Notes under the pieces: generated by a model
Seen by the model: only the letters and a program-made list of their open reading frames with translations
The model's database searches: none
What the model was told of the DNA's origin: nothing
Program-made: the position numbers and the translations under genes
Shown here: one piece after another, positions 1 through 64,000 of the stretch
Layout: each line of letters opens with the position of its first letter
Numbering within the stretch: the stretch's first letter is position 1
Assembly (NCBI GenBank): GCA_964016885.1
Contig: OZ024740.1
Location: 378,758,001-378,822,000 of the forward strand
Reading direction: 5' to 3'
DNA from: Eledone cirrhosa
Taxonomy: Eukaryota
DNA: 64,000 nt

Positions 1-65
1 AATTCCCGTCCCACCCGTGCAAGCAGGGAAAAGCGAACGTAAAATGAAATGATGATGAAATGATG
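1..65 (+). mobile_element. 3' end of an RTE-related element with (GAT)n-like tail
   Basis: aattcccgtcccacccgtgcaagcagggaaaagcgaacgtaaaatg...gatgatg resembles the 3' end of the RTE at 6369-6426. Confidence 0.7.
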
Positions 66-1439
66 CAATATGTAAATAAAGCAGAGATATAATAGAAGAG
101 AATGTGTAGTCTATATATGAATGTTGGAAAATTTGATAAATTAAATTCAATACGTAGGAAGAAAGCATTCCAACATTTATTTTATTGAACGTATTTTATT
201 TCCCAATTTCAGCACAAGGACTGCAACTGACTGTTTTTGCTTGGTCTTCTTTAATGCTTCTCAATTTTAGGTTTTAATTCCTCGTTTATAAATCTTTCTT
301 TAGCATTTAAACTGGCTGTATCCAGCCAGAATTCTCTCACCTCTTTCTGTTTGAAGTGGTTGTAACTGGCTGCTCATACTTATGATAAGGTATTGTTCCC
401 AAAATAAATAATATCAAAATCTCATAGACTTGATATTATGTGAGATTGTTATGTGAGGTAAAGCCTTTACCATGAAAATATAGTAGTATATATAGAGTAA
501 TGTAAATGGTAAAGGGTTAAATTTTGACAGATTCAGCTATGAAAACTAGGACATCGAGATATAGGGTTGCCCACAGCCAGATAATGTAGAGATTTCAGAT
601 TATACTCTTAAAATCTTAATTATTTATAAATTAAATTTAGCATGTTATTGACCCTGCTTTCACAATAGGAACAATCCTTGAAAAAGAGAGGGAAGAATAA
701 AATTATCAAATAATTTCAACATAATGCATTGAAAGAATTTTAATAAAACATATTAGGAACTACATGATGAAAAATATGAGAAAATGAACTGATTAATACT
801 GTCTAATCAACACTATTATGGTAACAGACTTTAAACTAATGCTGACAGTGATGAGTAGGTGGAAACATAATATTGGAAGAAATCACACTTTGTACAATAC
901 TTTTAAATTACTGGATATACATTCAATATTGAGATATTGAATATCATTGTAAATGGTTTTAGATGTAGATTTTGTAAAGAAGTTGTTAGGACAACTATTC
1001 TACATATTGAAAATTATCATCATCACTTAATGCCTGTTCTCCCTGAAAGCAAGAGTTTGAAGGATTGTCACAGATGAAGTCAATACGCAAGCAGAGCTAT
1101 TGACCTCTTAGATAAACCAGAGAGCTAATCATTACCATTCAATGTCTGTTCTCACTGTTAGCTAGGGTTGGATGAGTCGTCACAAATAAAGTCAGTAACT
1201 CAAGCAGAGTTACTGATCACTCGGTTGAACCAGGGGTCTGCACCTCACTTAGATACATTTTCCCAATTTACCAAGTGCTCAGACAGGCTAAATTCCAGTA
1301 TTTAATTTACATAGATTCCCAACCTCCACCGAGTGCATTTTATCATGGCATTAGCACTAGGGAGGTTGCCCTGTCTTTGACACAGCTGAAGAGTCCTCCT
1401 AGTGTGATATAAGGTTGAAAATGATTAACAGTACCTTGA

Positions 1440-2230
1440 AACAAGAAGATATTACTGAATAATTGAGAGCTGGTAATGCCTATTACTATGATTAGTCAGG
1501 TGAAAGTGGAAAAATCTATGAGATTTGCAGGTCCCCAGGACTGGTGGGATTGAAACAGTTGGTGTTCATCTTAAATATTTGTACGCAGGAAAAATGTCTG
1601 TGGTGGAGGAAATTTCAGTGTATAGCAATTCTGAAGAAGATGGAATAGGGGCATTGTGAGATTTAGCAAACAAGAAGCAGTCAGGGTGACAATTGAAGAA
1701 GAGATTGATGAGTTTAATTGGCTTGAGGTAAGATGGTAGATAGTTGAGCAGTGTCAAACCCATTAAAATAGCAACAGAGGCATAATGAAGAAACAACAAG
1801 CTACTGTTTGAAGCCAGTTACTGATTGAATATCCACCTCTCAGTCAAATAGCTTTTTGAATTATTTCAGATGTTTGTGTGTGTAGAAAAAGGTCTCTCTT
1901 GTATATGTCAACAGTATTCTAATGTGGGTAATACTTGAAGTATTTAGCATTTCAACAATTAATCAGATCTGAAATGGAATTCTAATTTTTGTGATTTAAT
2001 TTTGACAATATATAGAGATCATCATGAGAGACCAGCTGAGATTGCGAGATCTAGTAACTTTGAAGGTTTTAGTTGTGTAATAAATGATTGATAAGTATTT
2101 CAGAAAGCTGGTATGATGTGGTAGAAATATATAAAGGGCATGCATGAAGGAGTCATAGGGACACCATATTAACATAGAGCATTTCTAGGGCATTTTAAAA
2201 CCTGGTGGAGATCATCTCCTCTCCAGCTCT
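1440..2230 (-). mobile_element. Highly decayed CR1/Jockey-like LINE relic (tentative, approximate limits)
   Basis: The minus strand near 1900-1960 reads ILQVLPTLEYC*HI, resembling the P.LEYCSH.W motif C-terminal to LINE RT; many stops. Confidence 0.35.
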
Positions 2231-3069
2231 GAATACAGAAGATTTCTTCCAGAGAAAGGATAGAAAGTGAAAGAATGGAAATGAGAAAGAGACATAGAGG
2301 AGGAATCATCCCCAGTACTGTATTGGTACTGTTTTTATCAACCTTGAATGGATGAAAGGCAAAGTTGGCCTTGCCCAGGATTTGAACTCAGAGAGTAGAG
2401 AGCTGAAACAAATATGGCAATGCACTCTATCCAACATTCTAATGACTTTGCCAATTTGCCATCTATATAAAGGGCAAAGGATGACAAATAAAACAAAACA
2501 AAGTAATGTTTTTTCTTATTCAGAACAAAAAAAAAACAACAACAAAAAAAATCACACACCCCCTCCCCCCAATACAACATTACATTGTTTTATTTGTCAT
2601 CCTTTACCCTTTATACATTTCTACTGCATTGTACTAGCTTTCTGAAATACTTATCAATCATTATTACATACTTCACAATGCTTCATATTAACTATACTAT
2701 TTTAGTTATGTGTAGTTCCAAAGAGCATGAAGACCAAATTTGTTATGTTGGTGTATAGTAGTTGTATCTGTGTGGTGTACAAATATAATACCATTAATAC
2801 ATAAATATTTCTAAATTCTAGTGATTAGTTTTTAACAGAAATATTTTGTAATATTGAAATCAACAAATTTGCTTAGCCAACATAATCTTAAAGTATGTGA
2901 GATTTTTATTTATGAAAATGTGTAACTAAAGAAGTGCTGAAACACATTGAAATCATTGTAGATGGAGCGAAACTAAGGCCTCAGTTCATTGGTTATTTTC
3001 ATGAACTTGGATATATTAAAAAGCAAATCATAGTTTAAGCCAGAAACAAAAAACATTTCATTATTTGAA

Positions 3070-3237
3070 TTGGCAGTATCGGTAGAGGATCGGACGCCAT
3101 GCTTTGCAGCATTATGATCTGAGTTCAAATCCCGCTGAGGTTAACTTTGCCTTTCATCCTTACGGCGTTGATAAAATAAAGTACCAGTAATGTACTGGGT
3201 AATTGCTGGCCTTGTGCCAAAAGTAGAAACAATTATT
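3070..3237 (+). mobile_element. tRNA-derived SINE, family A
   Basis: A-box-like ttggcagtatcggtag, B-box gagttcaaatccc, body aactttgcctttcatcc...gataaaataaagtaccag, end ggccttgtgccaaaagtagaaacaattatt. About 20 related copies or fragments lie in the window. Confidence 0.85.
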
Positions 3238-3464
3238 TTGAGCATGAATATACAATTGTATACTTTCAAATATTTGTTTAGTTAAGGTCCTTTCATCAGA
3301 TAAGAGGAGAGAGGGAGAGTTAAAAAAGGTTGAGAGTTCTATTGAGGGGGTGATGCAAGGTAAACAAGATGATCACCTAGAGTGTTAACATCTGGGGGCA
3401 TTACACAAATTCTGAGCAATTTAGACAGAATTTCCTTATTCAACTAAAATATTGAAAACAGTAA

Positions 3465-3800
3465 TAATGATTTCTGATTTAGATACAAGGCTAACAAATT
3501 CAGGAGAGGGGTAAGTCGATTGAATCGACCCCAGTGCATGACTGGTACTTTATTTTATCAACCGCATAATGAAAACAGTAATAATGGTTTCTGATTTTGG
3601 CAGAAGGCTAACAATTTTTTAGGGGAGGGGAAAATTGATTAAATCGCCCTCAGTGTGTTACTGGTACTTTATTTATCGACCCCATAAGGATGAAAGTCAA
3701 AGCTAACTTTGCAGGATTTCAATTCAGAACATAAAGTGCTGTAACTTTATGCCATGAAGCATGTTGTCCGACGCTCTACCTATTCTACTGCCAATCCAAC
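3465..3800 (-). mobile_element. SINE family A, one partial and one near-complete copy in tandem
   Basis: Reverse-complement matches to the family A body (ctggtactttatttatcgacccc...aaggatgaaag). Another minus copy lies at about 2310-2460. Confidence 0.75.
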
Positions 3801-4004
3801 ACCCTATGAAAACAGTAATAATGAAAGCAAGTGAGGTCACTCCCAAAACAGAGGAAAATATAGGAAATATGGTAAAATGGTGTTGGGGTGAGAGAGTTGT
3901 GTAGTGTTATGACCTGTCACATAATTTAGTGTGAAACATTTCAAATTTTGCCAGATAACAGATTTATTTGGTGATATGCACTATCTTAAAACTACAGATT
4001 TCTT

Positions 4005-6426
4005 GTTCGCAAGCAAATATATATTTTTGCCTGTCTTTTTCAGCTGGTGTAAAGAGGGTGATGGCTGGAAGAAGGTATAAGCATAGGAAAAAAATATTGC
4101 AGATGGATGTGGACATATGACTGACATAGGGTGCTAAATATCCTGGCACAAACCCTGGTTACAATGACTAACAAAGCTATAAGAGAAGTTAATATATGAT
4201 CAAAATTTTATCATTAAACATCGACGGGGAGAAGTGTGTCGTTAATGATGATGGTGTACTTGCTATCACTGACGCTGATAAGAAGGTAGATTGGAAGTGT
4301 CACTACGAAAGGCTACTAAATGAGGAGAATAAATGGGAGAAAGACAGTCTCCCCACATCGATCCAATAGAGGGACCAGCAGTGCAAGTTGAAGGTAGTAT
4401 AATAAGTAAGGTGATCAAAGATATGAAGACAGGCAAGCGGCTGGGCCTTCGGAAATAGTTGCTGAAATGCTGAAAGCATCTGGAATAGTGGGACAAACTA
4501 TGGTCACCCGGATAGTAAACCAAGTCATACAGAATGGGGTCGTTCCGAAGGACTGGCGTAGCAGCATCATCATTAACTGCTACAAGGGTAAAGGAGATGC
4601 CCTAGATAGGGGAAACTATAGAGGCATTAAATTAATTGACCAGATCATGAAGGTCACATCACAGAAAAAGTAATAGCGCAACTAATCAGAGAGAGAATTG
4701 ATCTAGATGAAATGCAGTTCGGGTTTGTGTCAGGTAAAAGTACCACAGACGCTCTTTTCATTGTACGACAACTACAGGAGAAGTACCTAGCTAAAAGTAA
4801 ACCCTTATACTTAGCTTTTGTTGACTTGGAGAAAGCCTTTGACAGAGTCCCCCGCTCCATTATCTGGTGGGCTCTCAGAAAACTAGGTGTTGATGAATGG
4901 CTTGTGAGAGCTATACAAGCCATGTATAAAGAAACAGTCAGCAAGGTTAGAATTAACAACGACTATAGTGAAGAGTTTAGCATAAAAGTTGGTGTTCATC
5001 AGGGCTCCATCCTTAGCCCCCTACTATTTATTATTGCCCTTCAGGCTATAACAGAAGAGTTCAAGACCGGCTGCCCATGGGAACTCCTATACACATATGA
5101 TCTAACGCTCATAGCTGAATCAATGGCTGAACTAGAGAAGAAATTCCAAACATGGAAGCATGGCCTAGAATCAAAGGGCCTTAAAATTAACCTGTCTAAG
5201 AGTAAAGTTCTAGTTTGTAGGAAGGAAAATAGGGCACTGGTCCCATTTGGGAAATGGCCATGCTCAGTGTGTAGGAGAGGAGTAGGCAGAAACTCCATTT
5301 TATGTCCCAAATGCAAAGTATGGGTGCATAAAAGATGTAGTGGGATCACAGATAAGCTAACTAAGAATATAGATTTTATATGTGGCTGGTGCTCAGGTGC
5401 AATAAGTAGCAGCAAGTGCCCACAGAATACTAGCTCATTCCATTGCACAGATGATTCTATAGAAATAGTGGACACCTTCCATTACCTGGGTGACACAATC
5501 AGCAGTGGTGGAGGGTGCTCTGAAAGTACAGTAGCTAGAGTCAGAATGGGATGGAAAAAGTTCAGAGAGCTTATACCACTATTGGCCGCTAAAGGGTTCT
5601 CTCTAAAAATGAAAGGCAGGCTGTATGATGCCTGCATACGAACAGCAATGTTACATGGCAGTGAGACTTGGGCATTGTGTGCAGAGGATATACGCAGACT
5701 GGAGAGGAACTAAGCTTGCATGCTCCGTTGGATGTGTAATAGTAATATACGTGAACAGCAAAGCATAAATGAACTAAGAGAGAAATTAGGAATAAGAGGA
5801 ATCAGATGTTGTTTACTCGAGAGAAGACTACGTTGGTATGGTCACGTGATGCGTATGAAAGATGACAGCTGTATAAAAAAGTGCAGGGCGATAAAAATAG
5901 ACGGTAGCGACGGAGTAGGCAGACCCAGAAAAACTTGGGATGACTTGATAAATTCCGACCTCACACACTTACACATCTCCAAGACAATGTCACTGGACCG
6001 AGATCTTTGGTGCTACGCAGTAATACAGAAGACCCGCCTTGCCTAAGTACAAAGCGAAACTTACAGTCAGTAGGCACCTCTAACAAAAATACACCCCCGT
6101 CCCACTACCCCCACCCCATCCACACCACCCCTTTCGATGTAAAGTTATGTTGGTACCACAACATCCAGTCCTAAATAAATGAGGTCTTGTAGGTGTCACG
6201 ACAAAAAAAACACAGTCCACGCTGTAATGTGGCCGTGTAGGTAACACGGTAAAAACCTCCCAGTCCACACTGTAAACGTGGTTGGTATTAGGAAGGGCAT
6301 CCAGCCGTAGAAAACCCACCAGACAGTCCTATACGAGCAAGACAACCAATCTTGCCTCAAGTGGGAAAATTCCCGTCCAAACCCATGCAAGCGTGGAAGA
6401 TGGACGTTAAACGATGATGATGATGA
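4005..6426 (+). mobile_element. 5'-truncated RTE-clade LINE, inactive, with an internal PHD-like finger
   Basis: RT motifs YKGKGD..DRGNYRGIKL, QFGF, FVDLEKAFD, GVHQGSILSPLLF; catalytic YADD changed to YTYD; RRLRWYGHV and GRPRKTW; frameshifts and a stop at 5711-5713; (GAT)n tail; 12-bp target-site duplication TACAGATTTCTT at 3993-4004 and 6427-6438. Confidence 0.92.
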
Positions 6427-6885
6427 TACAGATTTCTTCTTACCATGTATAACAAGAGAGTATAATTGTACATATGCTAATTTTTTGCATAAATTAAAAA
6501 AAAAATGTAATGTTAATTTTTATATTATTGTTAGCACTGCTGGTCAAATAGTAAATTTAGAGTAATCAGGTTTATAACATAATTTTGATATCTTGTTGAA
6601 AGTAATCCCTTTAGTTGTACAGATATTAATCTTGGGCAGAGCAACAATTCACTATTTTCTATATCTCTTCTGAAATTTAAGGCTTTTATACCTGATCAGA
6701 AGAAAGTTGAAATCATTTGTTTATAAGTTGATTAAGATACAGCTACTTTGGTTGTTATAATTGCAAACCAGTCTATGTTACTTAAAAATGTAACCTATTA
6801 GTATAAATTGTTATCATATTCTGCTTTATGTTGGCATAACAAAGTATTCACATTTCTTCTTTTTTGTATTACTTTCTTTCTTTAG

Positions 6886-7052
6886 TACATGTCAACCAAA
6901 ACGTGGCACTGGCAAACTAAGGAAATTTCCAAAAATTTCATCTGTGTATGAATCCACTAATATTCCTGGAATGTATTTTTCCGGTACAATAACACATTCT
7001 TTGGATTTCCGCGTAAGTGCCGGCGGGTTTATTCATGGTTTCCGTTACACTG
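6886..7052 (+). CDS. FOXRED2: FAD-dependent oxidoreductase domain-containing protein 2, internal exon (earlier exons lie upstream of the window)
   Basis: tttag acceptor, gtgag donor; translates TCQPKRGTGKLRKFPKISSVYESTNIPGMYFSGTITHSLDFRVSAGGFIHGFRYT, matching the FOXRED2 SAGGFIHGFRYT motif; phase compatible with the next exon. Confidence 0.93.
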
Positions 7053-10000
7053 GTGAGTTGAACGACTTTTTTATTGATGAATTATAGACTAATTTATTCT
7101 ACATAAACATTTGGCTGTATATAAGTAGAGGCAAACGTCACATTTCTTCATTTTCTGTTTGAATTTATTGTAATCAGCAGTATTTATCATTGGGTTAATT
7201 AGCCCTGTTGAAGTTTTGACATGTGCAAAGAATACTTTTCCTGAGAACAAGGATTTCATGAATTTTCAAGAACATTAGTAAAGTGGTAGTGCTGATGCCA
7301 TGATGAAATGCACCTGGGACATGATGTGATGTATTTGACATTAGGAAGGGCATCCAGCCAAAGAAACTATGCCAGAATGGAACATATGAGTGAGAGACAG
7401 TCATCTGACCAGTCTGGCCTCAGAACATGACAACCCGTCTAACCCATGCAAGTATAGAAAATAAACATAAAACAGTGATCATGGTGATGATGATTAGTAA
7501 TATATGTAAAACAATCCCTCTTCAAGAATTGCCTAGAAATTGAAAATACAATTCAGTGAGAACTTACTATCACTCCCCAATGCTGATCAATTGAGAAACA
7601 TATATCTGTCTTTAGTCATTCTATCTGTTATCGGATGATCAAAACATTTATTTGACTTTTCACGAAACCTCCATCACTTGGTAATCAGTTGTGTTGCCTT
7701 CAAAGTGAATTCAGATTATATTCCATTAGTTGTGACATTCAACTGTAAATTTGAACTCAACACTACAAGCTAACAAACCACTTGTTACAATGCTGCTACT
7801 TTGTTACTTATTGGTTCCTTATCTGTAGTGTTTATGGGCTGGATTCTTTTGAAGTTAATCCTTTTTTATACCAAACAGCCTGAAACGGCCCTTGTTCTAT
7901 TATGCATAACTATTTACTTTAAAGCGTTTATATTTATCTAAAATCTTTCTATCATATATTTTATATAAACAAATTTTCTAAATGATACTCTAAGCACCAG
8001 ATAAATAATGAGAAAGTTATATTACTAAATCCCTCCAAATTCTTGATTATTTTCATAAATATTTGAAAATCACAGGCCACATTTTTCATTATAAATACAG
8101 TAATGAAAGGTTAAGTTTCTTGGCTATAAACCCAATGCTGTGCCAGTGAAATATGAACTATCAATCTCTATTTTGACCAATCATCAGTACCAATCAATAT
8201 GCAATATAATTATTATTTTGAAAAATGTGAGAACTGAATAGGTTAGACAATTGATTCAATGCTTAAAGTAATAAGCAAGACACAATTACATTAAACTACT
8301 GATGGATCCTCTGTCAGTTTTGACAGTAAGTAGTCAGTTGTTTGATCAACTGAATAATAAGTTTATGCTCAAATGGAAAACCGATGACTAGTATTGCACA
8401 GATGCAACCTTTAACATAATCCTAAGAGTGATATAGGACAAGGTTGGACCTTTGAATTAACTCTTTTATGACCATATTGTTAATGAGATACACTGTATTT
8501 CTATAAATCAATGAAGAATTTGGAGTAATTTACTAACATTATTAATCAGTTACTAGGATAATATTTGTAACAGAACTTCAAAAGGGTTCTTACATAAAAA
8601 TATGTGATAAAATTTAAATTTAAATAAAACACTCTAAAATTAGTGGCTTTGTTTCAAACAACCAGAGGTAGTTTTGAGAGGGTTGATATTAAAAGGGTTA
8701 AAGGTGCAAAGCATCCAGTGGAGTTTATATCTGCCTAAACTCACTCACAAGGCTTGTCTCAACCTGAAACTGTGGTAAATATACTTGCTCACAATGCCAA
8801 GCAATGGAATTGAACGTGGATCTTATGATTGAATAGACTATGTTAAATAAATAATGTAAGTCTACGCATGTGGTGAAGTACAAGTGAGTATAAGAAAATC
8901 TCTTCGAAATCTAACGTGGGAAAGAATTCCATTTGAAAGAATTCCATTTAAAAGAATTCCAACATTAAAAACATATAAATAGTTTAATTTGCAAATACAG
9001 GCAATTAATTCTCAAATAGAAAACCAGTTGAGAAATAATCTAAAATTGCCATTCCTGCGAATCTTAATTCTTTTTTTGGTGATAGCGATGATGATGATGA
9101 TGATAGTGATGGTTATTGGTGCTGGTTGTGATGGTGGTGATGGTGGTTACTTGCATAAAATGTGTAGGTGTAGATTACTGGAAAAATGAAAATGTTTTTT
9201 GCCATCAGGTTTACACTTTCAGAAAGAAAATATTCTTGTTTTAGGCAATTAAAAAAAAAAAAATGCAGATTGCTGTAAAGTATTATATTTGTAGATGTTT
9301 GAGAGGAGATTGATAATTTTTTAGGAACTGAATCATCCTTCGACATTTCTGAGATCTCTAACAATACAAAAAATATATATAATAAAAATACAATAAAAAT
9401 CAACAAGAGACATTCCACTCCAGATTAATCTGTTCCATCAAGGGAGTTGAAAATGCCCTCTCTCAGTTTATTTTTTCCAGCTTAGAAAAACATAGTTTGA
9501 CTAGACCAATTCAGCCTCATTAATCTTGCCACTCTCACCCATCATTCATGAAACACACTAGAAGGCAGCACCTCCTTCTCTACCTTCACCTTCCTCTCAA
9601 AGTGTTATTTGAAGAAGTTGATGAGGGCTTGACTGAAGAGAAAAAATCCTGTCTTCAAATCTTTTAGATGTGTCCATCAAACATTCTTTTGCCATAGATT
9701 ACCAGACAACAGAAGACTTGTTGGCTTTCCAAACCAAAGGAAGGTGGCAATTCAATTTTCACTATACATTCAAATAAAAATAATTGTGATGATAATTGAA
9801 ATACGACTAACAATACAAATAAAAATCTTACCATTTGGCCAAAGGATAAAAAGGGAATGCTTATTTTGAAATTGATGTATAAAAGTATGAAAAATCCAGT
9901 AAGTAAATCATAGTAATGCTTGAAATAAATAAATTAACACTGACCCTAAACCTAAAGTTAGACCTTCATTGTCAAGATCCCCATATAAAACTGAAACAGA

Positions 10001-10137
10001 AGAAATGAACTCTAGAAGATTGTTTTTCTATATTGCATGTTTTTCAGTAATAACCTACCACTAAAAGAACACAAAGTAATACATATAGTGTTTTGAGAGA
10101 AAATCACCCAAAGAAATATTTAGATATGACCTGATTA

Positions 10138-11030
10138 TCTACTTACATATATAACCAACAATTTCTCTGTCTGTCCGACAGTGGAAACACGTGCGTAGAG
10201 AGAGAGTGAAAGAAAGAGACAGACTACGAGAGGGGGATAGCGGGAGGGAGAGAGGGAGAGAGAGAGAGTGAATAGACGCTAAAACACGTGCTACAGAAAT
10301 ATTACCTTCCCCTCTCCATTGACTTTGGTCACTGAGGCCGAGGGAATCGCTGGTTGCTATAGAGACACCTTGCACAAGCCAGAAGTAACCAGTTCGAGGC
10401 GGTTCTGACTTGACACCATGCGAAGTAGGTTGCCATTGAATTTGTGGTTGTTGCTGCTGATAATAAGGACCATTTGAAGAAGGTTGCTGCTGATGAGGTA
10501 ATTTATTAATCAGATTGCGCAGTTCCATAACCTACGTTTGATTTGTTCAATTTTTTTCTTCAATTTTTGTTGTTGTTTTTTTTATTTCTTATTGAAAAAA
10601 TATAAATAATAAAATAAGGTTAGAAATTTAAATACAATTAAATACGATTTAATTTCCATTTCCAGCAGCCAATTTCCAGTGTTCATGAAAAAATTGGAAA
10701 TAATTCCAAAAATTGAAGTTTAACTTTTGAACATTTGTTTTGACAATAAAAAAATATTTCCTTATTCACACCTAATGGTATGATTAAAATTTCATAGGAA
10801 TATTTTTTTCTAACCGCCAGTTATTTATTTTCTCCTTTTTCGTTTTAACATATATTTATTTCAAAGATTTCACCGTATAGATAACATATATATTTATACA
10901 TGCATAAAAGACACACCGAGAGACGGTGAACATGTGGCGCCGAAAACATTTCTCATCCAAATCTCAACAATATCAGTATATACACTAGATTTGCTAGCAG
11001 AAAACCGCCCACCGGGTAATTTTCTGCTAG
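10138..11030 (+). mobile_element. Non-autonomous Helitron, unit 1
   Basis: Starts A|TCTACTTACATATATAA and ends in the hairpin ctagcagaaaa...ttttctgCTAG|T; internal (GA)n; internal blocks recur at 11737-11935 and 12017-12193. Confidence 0.65.
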
Positions 11031-11633
11031 TCTCCTTATAATATATAACCAGCAATTTCTCTGCCTGTCTGTCCGACAGTAGAAACACTTGCGCGCGTGG
11101 ATGCTATCTCTCTCTCTCCAGCTATCCCTCTCTTCTAGTCTGTCTGTTTCTCTCACTCTCACTCTTTCTCTTTGTAACACACTAACATTCCTCCCCTCTA
11201 TCGCTGTGACGAATGGGGGAGATGGAGGAGGAGAGAGTCACTTCGTCACTTCACCTCTGCCTTTCTTTCTCTTCCCTCTCACTCCCTCATTACGTACAGA
11301 CATTAGGGCGGTGGATTGGCAGAATCTGTAGAGAGTCGGACACCATGCTTTCATCCTCACGGGGTCGATAAAATAAAGTACCAGTAATGTACTGGGTTAT
11401 TTGCTGGCCTTGTGCCAAAAGTAGAAACAATTATTAGAAACATTGCTTCATTTTTACATATCTAAGCATTAGTAAAATAACTAATAATTTCAAAAGTAAT
11501 TTTTCAATTCCAATTGTTATGAACAGCAAAACATTAATAATAATTTTGTTCTAAGAAATATATATACATTTCTGTGTGTGTAATATATATATATATACAC
11601 ACACACAGAAATATATATATATATTTCTGTGTG

Positions 11634-11674
<41 letters not shown>

Positions 11675-12487
11675 GAAATATATGTGCATTTCTCTGTTTG
11701 TCTGTCTGTCTGTCCTTCCCTAAAACTCAAATGTAGGTGCTACAGAAATATTACCTTCCCCTTCCTTTCTCCACTTTGGTACTACCAAGAGAAACACTGT
11801 CGCTATAGAAACATTACCTTCCCCTCTCCACTGACTTTGGTCACTGAGGCCGAGGGAATCGCTGGTTGCTATAGAGACACCTTGCACAAGCCAGAAGTAA
11901 CCAGTTCGAGGCGGTTCTGACTTGACACCATGCCAAGGACCATTGGAAGATATATTTCCATCGTTATATCATAACGTTTATGTATCATAACGTTTATATT
12001 TCCGTCACTAATCTCTTTTTCTCCTTTTTCGTTTTAACATATATTTATTTCAAAGATTTCACCGTATAGATAACATATATATTTATACATGCATAAAAGA
12101 CACACCGAGAGACGGTGAACATGTGGTGCCGAAAACATTTCTCATCCAAATCTCAACAATATCAGTATATACACTAGATTTGCTAGCAGAAAACTGTCTG
12201 TCTGTGTGTGTGTGAGTTTGAATCCCTAAAACTAAAGAAGCATCCAACCGAGTGTTTTCAAACTTTACACATGTAATACTTATGTTTCAGGGAGTGTTCT
12301 GAGCAAAACAAATTTCAAATTTTCAATGCCCTAGGGACTGCATTAGGCGATTTAGCGATCTCTCTCTATAATTCTTAGTCTTTCTCTTTTTAGATAGATA
12401 CATACATAAAACGTCGCGCCCTTATAATATCTGTCTGTATGTCTGACTGTCTGCATTACGTCACTTCCCCGAGGATGTCTGTGTGTG

Positions 12488-12534
<47 letters not shown>

Positions 12535-13132
12535 TGTGAATTTGAATCCCTAAAACTCGAGAAGTACCCAACCGACTTTTTTCAAACTTGACATGTGTAT
12601 TACTTATGTTTCGGGGAGTGTTATGCACATTAAAAAATTCGACTTTTTGATCCTCTAGGGCATTAGTTGAAAAACTGCGTTTTTTCAGGTTTTTAGGGGT
12701 TTTTTGAGTCGTTACGTCAGACTGATTTCCTTGAAATTGTAACTATGTATTAATTAGTCTCTTCTTCATACCGTGAGCAAAGAAAATCCAACTTTTTTAT
12801 GGCTTAGGGCCCGCATTAGGTGAAAAACTTCATTTTTTTCAGTTTTTTAGGGTTGTTTTTGAGGCGTTACGTCTAGCCGATTTTCCCGAAATTTCAAGGC
12901 ATATTATGCACATAAAAAAATTCATTTTCTTGGTCCCCTAGGGCCCGCATTAGGTGAAAACCTGCATTTTTCCTGCTTCATCGAGGATAATCTTAAAGAT
13001 TATCCAGCCATCAGAGTATTCGGTTTATTTTCTTTACATATTTTCCAGGCATGCAGTTTTTCACGATTAGGTCTGTTGGTGGCTCGCGTTCCAAAATAGC
13101 TTATCCCGTGCAACACCGGGTACCACTGCTAG
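11031..13132 (+). mobile_element. Further Helitron units in tandem, interrupted by a SINE at about 11306-11435
   Basis: A second TC start at 11031 repeats the 5' sequence atatataacc.gcaatttctctg; duplicated gaatccctaaaact blocks near 12220 and 12545; 3' end cccgtgcaacaccggg hairpin followed by CTAG|T at 13129-13133. Confidence 0.65.
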
Positions 13133-13889
13133 TCTTATATAAAATAGATGGAGTAATCAAAGAAATAGATAGATTTACCAAAGAAGATAAAATCCACTGA
13201 ATATGATATAAGTTATGTTATTTTGTTGCATGTAGAATGTCTAAAATGTGAGTTGTGTGACTTGTTATACTGTGAAGTATCAATTACATAAGGGTATGTG
13301 TTTTTTTTTTTTTTTATTAGGTGTTGATTTTGCAGATTATGTGAAGTGTCATATTATTTGGTGGTGTTTCTGTAGAGCATGAGTTGTGTGTAGAGAATGT
13401 ACTAATTGAGTTGTGCTATTGAATTGGAAGTGACTTATATAGGATGTGGACTTTGCTTCTCAGGGCTATAATTTAGATTGTGTATAACTTTGTGGTATGG
13501 TTTGTGTGTTTGTGTTCAAGTTTGTTTTCATCATACCTCATACTTCAGTTACTATTAGTATTATTTGCACTATCATGCTCCACATACGACGTATTACACT
13601 TTTAAGATGTTTGTATTCTGATAGCTTCTTCAACTCATTCTGAGTATTTTCTTTTGTTGGGGGATAGAGATATGTCATAATGCAGGCATTTTCATTCAAT
13701 TAATCATTGTTAGTGAGATGTACACTGACTACTCTCAAAGTGAACCTCGACTAGGTTAGTCTTCCAAATAGTAAGTATACCTGTTGATGTATCCTATCTA
13801 TGGAGTTACTCTGGGTAAGAGAAATCATACAAAAATTAAAACTCCGTAGTGCAAAATACGTAACATATCCATTTCTTCTACAACTACTA

Positions 13890-14475
13890 CAACGGTATAT
13901 GATGGAGCCTACCCACAGCCCCAGAGGACGGCGAGGGAGACGTACTGGAAGAGCCACTCCAACTCGCGGGGCTCACACCTGTGGCTGGTCAGCTCAGCGC
14001 CTATGGTGGTGAGTAAGGAGGTAGCCCTGGGGCCGAGGACACCAGAAGTCTCCATTGCCAGGTGTATGACCACAAACCTGTTGGAGAGCGACCGGTATTT
14101 GAGGAGTTTGGCCCCCTCAGCCCAACGTGCAGCAGAACCTGGGTCAGTTGCAGACTGCACCAGGTTGCGGCTGCAGAAAGTGTCGGTGCAAGTGGCATCC
14201 CAGACGAGGGGTTTGCCACCACGGAATGGGAAGATGTTCATGCCATCTGGCCTTTTGCCGTCCCCTCGATCCAGCCCCACTGGCTCGAGCTGGGAAGAGA
14301 AGCCTGCAGTGTCCAAGCTACACTTAATGACCTGATTGAGGGCAGCATGGCGTGGAATGCAGCCGGCACTGTGGCGACAGGAAAGCAGGTGGAGGCCGAA
14401 AGAGTCCACGGTGGAACCGGAGTGACATTGGTGTGACTGGCAGATCTGGAGGCCGAGCCTCAGGGAAACGCCATC
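13890..14475 (-). mobile_element. 3' fragment of a CRE-like non-LTR retrotransposon (zinc knuckle plus restriction-like endonuclease)
   Basis: GC-rich island; translates SLRLGLQIC..HQC..VDSFGLHLLSC...RH..LN...EPVGLDRGDGKRPDG...WDATCTDT...AEGAKLLKY...METSGVLG, the typical CRE-clade C-terminus. Confidence 0.8.
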
Positions 14476-14683
14476 CTTTTTGATTATTGCATCTGGATGA
14501 TTTCCTTAATCATTTACTCAGTTTGAACAAGCATGACCCAGAAGATTGTGTGCTAATTGTTGTCATGTATCATGTTTGATACATATTTTAACATCTTTCT
14601 TATCTGTTGAAGTGCTGACCTATTGCCTGGTAGACATGTATTTCAAATCAATCATGCCTGAATATACTCAAATTTGACAAACA

Positions 14684-14900
14684 CAAGGACTGGGCAGCTA
14701 GAGATGTGGTCAGCCACCTCATGATTTATTCAGACTTGACAAGGATGGGTCACCAGAGATGATGTGGTCAGTCAGGCCATGATCTATTTAGATATGACAA
14801 GGACTGGGTAGCTAGAGATGATATGGTCAGACACCTCATGATATATTTAGACTTGGCAAGGACTGGACAGCCAGTGATGATGTGGTCAATCATATCATTG
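14684..14900 (+). repeat. Minisatellite, about 59-bp unit, 3-4 diverged copies
   Basis: Recurring caaggactgg...gagatgatgtggtca...catgat.tatt.aga unit. Confidence 0.8.
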
Positions 14901-16499
14901 TAATGGTTGCATTGTCTTTGTTTGATGTTAGCATGTTAGCATATTTTTCCATTATTTCATTATTTAATTACATGTAGCTAGAAGCTGGCCGTGTGCATCT
15001 AAAATCAGACTTTCTGTTTTAACTTTTAGAACAGTTTGAGTTATTGATGACTTTTACACTGGCTTCTTCTCTGCTGTGTTTTCTGGATTATTCACCATAG
15101 AGTAGTTTTCTCTCTATTCTTCAGTATATTTTAAAAAAGATTTTCTTTTGTTTTGCGATCCTCATCGTTGTCGTTTAACATCCACCTTCACTGCTAGCAA
15201 TGGTTGGACAAGTTTTCACAGACTGAGTCAGATTTGGGTATAGAGGGGATGGTTTTAAACTGTCTTTAATTTGCTTTGTAATGATATGGTTGATGTATTC
15301 TGTTGGTATTAGTAAAAAAAAAGGCCAACCCTAGCCCTAGGTTACAAGACTGCTCCCTGGAGAGGACACCACTCCGTTGCAGGGTGAACTGTCAGTGCTT
15401 ATTTTCAGCTGAGTGGACCAGAGCAATGTAAAATCAATTGATTTGCTCAATAGACAATGTGCCACCTAGTTCAAGAATTGAACTTAGTGCATTATGACTG
15501 TAATTCCAACACCCTAATAAGTCTGTCCCAAGCTTGGAGGCTTGTAAGTATTAGGCTAATTTATTTATGTCTCTTGAACCCATGAATGTGGTATGGTGTC
15601 AAATATTTTCTCTTCTTTTTTTGTAATCAATCCAGGTTATACTAAGTTTGTTTTCCTCTTTTCACTGTCTTCTTTATTTTCTGTTTTTTCCCCCTGCCTC
15701 TAGCTCCCTTTTTGCAGCCATATCATTGCATCCTTGTTGGTCTATTTTGCTGAGTAAAGGTGGATTTTTACTTTATCAATTTTGGACAGAATAATTTCTT
15801 TCAATTTTTTTAATGGGATTTGGCTTATGGTCTATTAGGCTGAAAATCATTTTCTCCAGATACTACTCTTATTACCACCACCACTGTCATCCACTAACAC
15901 TGCCTCCACCATCCCCACTACCATCACCACCATGACAACCACCACCATCCACCACTGCCGCTGCTGCCTCCACCACAACCACTATCACAACTTTTGTGGT
16001 TTGAAACTTTATTAAAAATAATGTTTGTATATTAAAAAAGGAAAAAAGAATTTAAAAAAAGAGAAAACATTTAAATAGCTAAAGTAAGTGAAAGGAGGGG
16101 GTGGGGGCATTTCAGACCTTGTCATTCATTTGTTTGTTTCATTGAAAACAGACAAGAGTATTTGGTTTTGTAACTATTTTATTAATGTTCCATTATTCTT
16201 CAGCAAGTATACTGGGTATTTTATTATAGTTTAATTCAGATATTGGGTAGTGTATTCTTTTTGCAGTCATTATTTTGTCTGCTTTTTTTCTGCCTTGTCT
16301 TTCTAATTTGTTTAGCATCCAATTGAAAATATAATAACCAGAAATTATCTCTGTTACAGCTAGAGCATTGATGCCCATTACCTTATCATTTACATTTAAT
16401 AATTAATCTAATGTGTTTATAATAATACTTCCTAACATTTTCTTTAATTTTACTATTGTTGTTGTTGTTATTTTATTATCATTATTATTATATGAATGA

Positions 16500-17070
16500 A
16501 TCCCACCGAGGTTAACTTTGCCTTTCATCCTTACGGGGTTGATAAAATAAAGTACCAGTAATGTACTGGGTATTTGCTGGCCTTGTGCCAATAGTAGAAA
16601 CAATTATTATTATATGAATGGACCTACTCTGAGTATATGCCTGTAAATTGAAGGAGGAAAACTGGGAGAGGACAATTGCCCTGGAGGTCAGGGTCACCGT
16701 GGCTTTTATTAATGGGCTTTCTCCACGATGGCCCTCGGAAGTCTCCCCCCTATTGGGAAATTTTTCATTATTCTTTTATTACATCCTCTGTTTTTTGGGT
16801 TTTTTTTTACAGTCAGAAATGCCCATTTGTACCGTCCTGTATTGTCCTGTACTGTCCTTAATGTCTACTTTGTGTAAACCCTTGTGATTAATAAAGAAAG
16901 CATTATTATTATGCTTTGCAGCAAAGAGTTACGGCCCTTTATTGTCTGAGTTCAAATCCTGCCTAGGTCAACTTTGCCTTTCATCCTTACGGGTCGATAA
17001 AATAAAGTACCAGTAATACACTGGGATAATTGCTGGCCTTGTGCCAAAAGTAGAAACAATTATTATTATT
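16500..17070 (+). mobile_element. Two 5'-truncated SINE family A copies (about 16500-16610 and 16912-17070)
   Basis: Family A body and ggccttgtgccaa.agtagaaacaattatt end; the second copy has an (ATT)n tail. Confidence 0.8.
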
Positions 17071-17372
17071 ATTATTATTATTATTAAATTTGATAATTAT
17101 TAAGGTGCGAAACTCTTAAAATATAACTTCTTTTTTTTGTTGAAATATTTCCAGTATTTTCCTGCTTCAAGGGAATGATTTCATTCCAAGATTATGTTCA
17201 TTTATTCGTTTTTCTTATAGGAGATTAATAGGAAAATATTGTCAGATTTGTGACATTGATGGAGTAGTAGTAGTAGTGATGATGATGATGATGATGTTAA
17301 TGTTTGATCTTGTTGTTATTGGGGTGATGTTAAAATAAATTCATTTCTTTCTATGTTAATTCCTCTCCACAG

Positions 17373-17538
17373 CCCGTGCTCTCTACCGTTATTTGGAATG
17401 GCACAATCATGGAAAACAATGGCCATCTGTGAAACTGCCAGTTAATGATGTTCTTTATTACACAATCAAAAGAATTAATGAAGCTGCAGGAATTTACCAA
17501 ATGTTCCAAGTGCTTATTGATGTGATTATTTTGAATGA
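17373..17538 (+). CDS. FOXRED2: FOXRED2 internal exon
   Basis: ccacag acceptor, gtaagt donor; (A)RALYRYLEWHNHGKQWPSVKLPVNDVLYYTIKRINEAAGIYQMFQVLIDVIILN continues the frame. Confidence 0.93.
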
Positions 17539-18159
17539 GTAAGTCCTGTGAATTATCTTCTGGAAACAGTTTTAGTCAAAGAACTTCCTATCAATGGTTT
17601 TTAAAAGATATATGAGTGTATTTGTATAACCTGGTAGTTAGATCATGGGTTTGATTCCTGAATTGAGTGGTCTGTTGTGTTCTTGAGCAAGACCTTCATT
17701 TCACATTACTCTAGTCCACTCAGTTAAAAAATTGAGTACTAGCAGCAGTAGCTGTGGGGTTCATCCTATGACAGACGAGCATTCTGTTATATAATGCCAA
17801 TGAAACTAGGTCTGATGAGCCTCTGGCATGAAATGTATTTTTCTTTCAAACATTATTGATAATATGTGACATGTTGTAGTTTCAAATCACCAAGAATTAA
17901 CATTACAAAACCCACTTGTTTCTACTAAAATATAAAATACATCTTTCAACTCAACCAAATTAATTTTCTAAGAAATATACCTTTTGTTAATCATTTTATA
18001 GTTTTATTTCACAAAGTATTTGAAATTTTTGTTTTACAATCCTCCAAACATTTAGTTAATTTAATATATGCCTAATTTATCTCTATTGTTATATTGTTAA
18101 CATTTTGTGAATATGTTTATAATGAAAGTTTTAGAAGATACATTTTACCTATTTGATAG

Positions 18160-18398
18160 GGAACGCATTGAAGTAACATATATTCAAGAAGTTCCTTTGA
18201 AAATGCTCCATAAATTGCCTGAAGTAACTGGTATTCCGTGCAAGGAAATTATAGCAATTGTTTTCCAATATGGAGCCAACTTTTCAGGCCCTGGACATGA
18301 TGTGTTCCGAGAAGATCGAGCCAATGTTAACCCAGAGAAGGCTGATAAATCAAACTTTCTTCATCCTGTACTATATCATTACAAAAATCTACCAACTG
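18160..18398 (+). CDS. FOXRED2: FOXRED2 internal exon
   Basis: gatag acceptor, gtaag donor; ERIEVTYIQEVP...FQYGANFSGPGHDVF...SNFLHPVLYHYKNLPT carries the YG.NFSGP..DVF and SNFLHPV.Y motifs. Confidence 0.92.
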
Positions 18399-20929
18399 GT
18401 AAGTTTTGATTTTAGTTGTTATTTTTCTGGAAACTTAAATATATCATGCTTATATAATAATTCTTTCTAACATTGGCACACGACCAGCAATTTTGAGGAA
18501 AGGAAAAGTTGATGAAATCGATCCCACTACTTGACTGGTACAATTTTATCAGGTAAAGCTGACTTTGGTGGTATGTGAATTTAGAACATAAAGGGTTGTA
18601 ACTAGCATTTTGTCTGGCACTTTAATGATTCTGCCAAAATACTGCCCTATATAATCATGATTTGTAATTTAGGTACATGGCCAGCAAAGTTGATTGAATC
18701 AACCCTAGTACTTTACTGACCCCCAGGATGAAAGGCAAAGTTGACATTGGCAGGATTTGAACTCTGAATGAAAAGGGTCAGAACAAGCACAGCAATTGCA
18801 TTATATTCAGCATTGCCCTCATACTTATATAATAACAATAATTGTACCATGAAAGATCTATGACACCTATTTAAAACATGATTTTGTTTTATTTTATACA
18901 CAGAATAAGTGATTTAATGACCAAATTCTAGATGTATGATGACTTTTATATTTATATATATGTAAAATTATTACAAAATATAACAAAAGTGAATTTTAGC
19001 AGTAGCACTAACATAGCATGTTTCATAATAGGAGTGTGTATGAATATACTGGTATAAGTGTAGTTTAAATCTCCACCACTACTCTACCATGATATAATGG
19101 CTTCAGTTTTAACATACAATCTCAAATCAACTTACAAACAAGTATTCAAATAGGAAATATGAGTAAAACCAATGTTTAGGGAGTTCTTTGTCTGTTAAAG
19201 TATAATTGTTTTCAGAATTCCTGTTGTAATGGAAGTGTTGGGAGTGAGCCTCAAGTCACAGGGTACACCAGGATATCCTTTACATTCTCCTTCAGTTTAT
19301 TTATGAAGTGAAGCAAGAGTTCACCTCATAAATGTGGGAATCTAGCACTTTCTTTTAATAAATTTGAATGTATAATCTTGACTTCATTCATACTTTATCA
19401 TTGACTTATGTAGGCTATATCTTTATTAGAAATATTTCAATTCCACCCAGCTTATACTGAACATGGATGCTGCTATTCCTATTTATTTTTGGACAGAATT
19501 GTGTTGCTATTAGGCTTCAGGTCAACTCATATCAAGCAGACCTATGTATGAAAAAGAAGTTCTAACCATGACCATCCTGTTTTTTTGTTTATTTATGATT
19601 GCATTGTGCAATTTACTTTTCCTGTTTTTTTTTATGGTAGGAGTGATTTGAGGCATAATTAGCTCTTACTTCTAGTAGGTCTCATGAACATGTAGATAAG
19701 TATGGTGAAAAAGTCAATAGAAAGTCAAATTTCAGTAGAAACTGGTATTGCTTTCATGTTTTACATTTAAACTTACATAGTTATCCTGAAAAGCATTTTT
19801 GAATTCTATTCATACAAATTTTTCATAAGCATTTTGGTTCTAAAATTTCCTGATGTTACAGCTGAAAACAACATTTGATCAAAATGTTTTTATTGGGATT
19901 TTACTACTGACGCTAATGACTCATTTCAGGTGATTTTTAATGAGCTGAAATTTAACTTGCTTACAATTCATGTCAAAAACTAAATTTTAGGTTTGACATA
20001 TTTTTATGTATATATTTTTTAATGCTATTGAAAAAATAAATGAAACTAATGAAAGTGAGAGTGTAGTGAAGATCTGTATTTATTAATATAATATAATTCC
20101 CCTGACAAGTCACTTCCATTAAAAGTAATAATATCCATGTAAATTTGAAGTCAATATTGTCAAGAAGATTTATAATAATTGTAGTCATCATCATCATCAT
20201 TTTACATCCATTATCCCTGTATGCATGGATTAAAGGAGTTGTCATGTTTAGAGGTTAGACAGGTCATATGACTGCGTCTATCTCATGTCTCATACTGGCA
20301 TAGTTTCTATGTCTGGGTGTCCTTCCTAATAATAACTAAAAGTAGAGTAAATAACTTTACCAAGTCTCTACCACAAACCCCTGGCTGTTTGGGCTGGGTG
20401 CATTTTATCATGGCACCAGCAATACCACTTTACAGTGTGCACTGGGTCAGCACTACCAGTTTACAGAGTAGGCCGGGTGCATTTTATTGTGGCACCAGTA
20501 CTTCTACTTTTCAACACTAAGGTTATCAGCCAAGCTGGGAGGGAAGTGATAATGAGTGAGGGGTATGAGAACTGGGTGTAGGCTACATGTTGCTTGCTAA
20601 GGGAGGGTGGTGTGGCCTGAAGGGGAGTATGTGATGTCTGGCAGTATTGTGGTGTGCATCCAGCTTTCCATGTTGGTACCGTTGGATGAAGAAGTAGGAA
20701 TTCAGGGATGAATTTATGTGTTAGGTTGGAGAGAGAGAGAATACATTGGAGGTGTGTCCATTTTTTCATGCTGACGTGGGTTGGTCAGGGAAGGAGGATC
20801 AGAGATGTGAATGAGGGGAAGACTAAGGTAAGGAAAAGGGGGAAGATTATGGTGGATGGGCAAGCTGGAAGGAAGCTGTCTATGTTTCTGCCTTTTCAAT
20901 ATTCATTTCATCTTGCTCATGTGGAAATG

Positions 20930-22720
20930 TGAGTCTTCTGTAGTATGGTGTATCACCAGTTGACTCAATCTCTGTGAGGTCCGACTTTTTGAGGTCATCC
21001 TTCACCACATCATCCCATGTTTTCTTAGGTTCCCCTCAACTTCTTTATGTAGGTTTCATCCTTTATAAACATTAAATGGCCATTACAACGCAGTCTCCTC
21101 TCTTGTACATTGCAACTAATCTCTTTATTTAGTTTTTCACTCAGCTCATTAATGCTTTGTCATTCATGTACTCTACTATTACACATCCAAGTATGCATAA
21201 GGGCTTCATATAAGTGGTCCTTTAGACCCTCTGACAGCCCAGCTTCTGGTGACTATGCAGAGATGACTGTCAACTCAATGATTCTGTCACTTGCTTCGAT
21301 TACTTCAATTATCCTATCTACCCATTTCTCTGCTAACAGTATAAATAGTCCACCCATCCCATAATGTTATGCACTCAGCCAGATAACACCTGGCCATCTA
21401 CCATCAGGCAATCATACAAACTAAATATATTTTAATCTCATCAAAAATATGGATAGACTGTTATAAATACAAAGTCGGTCCCAGATGTTAGCAACTTTAA
21501 AGTTAGAGCGCAATTTGGAGAAGGACATGGAAGATGAAAAAGCTTTCAGCTGGTAAAAAATTCAGGGGAAACCTGTGTGGTGTTTATTAGGAATAATAAG
21601 CATCAAACAGGTTTGATTCTTGAAAGGAAGAAACTTACAACATAGAGGAAAAGTAGGAGTTCTAGCGAGACAATTTAACATGATCAATGTCCCAGAAAGA
21701 TGGAGGGTAATATGGTGGTGGGATAGCAGGGTAGGTGATACAATTATAGATAAGAAACAAGTATGGATGGACTGGAAGAATGTGGGGAACAGTGAGTTAT
21801 ACTAAGAAATAAAGAGAGAAGCCAGGCACCAAGTACATTTAGCTTGAGGTGAAGCAGCAAATAAGAAGTTTGCAGATATTTACATTGAGGACCAAAGGCA
21901 TGAGATGTTCTGGATTACAAAGTAGTGAGCTAGGGAAAATCATGATGTTGTTTGGGAGAAGTGCATTTGAAATGGCAGTGACATATTTGCCTTCACCAAT
22001 ACTGAAGTGAAAGAAGTGTGGAAGTGTCAATATGAAAAATTACTGAATGAAGAAAATGCATGGGAGGCAAAGGGGCTACTCCAAGTAGATCCAAGAGAGG
22101 GATTGGCTATCCAGGTTTGTAGCACTATTGTAGGTAAGGCAATCAAGGATATGAAGACAGGCAAGGCAGCTGGACCATCAGGAATAGTTGCTACAATGCA
22201 GAAAGAATATGGTGTCATGCAGCTAGTAAACTAGGTACTACAAGATAACTTCTGCTACTTGGGTGACATAATTAGTAGTGCAGATGGGTGTTCCAAAAGT
22301 ATAGTAGCTTGAATAAGAACCAGTTGAAAATTCAGAGCACTACATCTGCTGGCTACAAAGGATTTCTCACTCAGAGTGAAAGTTAGATTGTACGGTGTCT
22401 GTTTGCAAACTACAGCATGGAAACATAACTTTGGCCTTGAGTGCAGAGGATTTGCTAAAGACTGAAAAGCTGGGCATGAGAGGGATCACAAGCAGTATAC
22501 AAGAGAGAAGACTGCAATTGCATTGGTATGGTCATGTGAAGGATGAGAGCTTCAAAGATGGACAGGACACTCAAAGTTGAAGGAACCTGTGGTAGAGGGT
22601 GACCTAGAAAAACAGGACAATATGGTGAAGGTTGACCTAATGAAGTTGGGCCTCACAGAAGAGATGACACAAGATCAAGTTGACTGGTGATTTGTTGTAC
22701 TGCAAAAGGCTCATATGAAG
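20930..22720. mobile_element. Decayed RTE fragments related to the 4005-6426 family (minus piece about 20930-21300, plus piece about 21740-22720)
   Basis: WKCQYEKLLNEENAW, KAIKDMKTGKAAGPSGIV and ERRL..HWYGHV; the RT core is deleted. Confidence 0.75.
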
Positions 22721-22899
22721 GTAGATTATAAGATATATTCCAAAGTATGTGTTATATAAAAACATTATCTATAAAACTACAGGAAATTCAAAAGAAAAGA
22801 AAATAGTATGAATTTTGATAATTTTCTGATGCTCACTTTAAACTTGGGAGACAAGCTGAATAAACATGAATTGATATTAGTTCAGTCGAGAAATGACTT

Positions 22900-23215
22900 A
22901 GATGCGTGATGTGTAAATATAGACAAAGTACCAGATTAGCAGCTAAGACTCATCTCTTTACAGTTGAAGTTCCTAATTGTAATTGTAAGTCCTATCCTGA
23001 TAATTTCTACTTTTGCACATCTTGCTTATGGAATTCTCTTTCCATTTGCTTTCCTGACCACTGCAATTTGATTTGCAAAAATTCAAAAGCAACAACAATC
23101 ATCATCTCTATTCTTGAATTATGTAGTCTTGTCCTTTTCTCCTTTTCAGTAATTCCTTACATTTTAGTGGCTTTATTGCCTTGCTTGGGATGTGCAAATA
23201 ACAAAAAAAGAATGT
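22900..23215 (+). mobile_element. 3' relic of a CR1/Jockey-like LINE; related copy on - at about 30340-30550
   Basis: HLFTVEVPNC...LWNSL..CFPDHCNL resembles the LINE C-terminal LWN.LP motif; the two copies are similar to each other. Confidence 0.55.
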
Positions 23216-23385
23216 AGTAGAAGACCAAAGACCATGTTAAAATATACATCTCACAAGATGACATGATTGAGACATTATTCTTGTGTGTGTGTGTGGGGGG
23301 GGGGGGTATTTAGACAGTTGCCAACTTTATTTCATGGAAAGATATCAGGAAACTAACAATTACTATATTTATATTGTTATTTCAG

Positions 23386-23687
23386 AGACACAAATGCTAA
23401 ATTTGCAGTCAAAAGAGGTGCTCCCAAAACCAGATGATATTCATCATATGGTTGAAGACTTTCTGACTGTTTGGGATACACCGAACAGCCACATTTTTCC
23501 ACTGCGCCGCTTTCTTGAGAATGTATTTAATAAAGATCTCCGCCATTTCTTCTCTTCTACATGTGCTAAGTTTCTACTAACTCTCACTTCGCTGCCATCG
23601 TTTTGTGACCAATACTACATGAAAGGTAAAGGCCTTACTGGAAGTGACATTTTGTTGGAGATGATTGAACAACAACTTGCTGCTTAA
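23386..23687 (+). CDS. FOXRED2: FOXRED2 last coding exon
   Basis: ttcag acceptor; (E)TQMLNL...LPKPDDIHHMVEDFLTVW...HIFPLRRFLEN...DLRHFF...C...LPSFC...QQLAA then TAA; AATAAA at 23701. Confidence 0.92.
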
Positions 23688-25439
23688 AATTCTGAAGACC
23701 AATAAAGAATTTAAAAATAATATAATTAAAGGCGAATTCTTCCATTTGACTTCTTAACATTCTATTTTTTTTCAGAGAGTTTTATTTTTATGTGATATTC
23801 TTGATTATTATTATCATTATTTTTATCCCAATATAACTGAGCATTTCTTGCCAGAAACTGGTACTTCAAATTCAATATTTGTTTTACTGCATTCAATAAA
23901 AATAATAATGAAATTTATCATTGTTGAAAAATTTATTTTCAAAAGGTTTTGCATAAAGCTGTACCCAGCATGGCCTCAGTCAAATGACTGAAACCAGTAA
24001 AAAGAATTATACAACAGTTATTTTTAAACATTTACCTGAAAATATTGCAGTATAATGATTTATTGAAGGCTTTTAAGGCACTACATGACTATTGTAGATA
24101 CAATTTATATTCAAATAATATTGTTAATTATACAGTGACTTGACAGCTTATTATAAGCAACTGTACTTAATGGTATTTATGGATTGATGAAGTGGGGCAG
24201 CACATTGGATTACCCTATAGTGCTTCGTTCTTTTGAATAAAGTTTGAAAATATTTTTTCAAAATATCTTTCTTTAAATTTTGTTCTGCTATCTTAAGGAT
24301 TTGATATTTATGAAAGTATATTTACACCAGTTTTGGAATGATTGATGCAGCTTGGCAGTGAGTTAAGATAATGCATTTAGGTTTGATTCCACTGCACGTC
24401 TCAATTTGGCAGATAGAAACTGTATGGAAGCCTATTGTAAATATATTCTTCTGCTTTTCCATATGTGTGTGTGCCTTTTTTGGGGGGGGGATTCAACTTT
24501 CACAGGTGCTGATGTTTGTTTACATTTCATTCATACAGAGATCCCACTACTCAGCAGTTAGATAAGGAAAAATCTGTATCATAACTTAGATCAGTGGTAT
24601 ATACTAAAAATATCAATAATAAAATATGGATGGCATCATGAAAGGCATATAGTCATAGAATACTGGTTTAAAAATATCCTGTCCAAGTATGGAAAATTAG
24701 ACAATGATGATGATGATTACTTTCTTACTCAAGTGGCAAGTTATGTTAAGCATGGATTCTTAATGTTAACATAATCTGCAACATCATTATAAAGAAAACC
24801 TTATAAAAATGAGCTTTGTGAGAGAGTTCAAAAATATTGATGAATTAGAGAGTAGAGATAAAAAAAATAATTTCAAAGACAAAATAAAAAAAAAATAAAG
24901 CAGTAAAGTATTGTAATACATCTTAAGAATAGAAATCTGAAATATATAGAAGTGCAATCATCATCTTGATTTTAAGTTTGCTTTTCATGTTGGTATTAGT
25001 TCGATGTATCATAACAGTCTCAGTCAGTTCTTATTCAGAGTTACTGCTCCTCTACCTGGGTCAGGAGACCATGTTGTGTATGTACATTCCAAATTTTAAT
25101 ATGGTTTCTACAGTAGGATATCCTTCCTAACACAAACCATTTTACAGAGAGCACTAGGTGCATATTATCAAGGCACCACCACTTAAACCAAAAAAGAAAA
25201 AAAAAAGGAAAAAGTCCTCTTCTCTACAATGTTTTCATTCAAATGATTGTCAATCACTTTACAGGTTGTATTTTATGAGACCAATACTAAGTAGGGTGTC
25301 TTGTTTACAGCAAGACTAGGGGGGCTTCTACACACCATGCAGACTCTTCTTTCAAGGCAAGCAGTACTAAGAGCTGAAAGAGGAGAAAGTATGAAGGGAG
25401 AAACAGAAGGAAGGTTTGGTAGGAGAGAGAATATATTTT

Positions 25440-25680
25440 CTTATTTAGGCACATGGCCAGCAATTTTGGGGGGAGGAGAAATTCATTATACCAACCCCAG
25501 TGCTCAGTGGAACTTTATTTTACCAATCTTAGTAATTACTGGTACTTTATTTCATTGACTCAGGAAGGATGAAAGGCAAAGTTAACCTTGGCAGGATATG
25601 AATTCAGAACCTAAAGAGCTGAAACAAATGCCACAAAGCATTTTGTGCAATGTTCTAATGATTCTTCCAACTCACTGCCC
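25440..25680 (-). mobile_element. SINE family A directly downstream of the NUDT1 stop, in the same orientation as NUDT1
   Basis: Reverse-complement family A body (ggatgaaaggcaaagttaacc; ctggtactttattt). Confidence 0.75.
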
Positions 25681-25759
25681 CCAAAGTGAATATTATATTA
25701 AATTATAAAATAAATTACAAATAATAGAACAAAAGGCGTTAATGTTTTTAATGAGGAAT

Positions 25760-25962
25760 CTACTCTCCAATACTATCAACACTATTATTTTTAAAAGTTT
25801 CAACTTCTTTTAAACTGTGAGAAATTATTCTATTGAAGCCCTCGAAGATAAAGTGTCCTTTGAAACATGAACCCTTTAAAAAGAGAGGAAACCAGTACTT
25901 GTCATCCGGCCACATTTGATTAAAAGGAATCCGTTCTATGTTGAACCAGCGAGGACGCATTT
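25760..25962 (-). CDS. NUDT1: NUDT1/MTH1 oxidized purine nucleoside triphosphatase, last coding exon
   Basis: aatag acceptor; (E)MRPRWFNIERIPFNQMWPDDKYWFPLFL...F.GHF.FEG, containing the MTH1 MWPDD motif; TAG stop. Confidence 0.95.
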
Positions 25963-27680
25963 CTATTAAAGAAAAGGTGTAAAAAATAAATTTTGTTAAA
26001 AATAAGATTTTTTAATTTCATGCACAAGAATTCCTGTAAAAATAATTAGTATTTCATATAGCAAAATAAAAATCAAGTGAATACTCTATCTATGAATGAC
26101 TTTCTGTTAATGACTACTTTGGTGCTAAACTCTGCCAGTTGCAGACTGCGCATCAACATGATATTTTTTCACAAAGTTCGATCACCATCAGCAGAGTTTA
26201 AAGAGCAAAGATCAAGTCCAGATTTATAATGGGTTGGTTGTTATTTTGGTACATAATCATATGTTGGAAACAGTTTTTATTCAATAAGATTGGTTTCTAA
26301 GAGTTAGTGGCTAAATGGTTAAAATGTAATGTAGAATTCCTCCAAGAGCTGATAGGGGCTCAAAAAAGCTAAAGTTTAATTCCATGGATTTTATGAGATG
26401 AAAGGTAAATTAGTTTCCTGAGTTGGCCATTGAAGGTAGCATTCACAAATTCAGTGCCTGTTCCTAACATCTTAGAGGTGGAGGAATGAAGTGCGTATAC
26501 ACACGCACACACACATATATATATTTAAAAATACCTAGATTAGATATGAACTGAAGATTTGGGTGTGTTAGAATTAACAAAACGCCCCTGTTCTTGGGTT
26601 TCACAAACTAGGTCTTTTATAATCTTTTAATACTAAGAATACAGCAACAATATGTGTTATTTTTATGTGTGTGTATGTAAAATGTGGTGGAGTAAATATA
26701 TACATATATACCAAACTCCCGCTGTCACTGCCTCTGTTTCTCCTGCTCTCCCCATCTCACTATTATGAGTAAATGGGAGCCCATGCACTGGGGGCCCCAG
26801 CGGATAGAATGGATCTTATGAATTCATTATCTAATAACATATCTATTTTGCTTCAACATTGGATTGAAATATTGAACTTAATGAAATATTATATATCCAG
26901 TTCTGACAGATGGCATTGAGTTGTTTCCTTAGTCAAAATATTTTATCACCTTTGCTTTCAGTATGTATTACACTATGTAATAGTAGGTATTTGCCTCTAC
27001 ATATTTACATCTACATATTTGAAGTACTATGATAGTTGTTGTAATTCAGATTAGCCCTAAATGAACAGATCTATGATTAAAGGATTCCAGCCATGAGCAG
27101 CTCTTTTTTTTTTTCAGACATAGTACATCTAGGACTAGATTGTATAAAATAATGTATCCTTCCCTTTTTAAGTGTTGATATATGGAAAGACACAAAACAC
27201 ATTGGGTCATTGCTCTTAGTCCTTTTGTTACAGTATTTTTTACTGTGGCTTTTAAATAATTTTGGCAATAAAGTGGTATTTGGAGCATAATTTAACAAAT
27301 GTTCTTACATAAAGTTGTGATGAAAGGTTTTTAGAGAAATATAGACACTTTAAAACAAACAGGCAGTTTGGTACAAAGAGTTAAAGCCCCACTTTTAGAA
27401 GGCTTTGTCTTGTTGCAGTATATCTTGAGTAAGTCTCCATCTAAAGGCTATACCTTAAGGAATGATTTTAACTCACTGCAAGCTAATGAAATATTCATAA
27501 ATTTTAAATTAATTATTTCATCTTGTGAACCTTGTTTACAACCAAGTAGACTAAGCTGTAGAGAATTAGCCAGATAGCTTAGTCACAAAGATGACACAGT
27601 GCTGATTATGTTCATAAGCGTTGGTAGCAGCAGAAAGAAATGTATATATTACATAAATTGCAAATTTTTTATCCACTTAC

Positions 27681-27826
27681 CTTCACTTTCTGCAGGAATT
27701 CCTTTATAAGAATCAGTTTTAAATACATGAACTTCCATCATTTCAGGGTTTCCCAAAAATTCAAAATTTAGCTCTCCAATTTTGTCAAGATAATTTGCTT
27801 CCAAACCGCATTCTTCAAGTAATTCT
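27681..27826 (-). CDS. NUDT1: NUDT1 second coding exon
   Basis: tctag acceptor, gtaagt donor; (R)ELLEECGLEANYLDKIGELNFEFLGNPEMMEVHVFKTDSYKGIPAESE contains the second half of the Nudix box. Confidence 0.95.
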
Positions 27827-28839
27827 CTAGAATTAAAGCGAAATGTAAACAAAAATTTTTATCTACAATGATTGGTACTTTATTTTATGGACCCTGGAAG
27901 GATGCAAGACAAAACTGACCTTGGCAGGATTTGAACTCAGAATGTAAAGAGCCAGAACAAATACTATAATGGTATTTTATCCAATGCTATACCAATTCTG
28001 CTAATCCATCACCCTCACAAATAGTAAATATTAAACATTAGTATTATAGGTATTAACCCTCAAATTGTATTCAGTAATGTTATGTTTAGGAGGTCTGGGG
28101 TGTTGGGTATAAGAAACAATAGATTTCATGAAAAGAGATTTCCCATGAATTATATGGTATCTTTGTTTATTGCAATTTATCCATAGTTTTTCATGACACT
28201 GCTCAAAATATATTAGATAATCTTTATATATGTAAACAGTCTTACTGTGAAGATTAACTATACACAAAATAGTTTATGCAATGTTGTGAAGCATACAACT
28301 AACTTTGGTCACTTATCAAATCAAATATAGTGTGTTTATAAGGTCTACGTCTGAGAGCACACCTGACTCACATACATTGAGTTAAGATCTCAATGAGAAT
28401 TAAAATTGCAACAGTGTTGTTGCAGATTGCATGTTCTTGTTAACTTAGTGTTCATCTGGATGAATTCTTATGGTATGTTTACATAACATTCTCTCTATCT
28501 TTACAATCAAGTTTATTTCTTTGGTTACTGCATACTGGTGGTATGCATCTCCTTCAATGATGAAGATGAGTAGGTTTAAGAGTCTTGCAGGATGTTACAG
28601 GAGTAAAGGGTTGAAACATTGGCTCACATACTATAACATCATCTTATCTAAATTAAGAGGATTGCTGAAGAGGGGACAAGAAAGAGATATATTAAAATGT
28701 TAAAAAGATAACACTAACTATATCATTCAGTTTATTAACAATTATTAACAATAATTGCAATAATTCTTCATTAATTTTCTATACATTGCCAATATTCTAA
28801 TTATTACAAATAAATACCTAAAGAGGTACTTTATTTTAC

Positions 28840-29003
28840 CTTTTGGCTCCTTCTTCAATAGTTTCCTCTCCAACATTTACTTTACCTCCAAAACCATTCC
28901 AGTTTCCTTTGCCAAAACCACGTTTTTTCATACCGAGTAACACTCGACTTGATTCTCTGATAAGAACTAATGTCAGAATTTTTTTGCTTTGTATTTGACA
29001 CAT
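28840..29003 (-). CDS. NUDT1: NUDT1 first coding exon
   Basis: Acceptor 2 nt before ATG, gtaaaa donor; [54 protein letters not shown] matches MTH1 [20 protein letters not shown]. Confidence 0.95.
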
Positions 29004-30210
29004 TTCTAGAAAAGAAATATATATAAAAAGAAAGCATAAGTTCTTGTTTAATTTTCTTAGTCAAATCTAATTGAGCAGACCTATGATCAGAAACATTTCA
29101 GTTATATTTTAAGGGTTTGTGGTACTAGATTATCTAATGGGTCTTTTCTTCATTTAAGATCTGATTTTATTGAGATTTGGCAGCTATATCTTGAATGTAG
29201 AGAAGCTTTCTTGTTGGTTTTTTGGGGGAAAAAAGTGTATACCTTTTGGTGATCTCTTGTGACATATGTAATCGAAAGTTTAAGCCAGGAACATGGAACT
29301 ATTGCATCACATTATATAAGTAGAAAGCAAAACTTGATAAATATTTCTTGGCAACACATCTTATATGTAATACACCACAAATTTATACTGATAATAATAA
29401 TAATTAAAAAAAAAAAAAAATCAACTCTAAAGTAAGTTGTTTATAGATAAACCAAAACTTAATGATAGCAATTTTTAATAAAATTCGTGAGATCTAAGAA
29501 AATTCCACCTTTTATAAATGTTATATTTTGATGCATAAATTCAGATCTTCAAACATATAAAAATTGACCTTGAAATTACGACATGCAAATTACGACTCAT
29601 CATTTCTACAAACTTTATGAGCGAATTGAAATTCACTTCCAATACCCATACCTGATTTGCCCAGGCAAATTACCCACTAAAATGGCATTTTTTCAATCTT
29701 TTTACAAATTACATGCTAGGAAACTGTTTCATATATTTGCTTAAAGAAATGATTTGATATATGTAAGTAAATCTAAATTCAAGTGGAATATATCTAAATT
29801 TATCTGAGAATCAGTTAATCCAAATACAATAGACAACTATGTTCTCTGTAACACAAGGGAAACAACTTTTTAATGTTATAAGATATTCGAGAATACAGAG
29901 AAAAAAATAATAAATCGAGTATATTTTTTCACATAGCTAAGAATTATTTACTTTATTCTATATTAAATTCTTTCATGTTTTATTTACTAAAAAATAATAT
30001 AAGCACAAGTCAACATATATTTAAATCTAGTGGGAAAATCTACAACAATATATACAAAGCAAAATCGTATACCATAGAATGAATACTATTTTTAATACCT
30101 TGACATAACACTTTTTACTTGTGACTATTTTATTTTTATTTGCCTAATACATAAGTGTTTTATATATATATATAACTTCAAAGAAAAGCGAATAAATATC
30201 AAATTGTTAC

Positions 30211-30260
30211 CTGTTGATCAAGAGAAGCGTAATTTAATCCAAGGGACACAATTCCATCAC
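30211..30260 (-). other. Candidate 50-nt NUDT1 5'UTR exon containing a uORF (MELCPLD*)
   Basis: Acceptor ttttacatttatcacacag and donor cag|gtaaca; the acceptor just before the NUDT1 ATG implies upstream non-coding exons. Confidence 0.4.
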
Positions 30261-31860
30261 CTGTGTGATAAATGTAAAAATGTAAACTGATTCGATTTGA
30301 AGAATCTGATTAAAAAGTTGAAGAAATAAAATGCAAAGGGCCACTGAGAAGAGAGAAGGACAAGACAGAGAGAACATAATTCTAGGAGAGAAAAGATGAT
30401 GATTGATGTTGCTTTTGAATATTTGCAAATTGTAGTGGTTACGAAAAGAAGCTGGAAGAGAATTCCATAGGTGAGATGTGTGAGGAGAGACACTATGAAA
30501 ATAGATTTTGCAATTGCATTTAGGAATTTCACCTGTAAATGGATGAAACGTAGCCGTCAATATGTCAAGTTAATTTTGGTCAGTGTCAGCTCTGCCTTTT
30601 ATTCTTATGTGGTCTATAAAATTTGTACAAGTACTGGAGTCAATATAACTGATTGGTATTAGCTCTTCTCCAAAATGTGTTATCTGATGTCTATGTATAT
30701 ATTATTACTAGGCTAGTAATTATAATGTGACTAAACAGTTAATTGGTGGACTAAGAAACTTGCAGTATTTACTTTCATTATTGTATATTCTAAGGGCAGT
30801 AGATTGGTAGAGTGTTTGCTGATATTTTGTTACAGCTTTCTATATTTTGAGTTCAAATCCTGCTGAGATCAACTTTGCCTATCATCCTTCCTGGGTTGAT
30901 AAAATAAAGTACCAATTAACTACTGGTCTCGTTATAATTGACAATTCCCTTCCTCGAATGGCTGGCCTTGTGCCAATAGTAGAAAGAATTATTGTATTTT
31001 CTAAATTGAACTTCCACAAAAATAAATTGTTCCGTTTCCTTTTTTATTTTTGTTTCATCAATCCATGAGTAAAGTCTTTAACAGCTATAATACACAGTAC
31101 TTGTTTGGGTATCTAAATTCAGAACATAGAGATAGAATGCTGTCAAACACAGAAAGATATATAATCGTGATGGGGTTTGTCACAATGAATCAGATTAAAA
31201 TTTAAACTATATGGAAGATGTGGATAAAAGAAATGTTTGTTGAAGGAATTTTTCTGATATTGTAGCCATTATGCTATATCACTGTGCTGTAAGTAACATT
31301 ACTAGTAAGATTGATTTCTAGCATAAATGCACCCAGCTAACCTTTTAAAGAGGTAGTTACTACTGGTGTCATGATAAAATGCATCCAGCTCACTCTGAAG
31401 AGAGGGCAGGGTTGGTGTCATGATAAGATGTACCAAGCCGAGTCTATAAAGTGGTAGTGCTGGTACAGGTCAGAAGTTAATAGATCAGACAGCTGCTAAA
31501 ATATTTGGGTTAAATTCTATTTTATTATAGTAAAGAAGAGAGAGAAAAAAATAAAAGGAAAAAGAAAACACTATGAAAATATACATCATAGTACTCTCAT
31601 CATTGATAACTTTCATATTTAACTATATATCATAAATATATTTTGAATTGCACTATATGCTTAAACGCAAGCATTTAACATACATTTTTACCTCCCAATT
31701 ATTCAAGTGTGGAAGATAATGCAGTTGAGGTAAGTCCATCATTACAATGTTGTATATCTAGCATCAAACATCTCAGTAATACAATTAGAAGACCTCTTTT
31801 AATAACTAATGAAGATAATTTATAGGTCATTTGATATGATGTGAAAGCAAAGCAGTAGCC

Positions 31861-31970
31861 TTTGGCAAAGGAAACTGGAATGGTTTTGCAGGTAAAGTAA
31901 ATGTTAGAGAGGAAACTATTGAATAAGGAGCCAAAAGGTAAAATAAAGTACCTCTTTAGGTATTTATTTG
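31861..31970 (+). repeat. Inverted 110-bp duplicate of the NUDT1 exon end plus splice donor (28807-28916)
   Basis: 107/110 identical to the minus strand of 28807-28916; comprises 77 exonic and 33 intronic nt; one change creates TAA. Confidence 0.95.
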
Positions 31971-33179
31971 AAATATTTACAGTGAGTACTGATTAAAGGA
32001 AAGGCAATGGCCGATACAACTTGGCACCAGTGATGTCGCAATTCATTTCTACAACTGAGTAAACTGGAGCAATATGAAATAAAATGTCTTGCTCAAGGAC
32101 AATGCATCAACTGGTCCGGGAATCAAACTCACAACCTCATGATTACAAGCCCTATGCTCTAACCATAAGCCATGTACCTTGTTACATATATCCTATTATA
32201 TCTGTTTTATGGCACATTAAGTTACTGATTTCAGCTTGTCTTGCCTTAAATATTATGATAAATATAACTGGTATCTATTTTTTAAGCATTTACCATATTT
32301 CTAATGAAACACTGTTTATGAAATTAAAATAATTTTTGAAAATCATAAATTTGGAGGGATTTTTAAGGGTTCTTAGATAAAATTGTGATGGAAAGCTTTT
32401 AAATATATATCTCTTAAAATAAACATTTTAATATAGTAAAACCAGGGGCAGTTTAGTATCAAAAGGTTTAAGTTGTAAAATCTGGTTCTAAAATCATGCG
32501 TATATCTGAATTTGTTTACCAGCATGAATGACACAATGAAAAAGACCATGTTATAAAATCTCCAAATTATACGCCTCCACCCAGTATTAGACTGGCACTG
32601 TATTCTAATGAATGAAAGTTTAAAACGATAGTATTAAATACGGAAAACGGTGTGTAGTATATTATCGCTTATTTATAATGATAAAATAGGACTTAATTAA
32701 AAAGTGTGTGTATGTGTAAAAGGGAGACGGCAAACGAGTAATTGTCGATAATGTGCGTTGAAAAGGTACGAGAACAAAATTATCTTACACGAGAAATACT
32801 TCTATATGTGTTGTTAATTACGTTATGTAAACTTATTTTTGAAAAGTGTTCGATGTATAGTTCCCTCTGTGTGATTATCTAGTTTACCATCTAGGGCGTG
32901 CCAGTTATCGTACATATTCGACTGTAAATATATCTTGCTCTTTGGAACCTGCTAAAGACACGTGTAAATCATTAACCCCTTTTCCCACATTCCAGCTAGT
33001 ATCAACACTGATAAAAATTGAGCTAACGTAAGTATAACAAACAATCCATTATGAAGTTACAATTTTTAAATACTCCATAGATATTAAATTCAAATAAATA
33101 ACTAAACACTACTATGCTCAATAGTCACAAAACAACAACAACTGATAAATATAATCACCAAATGTCGTAATATTAGTGA

Positions 33180-33320
33180 AACACACCTACAATACCGACC
33201 GGTTCAAACAGTTGGCGCCATAAATAACACATTTACTTTCTGAACACTGGAGAGTTTCGCGGGACAGGCCGTTACTTCGAAAATGTCTCTTTTAATTCTG
33301 CATCTAAAGTAAGTCGATGT
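33180..33320. promoter_or_regulatory. Candidate promoter for NUDT1, possibly bidirectional
   Basis: Local CpG enrichment with E2F-like ttggcgcca (33212) and tttcgcgg (33255); a strong + donor aa|gtaagt at 33309. Confidence 0.3.
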
Positions 33321-34181
33321 ACAGAAGCTTTTATAGCCTATTTATGTTATCAGTCAAAATTAAAACAGTAGCTTATTTAATTACTGACGATTATTTTAAA
33401 ACAGAAATAAATAAAGACTATCTTATAGAACGAAATTTTCAAATTTATTAATTTGTAGAAGTTATTTCCCCGTGACCTTGTAAAGTTCAAATTCCCTTTT
33501 ATTTTGTATAAGTTATCTCCCCATGACATTTGTAAAGTAAATAAGAAAAAGTAATTTCTAATTTAGGTAACAATTTGTTGGGAGAGAAAGTCGATTACAT
33601 CGATACTTAACTGGTATTTTATTTTATCGACCATGGAGGAATGAAAAGCAAAGTTGACCTCCGCGTAATTTGAACTCAGAGACAATTCGAGACAAATACA
33701 CAAAGTGTTTTCTCCAAGTTCTAACGAGTTTGCCTCTCCACCATACTTAAAAAAAAAAGAAAGATTCTTTGTCTATACAAAATGGTCTTTTGTACAAAGG
33801 TGCAGGTCACACAAACGGTTGAGGAATGGTCGTGATAAATACTTTTTATAATATTTTTTTTTCGTTCGTAAATTTTGTTAATCAAATTATTTCCTCCTTT
33901 TCTCATTAGTACATCGAGTATCCCATGTGCAGTGTGTGACTTGGAGTGTCACAGAGAATCAATATATATTGTACTATGCCAAATCTTTATTAATATCAGC
34001 TGTTTAGAAGTAGATTTTGACACAGAATCTAAAAATGATGAGTTCATTTTTTTTACTGCCCCAAATGTTTCTGGTATTAGTATCTACAGCGCTGATAGAA
34101 ATATCATTTAACACATCTTTGATAAAGTCAATCTCATGGCAAGATAGCAATATGTACGTTCCAAAAGTTGGTAACAGGTCC

Positions 34182-34480
34182 TGACTAGATGTAAAATGTA
34201 GGTACCCAAAGTTCATAAGTCCAGACTAGATCTCAAAGTTAGTAATAGATCCAGACTAGATGAAAAATCTAGGCCTCAAAGTTAGTAATAAGTCGAGACT
34301 AGATGTATAATCTAGGCCTCAAAGTTGGTAATAAACCCAGGTCAGGTGTAAAATGCAGGCCCATAATACAGGTAACAAACCTAGGTTACATGTAAAACAG
34401 AAACCTCCAAAGCTAATAAATTGCTCAGGTCTGGTGTAAAATGCGCCCCCACAAAGCTGGTGTGAAATCTGGGCCTCATT
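34182..34480 (+). repeat. Minisatellite, about 42-45-bp unit, about 6-7 diverged copies
   Basis: Recurring gactagatgtaaaatctaggcctcaaagtt.gtaata unit. Confidence 0.8.
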
Positions 34481-34666
34481 TCAAACTGTTCGTTAAATAC
34501 TTTAATAATTAGTGCCAAGTACAAATGACTTACGTTCGAGTTACGGGTATATATTCCCCAAAGAATACTGCTTGCGCTTTAAGGACGGATGAGTATGCAA
34601 AACTTCACTGGCCACAAGTATTCATGAAAGGGGAAAAATTCCAACTATTGTTAATCTTAAAAGTCA

Positions 34667-34830
34667 TAATTGTTTCTATTTTTGGCACAAGGCCAGCAAT
34701 AACCCAATACATTACTGGTACTTTATTTTATCGACCCTGTAAGGATGAAAGGCAAAGTTAACCTCGGCGGGATTTGAACTCGGATCATAAAGGGACGTAA
34801 CTCTATGCTTCAAAGCATGATGTCCGACTA
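34667..34830 (-). mobile_element. SINE family A
   Basis: Reverse-complement match including the B-box (gggatttgaactc). Confidence 0.85.
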
Positions 34831-35855
34831 AAAGTCATAATGATGGAGCTATGTCACATAAACCATATGTAACTAGTGATGGAAACTGGTTTTAAGATCT
34901 AGGGGTATACTAAGGTCCGGGTAGTTGAGACTAGACAGGAGGAGCAGGGCAGACGCCATAAACCCACTCCTGACGAAATTAATACTAGAAGAAAGCTGTC
35001 CTTCTGTGTACACCCGCCCCCGCTATATGTGCCATGTCTTGTCACCCTACTCTACATAAGTTATGGTTGATGGAAGAACTATGCTGATGAACATACAGAG
35101 TATAAATATAGCAAAGTCGTAATAAATTGGTTTGCCATAAGACGAAACATTAGATTTGATTTCTTCACAGTAAACAAATTTATTCCACATTTGAACTGTT
35201 TATACTTCCTAATTATACTAGATTCCACAGTTTACTTTATATACACACTCCCTCGAATAGAGCGAACAACCAAAGCAAAATAAAAACATTGAGACCAACT
35301 CGTTGTTGTTGTTGTTGTCTAGTTCCAGGATTGAGAGGCTTATTATCGAAAATATTCCAGTCACGACCATCTCGTCTGTTTGCATCCAGGCATGGTGTAT
35401 TTAAGACTACATTATAGAATGTGTCCTTAGGCAAAAAAAAAAAAAAACAAGCTGTAGGGTATGATTTGAGGGACATTCAGCTGCTTTTTCTAGCAGGTCA
35501 AGTTACCACGTAGAGCCACTCTTGTTGACTTCTTCATAAAAAAATCATTTATTTCACAAATTGTACATATTCTTAACTAATTACTGAAAAAAAAATTATA
35601 ATTCTTAATGTTTTTAATTGCATTTTTTAAAGGGAATATCTTTTATTTACTTATTGAGGTGTACGAGAATAAAGAATACTTTACTCATTATCACTTTGAA
35701 CAATCTGTAATGGTTTAGCAGAAAATATCGATAACGGATTTGTTAATCCAAATGTTTATAGTACCTTTACCAGTGGACAGATAGTTGTAAAAGTTGTATA
35801 TTTTTCAAGAATGTGTTGCTAATGCGGTTTCATGTGGTACAGACTTTAAGTGTTA

Positions 35856-36020
35856 ATCATCACTATCATCATCATCATCATCATCATCATTGTCATCATC
35901 ATCTTCACTATCACCAACAACATCATCATCATCATCATCATCATTGTCATCATCATCACCATCATTGTCATCAACATCACCATCATTATCCTCATCGCCG
36001 CCATCGTCGCCACCGTCATC
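35856..36020. repeat. Imperfect (CAT)n microsatellite
   Basis: Directly visible; explains the poly-His and poly-Ile ORFs. Confidence 0.95.
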
Positions 36021-36499
36021 CTTTATACAACACTAGTGCACGAAACTTCTTTATACTGATGGTACTTAAATGTAGGTAAAGATAGAAGTGGAAATCTACA
36101 CCTGCAAGGTTTATTTATTAGACACTGTTTCAGTTCTTTATATGAAATCTAAACAAGTACAAGAAGCTCAGCACACATCTAAACGATGAAGGAATATAAG
36201 CATATAAAAACATTGCTTGCAGGCCACTCATCACTCATCAGTTTGTCATTGCAATAGATAATGAACTGTCCAACACTTACAAATTTGAAATTGGATAACA
36301 AAAATTGGATTGAAACAGTAATATTATATTGCAGAGTATAATGTTTTCTTTTTCTTCCAAAACGGCTTTTAATTACTTTTGTTAGCTTTAAATAATTTTG
36401 AACATGAATGTTTACACACACAGACACGCACACACACACACATACACACGCGCATGCTATGTCAGGTCGGTCTTGAGTGCTAACACATAGTCTAGTACA

Positions 36500-38910
36500 A
36501 TCTGTTACATGGCCGGGTCGTCAGCGACTAAACTGTCAATCCTACCAAGCCTGCTTGGTGAGCTTGAGCGATGAAAAACAAAACCCGTCAAAGGACAGAG
36601 AAACTTTTGAGAATGAATGGCCATCGAATACTTGAGGTGTATTGTTCACTGGGTCCGCGTCAAACATTTTTACCAATCCTTTGTTATCAACATTTCCAAA
36701 AAGTGTGACTGGTCCAACACAGGCCTTTATCACTATAAACAATCCACTTGTTTAGGTAGCTCAATGTCTAATTGATATCCGACCATTAACACAAAGCCCA
36801 CGGGCGAGAGAAAAGACAACGGAGTTAAGTAAGGGGTGTTGCAGGAAATCCCCAGCTGAAGCTATACACAGTGGCGACCATCAGGTGATGGCCGTTCATA
36901 CCCAAGATATAAGCATTGTGTGCTATTTATGTCCTCTGAGGGTGACAAAGTAGGTCTTTTTAGACATAACACTGCTTTTCCTACATAGGGAGGGAACGGT
37001 AAAAGGAGCCCTAAATAAATGCTTGCTCAATCTTTTAAGCTGGCAGTAAACCGCAGCTGTCTGGTTATCCAAATATGCGGTCGAAACAAAACAAAATGTT
37101 TAATTTTTGATTCCTGGAAGGTTAGAACACTCTGGGACTGTTCCATACAGGAACAAACTCATCAGAATAGGAGATTTCAATGGACTATCAAACGTGGCAT
37201 GATGTTCTTGGGTTTAATGGAGTCGGAGCTATGAACTCAAATGGACTTAGGTTGCTTTCACTTTGCAAGGAATTTGATCTTAGAATGAGATTCACTGATA
37301 GGAGGTTGGAACTTTCTGCAAAATGAGACTCACTCGTTGACTCAGTGCATATTTCTGATGACATTGAAGCTTCATGGAAAGCGGTCAACGATGGAACCTA
37401 TGCAAACTCCATAGAAACCTTAGGATTTTCTATGAGAAAACACCAGAACTGGCTTGATGAAAACAACTCAGATGTCCAGAATCTTAGCAGCAAAATCCAT
37501 AACCTACACAGGCATTGTATTGGAGATAAAAACTCGCCAACTAAAAAAAAAAAATGAAGCCTATAAAGATTGTAAGTAGCAGGCACAGTTCACATTTAGA
37601 AAAACGAAGGATGCCTGGTGGGCAGCTAAAGCGGCTGAACTACAAGACGCTGCTGAAAAAAGGACTCAAGGGCTCTGAAGGCGATGTATGGTCCGAGGAA
37701 GAACAGGTCAAATCCAGTTATATCTTCTGATGGTACAATTATATACACAGACAAAGCTGAAGTACTCTCTGGAGAGAACACTTTGAAAAGGTCTTAAATA
37801 CTGAGTCAAATGTAGATAAAGATGTAATATCATCTATTCCACAAATGCCGGAAATACATGAATTAGTATTCAACTCTAGTTTGGATGAAGTGCAAGCCGC
37901 TATCAAGCAACTGTCATCCAATAAAACTTCTGGTTTAAGACGGCATCCTACCTGAAATCTTTAAATATGGTGGTCAAAAACTGGTTCGTAAGCTTTCCAG
38001 AATATATTTCTTCAAATCTGGAAGGTACACAAATCAAGGCCAACCACTCTCAGACATGTAGAATATGTTGAACAAGAACAGCCGAGACACAAACATCCAC
38101 ATGTTCTCATCACTGTTGATAGCAAAGATCTGAAGTATGAGAACTCCTTTACTTAAGGTGATCCCCCTCCCCTGCATCCCCGGATGATATATCATCAATC
38201 AAGTCTCCAAATCAACTGACGTATTTGACAAAGTACATCATCGTCTATGGGCTGTCAGAGTTATATCCCTGAAAACGAAAGTTGCAGTTTGTCATGCAGT
38301 GGACCTGACAACATTTGTATACTGCTCAGCGTCACGAACACTTTATCGCACCCACATTTATAAACTTGATGTCTTCCATAAACATTATCTTCGCTCTATC
38401 TGTGATTATGTACATTCTGGCAGAGACACCAATACCAATCTGTTCACGAAGTGCAACATCGGTGGGATTTAGTCATTTCTGATGCAATCCCAACTCAGAT
38501 TGGCTGGTCATGTCCTACAGATGACTGATGACCTTATATCCATGGTAGTTGTACAATGGTGCACGTAATGTAGGCATACCGTTATTCAGATAGAAACACA
38601 AACTGAAGTACAATCTTAAATATTTAAACATACCACTTACTTCTTTTGAAGCCCTAACTGGAAAATGGAGAACTGTCTGTCATTTAAAAAATCTCGTCTT
38701 GTCCATCTTCGTGATCTAAGATCTAACACCAAGATCCGATAAAACTTTCCACCTCGCTCCGTTCAAAGTCCTGTTATCTGCACTAAATGTAGCTTGGTGT
38801 GTAAATCAGCAGCTGGATTAAAGTGCTATTTAAAGTATAACCATAAAAAATAAACTGAGAAGACTGTTGAACCCTCATGCATCGATATACAACGGGAGAG
38901 TCCCTCATAT
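36500..38910 (+). mobile_element. Decayed, internally deleted RTE LINE that retains its 5'UTR
   Basis: SWKVRTLWD (endonuclease start), RKHQNWLDEN, WWAAKAAELQ, DGILPEIFKYGG, QLRLAGHV and a degenerate terminal finger CTKCSLVCKSAAGLK; 36574-36625 is homologous to 47897-47948. Confidence 0.8.
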
Positions 38911-38916
38911 ATATAT

Positions 38917-39245
38917 GGTGGCTTAGTGGTTAAAGTGTTGGACTTGCTATCGTGATGTTGTGAGTTCGATTTTCGAACCGGGTGATACGTTGTGGTCTTG
39001 AACAAAAAAACTTTATTTCACTTTGCTCAAGTTCATTCAACAGTAGAAACAAGTTGCGACGTCACTGGTACCAAGCTGTATCTGCCATTGCCTTTCTCTT
39101 GAACAACGGTGGCGTGGAGAGGGGAGACCACTATGCACGAACGACTGACAGTCTTCCACAAACAACCTTACCCGGAATTGTTCCTCAGAAGGGAACTTTC
39201 TAGATGCATCAAATCCCATGGTCATTCGTGACTAAAGAGGCTCAT
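38917..39245 (+). mobile_element. tRNA-derived SINE family B with a CORE-like body; other copies at about 15330-15520(-), 17640-17830(+), 31995-32180(-) and 48778-49072(-)
   Basis: A-box gtggcttagtggtt, B-box gagttcgatt, body gttgtggtcttgaacaa...actttatttcac. Confidence 0.8.
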
Positions 39246-39346
39246 TAGACTTCTGTGTTTCTTCAATTTATGTGAGCGGTACAGGAGAGTAAGGGACGAT
39301 GGATTTCATCCCCACCTTATTAATGCACACTCACACAGGATACGGA

Positions 39347-39560
39347 GGATTGGCAGTATCGGTAGAGCGTTGGACAATATATTTTGCAGCATATAGTTAC
39401 GTCCCTTTACGTTCTGAGTTCAAATCTCACCGAGGTTAGCTTTGCCTTTCATCCTTACAGGGTCAATAAAATTAAGTACCAGTAAAGCACTGGAGTCGAT
39501 TTAATCGACTTTCCTCTCCCCACAATTTACTGGCCTTATGCCTAAATTAGAAACCTTTAT
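39347..39560 (+). mobile_element. SINE family A, full length
   Basis: ggattggcagtatcggtagag...gagttcaaatc...ggccttatgcctaaattagaaac. Confidence 0.85.
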
Positions 39561-39570
39561 TGATACATAC

Positions 39571-39840
39571 ATGTGCACTTGTGTATGTGTATATGTGTAT
39601 GTCTCTGTGTGTATGTCTATGTGTCTGTCTCTGTGTGTACGTGTATATGTGTATGTCTCTGTGTGTATGTCTATGTGTCTGCCTCTGTGTGTATGTCTAT
39701 GTGTATGTGTGTGTGTGTGTATGTCTATGTGTATGTGTATATGTGTATGTGTGCATCTATCTTCATAGATAGGTACAAGTGCAAAGCAAAAAAGAAGTTT
39801 GTGTGCGGGGCGCGCGCGTGTGTCTGTCTCTGTGTGTATG

Positions 39841-39877
<37 letters not shown>

Positions 39878-41160
39878 CTATGTGTCTGTCTCTGTGTTTA
39901 TGTCTATGTGTATGTGTGTGTGTGTATGTCTATGTGTGTATGTCTCTGTGTGTATGTCTATGTGTCTGTCTCTGTGTGTCTGTCTATGTGTGTATGTCTA
40001 TGTGTCTGTCTCTGTGTGTATGTCTATGTGTCTGTCTCTATGTGTCTGTCTCTGTGTGTATGTCTATGTGTATGTGTGTGTGTGTGTGTCTATGTGTGTC
40101 TGTCTCTGTGTGTATGTCTATGTGTCTGTCTCTGTGTGTCTGTCTATGTGTGTATGTCTATGTGTCTGTCTCTGTGTGTATGTCTATGTGTCTGTCTATG
40201 TGTCTGTCTCTGTGTGTATGTCTATGTGTATGTGTGTGTGTGTCTATGTGTGTATGTCTATGTGTCTGTCTCTGTGTGTATGTCTATGTGTCTGTCTCTA
40301 TGTGTCTGTCTCTGTGTGTATGTCTATGTGTATGTGTGTCTATGTGTGTATGTCTATGTGTCTGTCTCTGTGTGTCTGTCTCTGTGTGTATGTCTATGTG
40401 TATGTGTGTGTGTGTGTGTATGTCTATGTGTCTGTCTCTATGTGTCTGTCTCTGTGTGCATGTCTATGTGTATGTGTGTGTGTGTGTATGTCTATGTGTC
40501 TGTCTCTGTGTCTGTCTCTGTGTGTATGTGTGTGTGTGTGTATGTCTATGTGTGTCTGTCTCTGTGTGTATGTCTATGTGTATGTGTGTGTGTGTGTATG
40601 TCTATGTGTCTGTCTCTGTGTGTATGTCTATGTGTCTGTCTATGTGTATGTGTGTGTGTGTGTGTGTATGTCTATGTGTCTGTCTCTGTATGTATGTCTA
40701 TGTGTCTGTCTCTGTATGTATGTCTATGTGTCTGTCTATGTGTATGTGTGTGTGTGTGTATGTCTATGTGTGTCTGTCTCTGTGTGTATGTCTATGTGTC
40801 TGTCTATGTGTGTATGTCTCTGTGTGTCTGTCTATGTGTGTATGTCTATGTGTCTGTCTCTATGTGTATGTGTGTGTGTGTGTATGTCTATGTGTCTGTC
40901 TCTGTGTGTATGTCTATGTGTCTGTCTCTGTGTATGTATGTCTATGTGTCTGTCTCTGTGTGTATGTCTATGTGTGTATGTCTATGTGCCTGTCTCTGTG
41001 TGTATGTCTATGTGTGTATGTCTATGTGTATGTCTATGTGTATGTCTCTGTGTATGTGTGTCTATGTGTCTGTCTCTGTGTATGTGTGTCTATGTGTCTG
41101 TCTCTGTGTGTCTGTCTCTGTGTATGTGTGTCTATGTGTCTGTCTCTGTGTATGTGTGTG
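39571..41160. repeat. 1.6-kb compound microsatellite built from TG, TA and TC dinucleotide steps
   Basis: Recurring gtgtgtatgtctatgtgtctgtctct motif; produces the spurious C/V/M/Y-rich ORFs. Confidence 0.97.
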
Positions 41161-41844
41161 TTGGCTATGTAACAGATACTGTTAGATAAAAATGTGTTCA
41201 TACATAAAACATTATTAAAAAAAAACAAAACATTTTTTATAGTTGCATTGTGGCAGTTCAGAGAAAAAACCATCCTACAACACCTGACCAGCATTTACCC
41301 AGTAACACAACTGTTACCAGAGCTCGATCTGAACTACGAAGCCCCCCAACCCCTTCCGTCTATCAAAGTGAAATTGATTCTTTTCGTCCCTGCTATTCCT
41401 CTCAATGTCATTATAGTCCACATACAGTGAAAGACAGCTTAACTAATCGGTGTAATGATACTATCCAGTTTCTAGCCCAAAGACGTGCTGTCCTCTTCTT
41501 TACCTCTTTTACCGTTACTACTATAGTTTATGCTTCTCGGCGTTTACTGGTGTAATGCTACTTCCTCGCAAGCATTTCTGACTATTTCATCTCTCCTTAT
41601 CTCATCACCCATGCTACTTAGAAATCCCTGGGTCTCGCACTAATCCCCAGCGCCAGTCCTCCCAACTCATAATACCGGCATTCTACAACTCGTTATCTGC
41701 TCATGTTTTTCTAAAATGAGTGGATTTGCGAGAGTTTCAGTGGAACGCCAATGGTATCAATATCTCTAGTGCTCCTCTGTGTGGTCATGCTACAACGATA
41801 CCATAAGTCTTCTAGGTTTTGGGATGGGGTCACCATTTCGCCAC

Positions 41845-42318
41845 GGGCGAAATCTGATTGCTACCGGTGTTAAGGAACTTGAAAAGAAAATGAGGGCCTA
41901 TGTTGAAGTGAAGCAAGCAGCTAAATATATAGGGTGTATTAGTCTGCTCCAAGAACGGAGTTCGAAAGAGACTCTTAATTGCGAGGGATGTGGACGTGTA
42001 CGTATGTTAGGACTACTGAGCCATAGTAGGACTACTGGCAGGACTACTGAGCCATAGTAGACATCATACTCATGGAAATAGCACATTTGATTACCCCATA
42101 CACCTTGATTATACATGTGGTATCTGTACCAAAGTATGTCACTCTGTAGGTGGGCTAACACGGTACCACAATCAAGCTCAAGTAGACAGTAAACTCACCT
42201 GCACACCGTGTGGTATGATATGCAAGTTACTTCCTGGTTAAATGAGGCATCAACAACAATAACATCAATAACACGTTTTGCCATAATCTATTATTTTCGT
42301 GCATGAGTTGGCATCCAC
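41845..42318 (+). mobile_element. Decayed 3' end of a triple-zinc-finger RTE, ending in (TATG)n
   Basis: RNLIATGVKELE followed by CEGCGRV..GLLSHSR, CGICTKVCHSVGGLTRYH and CTPCGMICK..G*MRH; 3' end gagttggcatccact|atgtatg resembles the ends at 46436 and 46868. Confidence 0.75.
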
Positions 42319-42393
42319 TATGTATGTATGTATGTATGTATGTATGTATGTATGTATGTATGTATGTATGTATGTATGTATGTATGTATGTAT

Positions 42394-43488
42394 GTTATCT
42401 CTTTCTCTTAATTTCGAGTATATTTTTTTGACCGGCCACCTTCCTGGTGGCAAGGTTGTAAAAGAAAAGAAATTGTCATCCCTTGAATCGCAAGAATATT
42501 TTGCAAATTTTGAAGGTGCCAGCTATCGCAGCCATTTGTAGACTATGAATTAGGGAGCTGCGCTCTTTGTCCGCAAATCCAAGTTCAGTCATACTTTGGT
42601 CCAAGCGGGTTGGTATATAACCCGTAGCTCCAATAATGATGGGTATGAAGCTAAAGGTGTATCTTGGATACTGGATTTGTAAACTCCTCATCAATGGTCC
42701 GTAGATGTCCTCCTTCTCCTGTATTTTTCTGACAACGTTTACATCAAGTGGGCAGCTGATCTCCACAACAGAACACGTTTTCAATGTGTGGTCCCAAACA
42801 ACAATATCAGGCCGGTTGTGCTTTAATTTGGTGGTAGCTTTTATTTTCAGGTTCCACCAGTATTCCTTAGTGCCATCTGTCTCAATATATTCTTCCTCGT
42901 TTGTTGTTAATTTTGTTTTCCGAAGTGCGTTCCAGATGGTTCTAGCTATCCCATCGTGTCTCATGGGGAGGTAGTAGCGAGATGACATTCTTTCGCAGCT
43001 GGCAACAATGTGGCTTACATCCTCGATCTTTGTTTTACATAGCCTACATTTATTGTCAGCTGAAGGCCCTCCCCTTTTGTGCAGCAGATATTTGGTAGGG
43101 AGTTCTTGTTCCTGTATTGCATAGAGATATTCCTCAAGGTGTGATGTCATAAACCTGTCGGAACTCCATGCCAGGCTTTTTGAGTGGTTTATCCCCTCTA
43201 TGGTCTGTGTTTTACGTCTCAAGTATCCATGCACAACTTTTTCTGTAAATTGGTCAATTTTCTTATCTTGTTTGAACATTGAATAGGATCTTCCGATTTC
43301 TCTGGGTGAGAGATTTATATCAGGCTTTATTCCATATCTCTCCTCCAGATCAGTCGCTATTCTAATGATATATTTTTTTCATGCTGATAAACCTGGGCAA
43401 GATGGTTGCCAACCTTTTTCCTCTGTTGCAGGTGTTGCTTCAGTGTTACTATCCGGGTCTCATATAATGTTAATATGGATTTTAGACC
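42394..43488 (-). mobile_element. 5'-truncated R4/Dong-like RLE non-LTR retrotransposon embedded in (CATA)n
   Basis: ORF 43279-42476 has AIQEQ.L.T, the CCHC finger CRLCKTKIEDVSHIVASC, RHD, and the nuclease HNRPDIVVWD...VVEISCP...KEDIY; tetranucleotide tracts abut both ends (42319-42393 and 43489-43562); no poly(A). Confidence 0.88.
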
Positions 43489-43562
43489 CATGTATGTATG
43501 TATGTATGTATGTATGTATGTATGTATGTATGTATGTATGTATGTATGTATGTATGTATGTA

Positions 43563-45987
43563 TTGATGAGAAAGATGTGCATATAGATGACTTGTTGGCT
43601 GATAAGAGGCGCGCTCTGTCACGCTACTTGACGGCAAGACCACAGGAGAGGAATACGTTGCATGAGGAGCTCAGGGATGTAAAATCACGTGTTAGGCGGA
43701 GTCTTTCTCAGATGAAGGATCAGTGGTGGAGTGAGAAGGCTGGTGAGATACAAACTGCGTCTGATTGCAATAACACAAAGCTGTTGTACAGTCTCTTGCG
43801 TGAGGTTTATGGACCGTCTTCTTCTCTGGTGACACCGATTCGCAGCAGGGATGGCAAAGAACTTCTTCGTGACTCACAGGGAATTCTACGAAGGTGGCGA
43901 GAGCACTTTGATGATCTTTTGAATCAGCCGTCTGTCGTCAGTGAAGATTTCCTCAATCTCATTCCGGAAAGTCCTGTGAAAGTAGCTCTCGCAGAGCCTC
44001 CGACACTTGTGGAGGTTGCAGTGGCTATTTCGAAGCTGAACAGTGGAAGATCTCCAGGTATGGATGGCATACATGCTGAGCTCCTACAATATGGTGGTGA
44101 GAGACTCCTGCAACATCTTCACTCTCTGTTTGGAAGGATATGGGTTAATGAATCCGTGCCTGAGGACTGGAGAGATGCAGTAATGGTGGTCTTGTACAAG
44201 GGAAAGGGTAACAGGAATGATTGTGGGAACTACAGAGGTATATCATTGCTTTCTGTCGTGGGGAAAGTTTTATGTAGGGTGCTTCTGGACCGTCTGCTGA
44301 CACACATTGCAGATTGTGTCCTTCCTGAAAGTCAATCTGGTTTTCGTGTTGGACGCGGCACTACTGATATGATCTTCTCAGCTAGACAGCTCCAGGAGAA
44401 GTGCATTGAACAGGGCTTGGATCTGTATCAGGTTTTTGTCGATCTGACAAAGGCTTTCGATACTGTCAACAGAGATGCATTATGGAAGGTTCTCCAGAAA
44501 CTTGGTTGCCCTGATAAGTTCCTTGCTTTAGTTAGGTCTTTCCATGACGACATGAAGGCTTGGGTTAATGTCGGAGGTAACATGTCGGAGCCTATCTCAG
44601 TAAAAAATGGAGTGAAACAGGGGGATATTCCAGCACCGACCCTGTTTGCCATATACTTTGCAATGGTTTTCTGTATTGCATTCAGGAATTGCGAGCATGG
44701 TGTTTACATCCGATATCGAACCTCAGGCAGCATATTTAACATCAGGCGCTTTGCTGCGAAGACAAAAGTATTTACATCGGTCATAAGAGACCTCTTGTAT
44801 GCAGATGATTGCGATCTTGTAGCGCACACAGAGAGTGATATGCAGCACATTTTGAATGTATTTTCTGACGCTTGCACTGCCCTGGGTTTGACTGTCAGTC
44901 TCAAGAAAACCGTCGTCATGTACCAACCTGCACCTGGTAGGCAGTACACTGAACCAAACATCTATGTGTATGGCAAACGACTTGGAGTGGTTGATCAGTT
45001 TGTCTACCTGGGAAGCACTGTCAATCGATACGGCAACCTTGACAGTGAAATCTCACTTAGGATTAGGAAAGCAAGTGATGCTTTCGGAAAGCTAGAAAGG
45101 CGACTCTGGGGTCGGCGAGACATATGCAGGAGGACAAAGGTAAAGGTGTACAGGGCATGTGTACTCTCTTGTCTTCTTTATGCCTGCGAGACCTGGGTCA
45201 CATATCGACGCCACCTTAAGCAATTGGAGCGTTTCCATCAGATGTGTCTCAGACGGATACATGGCGTTCACTGGAGGGACCACATCAGTGATGTCGAGAT
45301 TTTGGAAAGCTCTATGTGTGACAGTATAGAAGCTCTTGTGCTTAAGCAGCGACTCCGTTGGAGTGGTCACCTTGCCAGGATGAAGGATTCTAGAATACCA
45401 AAACAACTCTTCTATGGAGAGTTGGTTAAAGGAAAACGACCGCCACATAAACCAAAAAAGAGGTATAAGGATTCCTTGAAGGCCTCTCTGAGAGACGCTA
45501 ACATCTCTGCTGATACATGGGAAAATGTTGCTGCTGATCGTAATAAATGGAGAAAGACTGTATATGAGGGAAAAGTTGCCTTTGAGGCATCTCGAATCGC
45601 ACACGAGAAAGTAAAGCGGGACGTGAGGAAGGGTATTGCTGTTGCACTTCCAGACGGCGAGGGTCCTCCTATGTTTCTGACATGCAGCGTCTGTGCGAGA
45701 CTCTGCCTAAGCAAAGCTGGACTCGAAAGTCATCTTCGCAGTCATAAAGTAAGACCAGTGGTTGACTACCAGGCTGCTGTTGGAGATGCTACTCATCATG
45801 CTTGCCAAACATGTGGTAGAGAATGTAAATCAGCAGGAGGACTCAAGCGACATGCAAAAGTACACGAACTCCAACCACAGCCGACTATTCCCAGTAAATG
45901 TTTTGGTTGCCGACTCTGTGCAAGACATTTTGGATCATTGGCTGGGCTAAAAAGCCACATTCGATCGCAGCACTGTTAGTTGCTATC

Positions 45988-46029
<42 letters not shown>

Positions 46030-46108
46030 GCTTATGTGCGTGCGTGTGTGTGTATATATATATGAATATGTATATTATTATTGTTGTTGTCGTTATTATT
46101 ATTATTGC

Positions 46109-46139
<31 letters not shown>

Positions 46140-46259
46140 GTTATTAATGTATGTGTGTATATATGTGTGAGTGTATGTGTATGTATGTGTGTGTGTATAT
46201 ATGTATGTATGTGTATGTATGTGTGTGTGTATATATATGTGTATATATATATATATGTA

Positions 46260-46292
<33 letters not shown>

Positions 46293-46316
46293 CTTTTTTT
46301 TTTTTTTTTTTTTTTT

Positions 46317-46373
<57 letters not shown>

Positions 46374-46436
46374 TTTTTTTTTTTTTTTTTTTTATTGTGC
46401 AATGGCCATACTCGATAACGAGGGGGCAGCCATCAT
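43563..46436 (+). mobile_element. Young 5'-truncated RTE LINE with an uninterrupted RT frame and three C-terminal C2H2 fingers
   Basis: Open frame to 45979 with YKGKG.RNDCGNYRGISLL, ESQSGFR, FVDLTKAFD, GVKQGD, LLYADD and RLRWSGH; fingers CSVC..HLRSH, CQTC..HAKVH and CRLC..HIRSQH; no endonuclease domain; (TATG)n on both sides. Confidence 0.95.
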
Positions 46437-46478
46437 GTATGTATGTATGTATGTATGTATGTATGCATGTATGTATGC

Positions 46479-46868
46479 CAAGGCAAAATTCTAGGAGAAG
46501 GAAAACTCTGATATAACACCTGCAACCCTGATGGTATCCAATGATGTTGACATGTTCTTCTTTTTGGTAAATATCATCTTGGTTAAGAGAGTGGGACTGG
46601 CTTTGTGCAGTGCCTTTGCTCACTATAATAGCTTCACGGCACAGACATTGCTTTATATCTGGAGATCTCTCTGCACTGCACTTGTCGTCACATGGTACCA
46701 TGGGCCCAGCACTATGTGTCAATAATTGTCACAGGTGTAGTGTTTGTACCAGAGTTTTCAAGTCGCTGGCTGGACTAAAAAGTCACACTCGTTCAGCGCA
46801 TCGGTAGGGGTTCTCCTACATGGATATAAAGTATTGGCCGTACTCGAAAACGAGTTGGCAGCCACCAT
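46479..46868 (+). mobile_element. Short non-autonomous RTE derivative, copy 1
   Basis: RTE 5'UTR-like ctaggagaaggaaaactctga joined to a terminal finger remnant CSVCTRVFKSLAGLKSHTRSAHR* and a CTCG-AAAA-CGAG stem-loop; TATG-type tail. Confidence 0.85.
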
Positions 46869-46888
46869 GTAGGTAGGTATGTATGTAT

Positions 46889-47329
46889 TACCAAAAAGAA
46901 GAACAAGTCAACATCATTGGATACCATCAGGGTTGCAGGTGTTATATTAGAGTTTTCCTTCTCCTAGAATTCTGCCTTGACAAAGGCTAAGGGGTCATCT
47001 CTCCCGGTGATTTTGGATGGCCATTGACTCTTAAGAGCTCCTTTGTTAAGAGAGTGGGACTGGCTTTGTGCAGTGCCTTTGCTCACTATAAAAGCTTCAC
47101 GGCACAGGCATTGCTTTATATCTGGAGATCTCTCTGCACTTGCCGTCACATGGTACCATGGGCCCAGCACTATGTGTCAATAATTGTCACAAGTGTAGTG
47201 TTTGTACCAGAGTTTTCAAGTCGCTGGCTGGACTAAAAAGTCACACTCGTTCAGCGCATCGGTAGGGGTTCTCCTACATGGATATAAAGTAGTGGCCGTA
47301 CTCGAAAACGAGTTGGCAGCCACCACCAT
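46889..47329 (+). mobile_element. Short non-autonomous RTE derivative, copy 2, with an inverted 5' segment (46889-47045)
   Basis: 46889-47045 is the reverse complement of the unit's 5' part; 47046 onward is forward; (TATG)n tail to 47344. Confidence 0.85.
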
Positions 47330-47344
47330 GTATGTATGTATGTA

Positions 47345-47749
47345 GAGATGACCCCTTAGCCTTTGTCAAGGCAGAATTCTAGGAGAAGGAAAACTCTGAT
47401 ATAACACCTGCAACCCTGATGGTATCCAATGATGTTGACTTATTCTTCTTTTTGGTAAATATCATCTTGGTTAAGAGAGTGGGACTGGCTTTGTGCAATG
47501 CCTTTGCTCACTATAAAAGCTTCACGGCACAGGCATTACTTTATGTCTGGAGATCTCTCTGCACCTCGTTACATGGTGCCATGGGCCCAGCACTATGTGT
47601 CAATAATTGTCACAAGTGTAGTGTTTGTACCAGAGTTTTCATGTCGCAGGCTGGACTAAAAAGTCACACTCGTTCAGCGCATCGGTAGGGTTTCTCCTAC
47701 ATGGATATAAAGTAGTGGCCGTACTCGAAAACGAGTTGGCAGCCACCAT
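47345..47749 (+). mobile_element. Short non-autonomous RTE derivative, copy 3
   Basis: Same unit with a different 5' start (gagatgacccc); (TATG)n tail to 47827. Confidence 0.85.
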
Positions 47750-47826
47750 GTATGTATGTATGTATGTATGTATGTATGTATGTATGTATGTATGTATGTA
47801 TGTATGTATGTATGTATGTATGTATG

Positions 47827-48274
47827 TTTCTTGGTGAGGAGGTTTCTTGGTGAGGTTTCTTGGTGAGGAGGGTGACTTTGGACATCCTGCAGGACTAAAA
47901 ACAAAACCTGTCAAAGGGCAAAGGAGCTCTTAAGAGTCAATGGCCATCCAAAATCACCGGGAGAGATGACCCCTTAGCCTTTGTCAAGGCAGAATTCTAG
48001 GAGAAGGAAAACTCTGATATAACACCTGCAACTCTGATGGTATCCAATGATGTTGACTTGTTCTTCTTTTTGGTAAATATCATCTTGGTTAAGAGAGTGG
48101 GACTGGCTTTGTGCAGTGCCTTTACTCACTATAAAAGCTTCACGGCACAGGCATTGCTTTATATCTGGAGATCTCTCTGCACTTGTCGTCACATGGTACC
48201 ATGGGCCCAGCACTATGTGTCAATAATTGTCACAAGTGTAGTGTTTGTACCAGACTTTTCAAGTAGTTGGCTGG
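47827..48274 (+). mobile_element. Short non-autonomous RTE derivative, copy 4 (longest 5' part, 3' end missing)
   Basis: Begins with three reiterations of gtttcttggtgag; homology with the other copies stops within the finger remnant. Confidence 0.8.
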
Positions 48275-48355
48275 TATCGGAGGTAACCACAGATTCCTGA
48301 TGATTTCTCAAGAATGAAACAGTTCTAGTCCTGTAGAATCTCATCTATATTAAAA

Positions 48356-48386
<31 letters not shown>

Positions 48387-48389
48387 CAT

Positions 48390-48439
<50 letters not shown>

Positions 48440-49149
48440 GTCTGTATATGTATAGATACCATCGAGCTTATATAATACATTCCGTTTCCAGTCTTGATTT
48501 TTTCATACTTCAGATCTTTTAAATAAGAGACCAATTGCCTACGGTCACTCAGTTTAGAGTAGAAAGGTATTTTGGTTGGTCATAGTAAAAATATTTCATT
48601 TGATGTGTGTAATCTTTCATTTGAACAAAGCAACAATCTCTTTGATTTCATAATTGGGCAAGAAAAGCATCTGAGATTACCATTATAACATTTTGTCTCC
48701 TTTCCCCAGCTCTCAGACCAAATATCATGAGTTCAATTTTGACTTTTTTCCATCCAGGTAATATTAATAAATTTACAAAAGGTAAAGACCCCTTCGGTCA
48801 CGAGTACATGCCTGGGCAAGGTTGTTTGTGGAAGACCTGCAGTCGCCTATGCACACCAGTCTCCCCTCTCCACGCCACCAATGTTGTCCAAAGGAAAGGC
48901 AATGTCCGACACAACTTGGCAACAGTGACGTCGCAACTCATTTCTACAGCTGAGTAAACTGGAGCAACGTGAAATAAAGTCTCTTACTCAAGGACACAAC
49001 GCATTACCCTGTCCGAGAATCAAACTCACAACCTCACAATTGCAAGCGCAACGCTCAAACCACTAAGCCATACCAGTAATATAAAGTGATAAACTATATT
49101 CCATTGTCTCTTATTCAATTGGCCAACTGTCCTTCTACTGAAAACATTA

Positions 49150-50100
49150 TAATATGAAAAAACTGATCATTGTAGTTTTCATCTGCTTTTAATTATTCTT
49201 CAATATGTTAAAGGTAGCTTTGTTTTTATTCCTTGTAGAGTGTGTCGACAGCTATATTTTGGTTGGCAAAAAGGAACACGTATATTTAAAATCTTTGATC
49301 TACGGAGACATTAATAAATTAACCCAATTTTACTCAAGACGCATCTCAATTGTTGTCAAGTGTCCTTGGGTATTGTACAAATACTAGCTGGTTATGTAAG
49401 TCTGTTGTTCGGTACATCCCTACCTTTCCTTCTTTCCACCTGCTTGCTCATCAATCACTATAGTTTTGGACTAGCTATTGTCTTGTAAGAATTAGTTGAA
49501 ACAGTTTTTGAAAAGTTTGTACATAGTGTTTAAGCAAACAGAGGGTCTACAGTTTGCTGCCAAATCAGCTCTTTCATTCTTAGCTATAAGAATTGTTTGT
49601 ATAATTGCAAGATTTGTGCGTATTGTGTCAATCTAGTCTTCCACAGTTGCATTAAATATTGTTAATATTGACTTTCTATAGAACGCCGACAACTTGTACC
49701 AGCTATTGGGACTTACCGCAATGCTTTCCCATTATGTAGCTTTCTCACACCTTTTGTGATAGCTTCAACGTTGGTTATGTTTGTTTTACAGATGATACTA
49801 GAAAAGTAGTCTTTCTTGATCGTATTTAACCATAATATGGATTCTGGTTAAAATCTTTCCTCTTGTTCTAGATATCGATAAACAGATTTTAACATCTTAC
49901 TGGGAAGTAGCTTTTTAAACGTAGATAGTAATTTTCCTCTTCATCCTTCGGTATACAGTTTCTGAATTATAAGCAAACATGTAGTTAATTCTGGATCGAT
50001 ATAGAATTTTTCGATAACAATTTTTTTCCCTTTTGTGTCTTGAGTTCGTGTTTGAAAGATACTTATCAATTAAACATTTGACGTATAGAATCTTCGTTAA
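49150..50100 (-). mobile_element. Old decayed R4/Dong-like reverse transcriptase relic (approximate limits)
   Basis: The minus strand reads WLNTIKKDY, VRKLHNGKA, ANCRPSVCLNTMYKLF and DEQAGGKK..*GCTEQ with multiple stops. Confidence 0.7.
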
Positions 50101-51695
50101 TTTAAAAAATAAGATTTAGTTAATGTGCTGTGAAATTACTATTCATATTACATCATGTATGCAAAGTGTGGTGTGGTGTGCCGTGGTAGTGGTGGGTGTG
50201 TATGTGCATATGTGTGTTTGTGGGAGGGTGTTACAAAGTGATATGAGTAAAGATGTAACATTTGGAAGAAATGTCCTCATATTACTGAACATCGGTGAGT
50301 TGGCATGTAAATCAATGTGTGTCAGAGTGTTTTATATACAGAAAGGATAAAGATAAAAATGTTGGCATATTTGCAGAATAACTTGTTATCAAGGAGAAGA
50401 GGTTGACTGAAAAAAAAAGGAATGGGAGGTGAAGAGATATCCCTTCTTACCAACAAGGAGCTCTTATTCTGCACACGTTAATCTTGCCATAAATGTGTTT
50501 TCGATCAATCTGATATATATTTTTATTGGACTGCCGATTCTACACGCATTTCTATGTTGTGTCTCTGTATTTTAACATCCCCATCATTACTCTAAACAAC
50601 GACCTCACCACCACCACTTCCCTCATCATCTACTAGAAATACAGTCAAACTGTCTCTCAAATTACGCTATATTGTTCTTTTCAAAGGAAAGAAACACAGA
50701 ATAATGCAGTCGGGGATTCGTACCCCCCCCCCCCCCCCCCGCAAAAAAAAACCTACGCTGATGATTGGAATACTTTTAACCATATGATCAGATTTGATCT
50801 GGAATTAAATAACAAAAACAACACCATATCTCATATAGTTATGACATCAACTACTGGCATCACATCCAGCACCATCATCGACACTAATATTTCTTCCACT
50901 CTTTCAACGCTACTTCTCTCCTCCTGGGGCCAAACCACGTTTCTCTAAACATTTGGCTATAATTTGACTATACTCTGTGTGCTGACTGTACAATCTTATT
51001 TTATATAGCAAACTTGATAAATAAATACTTTATATTTATCTATTTTCTTTCTCAATCTGACACTAATTAAAGATATAAAAATACCGGAGAAAATAGTTAA
51101 TACTGGATTATAATGAGATTTCATCTTTCTCTCTATAATCGTTGTATGTTGGCATTTTAGGAGTGTTTTTGGCTGGTTTCCTTGGTTACGTTTATTCACC
51201 ATATGATTCTTATGACTAAGAATATGTTTTCACCTTGAGACAGATTCAGAAAATTGCTAACCAACAGCGAGTACCAATGTTCGTCGTATCCGTCAACTTT
51301 GACAAAGAGTTTTAAATCATCCATATAGAAGACATAGTTTAGGATTTAATCAGTCTATAGCTTTTATAATTGACAGTTTTAGTCAACATTAATTAGTTCC
51401 AGTGTTATTACCGTGAGTAAAAATATGATGTTCCATAAAATGAACTTCAGCAATTCACAACAATTATGGTAACTGAGGGTCGCTGTTGGTGTTAGCATCA
51501 GTGATTCTGTGTTTACCAAGGAGACCTTTTGAAATGTTAACTGCTCCATAATTATGCAAAAGAAGACTAAGAGAGGATAAAGGGTCACCTTAAACGTTTT
51601 CTTTTGTTATAAAGATGGTTTTGATTATCTCTTTGTCTTGTAATATATGGTTATTTCTCACTTTGACATGCGAGTATGCACTATGCTATCAAAGT

Positions 51696-51726
<31 letters not shown>

Positions 51727-51739
51727 GTCTCCAATAATA

Positions 51740-55060
<3,321 letters not shown>

Positions 55061-57583
55061 AATACAAGAACGCTGTGCCATTCACCGCTAATTTTATATA
55101 TTTCCTTTGGATATTCCCGTTGTCTTCCAAAAGTAAGATTGTCTATTTTCTTTGTACCTTGAACTATCTCTACAGCACACGTTACATTGTGTAAACTTTA
55201 TGGCTTTATCTAGTGTTAACTGATTACCCACATTGATGAACTTTTCTCTGATATTAGCTGAACTAATCTAAACGCAATTCTCCTTTTACGATGATATCAA
55301 CACTATTTAGCCAAATGACGCATTCTTTGTTACAATCTCCTCCATGGACTGCTGACACTACACTTCATTGTGAAATTTGAAACCGTTGAACAGAACTTTT
55401 AACTTCGGTTGGTGAAGGTAAACAAAGTGTGCCAAGTGTGTGTTTTGGACTCATCAAATGAGTACCTAAAGTATTGTGTACATTTCTGTTCTTTACACCA
55501 AACTAAATTTGTAAAACTTTTATGAATATTTCGTTTTCGTTTAGTGGCCTTGTAAAATTAATTCAACGTGCCGTTGAAAGTTTTTGTTCTAACTTTCCAC
55601 CAGATTAGTTGATTCACCGTCTATGTTGGGAGACAGGATATTTCTCTCGTCCTTTAACATCTTTGTGAATGTAAATGTGACAAAGGTACCAAAATGACCC
55701 ACTTTAGTTACTTTGTAATAATTCTCTATTTGTATCAAGCCCTGTCTCCATTGCTTCTTACTGCTAGAATAATAAAAAAAAAAAAAAAAAACTAAATAAA
55801 TAAGGATTCTCATTCCTTTTGGCTGGAATGTTGAATACGGCTGAAATTCATTGGTTCTAATTAAAATTGAATTATATTATTATTTTTCGTTGATATCTCT
55901 AATACGCTTTAGGTGTGCATATTTCATGTGAGTTAATGTTTTTCTTCCACCAAACTGTTAATTTAGTTTACAATACCATTTTGACATTGCTTCACGCCTA
56001 TATTAGATAAAAGCGTATATGTTGAAAGCATTCTTTATAATGATGTTTTCCGTGTTTTGCTTTGGTATCAAATGAAAGAACATGAGTATTTCCGAGTGAA
56101 GATGTTAAATTGTTCTTCGCCCACTCATTTGGTTCTGGCCTTGGCAGATTCTTAGAACAACAATTTAAAATATAAACAACCTCTCCGAAGTAGTCATAAA
56201 TATATCTTTTACTGATAAACAGTTTTTTTTCTTACTTTCTCTTTCCAAGCACATCTGGTTGCTATGTATCGTTTCTAGTTGCTATGCAATTGCTGCATCT
56301 GTTTAATCTGTGTAAAAACCCTAAAAGTAATTTTTCCACTAACTAGCTGCGAGGCCAAATGGTGCGTAATCTTATATAGTCAAAATCTGATATTTTCTGC
56401 ACTAAATTTTATTTCAATTCTTTTTCTGTCAAGGCTTCAAATTTCTTATTTCAATTACTTAAAATTTCTATTTAGAATTTAAAATTGCAATTTGAAATTT
56501 AGACATGAATATTTTAATAAAAGGAAATCGGAAAGTGTTGGACTGACATTAACATACAAACTTTGATTTAAAGAAACAAAATCAAAAACTTAAAATTATT
56601 TATCGTTTCAAATTCTCTCTTCTGTTTCATGAATTTTAATTTAAGTTTAAATTTGATTTTTTTTTTTTTTTTTTTTTTGCAATGATTTCTTTGGAATTTT
56701 TTAGTCTAAATTTCAGTTTATGAAAACACCTCTTTTATCAATTTGTAATTGCATAAAAAAAAAACAACTAAATATTCTTAGTTCATACGACATGCCATTC
56801 CAGTGTCGACCACTTCCCACGATGTGCTGCTCCAGCGCCACCCACTTCCTACGACATGCCGCTCCAGCACCACCCATTTCCCACGGCATGCCCTTATTTG
56901 GAGTGGGGCCTGCACTGGAAACATGGTGAAATCAACGCAAACAGACAAAGTACCGGACGCATTTCGATAGGTTTCTCGTCGAACCGATAAGCGTGCACCC
57001 ACATACACACGCACACACGTAATTACAGTTACAGGCACAGATATAGACAAATATTTATATTTACACATAAATCTTCCCTTCTTATGTCAGCTGTCACCTT
57101 TCCTAACGGTTAGTGAATTCCTTTGGCTTTTGACAAAATACAATATACATCAGAAACATCTACACACACAGACATACACATAGACACAGTCTCCCTTTCT
57201 CTCACACACACGTACGTATAAATATATTCTGTCATCGTGACTAGAAAACATGTTTATTTATATAACATTCATATCCTTACTTTTCATATGATTATACATG
57301 TAGGTATTTTACACGTTTTATATTACTTTTATTTCCATATATATATATGCATGTGTATGCAAACACGTATTTATATATAAATATTTATGTATATAATCAA
57401 AGTGGTTAACATAAGAATCGTTGAAATGTGTGCGTCCCAATGTAAATGACCATAATAATGCTCAACTCTGTCCTCCTTTTTCTCTCTTCAGGGATAATTT
57501 ACCCGGTTTTGTTACATACCATTTTTAGTGATCGACTTATACCATCCTAATTTGCGTCAGGGCGCATACATTATATATATATC

Positions 57584-57896
57584 CAGTTGACTCTCTGTAT
57601 TCGCGGGGTTACGTTCCTAGAGTACCCTGAAGAGGGAAAACCCGCGAATATCGTACGTGGTCCATAAAAATGCACATAAACGTCAAAATATAACGTAAAA
57701 TATAATAAAATGTGAACGGGCGTCCAATAGGCCGGCAAATACAGTATATTGTTATTAATAATTTTGCGTTAAAAAATATATATATTGCCACGAAAAAAGC
57801 CATTAAAAAAGATCGCGGTGGTTTCCACGAACAATTATTAGTTAGGTTCTAATGAAAATCCCGCGAATAGACGGGACCGCGAATTCTAGGAGTTCA

Positions 57897-57899
<3 letters not shown>
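57584..57899. mobile_element. MITE of probable Tc1-mariner/pogo type
   Basis: Imperfect 23-bp terminal inverted repeats cagttgactctctgtattcgcgg and ccgcgaattctaggagttcactg, set in TA-rich flanks. Confidence 0.65.
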
Positions 57900-57947
<48 letters not shown>

Positions 57948-57961
57948 AAAAAGGTTCAGGA

Positions 57962-58053
57962 CCCTGACGGCAGAGCTCAAACCGTTTCGACGGCTATTTC
58001 TGGACTAAATTAGATGTTTAGCGTGGTAATAAATAGCCGAACTTTTTAAGGGG
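57962..58053 (-). ncRNA. Hammerhead ribozyme copy with a damaged core (UUAAAAA)
   Basis: Inverse copy of 61483-61574 in which the conserved G5 is replaced by A. Confidence 0.6.
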
Positions 58054-58106
58054 TAATTCCATATATGGGCATGCGATATTCATGCATTTCTGAAGGTTGT
58101 AGTTGT

Positions 58107-59696
58107 TGTTATTGTCGTTGATTCACCTCAGGCGCCTGAGGATCCTCCTCAGAAGCGCTAGAGATGCGACTGGGAGACGGACTAATTCCTCTAAGGATAT
58201 GCCGAGTTGGTGATAGTATCTCACGAGCGCCAATGCAGGGCATCGTAGCCAGAGGTGTTCAGACTCCTCCTTCTCTTCACCGCAGAGTCTGCAAGTGCTG
58301 TCTTCACATCTGTCAGTCAGTAGCTGCCACCTGCGAAGTGCTGGATGGTGCCCACTTCTGAAGCGGATAAGGTGGGTGAGATCAGTTTGTCTATAGCGTT
58401 TTCGACTCTCTCGTCCGGCGGTTTGCTGAAGGTTTGGATAGTTCTCTCGTGGGTGAAGGGTGCTGGTCTACACTCCGTTTTGATGAGAGCTTGTCTCGTG
58501 GCATGGTCAGCAGGGGTGTTTGGTTGTGGAAGTGAGGAGCCCTGCTTTGCAAGTTTGTCTGCTAATTCATTCCCTTGTAGATTACAGTGACCAGGGACCC
58601 ATACAACAGTTAGGTTTTTGTCTTCTCCAAGGTTGTTAACTGCTGCCTGGAGTTCCGTTATAGTGGGATCTTTGAGGGCAGAGTTGTCGATTGCCTGAAG
58701 TAGAGATTTACAGTCGCAGATGATGGTCGCCGAAGTCCATTTTGCGTTATTGGTTTGTAACCAGTGGACGCCTTCTCTAAGCGCAGCTTTTTCTGAGTGA
58801 AAGGAGCTACTTCTAGCGCCTGTTGCTGTACGCCACTCGTGGACGACCTCACCATCTTTCATGATGACCATACCAGCTCCGCCATCAGTAGCACCTTCTT
58901 TTGTAGACCCATCGGTGTAGATTTGAACATCTGACGGGGCGAGGGTTGATATGGTGTCTATGGTGTTGGTTTGCGTTTTGGGACTTTGAGGTATTGGTGT
59001 AGATTACATGTATGGGAGTAGGGTTAGCCATGGGGGAGGTTCTGGGTCTTTGGATAGGGGTGTCGAGGGGGGGGGGATAAGATGTAGTCGTTCCAGGTGC
59101 TGGGATTGGGTGCCTCTCCAGTCTGTCTTTTTGAGCCTTTTTCGGCTGCTGGGATTGAAAACTTTGTGCCGTTCGTCCGTCTTTGGTAGGTTTTCCCAGT
59201 GATCAGCTTTAAGCAGTGTAAATGTCGAGAATCTGGAGGAGAGCGTAGGTAACTGCGATTCTGCTAGGACAGTGTCGGTCGACGTGGTTCTGACTTGGCC
59301 GGTTATGGCTCGAGCCACATCTAATTGTACTCTTTCGAGCTTGTCGATGTTGGTGGCAGACAACCAGGGTGTCCACGCCGGGGCCGCATATTCTGCGATG
59401 CTCCATTGTACGGCAGTGTATATTTGACGAAGATCCGCCTTCTTCCAGCCCCATGTCGTTCCTGCTACAGTTTTTAGTAGGTTCGTTCTCGATTGGATAG
59501 TTCGACATACCTTCTCGACATGTTCCCCAAAGGTTAACTGCCGATCGTATGTGATGCCCAGGAATTTTGGGAAAGGGTTGCAAGAAAGTTGCTTCCCGGC
59601 TATTGCGATACTGAGCTGCCACTTTGCCTCTGTTCCATCAAGACTGAAAAATGCTGTCTCGCATTTATTAATATTGAGTTGTAGTTTATTAATATT
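58107..59696 (-). mobile_element. 5'-truncated Ingi/I-group LINE with RNase H and a CCHC-like finger
   Basis: PKFLGITYDRQLTFGEH, LAGTTWG-like VAGTTWG, IYTDGS, ICDCKS, WVPGHCNLQGNELADKLAK and CRLC; (CAA)-like tail; 12-bp target-site duplication ggttgtagttgt at 58095-58106 and 59697-59708. Confidence 0.88.
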
Positions 59697-61482
59697 GGTT
59701 GTAGTTGTCAAAAGGATTGGTCAAAGTTTTTTGTAAACACAGTTAAATCTTTCATGGCGATGGGTAGGGGTGGGGGATGGATGAACTTGCCTGTAGAACA
59801 ACGAAGGAGCGGGTGAAGCCGGTCAACCGTTGAAAGTAAGTTCTATACAGCAAATTCTAAGGAGTGTGGAGGAATTAGGCTAGCTAGAAAGCAGGCGAAA
59901 AAGGAATTCTATAGGAATCTGAAAACGGGAAATTATAAAATAAAAAAAACAAACAAAAAACTAGAGTCTAAAACAGCTGCTATATGTTTAGCTGGTATTG
60001 CGTTTTCAGCCAATGCTATATAGAATTCACGGGAGTGGGGTACTGAAGCTACAAAAGCCCGATGGGCTGCCTCAGGGTAAGCAAAAGAGGAAAAAGGAAA
60101 AGGAGAGGGAGTGGAAGGAAGTGAGAAGAAGAGATAAAGGGAAAAAGAAAAGAATTACATCTACCTATGTATGCTGGAGTTTCCCCTATCTTGTTCGGCA
60201 AGTGGGGAAAAGAAGGATGTTACATCCATTGTCTACCCACCCGAGTCATGAGGGGTTTGAGGGCAAGGTAAATCCTACGCAATCGGTGTTTGTTTAGTTG
60301 TTGCTCCTTCGTAAACAGCATTTGTATTGTTTCCTCCGAGCATAAGTTACACGGACGGCGTCCTCCCGTGTAGGAGTTAGCCCCGGAAAGTAAGCTCCAA
60401 GTAAGATGGTATGAGATTTTATTATCTTGGAGGTCTCAGCGGTGGCCCGAAAGTGTAGTGGCATGTCGGCGAGACGGGTTTTTGAACGTATGTCGGTGTT
60501 GGTAGAGCCGGATTTTAAAGTCACAGGTGGTTTATCCTATATAGGCTTTGTTGGAGCTTTTCGTACTCACGTTGCATTGGTAGATTACGTTACGTTCTCG
60601 GCATCTATTGTTGAGGGGACACGAAGATCTATCAGGGCAGTTACACCTCCTGGTTGGCTCTCCACTAATGTCTAGATTGTTTCTTCCGTAGGAGTTGAGT
60701 TTCTTGTTTTTTGAGGAGGCGATGTTTTGTGCGAAGTTGGGTGTGGTGCTGTAGGAGAGTTTGATAGTGTTTTTGTTGATTTTGTTGATTATGCGGTAGA
60801 AGTGTTGTAGTGGGAAGTGTTTTTAGAGGAGTCTAAAGAAGATTTTGCCGCTTGGTGTTGCAACCTCGGCATTGTGGGGAAGGTTGAACCCCGTTACGTG
60901 GCCTGAGCGGTGGCGTCGCTTGCTGGTTCCACTAGGGGAGCCTGGGTAAAAGGAGATTTTCTCCCGAAAGCCGCTTCGCTTCAGGGCCTGATTGTAATAA
61001 GGCGCATGTTCATCGAATGTCTGCTCATTAGCGGACAAACGAGATATGCAGAGGGAGATGTTTTTAACCAGGTTATTGGTGATGTTTCAAGGATGGTTAG
61101 AGCAGCGGTTGATGTAGTGTAGGTTGTCGTTTGGGTTCCTGTATGGGTAGTACAGATTATTTTCGACATAAATCTAGATGGACAACAAATTACCTCCAGC
61201 CCCGGGGTTGCTGACAGTACTGAAACTCTCGACCCACGGACTCCCGATTTCACCCCGAGGACCATAAATCAGACTTCGACCGCAAACAATCCATCAGGCC
61301 TATAAACCCGGTGACATGCCACTACACTTTCGGGTCACATCTGGGACCTCCAAGCTAAAAACATCACATACCATCTTACTTGGAGCTTACTTTCCAGGGA
61401 GGACGCCGTCCGTGCAACTTATGCTCGGAGGAAACAATACAAATGCTGTTTACGAAGGACCAACTGCCCATATATGGAATTA

Positions 61483-61574
61483 CCCTTTGAAAAGTTCGGC
61501 TATTTAATACCACGCTAAAAGTCTAATTTAGTCCAGAAATAGCCGTCGAAACGGCTTGAGCTCTGCCGTCGGGG
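61483..61574 (+). ncRNA. Type I hammerhead ribozyme, U3-A8 core variant
   Basis: Stem I CCCU/GGGG; core UUGAAAA (61487-61493); stem II G-C plus CGGCUAUUU/AAAUAGCCG; GAAA at 61548-61551; stem III CGGC/GCCG; GUC cleavage triplet ending at 61570. Confidence 0.75.
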
Positions 61575-61666
61575 TCCTGAACCGTTTCCTATTACCCACT
61601 CTACTACACAAAGTATCGAGTACTCTGGTGCGTTATGGATGGTCCACCTGGTTTCTTACCACACTT

Positions 61667-61715
<49 letters not shown>

Positions 61716-61827
61716 AACAACAGTCGGCCGCGACTGGGGTAGAAGCTGCTAAATGTTCGGTCGCCCTCATGTCTCTGATTTTCAGCCCCATGGATTTTGT
61801 TTATTATATTCCTTTGTTATATTTCGA

Positions 61828-61872
61828 ATACCTGATGATGTCACCGGATTCATACTGAAATGATCATAGTAT
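61828..61872 (+). ncRNA. Minimal type I hammerhead-like motif with a poor stem II
   Basis: AUAC-CUGAUGA...GAAA-UGAUCA-UA-GUAU followed by AATAAA; palindromic stem III. Confidence 0.5.
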
Positions 61873-62069
61873 AATAAACCTTTTAAGGAATTACACCAGT
61901 CCGGCCTCCTGTTGTTTTATAATAATTAACTCCGAATTCGCACCACCAACTACACAAATGAACATGGGTGAGTTGCATTACGTTGAGTGGTCTCCATAAT
62001 ATTACATCGAGGTTGACCATACGGAATGACCAGTTCTATCCAGTGGTGAACCAACAAACTTAAATATAT

Positions 62070-62744
62070 CGGAATGCTTTTCTATATGTTCCTCGGAAAA
62101 TATATTTACTCCATTCCAGAAACTAATTAGTTGGAAGTGATATTTTAGTAAGTAAGTCAATTTTATAATTTTTTTTATAATTTTATAATTTTCTTATCTT
62201 ACGTCTCTCATATTATTGTTCTGCAACCCCATGCATTGAACCACAATGTTACTAAGACAAAACCTATATATTTGCTAGCATTGATATGCATCTGTATGTA
62301 TATAAATGTTACTAGATATAAATTCTTTATAATTATCTCCAATTCATTTGTCGAGCAATATTGGCCATGACTGCTGCTATAGTAGTAAGCAGGCCGCTGT
62401 CTTATTAACAACTCGCTTTCCACTGATTGACCTCGATGTCACGTGATTGATTCTTTTTGAATTTGCCACAGACGTAGAGGCAGTGATTTTCTCAATGGCT
62501 GGGATTTCAGTCCACGCTTCGCTATTTCCTTTCCACTGAATTATTTTTTAATAAGTTTCCAGAGTCCTCGCTATGCCTGGAAACTTACATGAAAAGAGAC
62601 TTTCCTGACGACGGAATGCTTTTCTATATATTCTTCGGAAAATATATTTACTCCATTCCAGAAACTAATTAGTTGGAAGTGATATTTTAGTAAGTAAGTC
62701 AATTTTATAATTTTTTTATAATTTTATAATTTTCTTATCTTACG

Positions 62745-62754
<10 letters not shown>
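62070..62754 (+). mobile_element. Partial tandem pseudo-LTR arrangement of a Penelope-like element
   Basis: About 144-bp direct repeats at 62070-62213 and 62612-62754 overlapping a hammerhead motif; ends in (TA)n. Confidence 0.65.
62599..62680 (+). ncRNA. Minimal type I hammerhead ribozyme
   Basis: Stem I ACUUUC/GGAAGU; CUGACGA at 62605-62611; stem II GGAAUG/CAUUCC with a C-A mismatch at its base; GAAA at 62661-62664; palindromic stem III CUAAUUAG; predicted cut after 62674. Confidence 0.7.
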
Positions 62755-62795
<41 letters not shown>

Positions 62796-63049
62796 GAGAG
62801 AGAGTGAATAGGAAACGAAAAATCAGTGATGCATCTGAACTCAATTTATTGTGTTACAATTGTTTCGTCGGCGGACAGCTCGAGACGCGATCATTGTGTG
62901 GATCTGTCTGATTCTGGACCCGCAGGTTCGACGGACACGTCTAATGATTTCGGAGCATATTCTCTCACTGGGGTATCTGAATATGCTCCGAAATCATGCT
63001 AGTTGATCGTTTGGTCATGTGGCAAGAGCTCCACGTGGAAGATGCACAA

Positions 63050-63790
63050 TAGTCTGACTAAAAAAAAAAGAGACCGTAGAGTAGAAGAGATAAAAATAAT
63101 ACTCATGAAGAGAGATACCCTCAGAATCTAATCAATAACAACATTAAAAGACGATACACATTTATAAAATCAATATCTAAAACGGTCATACCATATATTT
63201 CAACTTTTAACCCAAAGAACACAGAAATCCATATATACACATTCAACTAAAACTACTTACCATAGGACAAAATAATAATAAAACCTTTTACGAATATAAC
63301 CAATTATAAAAAGTAAATGACAAGCTAAGTCGCTAAAAAAGATACTAGCAAACGCACCGCTGTAATCCGGAATTAATGAGCCTGAAGTGAAAAGATGCAA
63401 CCAACCTAACTGTGGGATGTGCAACTATCTATTAGAAGGTCACGAATTCCACTTCAAAGAAGGTCCAATTTTCAAAATAAAAAATGACCTCGGGCAACTC
63501 AGAAAATTTAATTTATATTATAGCATGTAAGAGTTACCATGGACACTGCATTGGCCAAACAGGAGTAACATACAGACAAAGAATGAGAGTTTACCGCCAG
63601 CAAATTAGAGATCCATATAAAGAAAGGGCTCTCTTAGTCAACATATAGAGTAATGCAGAGGGCGAACTTTACCTGATTTCAGTACCTTCCCATTCTACTA
63701 ATGTTACTAATCAACAACAGAGGAAAAGCGCACCGGCAAAGAAAATTCTTTTTATAGAAATATTTAGAGCAAAGTTGAACTCTGCACACA
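63050..63790 (+). mobile_element. Decayed Penelope GIY-YIG endonuclease region
   Basis: VKRCNQPNCGMC, NLIYIIACK...CIGQTG and RQRMRVYRQQIRD with stops and frameshifts. Confidence 0.7.
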
Positions 63791-64000
63791 TAATTTTTAA
63801 TACCTGGTCAGACCAGAGTTATGTCCCTTGTTTAAACAAAAACAATAGCGACAATAACATTACAAATGGAAACTTAGAAAATTAGACATAAAAACCTTTG
63901 AAAAGCTATGTAAGAGAAACCAGTTAAATACAAAGTACAATTCTTTTGATGTGAACATTGTTTTTCTCGGTGCATGTACATATAATAAATAAAAACATAT

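Follow-up and report, generated by a model that had tools for sequence, protein, structure and literature searches.

The window, a stretch of 64,000 nucleotides of the Eledone cirrhosa genome, contains a stack of eight insertions, one of many such stacks in this genome (Table 1). The LINE A, the old family D and the non-autonomous families B and C are members of an RTE-like lineage, and R and E belong to a Dong-like lineage with a restriction-like endonuclease (RLE). Pure (TATG)3+ runs were found in the window only in the array tracts and once within the 3′ UTR of A; since two TATG units within 20 bases occur at only 0.9% of random positions, TATG at the array junctions exceeds chance. The preliminary description had placed TATG-type tracts at six junctions between at least seven insertions of two clades, and all six tracts were found by TRF; the seven insertions are present too, with an eighth element, F. 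The 5′ breakpoints all differ, as it claimed, but not all of them abut the repeat, as no repeat adjoins the 5′ end of D (41845). A single deletion, which removed the 3′ end of B4 and the start of F, joins these two elements.

Table 1. Features of the array, with positions in the window.
Feature	Positions	Strand	Description
D	41845..42320	+	old RTE-like family, 3′ end only; C2H2-finger coding decayed
(TATG)n tract, ~19 units	42321..42394	+	TRF 42319-42395
R	42395..43489	-	Dong/R4-like RLE element, 5′-truncated; last 1.09 kb of 4.2-kb element
(TATG)n tract, ~18 units	43490..43563	+	TRF 43490-43563
A	43565..46436	+	young RTE-like LINE, 5′-truncated; ends GCAGCCATCAT
(TATG)n tract, ~10 units	46437..46477	+	TRF 46435-46477
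B1	46478..46868	+	truncated B copy, positions 227-611 of the 611-bp non-autonomous element
impure TATG tract, short	46869..46887	+	TRF 46867-46888
B2	46888..47329	+	B copy, 5′ part inverted (46888-47045 = positions 161-318 reversed); twin-priming type
TATG tract, short	47330..47343	+	TRF 47328-47344
B3	47344..47749	+	truncated B copy, positions 204-611
(TATG)n tract, ~19-20 units	47750..47827	+	TRF 47748-47827
B4	47828..48274	+	B positions 95-516; 5′ start reiterated, 3′ end lost
F	48276..48362	+	~110-bp repeat family; first ~20 bases deleted

The copy of A in the window showed an 804-aa open frame ending at 45979, with a reverse transcriptase (RT) and three C-terminal C2H2 fingers, followed by a 3′ UTR composed of TG, TA, TATG, ATT and T runs. 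It is 98.6–99.96% identical to 30 other genomic copies. The full-length element is of ~5.4 kb, with an ORF of ~1180–1190 aa and a 5′ UTR of 1583 bases, in which (two natural pieces read separately) the longest ATG-started frame is of 45 aa. In a full-length copy, Exo_endo_phos (E 1.5e-11) and RVT_1 lie within one ORF. A single APE-RT ORF without ORF1 is an RTE trait, as are the short 3′ tandem repeat, represented in A by the terminal (CAT)1-2, and a short target-site duplication (median within-copy match ~11 bases, exact lengths being blurred by the repeat). A departs from the described RTE trait of no sequence specificity, which is not clade-defining. Where a match of A carried a species name, it was an unnamed protein of Spirometra or Branchiostoma, and there was no labelled RTE reference among the matches; the label RTE-like is used on the basis of the domain build and of motifs which we take to be of RTE type. 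The atlas matches of its C-terminus were unnamed clusters, most commonly from Mollusca. The C2H2 fingers lie far apart and do not necessarily bind DNA. An HDV-like ribozyme in the 5′ UTR has been reported for the RTE clade (PMC3774820, excerpt); an Rfam scan of four A loci gave no ribozyme, only repeat-driven miRNA matches below threshold. The repeats within the UTRs of A also serve as sites for other elements.

The short copies, previously taken for LINE 3′ fragments, proved to belong to a 611-bp non-autonomous family, B, with no intact ORF. B is 68% identical to the 5′ UTR of A over 227 bases and carries a finger-coding remnant and a similar 3′ end, and so qualifies as an RTE-derived non-autonomous element; no autonomous partner proper to B was found. 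Scaled from 8 copies in 470 kb, there are ~50,000 B copies genome-wide. The best other genomic matches of D were 67–78% identical, and TATG or TA often comes next to the 3′ ends of its relatives.

Element R (96.7% identical to a natural full-length copy; 352 candidates in the genome) encodes an RT followed by CCHC and a PD..E restriction-like endonuclease, as is characteristic of R4/Dong, and among solved structures R2 proteins come closest (E 6e-13). The searches with R returned no labelled R4/Dong reference. No zinc finger was found in its N-terminal frames. The model of the N-terminus (pLDDT ~90 over residues 11–60) gave structural matches of middling Z to Zeste (Z 5.7, rmsd 2.5 over 64), TRF1 (Z 5.5), NgTRF (Z 5.1) and many Myb entries; Foldseek with this model returned nothing at E 0.001, and the homolog search with the N-terminus gave no match. 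R shares 28–32% identity with another element of the same genome, which is of (TAA)n type.

Insertion into the repeat had been proposed from this locus, with scoring of 5′ flanks against background as its check, and the genome-wide flanks bear it out. The copies scored were the top-scoring matches, the best 40 of 3969, 1205 and 352 candidates. Among these, TA/TG/CA repeat flanks were found at 30/36 5′ and 32/36 3′ ends of A, 25/29 and 27/29 of B, and 27/28 and 26/28 of R, against a background of 8.9%. In an unselected sample (470 kb), a tract was present at 6/7 5′ and 7/8 3′ ends of eight B copies. Raw reads of three other samples contained 1714, 1751 and 1253 TATG-type loose ends ahead of the B 5′ end; loose ends of CATG plus non-repeat letters also occur there (555–1662 reads per class) and look like restriction or adapter ends. 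The far end of a flanking tract was another family member in 55/154 cases, compared with 57/1109 for random tract ends and 27/137 for TATG-rich ends.

The repeat class was read from the 12-mer after CAT in the top-scoring A and B copies: TATG in 27/65 (background 0.32%), TA in 18/65 (background 3.67%) and CATA in none. TATG as a target holds in that, per available base, its preference over TA is about 17-fold, but A and B accept the wider (T[A/G])n, and the 18 copies in plain TA weigh against recognition of TATG. In the top-scoring R copies the CATA class was found at 25/28 3′ and 22/28 5′ ends, and TA at none, which upholds the claim that an unrelated RLE family uses the same target. The sense strand reads TATG or TA for A and B and CATA for R; this polarity, noted at the locus as an RLE element of opposite orientation, was kept in 50/51 neighbours genome-wide, the sole exception being a 75% match. 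At least four families divide TA, TATG, CATA and TAA repeats among them.

The RTE-like elements end in ...CCA(C/T)CAT, and not in ...catgtatg as first described. The four bases after the terminal CAT in A and B copies were a purine in 65/65, T in 65/65, A in 59/65 and T in 62/65, so that the fixed junction is CAT|(A/G)TAT; in A alone these four bases were GTAT in 18 copies, ATAT in 13 and five others. The two flanks of a copy matched over 11.8 bases in A against 6.3 in shuffled pairs (reached by 0/5000 shuffles) and over 11.1 against 8.0 in B (1/5000); the same test was not significant for R (629/5000). Private variant motifs were common to both flanks of single copies. Since CAT terminates both A and B, and the two flanks of one copy match above shuffled pairs, the repeat is the target and not a tail. 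An element-coded TATG tail was rejected, as the sequence after CAT differs among copies and tracks each copy's own 5′ flank.

Eleven metagenome families related to A at 45–72% protein identity were found. A CAT|GT end was present in 12/12 metagenome relatives and two or more TATG units in 11/12, while 5/8 contigs with at least 750 bases ahead of the ORF opened with TATG and 3/8 did not. In these contigs several copies have probably been collapsed into one assembly, so the 3′ TATG could be a tail. Four more distant RTEs (L287, L294, L344, L346) had no TATG ends. In one of two trees the TATG entries, including A, lay on one side of a branch with SH-aLRT 95; with seven long-branch entries retained, support for the TATG branch was 12. 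The viral contigs searched gave no relative, and the GTDB contigs gave five, with TATG ends in neither of the two read. The TATG link in distant relatives, like the occurrence of CR1-type and F families in (TA)n, lies beyond the preliminary description.

The array is best explained, with good though not full confidence, as a pre-existing TATG microsatellite into which two retrotransposon lineages, both probably able to recognise it, have inserted repeatedly, and the TA/TATG placement of the RTE-like lineage is likely to be true sequence targeting. An unlikely alternative is that TA-type repeats are a generic sink, easily nicked or broken, with polarity given by 3′ microhomology alone and no evolved specificity. 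A young CR1-type family, intended as negative control, was itself TA-associated, as often as the families above (repeat flanks at 10/12 5′ and 22/26 3′ ends), and TA runs lay on both sides of all 11 other fetched copies of F (1014 genome candidates). Both families speak against exclusivity, and TA repeats may draw insertions throughout the genome and so account for part of the signal; RTE 3′ repeats have, moreover, been linked to the first base of the target-site duplication (PMC6007223, excerpt). However, the class differs with the family: TATG is foremost in A and B, CATA in R, and TA (16/26, with TATG and CATA absent) in the CR1-type junctions, and a second Dong-like family of this genome occupies (ATT)n. 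A control RTE with a (GAT)n tail, which also ends in AT, was much less enriched, with repeat flanks at 7/16 5′ ends (a count that by itself suits a sink) and 5/29 3′ ends. Microhomology alone would favour CAT|ACAT, seen in 1/65. The recurrence of TATG in the distant relatives also tells against a sink.

The preliminary description also proposed RTEs that terminate in the repeat and thereby renew it. That the repeat is lengthened by a TATG tail or seed which the elements bring with them, the tracts being mostly element-made, is quite improbable, although long pure TATG runs often adjoin them, pure runs are longer on the 5′ side of R (median 32 vs 12, p 0.018 in one of eight tests), 3′ TATG is near-uniform in the metagenome relatives, and RTEs reportedly give rise to families of microsatellites (PMC2887409, excerpt). 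The elements end in (CAT)1-2, and the variable bases after it and the private variants of both flanks speak against a carried tail, as do copies of at least 99% identity already lying in long impure tracts. Median flank tract lengths (54/56, 68/53 and 76/66) equalled a background of 51/52 that includes occupied tracts and is partly circular; 'self-renewal' thus amounts to little beyond target-site duplication.

It is very improbable that the elements were joined at microsatellites by the assembly or arose by tandem duplication. The array is spanned by no single read or piece of a contig: reads placed on B1–B3 yielded neither a spanning piece nor an empty allele, and a haplotype duplicate of the left flank is absent from the assembly. 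Neighbours of this kind are, however, frequent throughout the genome, and joints of the form B|tract|B are present among the raw reads of another sample. The B copies differ mutually at 5–9 positions of a 190-bp core but at 2–5 from copies elsewhere, and they start at 227, 161 (inverted), 204 and 95 of the natural 611-bp copy, one being 5′-inverted, so that tandem duplication was rejected and the neighbouring copies, as first proposed, are of independent origin.

Repeated targeting could proceed by target-primed reverse transcription. The RTE endonuclease would nick the CATA strand at AT^A, nick positions within repeats being ambiguous, and the new 3′ end would pair with the terminal AU of the element RNA; such a nick and pairing would permit both TA and TATG, but in no more than one orientation. 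For the Dong-like enzyme the nick would fall on the opposite strand. Each insertion would duplicate ~10–17 bases and leave two tracts open to further insertion, so that arrays would grow.

Dong/R4 elements target (TAA)n in most insects, molluscs and cnidarians (PMC7998251, excerpt). R resembles them, as far as that excerpt describes them, in its RT and RLE endonuclease and its microsatellite target, and possibly in a Myb/SANT-like N-terminal helical domain, but its target is (CATA)n. As target-specific APE elements only R1 and Tx1 are named in the available part of PMC4640811. By that account A shares with them an APE endonuclease, an RT and a fixed orientation in a multicopy repeat, and differs in its single-ORF, RTE-type build and in a looser specificity that admits TA. 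The array recalls TRAS and SART, with two families in one repeat, opposite orientations and array-building; here, however, the target is dispersed and the partner endonucleases are unrelated (APE in A, RLE in R). TRAS and SART lie in opposite orientations in telomeric repeats, and Waldo, Kibi and Koshi are sequence-specific APE elements of the R1/Tx1 clades. Telomeric repeats are given as the TRAS target in PMC2887409 (excerpt).

Ordinary RTEs are described as having no sequence specificity, or as using a T-stretch plus one or two matching bases (PMC2887409 and PMC6007223, excerpts), and a 2026 review (PMC13708176) counts RTE insertion as random. With ordinary RTEs and SINEs, as these excerpts present them, the A lineage shares a single APE-RT ORF, a short 3′ repeat, short target-site duplications and non-autonomous derivatives; it differs in that both flanks are microsatellite. 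RTE-2_OV of Octopus vulgaris (1109 aa, UTRs of ~600 nt) likewise has a C2H2 finger, most of its 3′ UTR is microsatellite, and Dong elements are present in the same animals (PMC9115989, excerpt); no sequence of RTE-2_OV turned up in the files searched. By this published description A differs in its longer ORF and 5′ UTR, and the excerpt mentions no target preference. In the literature searched (Repbase being outside its scope) no microsatellite-targeting RTE lineage of this kind was found.

The balance tips slightly towards the three-finger RTE-type elements being a third sequence-specific APE lineage beside R1 and Tx1, with a (TATG)n target kept across many hosts at the divergence given above and the repeat shared with a Dong lineage that reads CATA on the opposite strand. 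If true, a conserved microsatellite-targeted single-ORF RTE lineage would represent an independent origin of specificity, and single-finger RTEs would be the comparison group for locating its determinant. As RTEs are under development for gene insertion, a naturally repeat-directed one would be of practical interest. In this genome, targeting of the repeat by these families would explain the clustering of repeats and retroelements.

The six repeat tracts and seven elements mapped in the preliminary description were all found at their positions in the window, which belongs to a 3.0-Gb assembly. The array holds A, an RTE-like LINE, R, a Dong/R4-like RLE element of opposite strand polarity, and four short copies (B1–B4) of a single family, B. 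Copy B2 is 5′-inverted, and B4 is joined through a deletion to F, a repeat of ~110 bp. When the cores of B1, B3 and B4 were compared, the window copies were closer to copies elsewhere than to one another, in agreement with the separate insertions, rather than tandem duplication, that had been proposed. No reads spanning the array were found in the reads searched; B–tract–B joints were present in reads of another sample. Immediately left of the array lies a 1.6-kb TG-rich minisatellite (39580–41159), with none of the array's families noted inside, and on the minus strand at 58317–59720 there are two frames, of which one matches RNase H (E 2e-14).

Coordinates of elements in the window and at single genomic loci (L handles; G000, host assembly)
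Feature	Position	Strand	Remarks
A	window 43565-46436	+	804-aa open frame, RVT_1 and three C2H2 fingers
R	window 42395-43489	-	encodes CCHC and endonuclease end of RLE protein
Family F piece	window 48276-48362		right of B4
Control RTE-type LINE, decayed	window ~4140-6165, on to 6430	+	PHD finger after RT core, (GAT)n tail
Family C	L092 (G000:C2 near 13.105 Mb), L131, L165		
Family E	L116:2250-3750 and many other loci		
(TAA)n-type Dong-like insertions in A	L267:6122-9625; L268:5851-9273		intact ORF ~1130 aa
CR1-type family	L201-L230 (G000)		

Full-length A measures ~5.4 kb, with a 5′ UTR of 1583 bases and an APE-RT ORF of ~1180–1190 aa. Its best-scored genomic matches were identical over 386 bases (40/40) and the window copy showed 98.6–99.96% identity to 30 other copies, which marks A, judged by sequence, as a young family. 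The non-autonomous B (611 bp) is related to the 5′ UTR and 3′ end of A; eight copies across 47 arbitrarily picked 10-kb stretches extrapolate, with wide error, to ~50,000 genome-wide. A second derivative, C (~340 bp), has 91% identity to the 5′ UTR of A and the same 3′ end, and is likely A's own non-autonomous derivative. D, an RTE-like 3′ end, represents an old family.

A flank was scored as repeat when at least 7 of 10 dinucleotides in the 20 bases beside the junction were TA, TG or CA (background 8.9%, over 470 kb). The sets comprised the best-scoring matches without the window's own copy (38 loci for A, 29 each for B and R); two 5′ inversions were dropped and two 3′ ends were interrupted in A, and one 5′ and one 3′ end of R were unread. 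Among these copies, repeat flanked the 5′ and 3′ ends, respectively, in 30/36 and 32/36 cases for A, 25/29 and 27/29 for B, and 27/28 and 26/28 for R, so that insertion of RTE-type elements into the repeat, claimed for this locus, is borne out across the genome. Flanks failing the score were mostly phase-shifted repeats. The B copies not picked by score agreed (tract at 6/7 5′ and 7/8 3′ ends), as did raw reads from three other samples. Beyond the CAT in which A and B end, the bases were a purine (65/65), T (65/65), A (59/65) and T (62/65). By 12-mer class these junctions were TATG in 27/65 (background 0.32%), TA in 18/65 (3.67%) and CATA in 0/65; R gave CATA in 25/28 and TA in none.

The control RTE-type family (30 loci, window copy counted) had repeat flanks at 7/16 5′ and 5/29 3′ ends. 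A very young CR1-type family (mostly >99% identity), ending in (AAAAGAGT)n and with long (TA)n at both ends, scored 10/12 and 22/26, in plain TA with no strand bias. F, with >1000 candidates, has (TA)n on both sides and some adjacent inverted pairs (L356–L366), and 11/11 copies lay within TA. TA repeats thus attract many elements in this genome, and the distinguishing marks of A, B and R are the TATG/CATA class and polarity. The far side of a flanking tract was another family member in 55/154 cases, against 57/1109 for random and 27/137 for TATG-rich tract ends. The window's polarity was kept by 50/51 RTE-type and Dong-type neighbours, which, with the CATA class of R, upholds the sharing of the repeat by an unrelated RLE family in opposite orientation.

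The further proposal, self-renewal of the repeat through the element's TATG tail, was not borne out. Flanks within one copy matched 11.8 bases in A vs 6.3 when shuffled (n = 34; 0/5000 shuffles) and 11.1 vs 8.0 in B (n = 29; 1/5000); for R, the flank-pair shuffles gave 629/5000 by duplication and 44/5000 by composition. Single copies carried an identical odd variant at both flanks, and median tract lengths on the two sides, measured to a limit of 400, were 54/56 (A), 68/53 (B) and 76/66 (R), near those at random points inside tracts (51/52). Because of these three features the repeat is taken to predate insertion, and its renewal is mainly the duplication. The UTRs of A contain repeats. At five loci (L095, L122, L125, L208 and L222) odd variant units adjacent to the junction recur many times along the flanking tract, which would reflect either ordinary slippage or priming that was repeated as the element inserted.

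R measures 4.2 kb and has an N-terminal motif in common with a (TAA)n-type element (28–32% identity); the predicted resemblance of this N-terminal part to Myb/SANT domains has a middling Z. Its sister family E is a second CATA-reading Dong-like family, frequent next to TATG tracts. At two loci a (TAA)n-type Dong-like element has inserted into the 3′ UTR of A, within its (ATT)n, in opposite orientation to A.

Judging by the junctions and by what is generally known about target-primed reverse transcription, the RTE-type endonuclease would nick at AT^A and the new end would pair with the final AU of the RNA. This would be feasible on the CATA strand and TA, not on the TATG strand, and would yield the observed polarity and use of TA. 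The rule leaves unexplained the TATG excess over TA and the lack of ATT junctions in A and B (0/65), and further recognition would therefore be needed. The C2H2 fingers have a common SxAGLxxH pattern and wide spacing. R would nick the TATG strand, which its predicted Myb-like domain may read.

A metagenome scan for A relatives gave 68 loci, and 3′ ends were read in the 14 closest that hold one. Twelve relatives (47–53% identity to A) all ended in CAT|GT, 11 of them with at least two TATG units; the ending was absent in two more distant relatives among the 14. The twelve form 11 families with 45–72% identity between them, mostly with three fingers, an arrangement present in 69/120 A homologs among the matches listed. 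Contigs with at least 750 bases ahead of the ORF began with TATG in 5/8 cases. Since the metagenome contigs are probably collapsed copies, they are evidence of association, not of copy-by-copy targeting. Quick tree-building with 26 rows put the 11 TATG rows on one side of a branch (SH-aLRT 95), separate from single-finger RTEs; in a tree of 36 rows, including seven long-branch rows, support for the TATG branch was 12.

RTE insertion sites are described, in the part of the source consulted, as having no sequence specificity (PMC2887409). The parts seen of that paper and of PMC4640811, PMC6007223, PMC7998251, PMC3774820, PMC9115989, PMC13708176, PMC7878876, PMC4758252 and PMC13282606 held no report of a TATG-targeting RTE or CATA-targeting Dong; most subscription papers and the Repbase reports lay outside the search and could hold one. 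Oriented, shared use of one microsatellite is well supported beyond the locus of the array, and it probably reaches past the host species.
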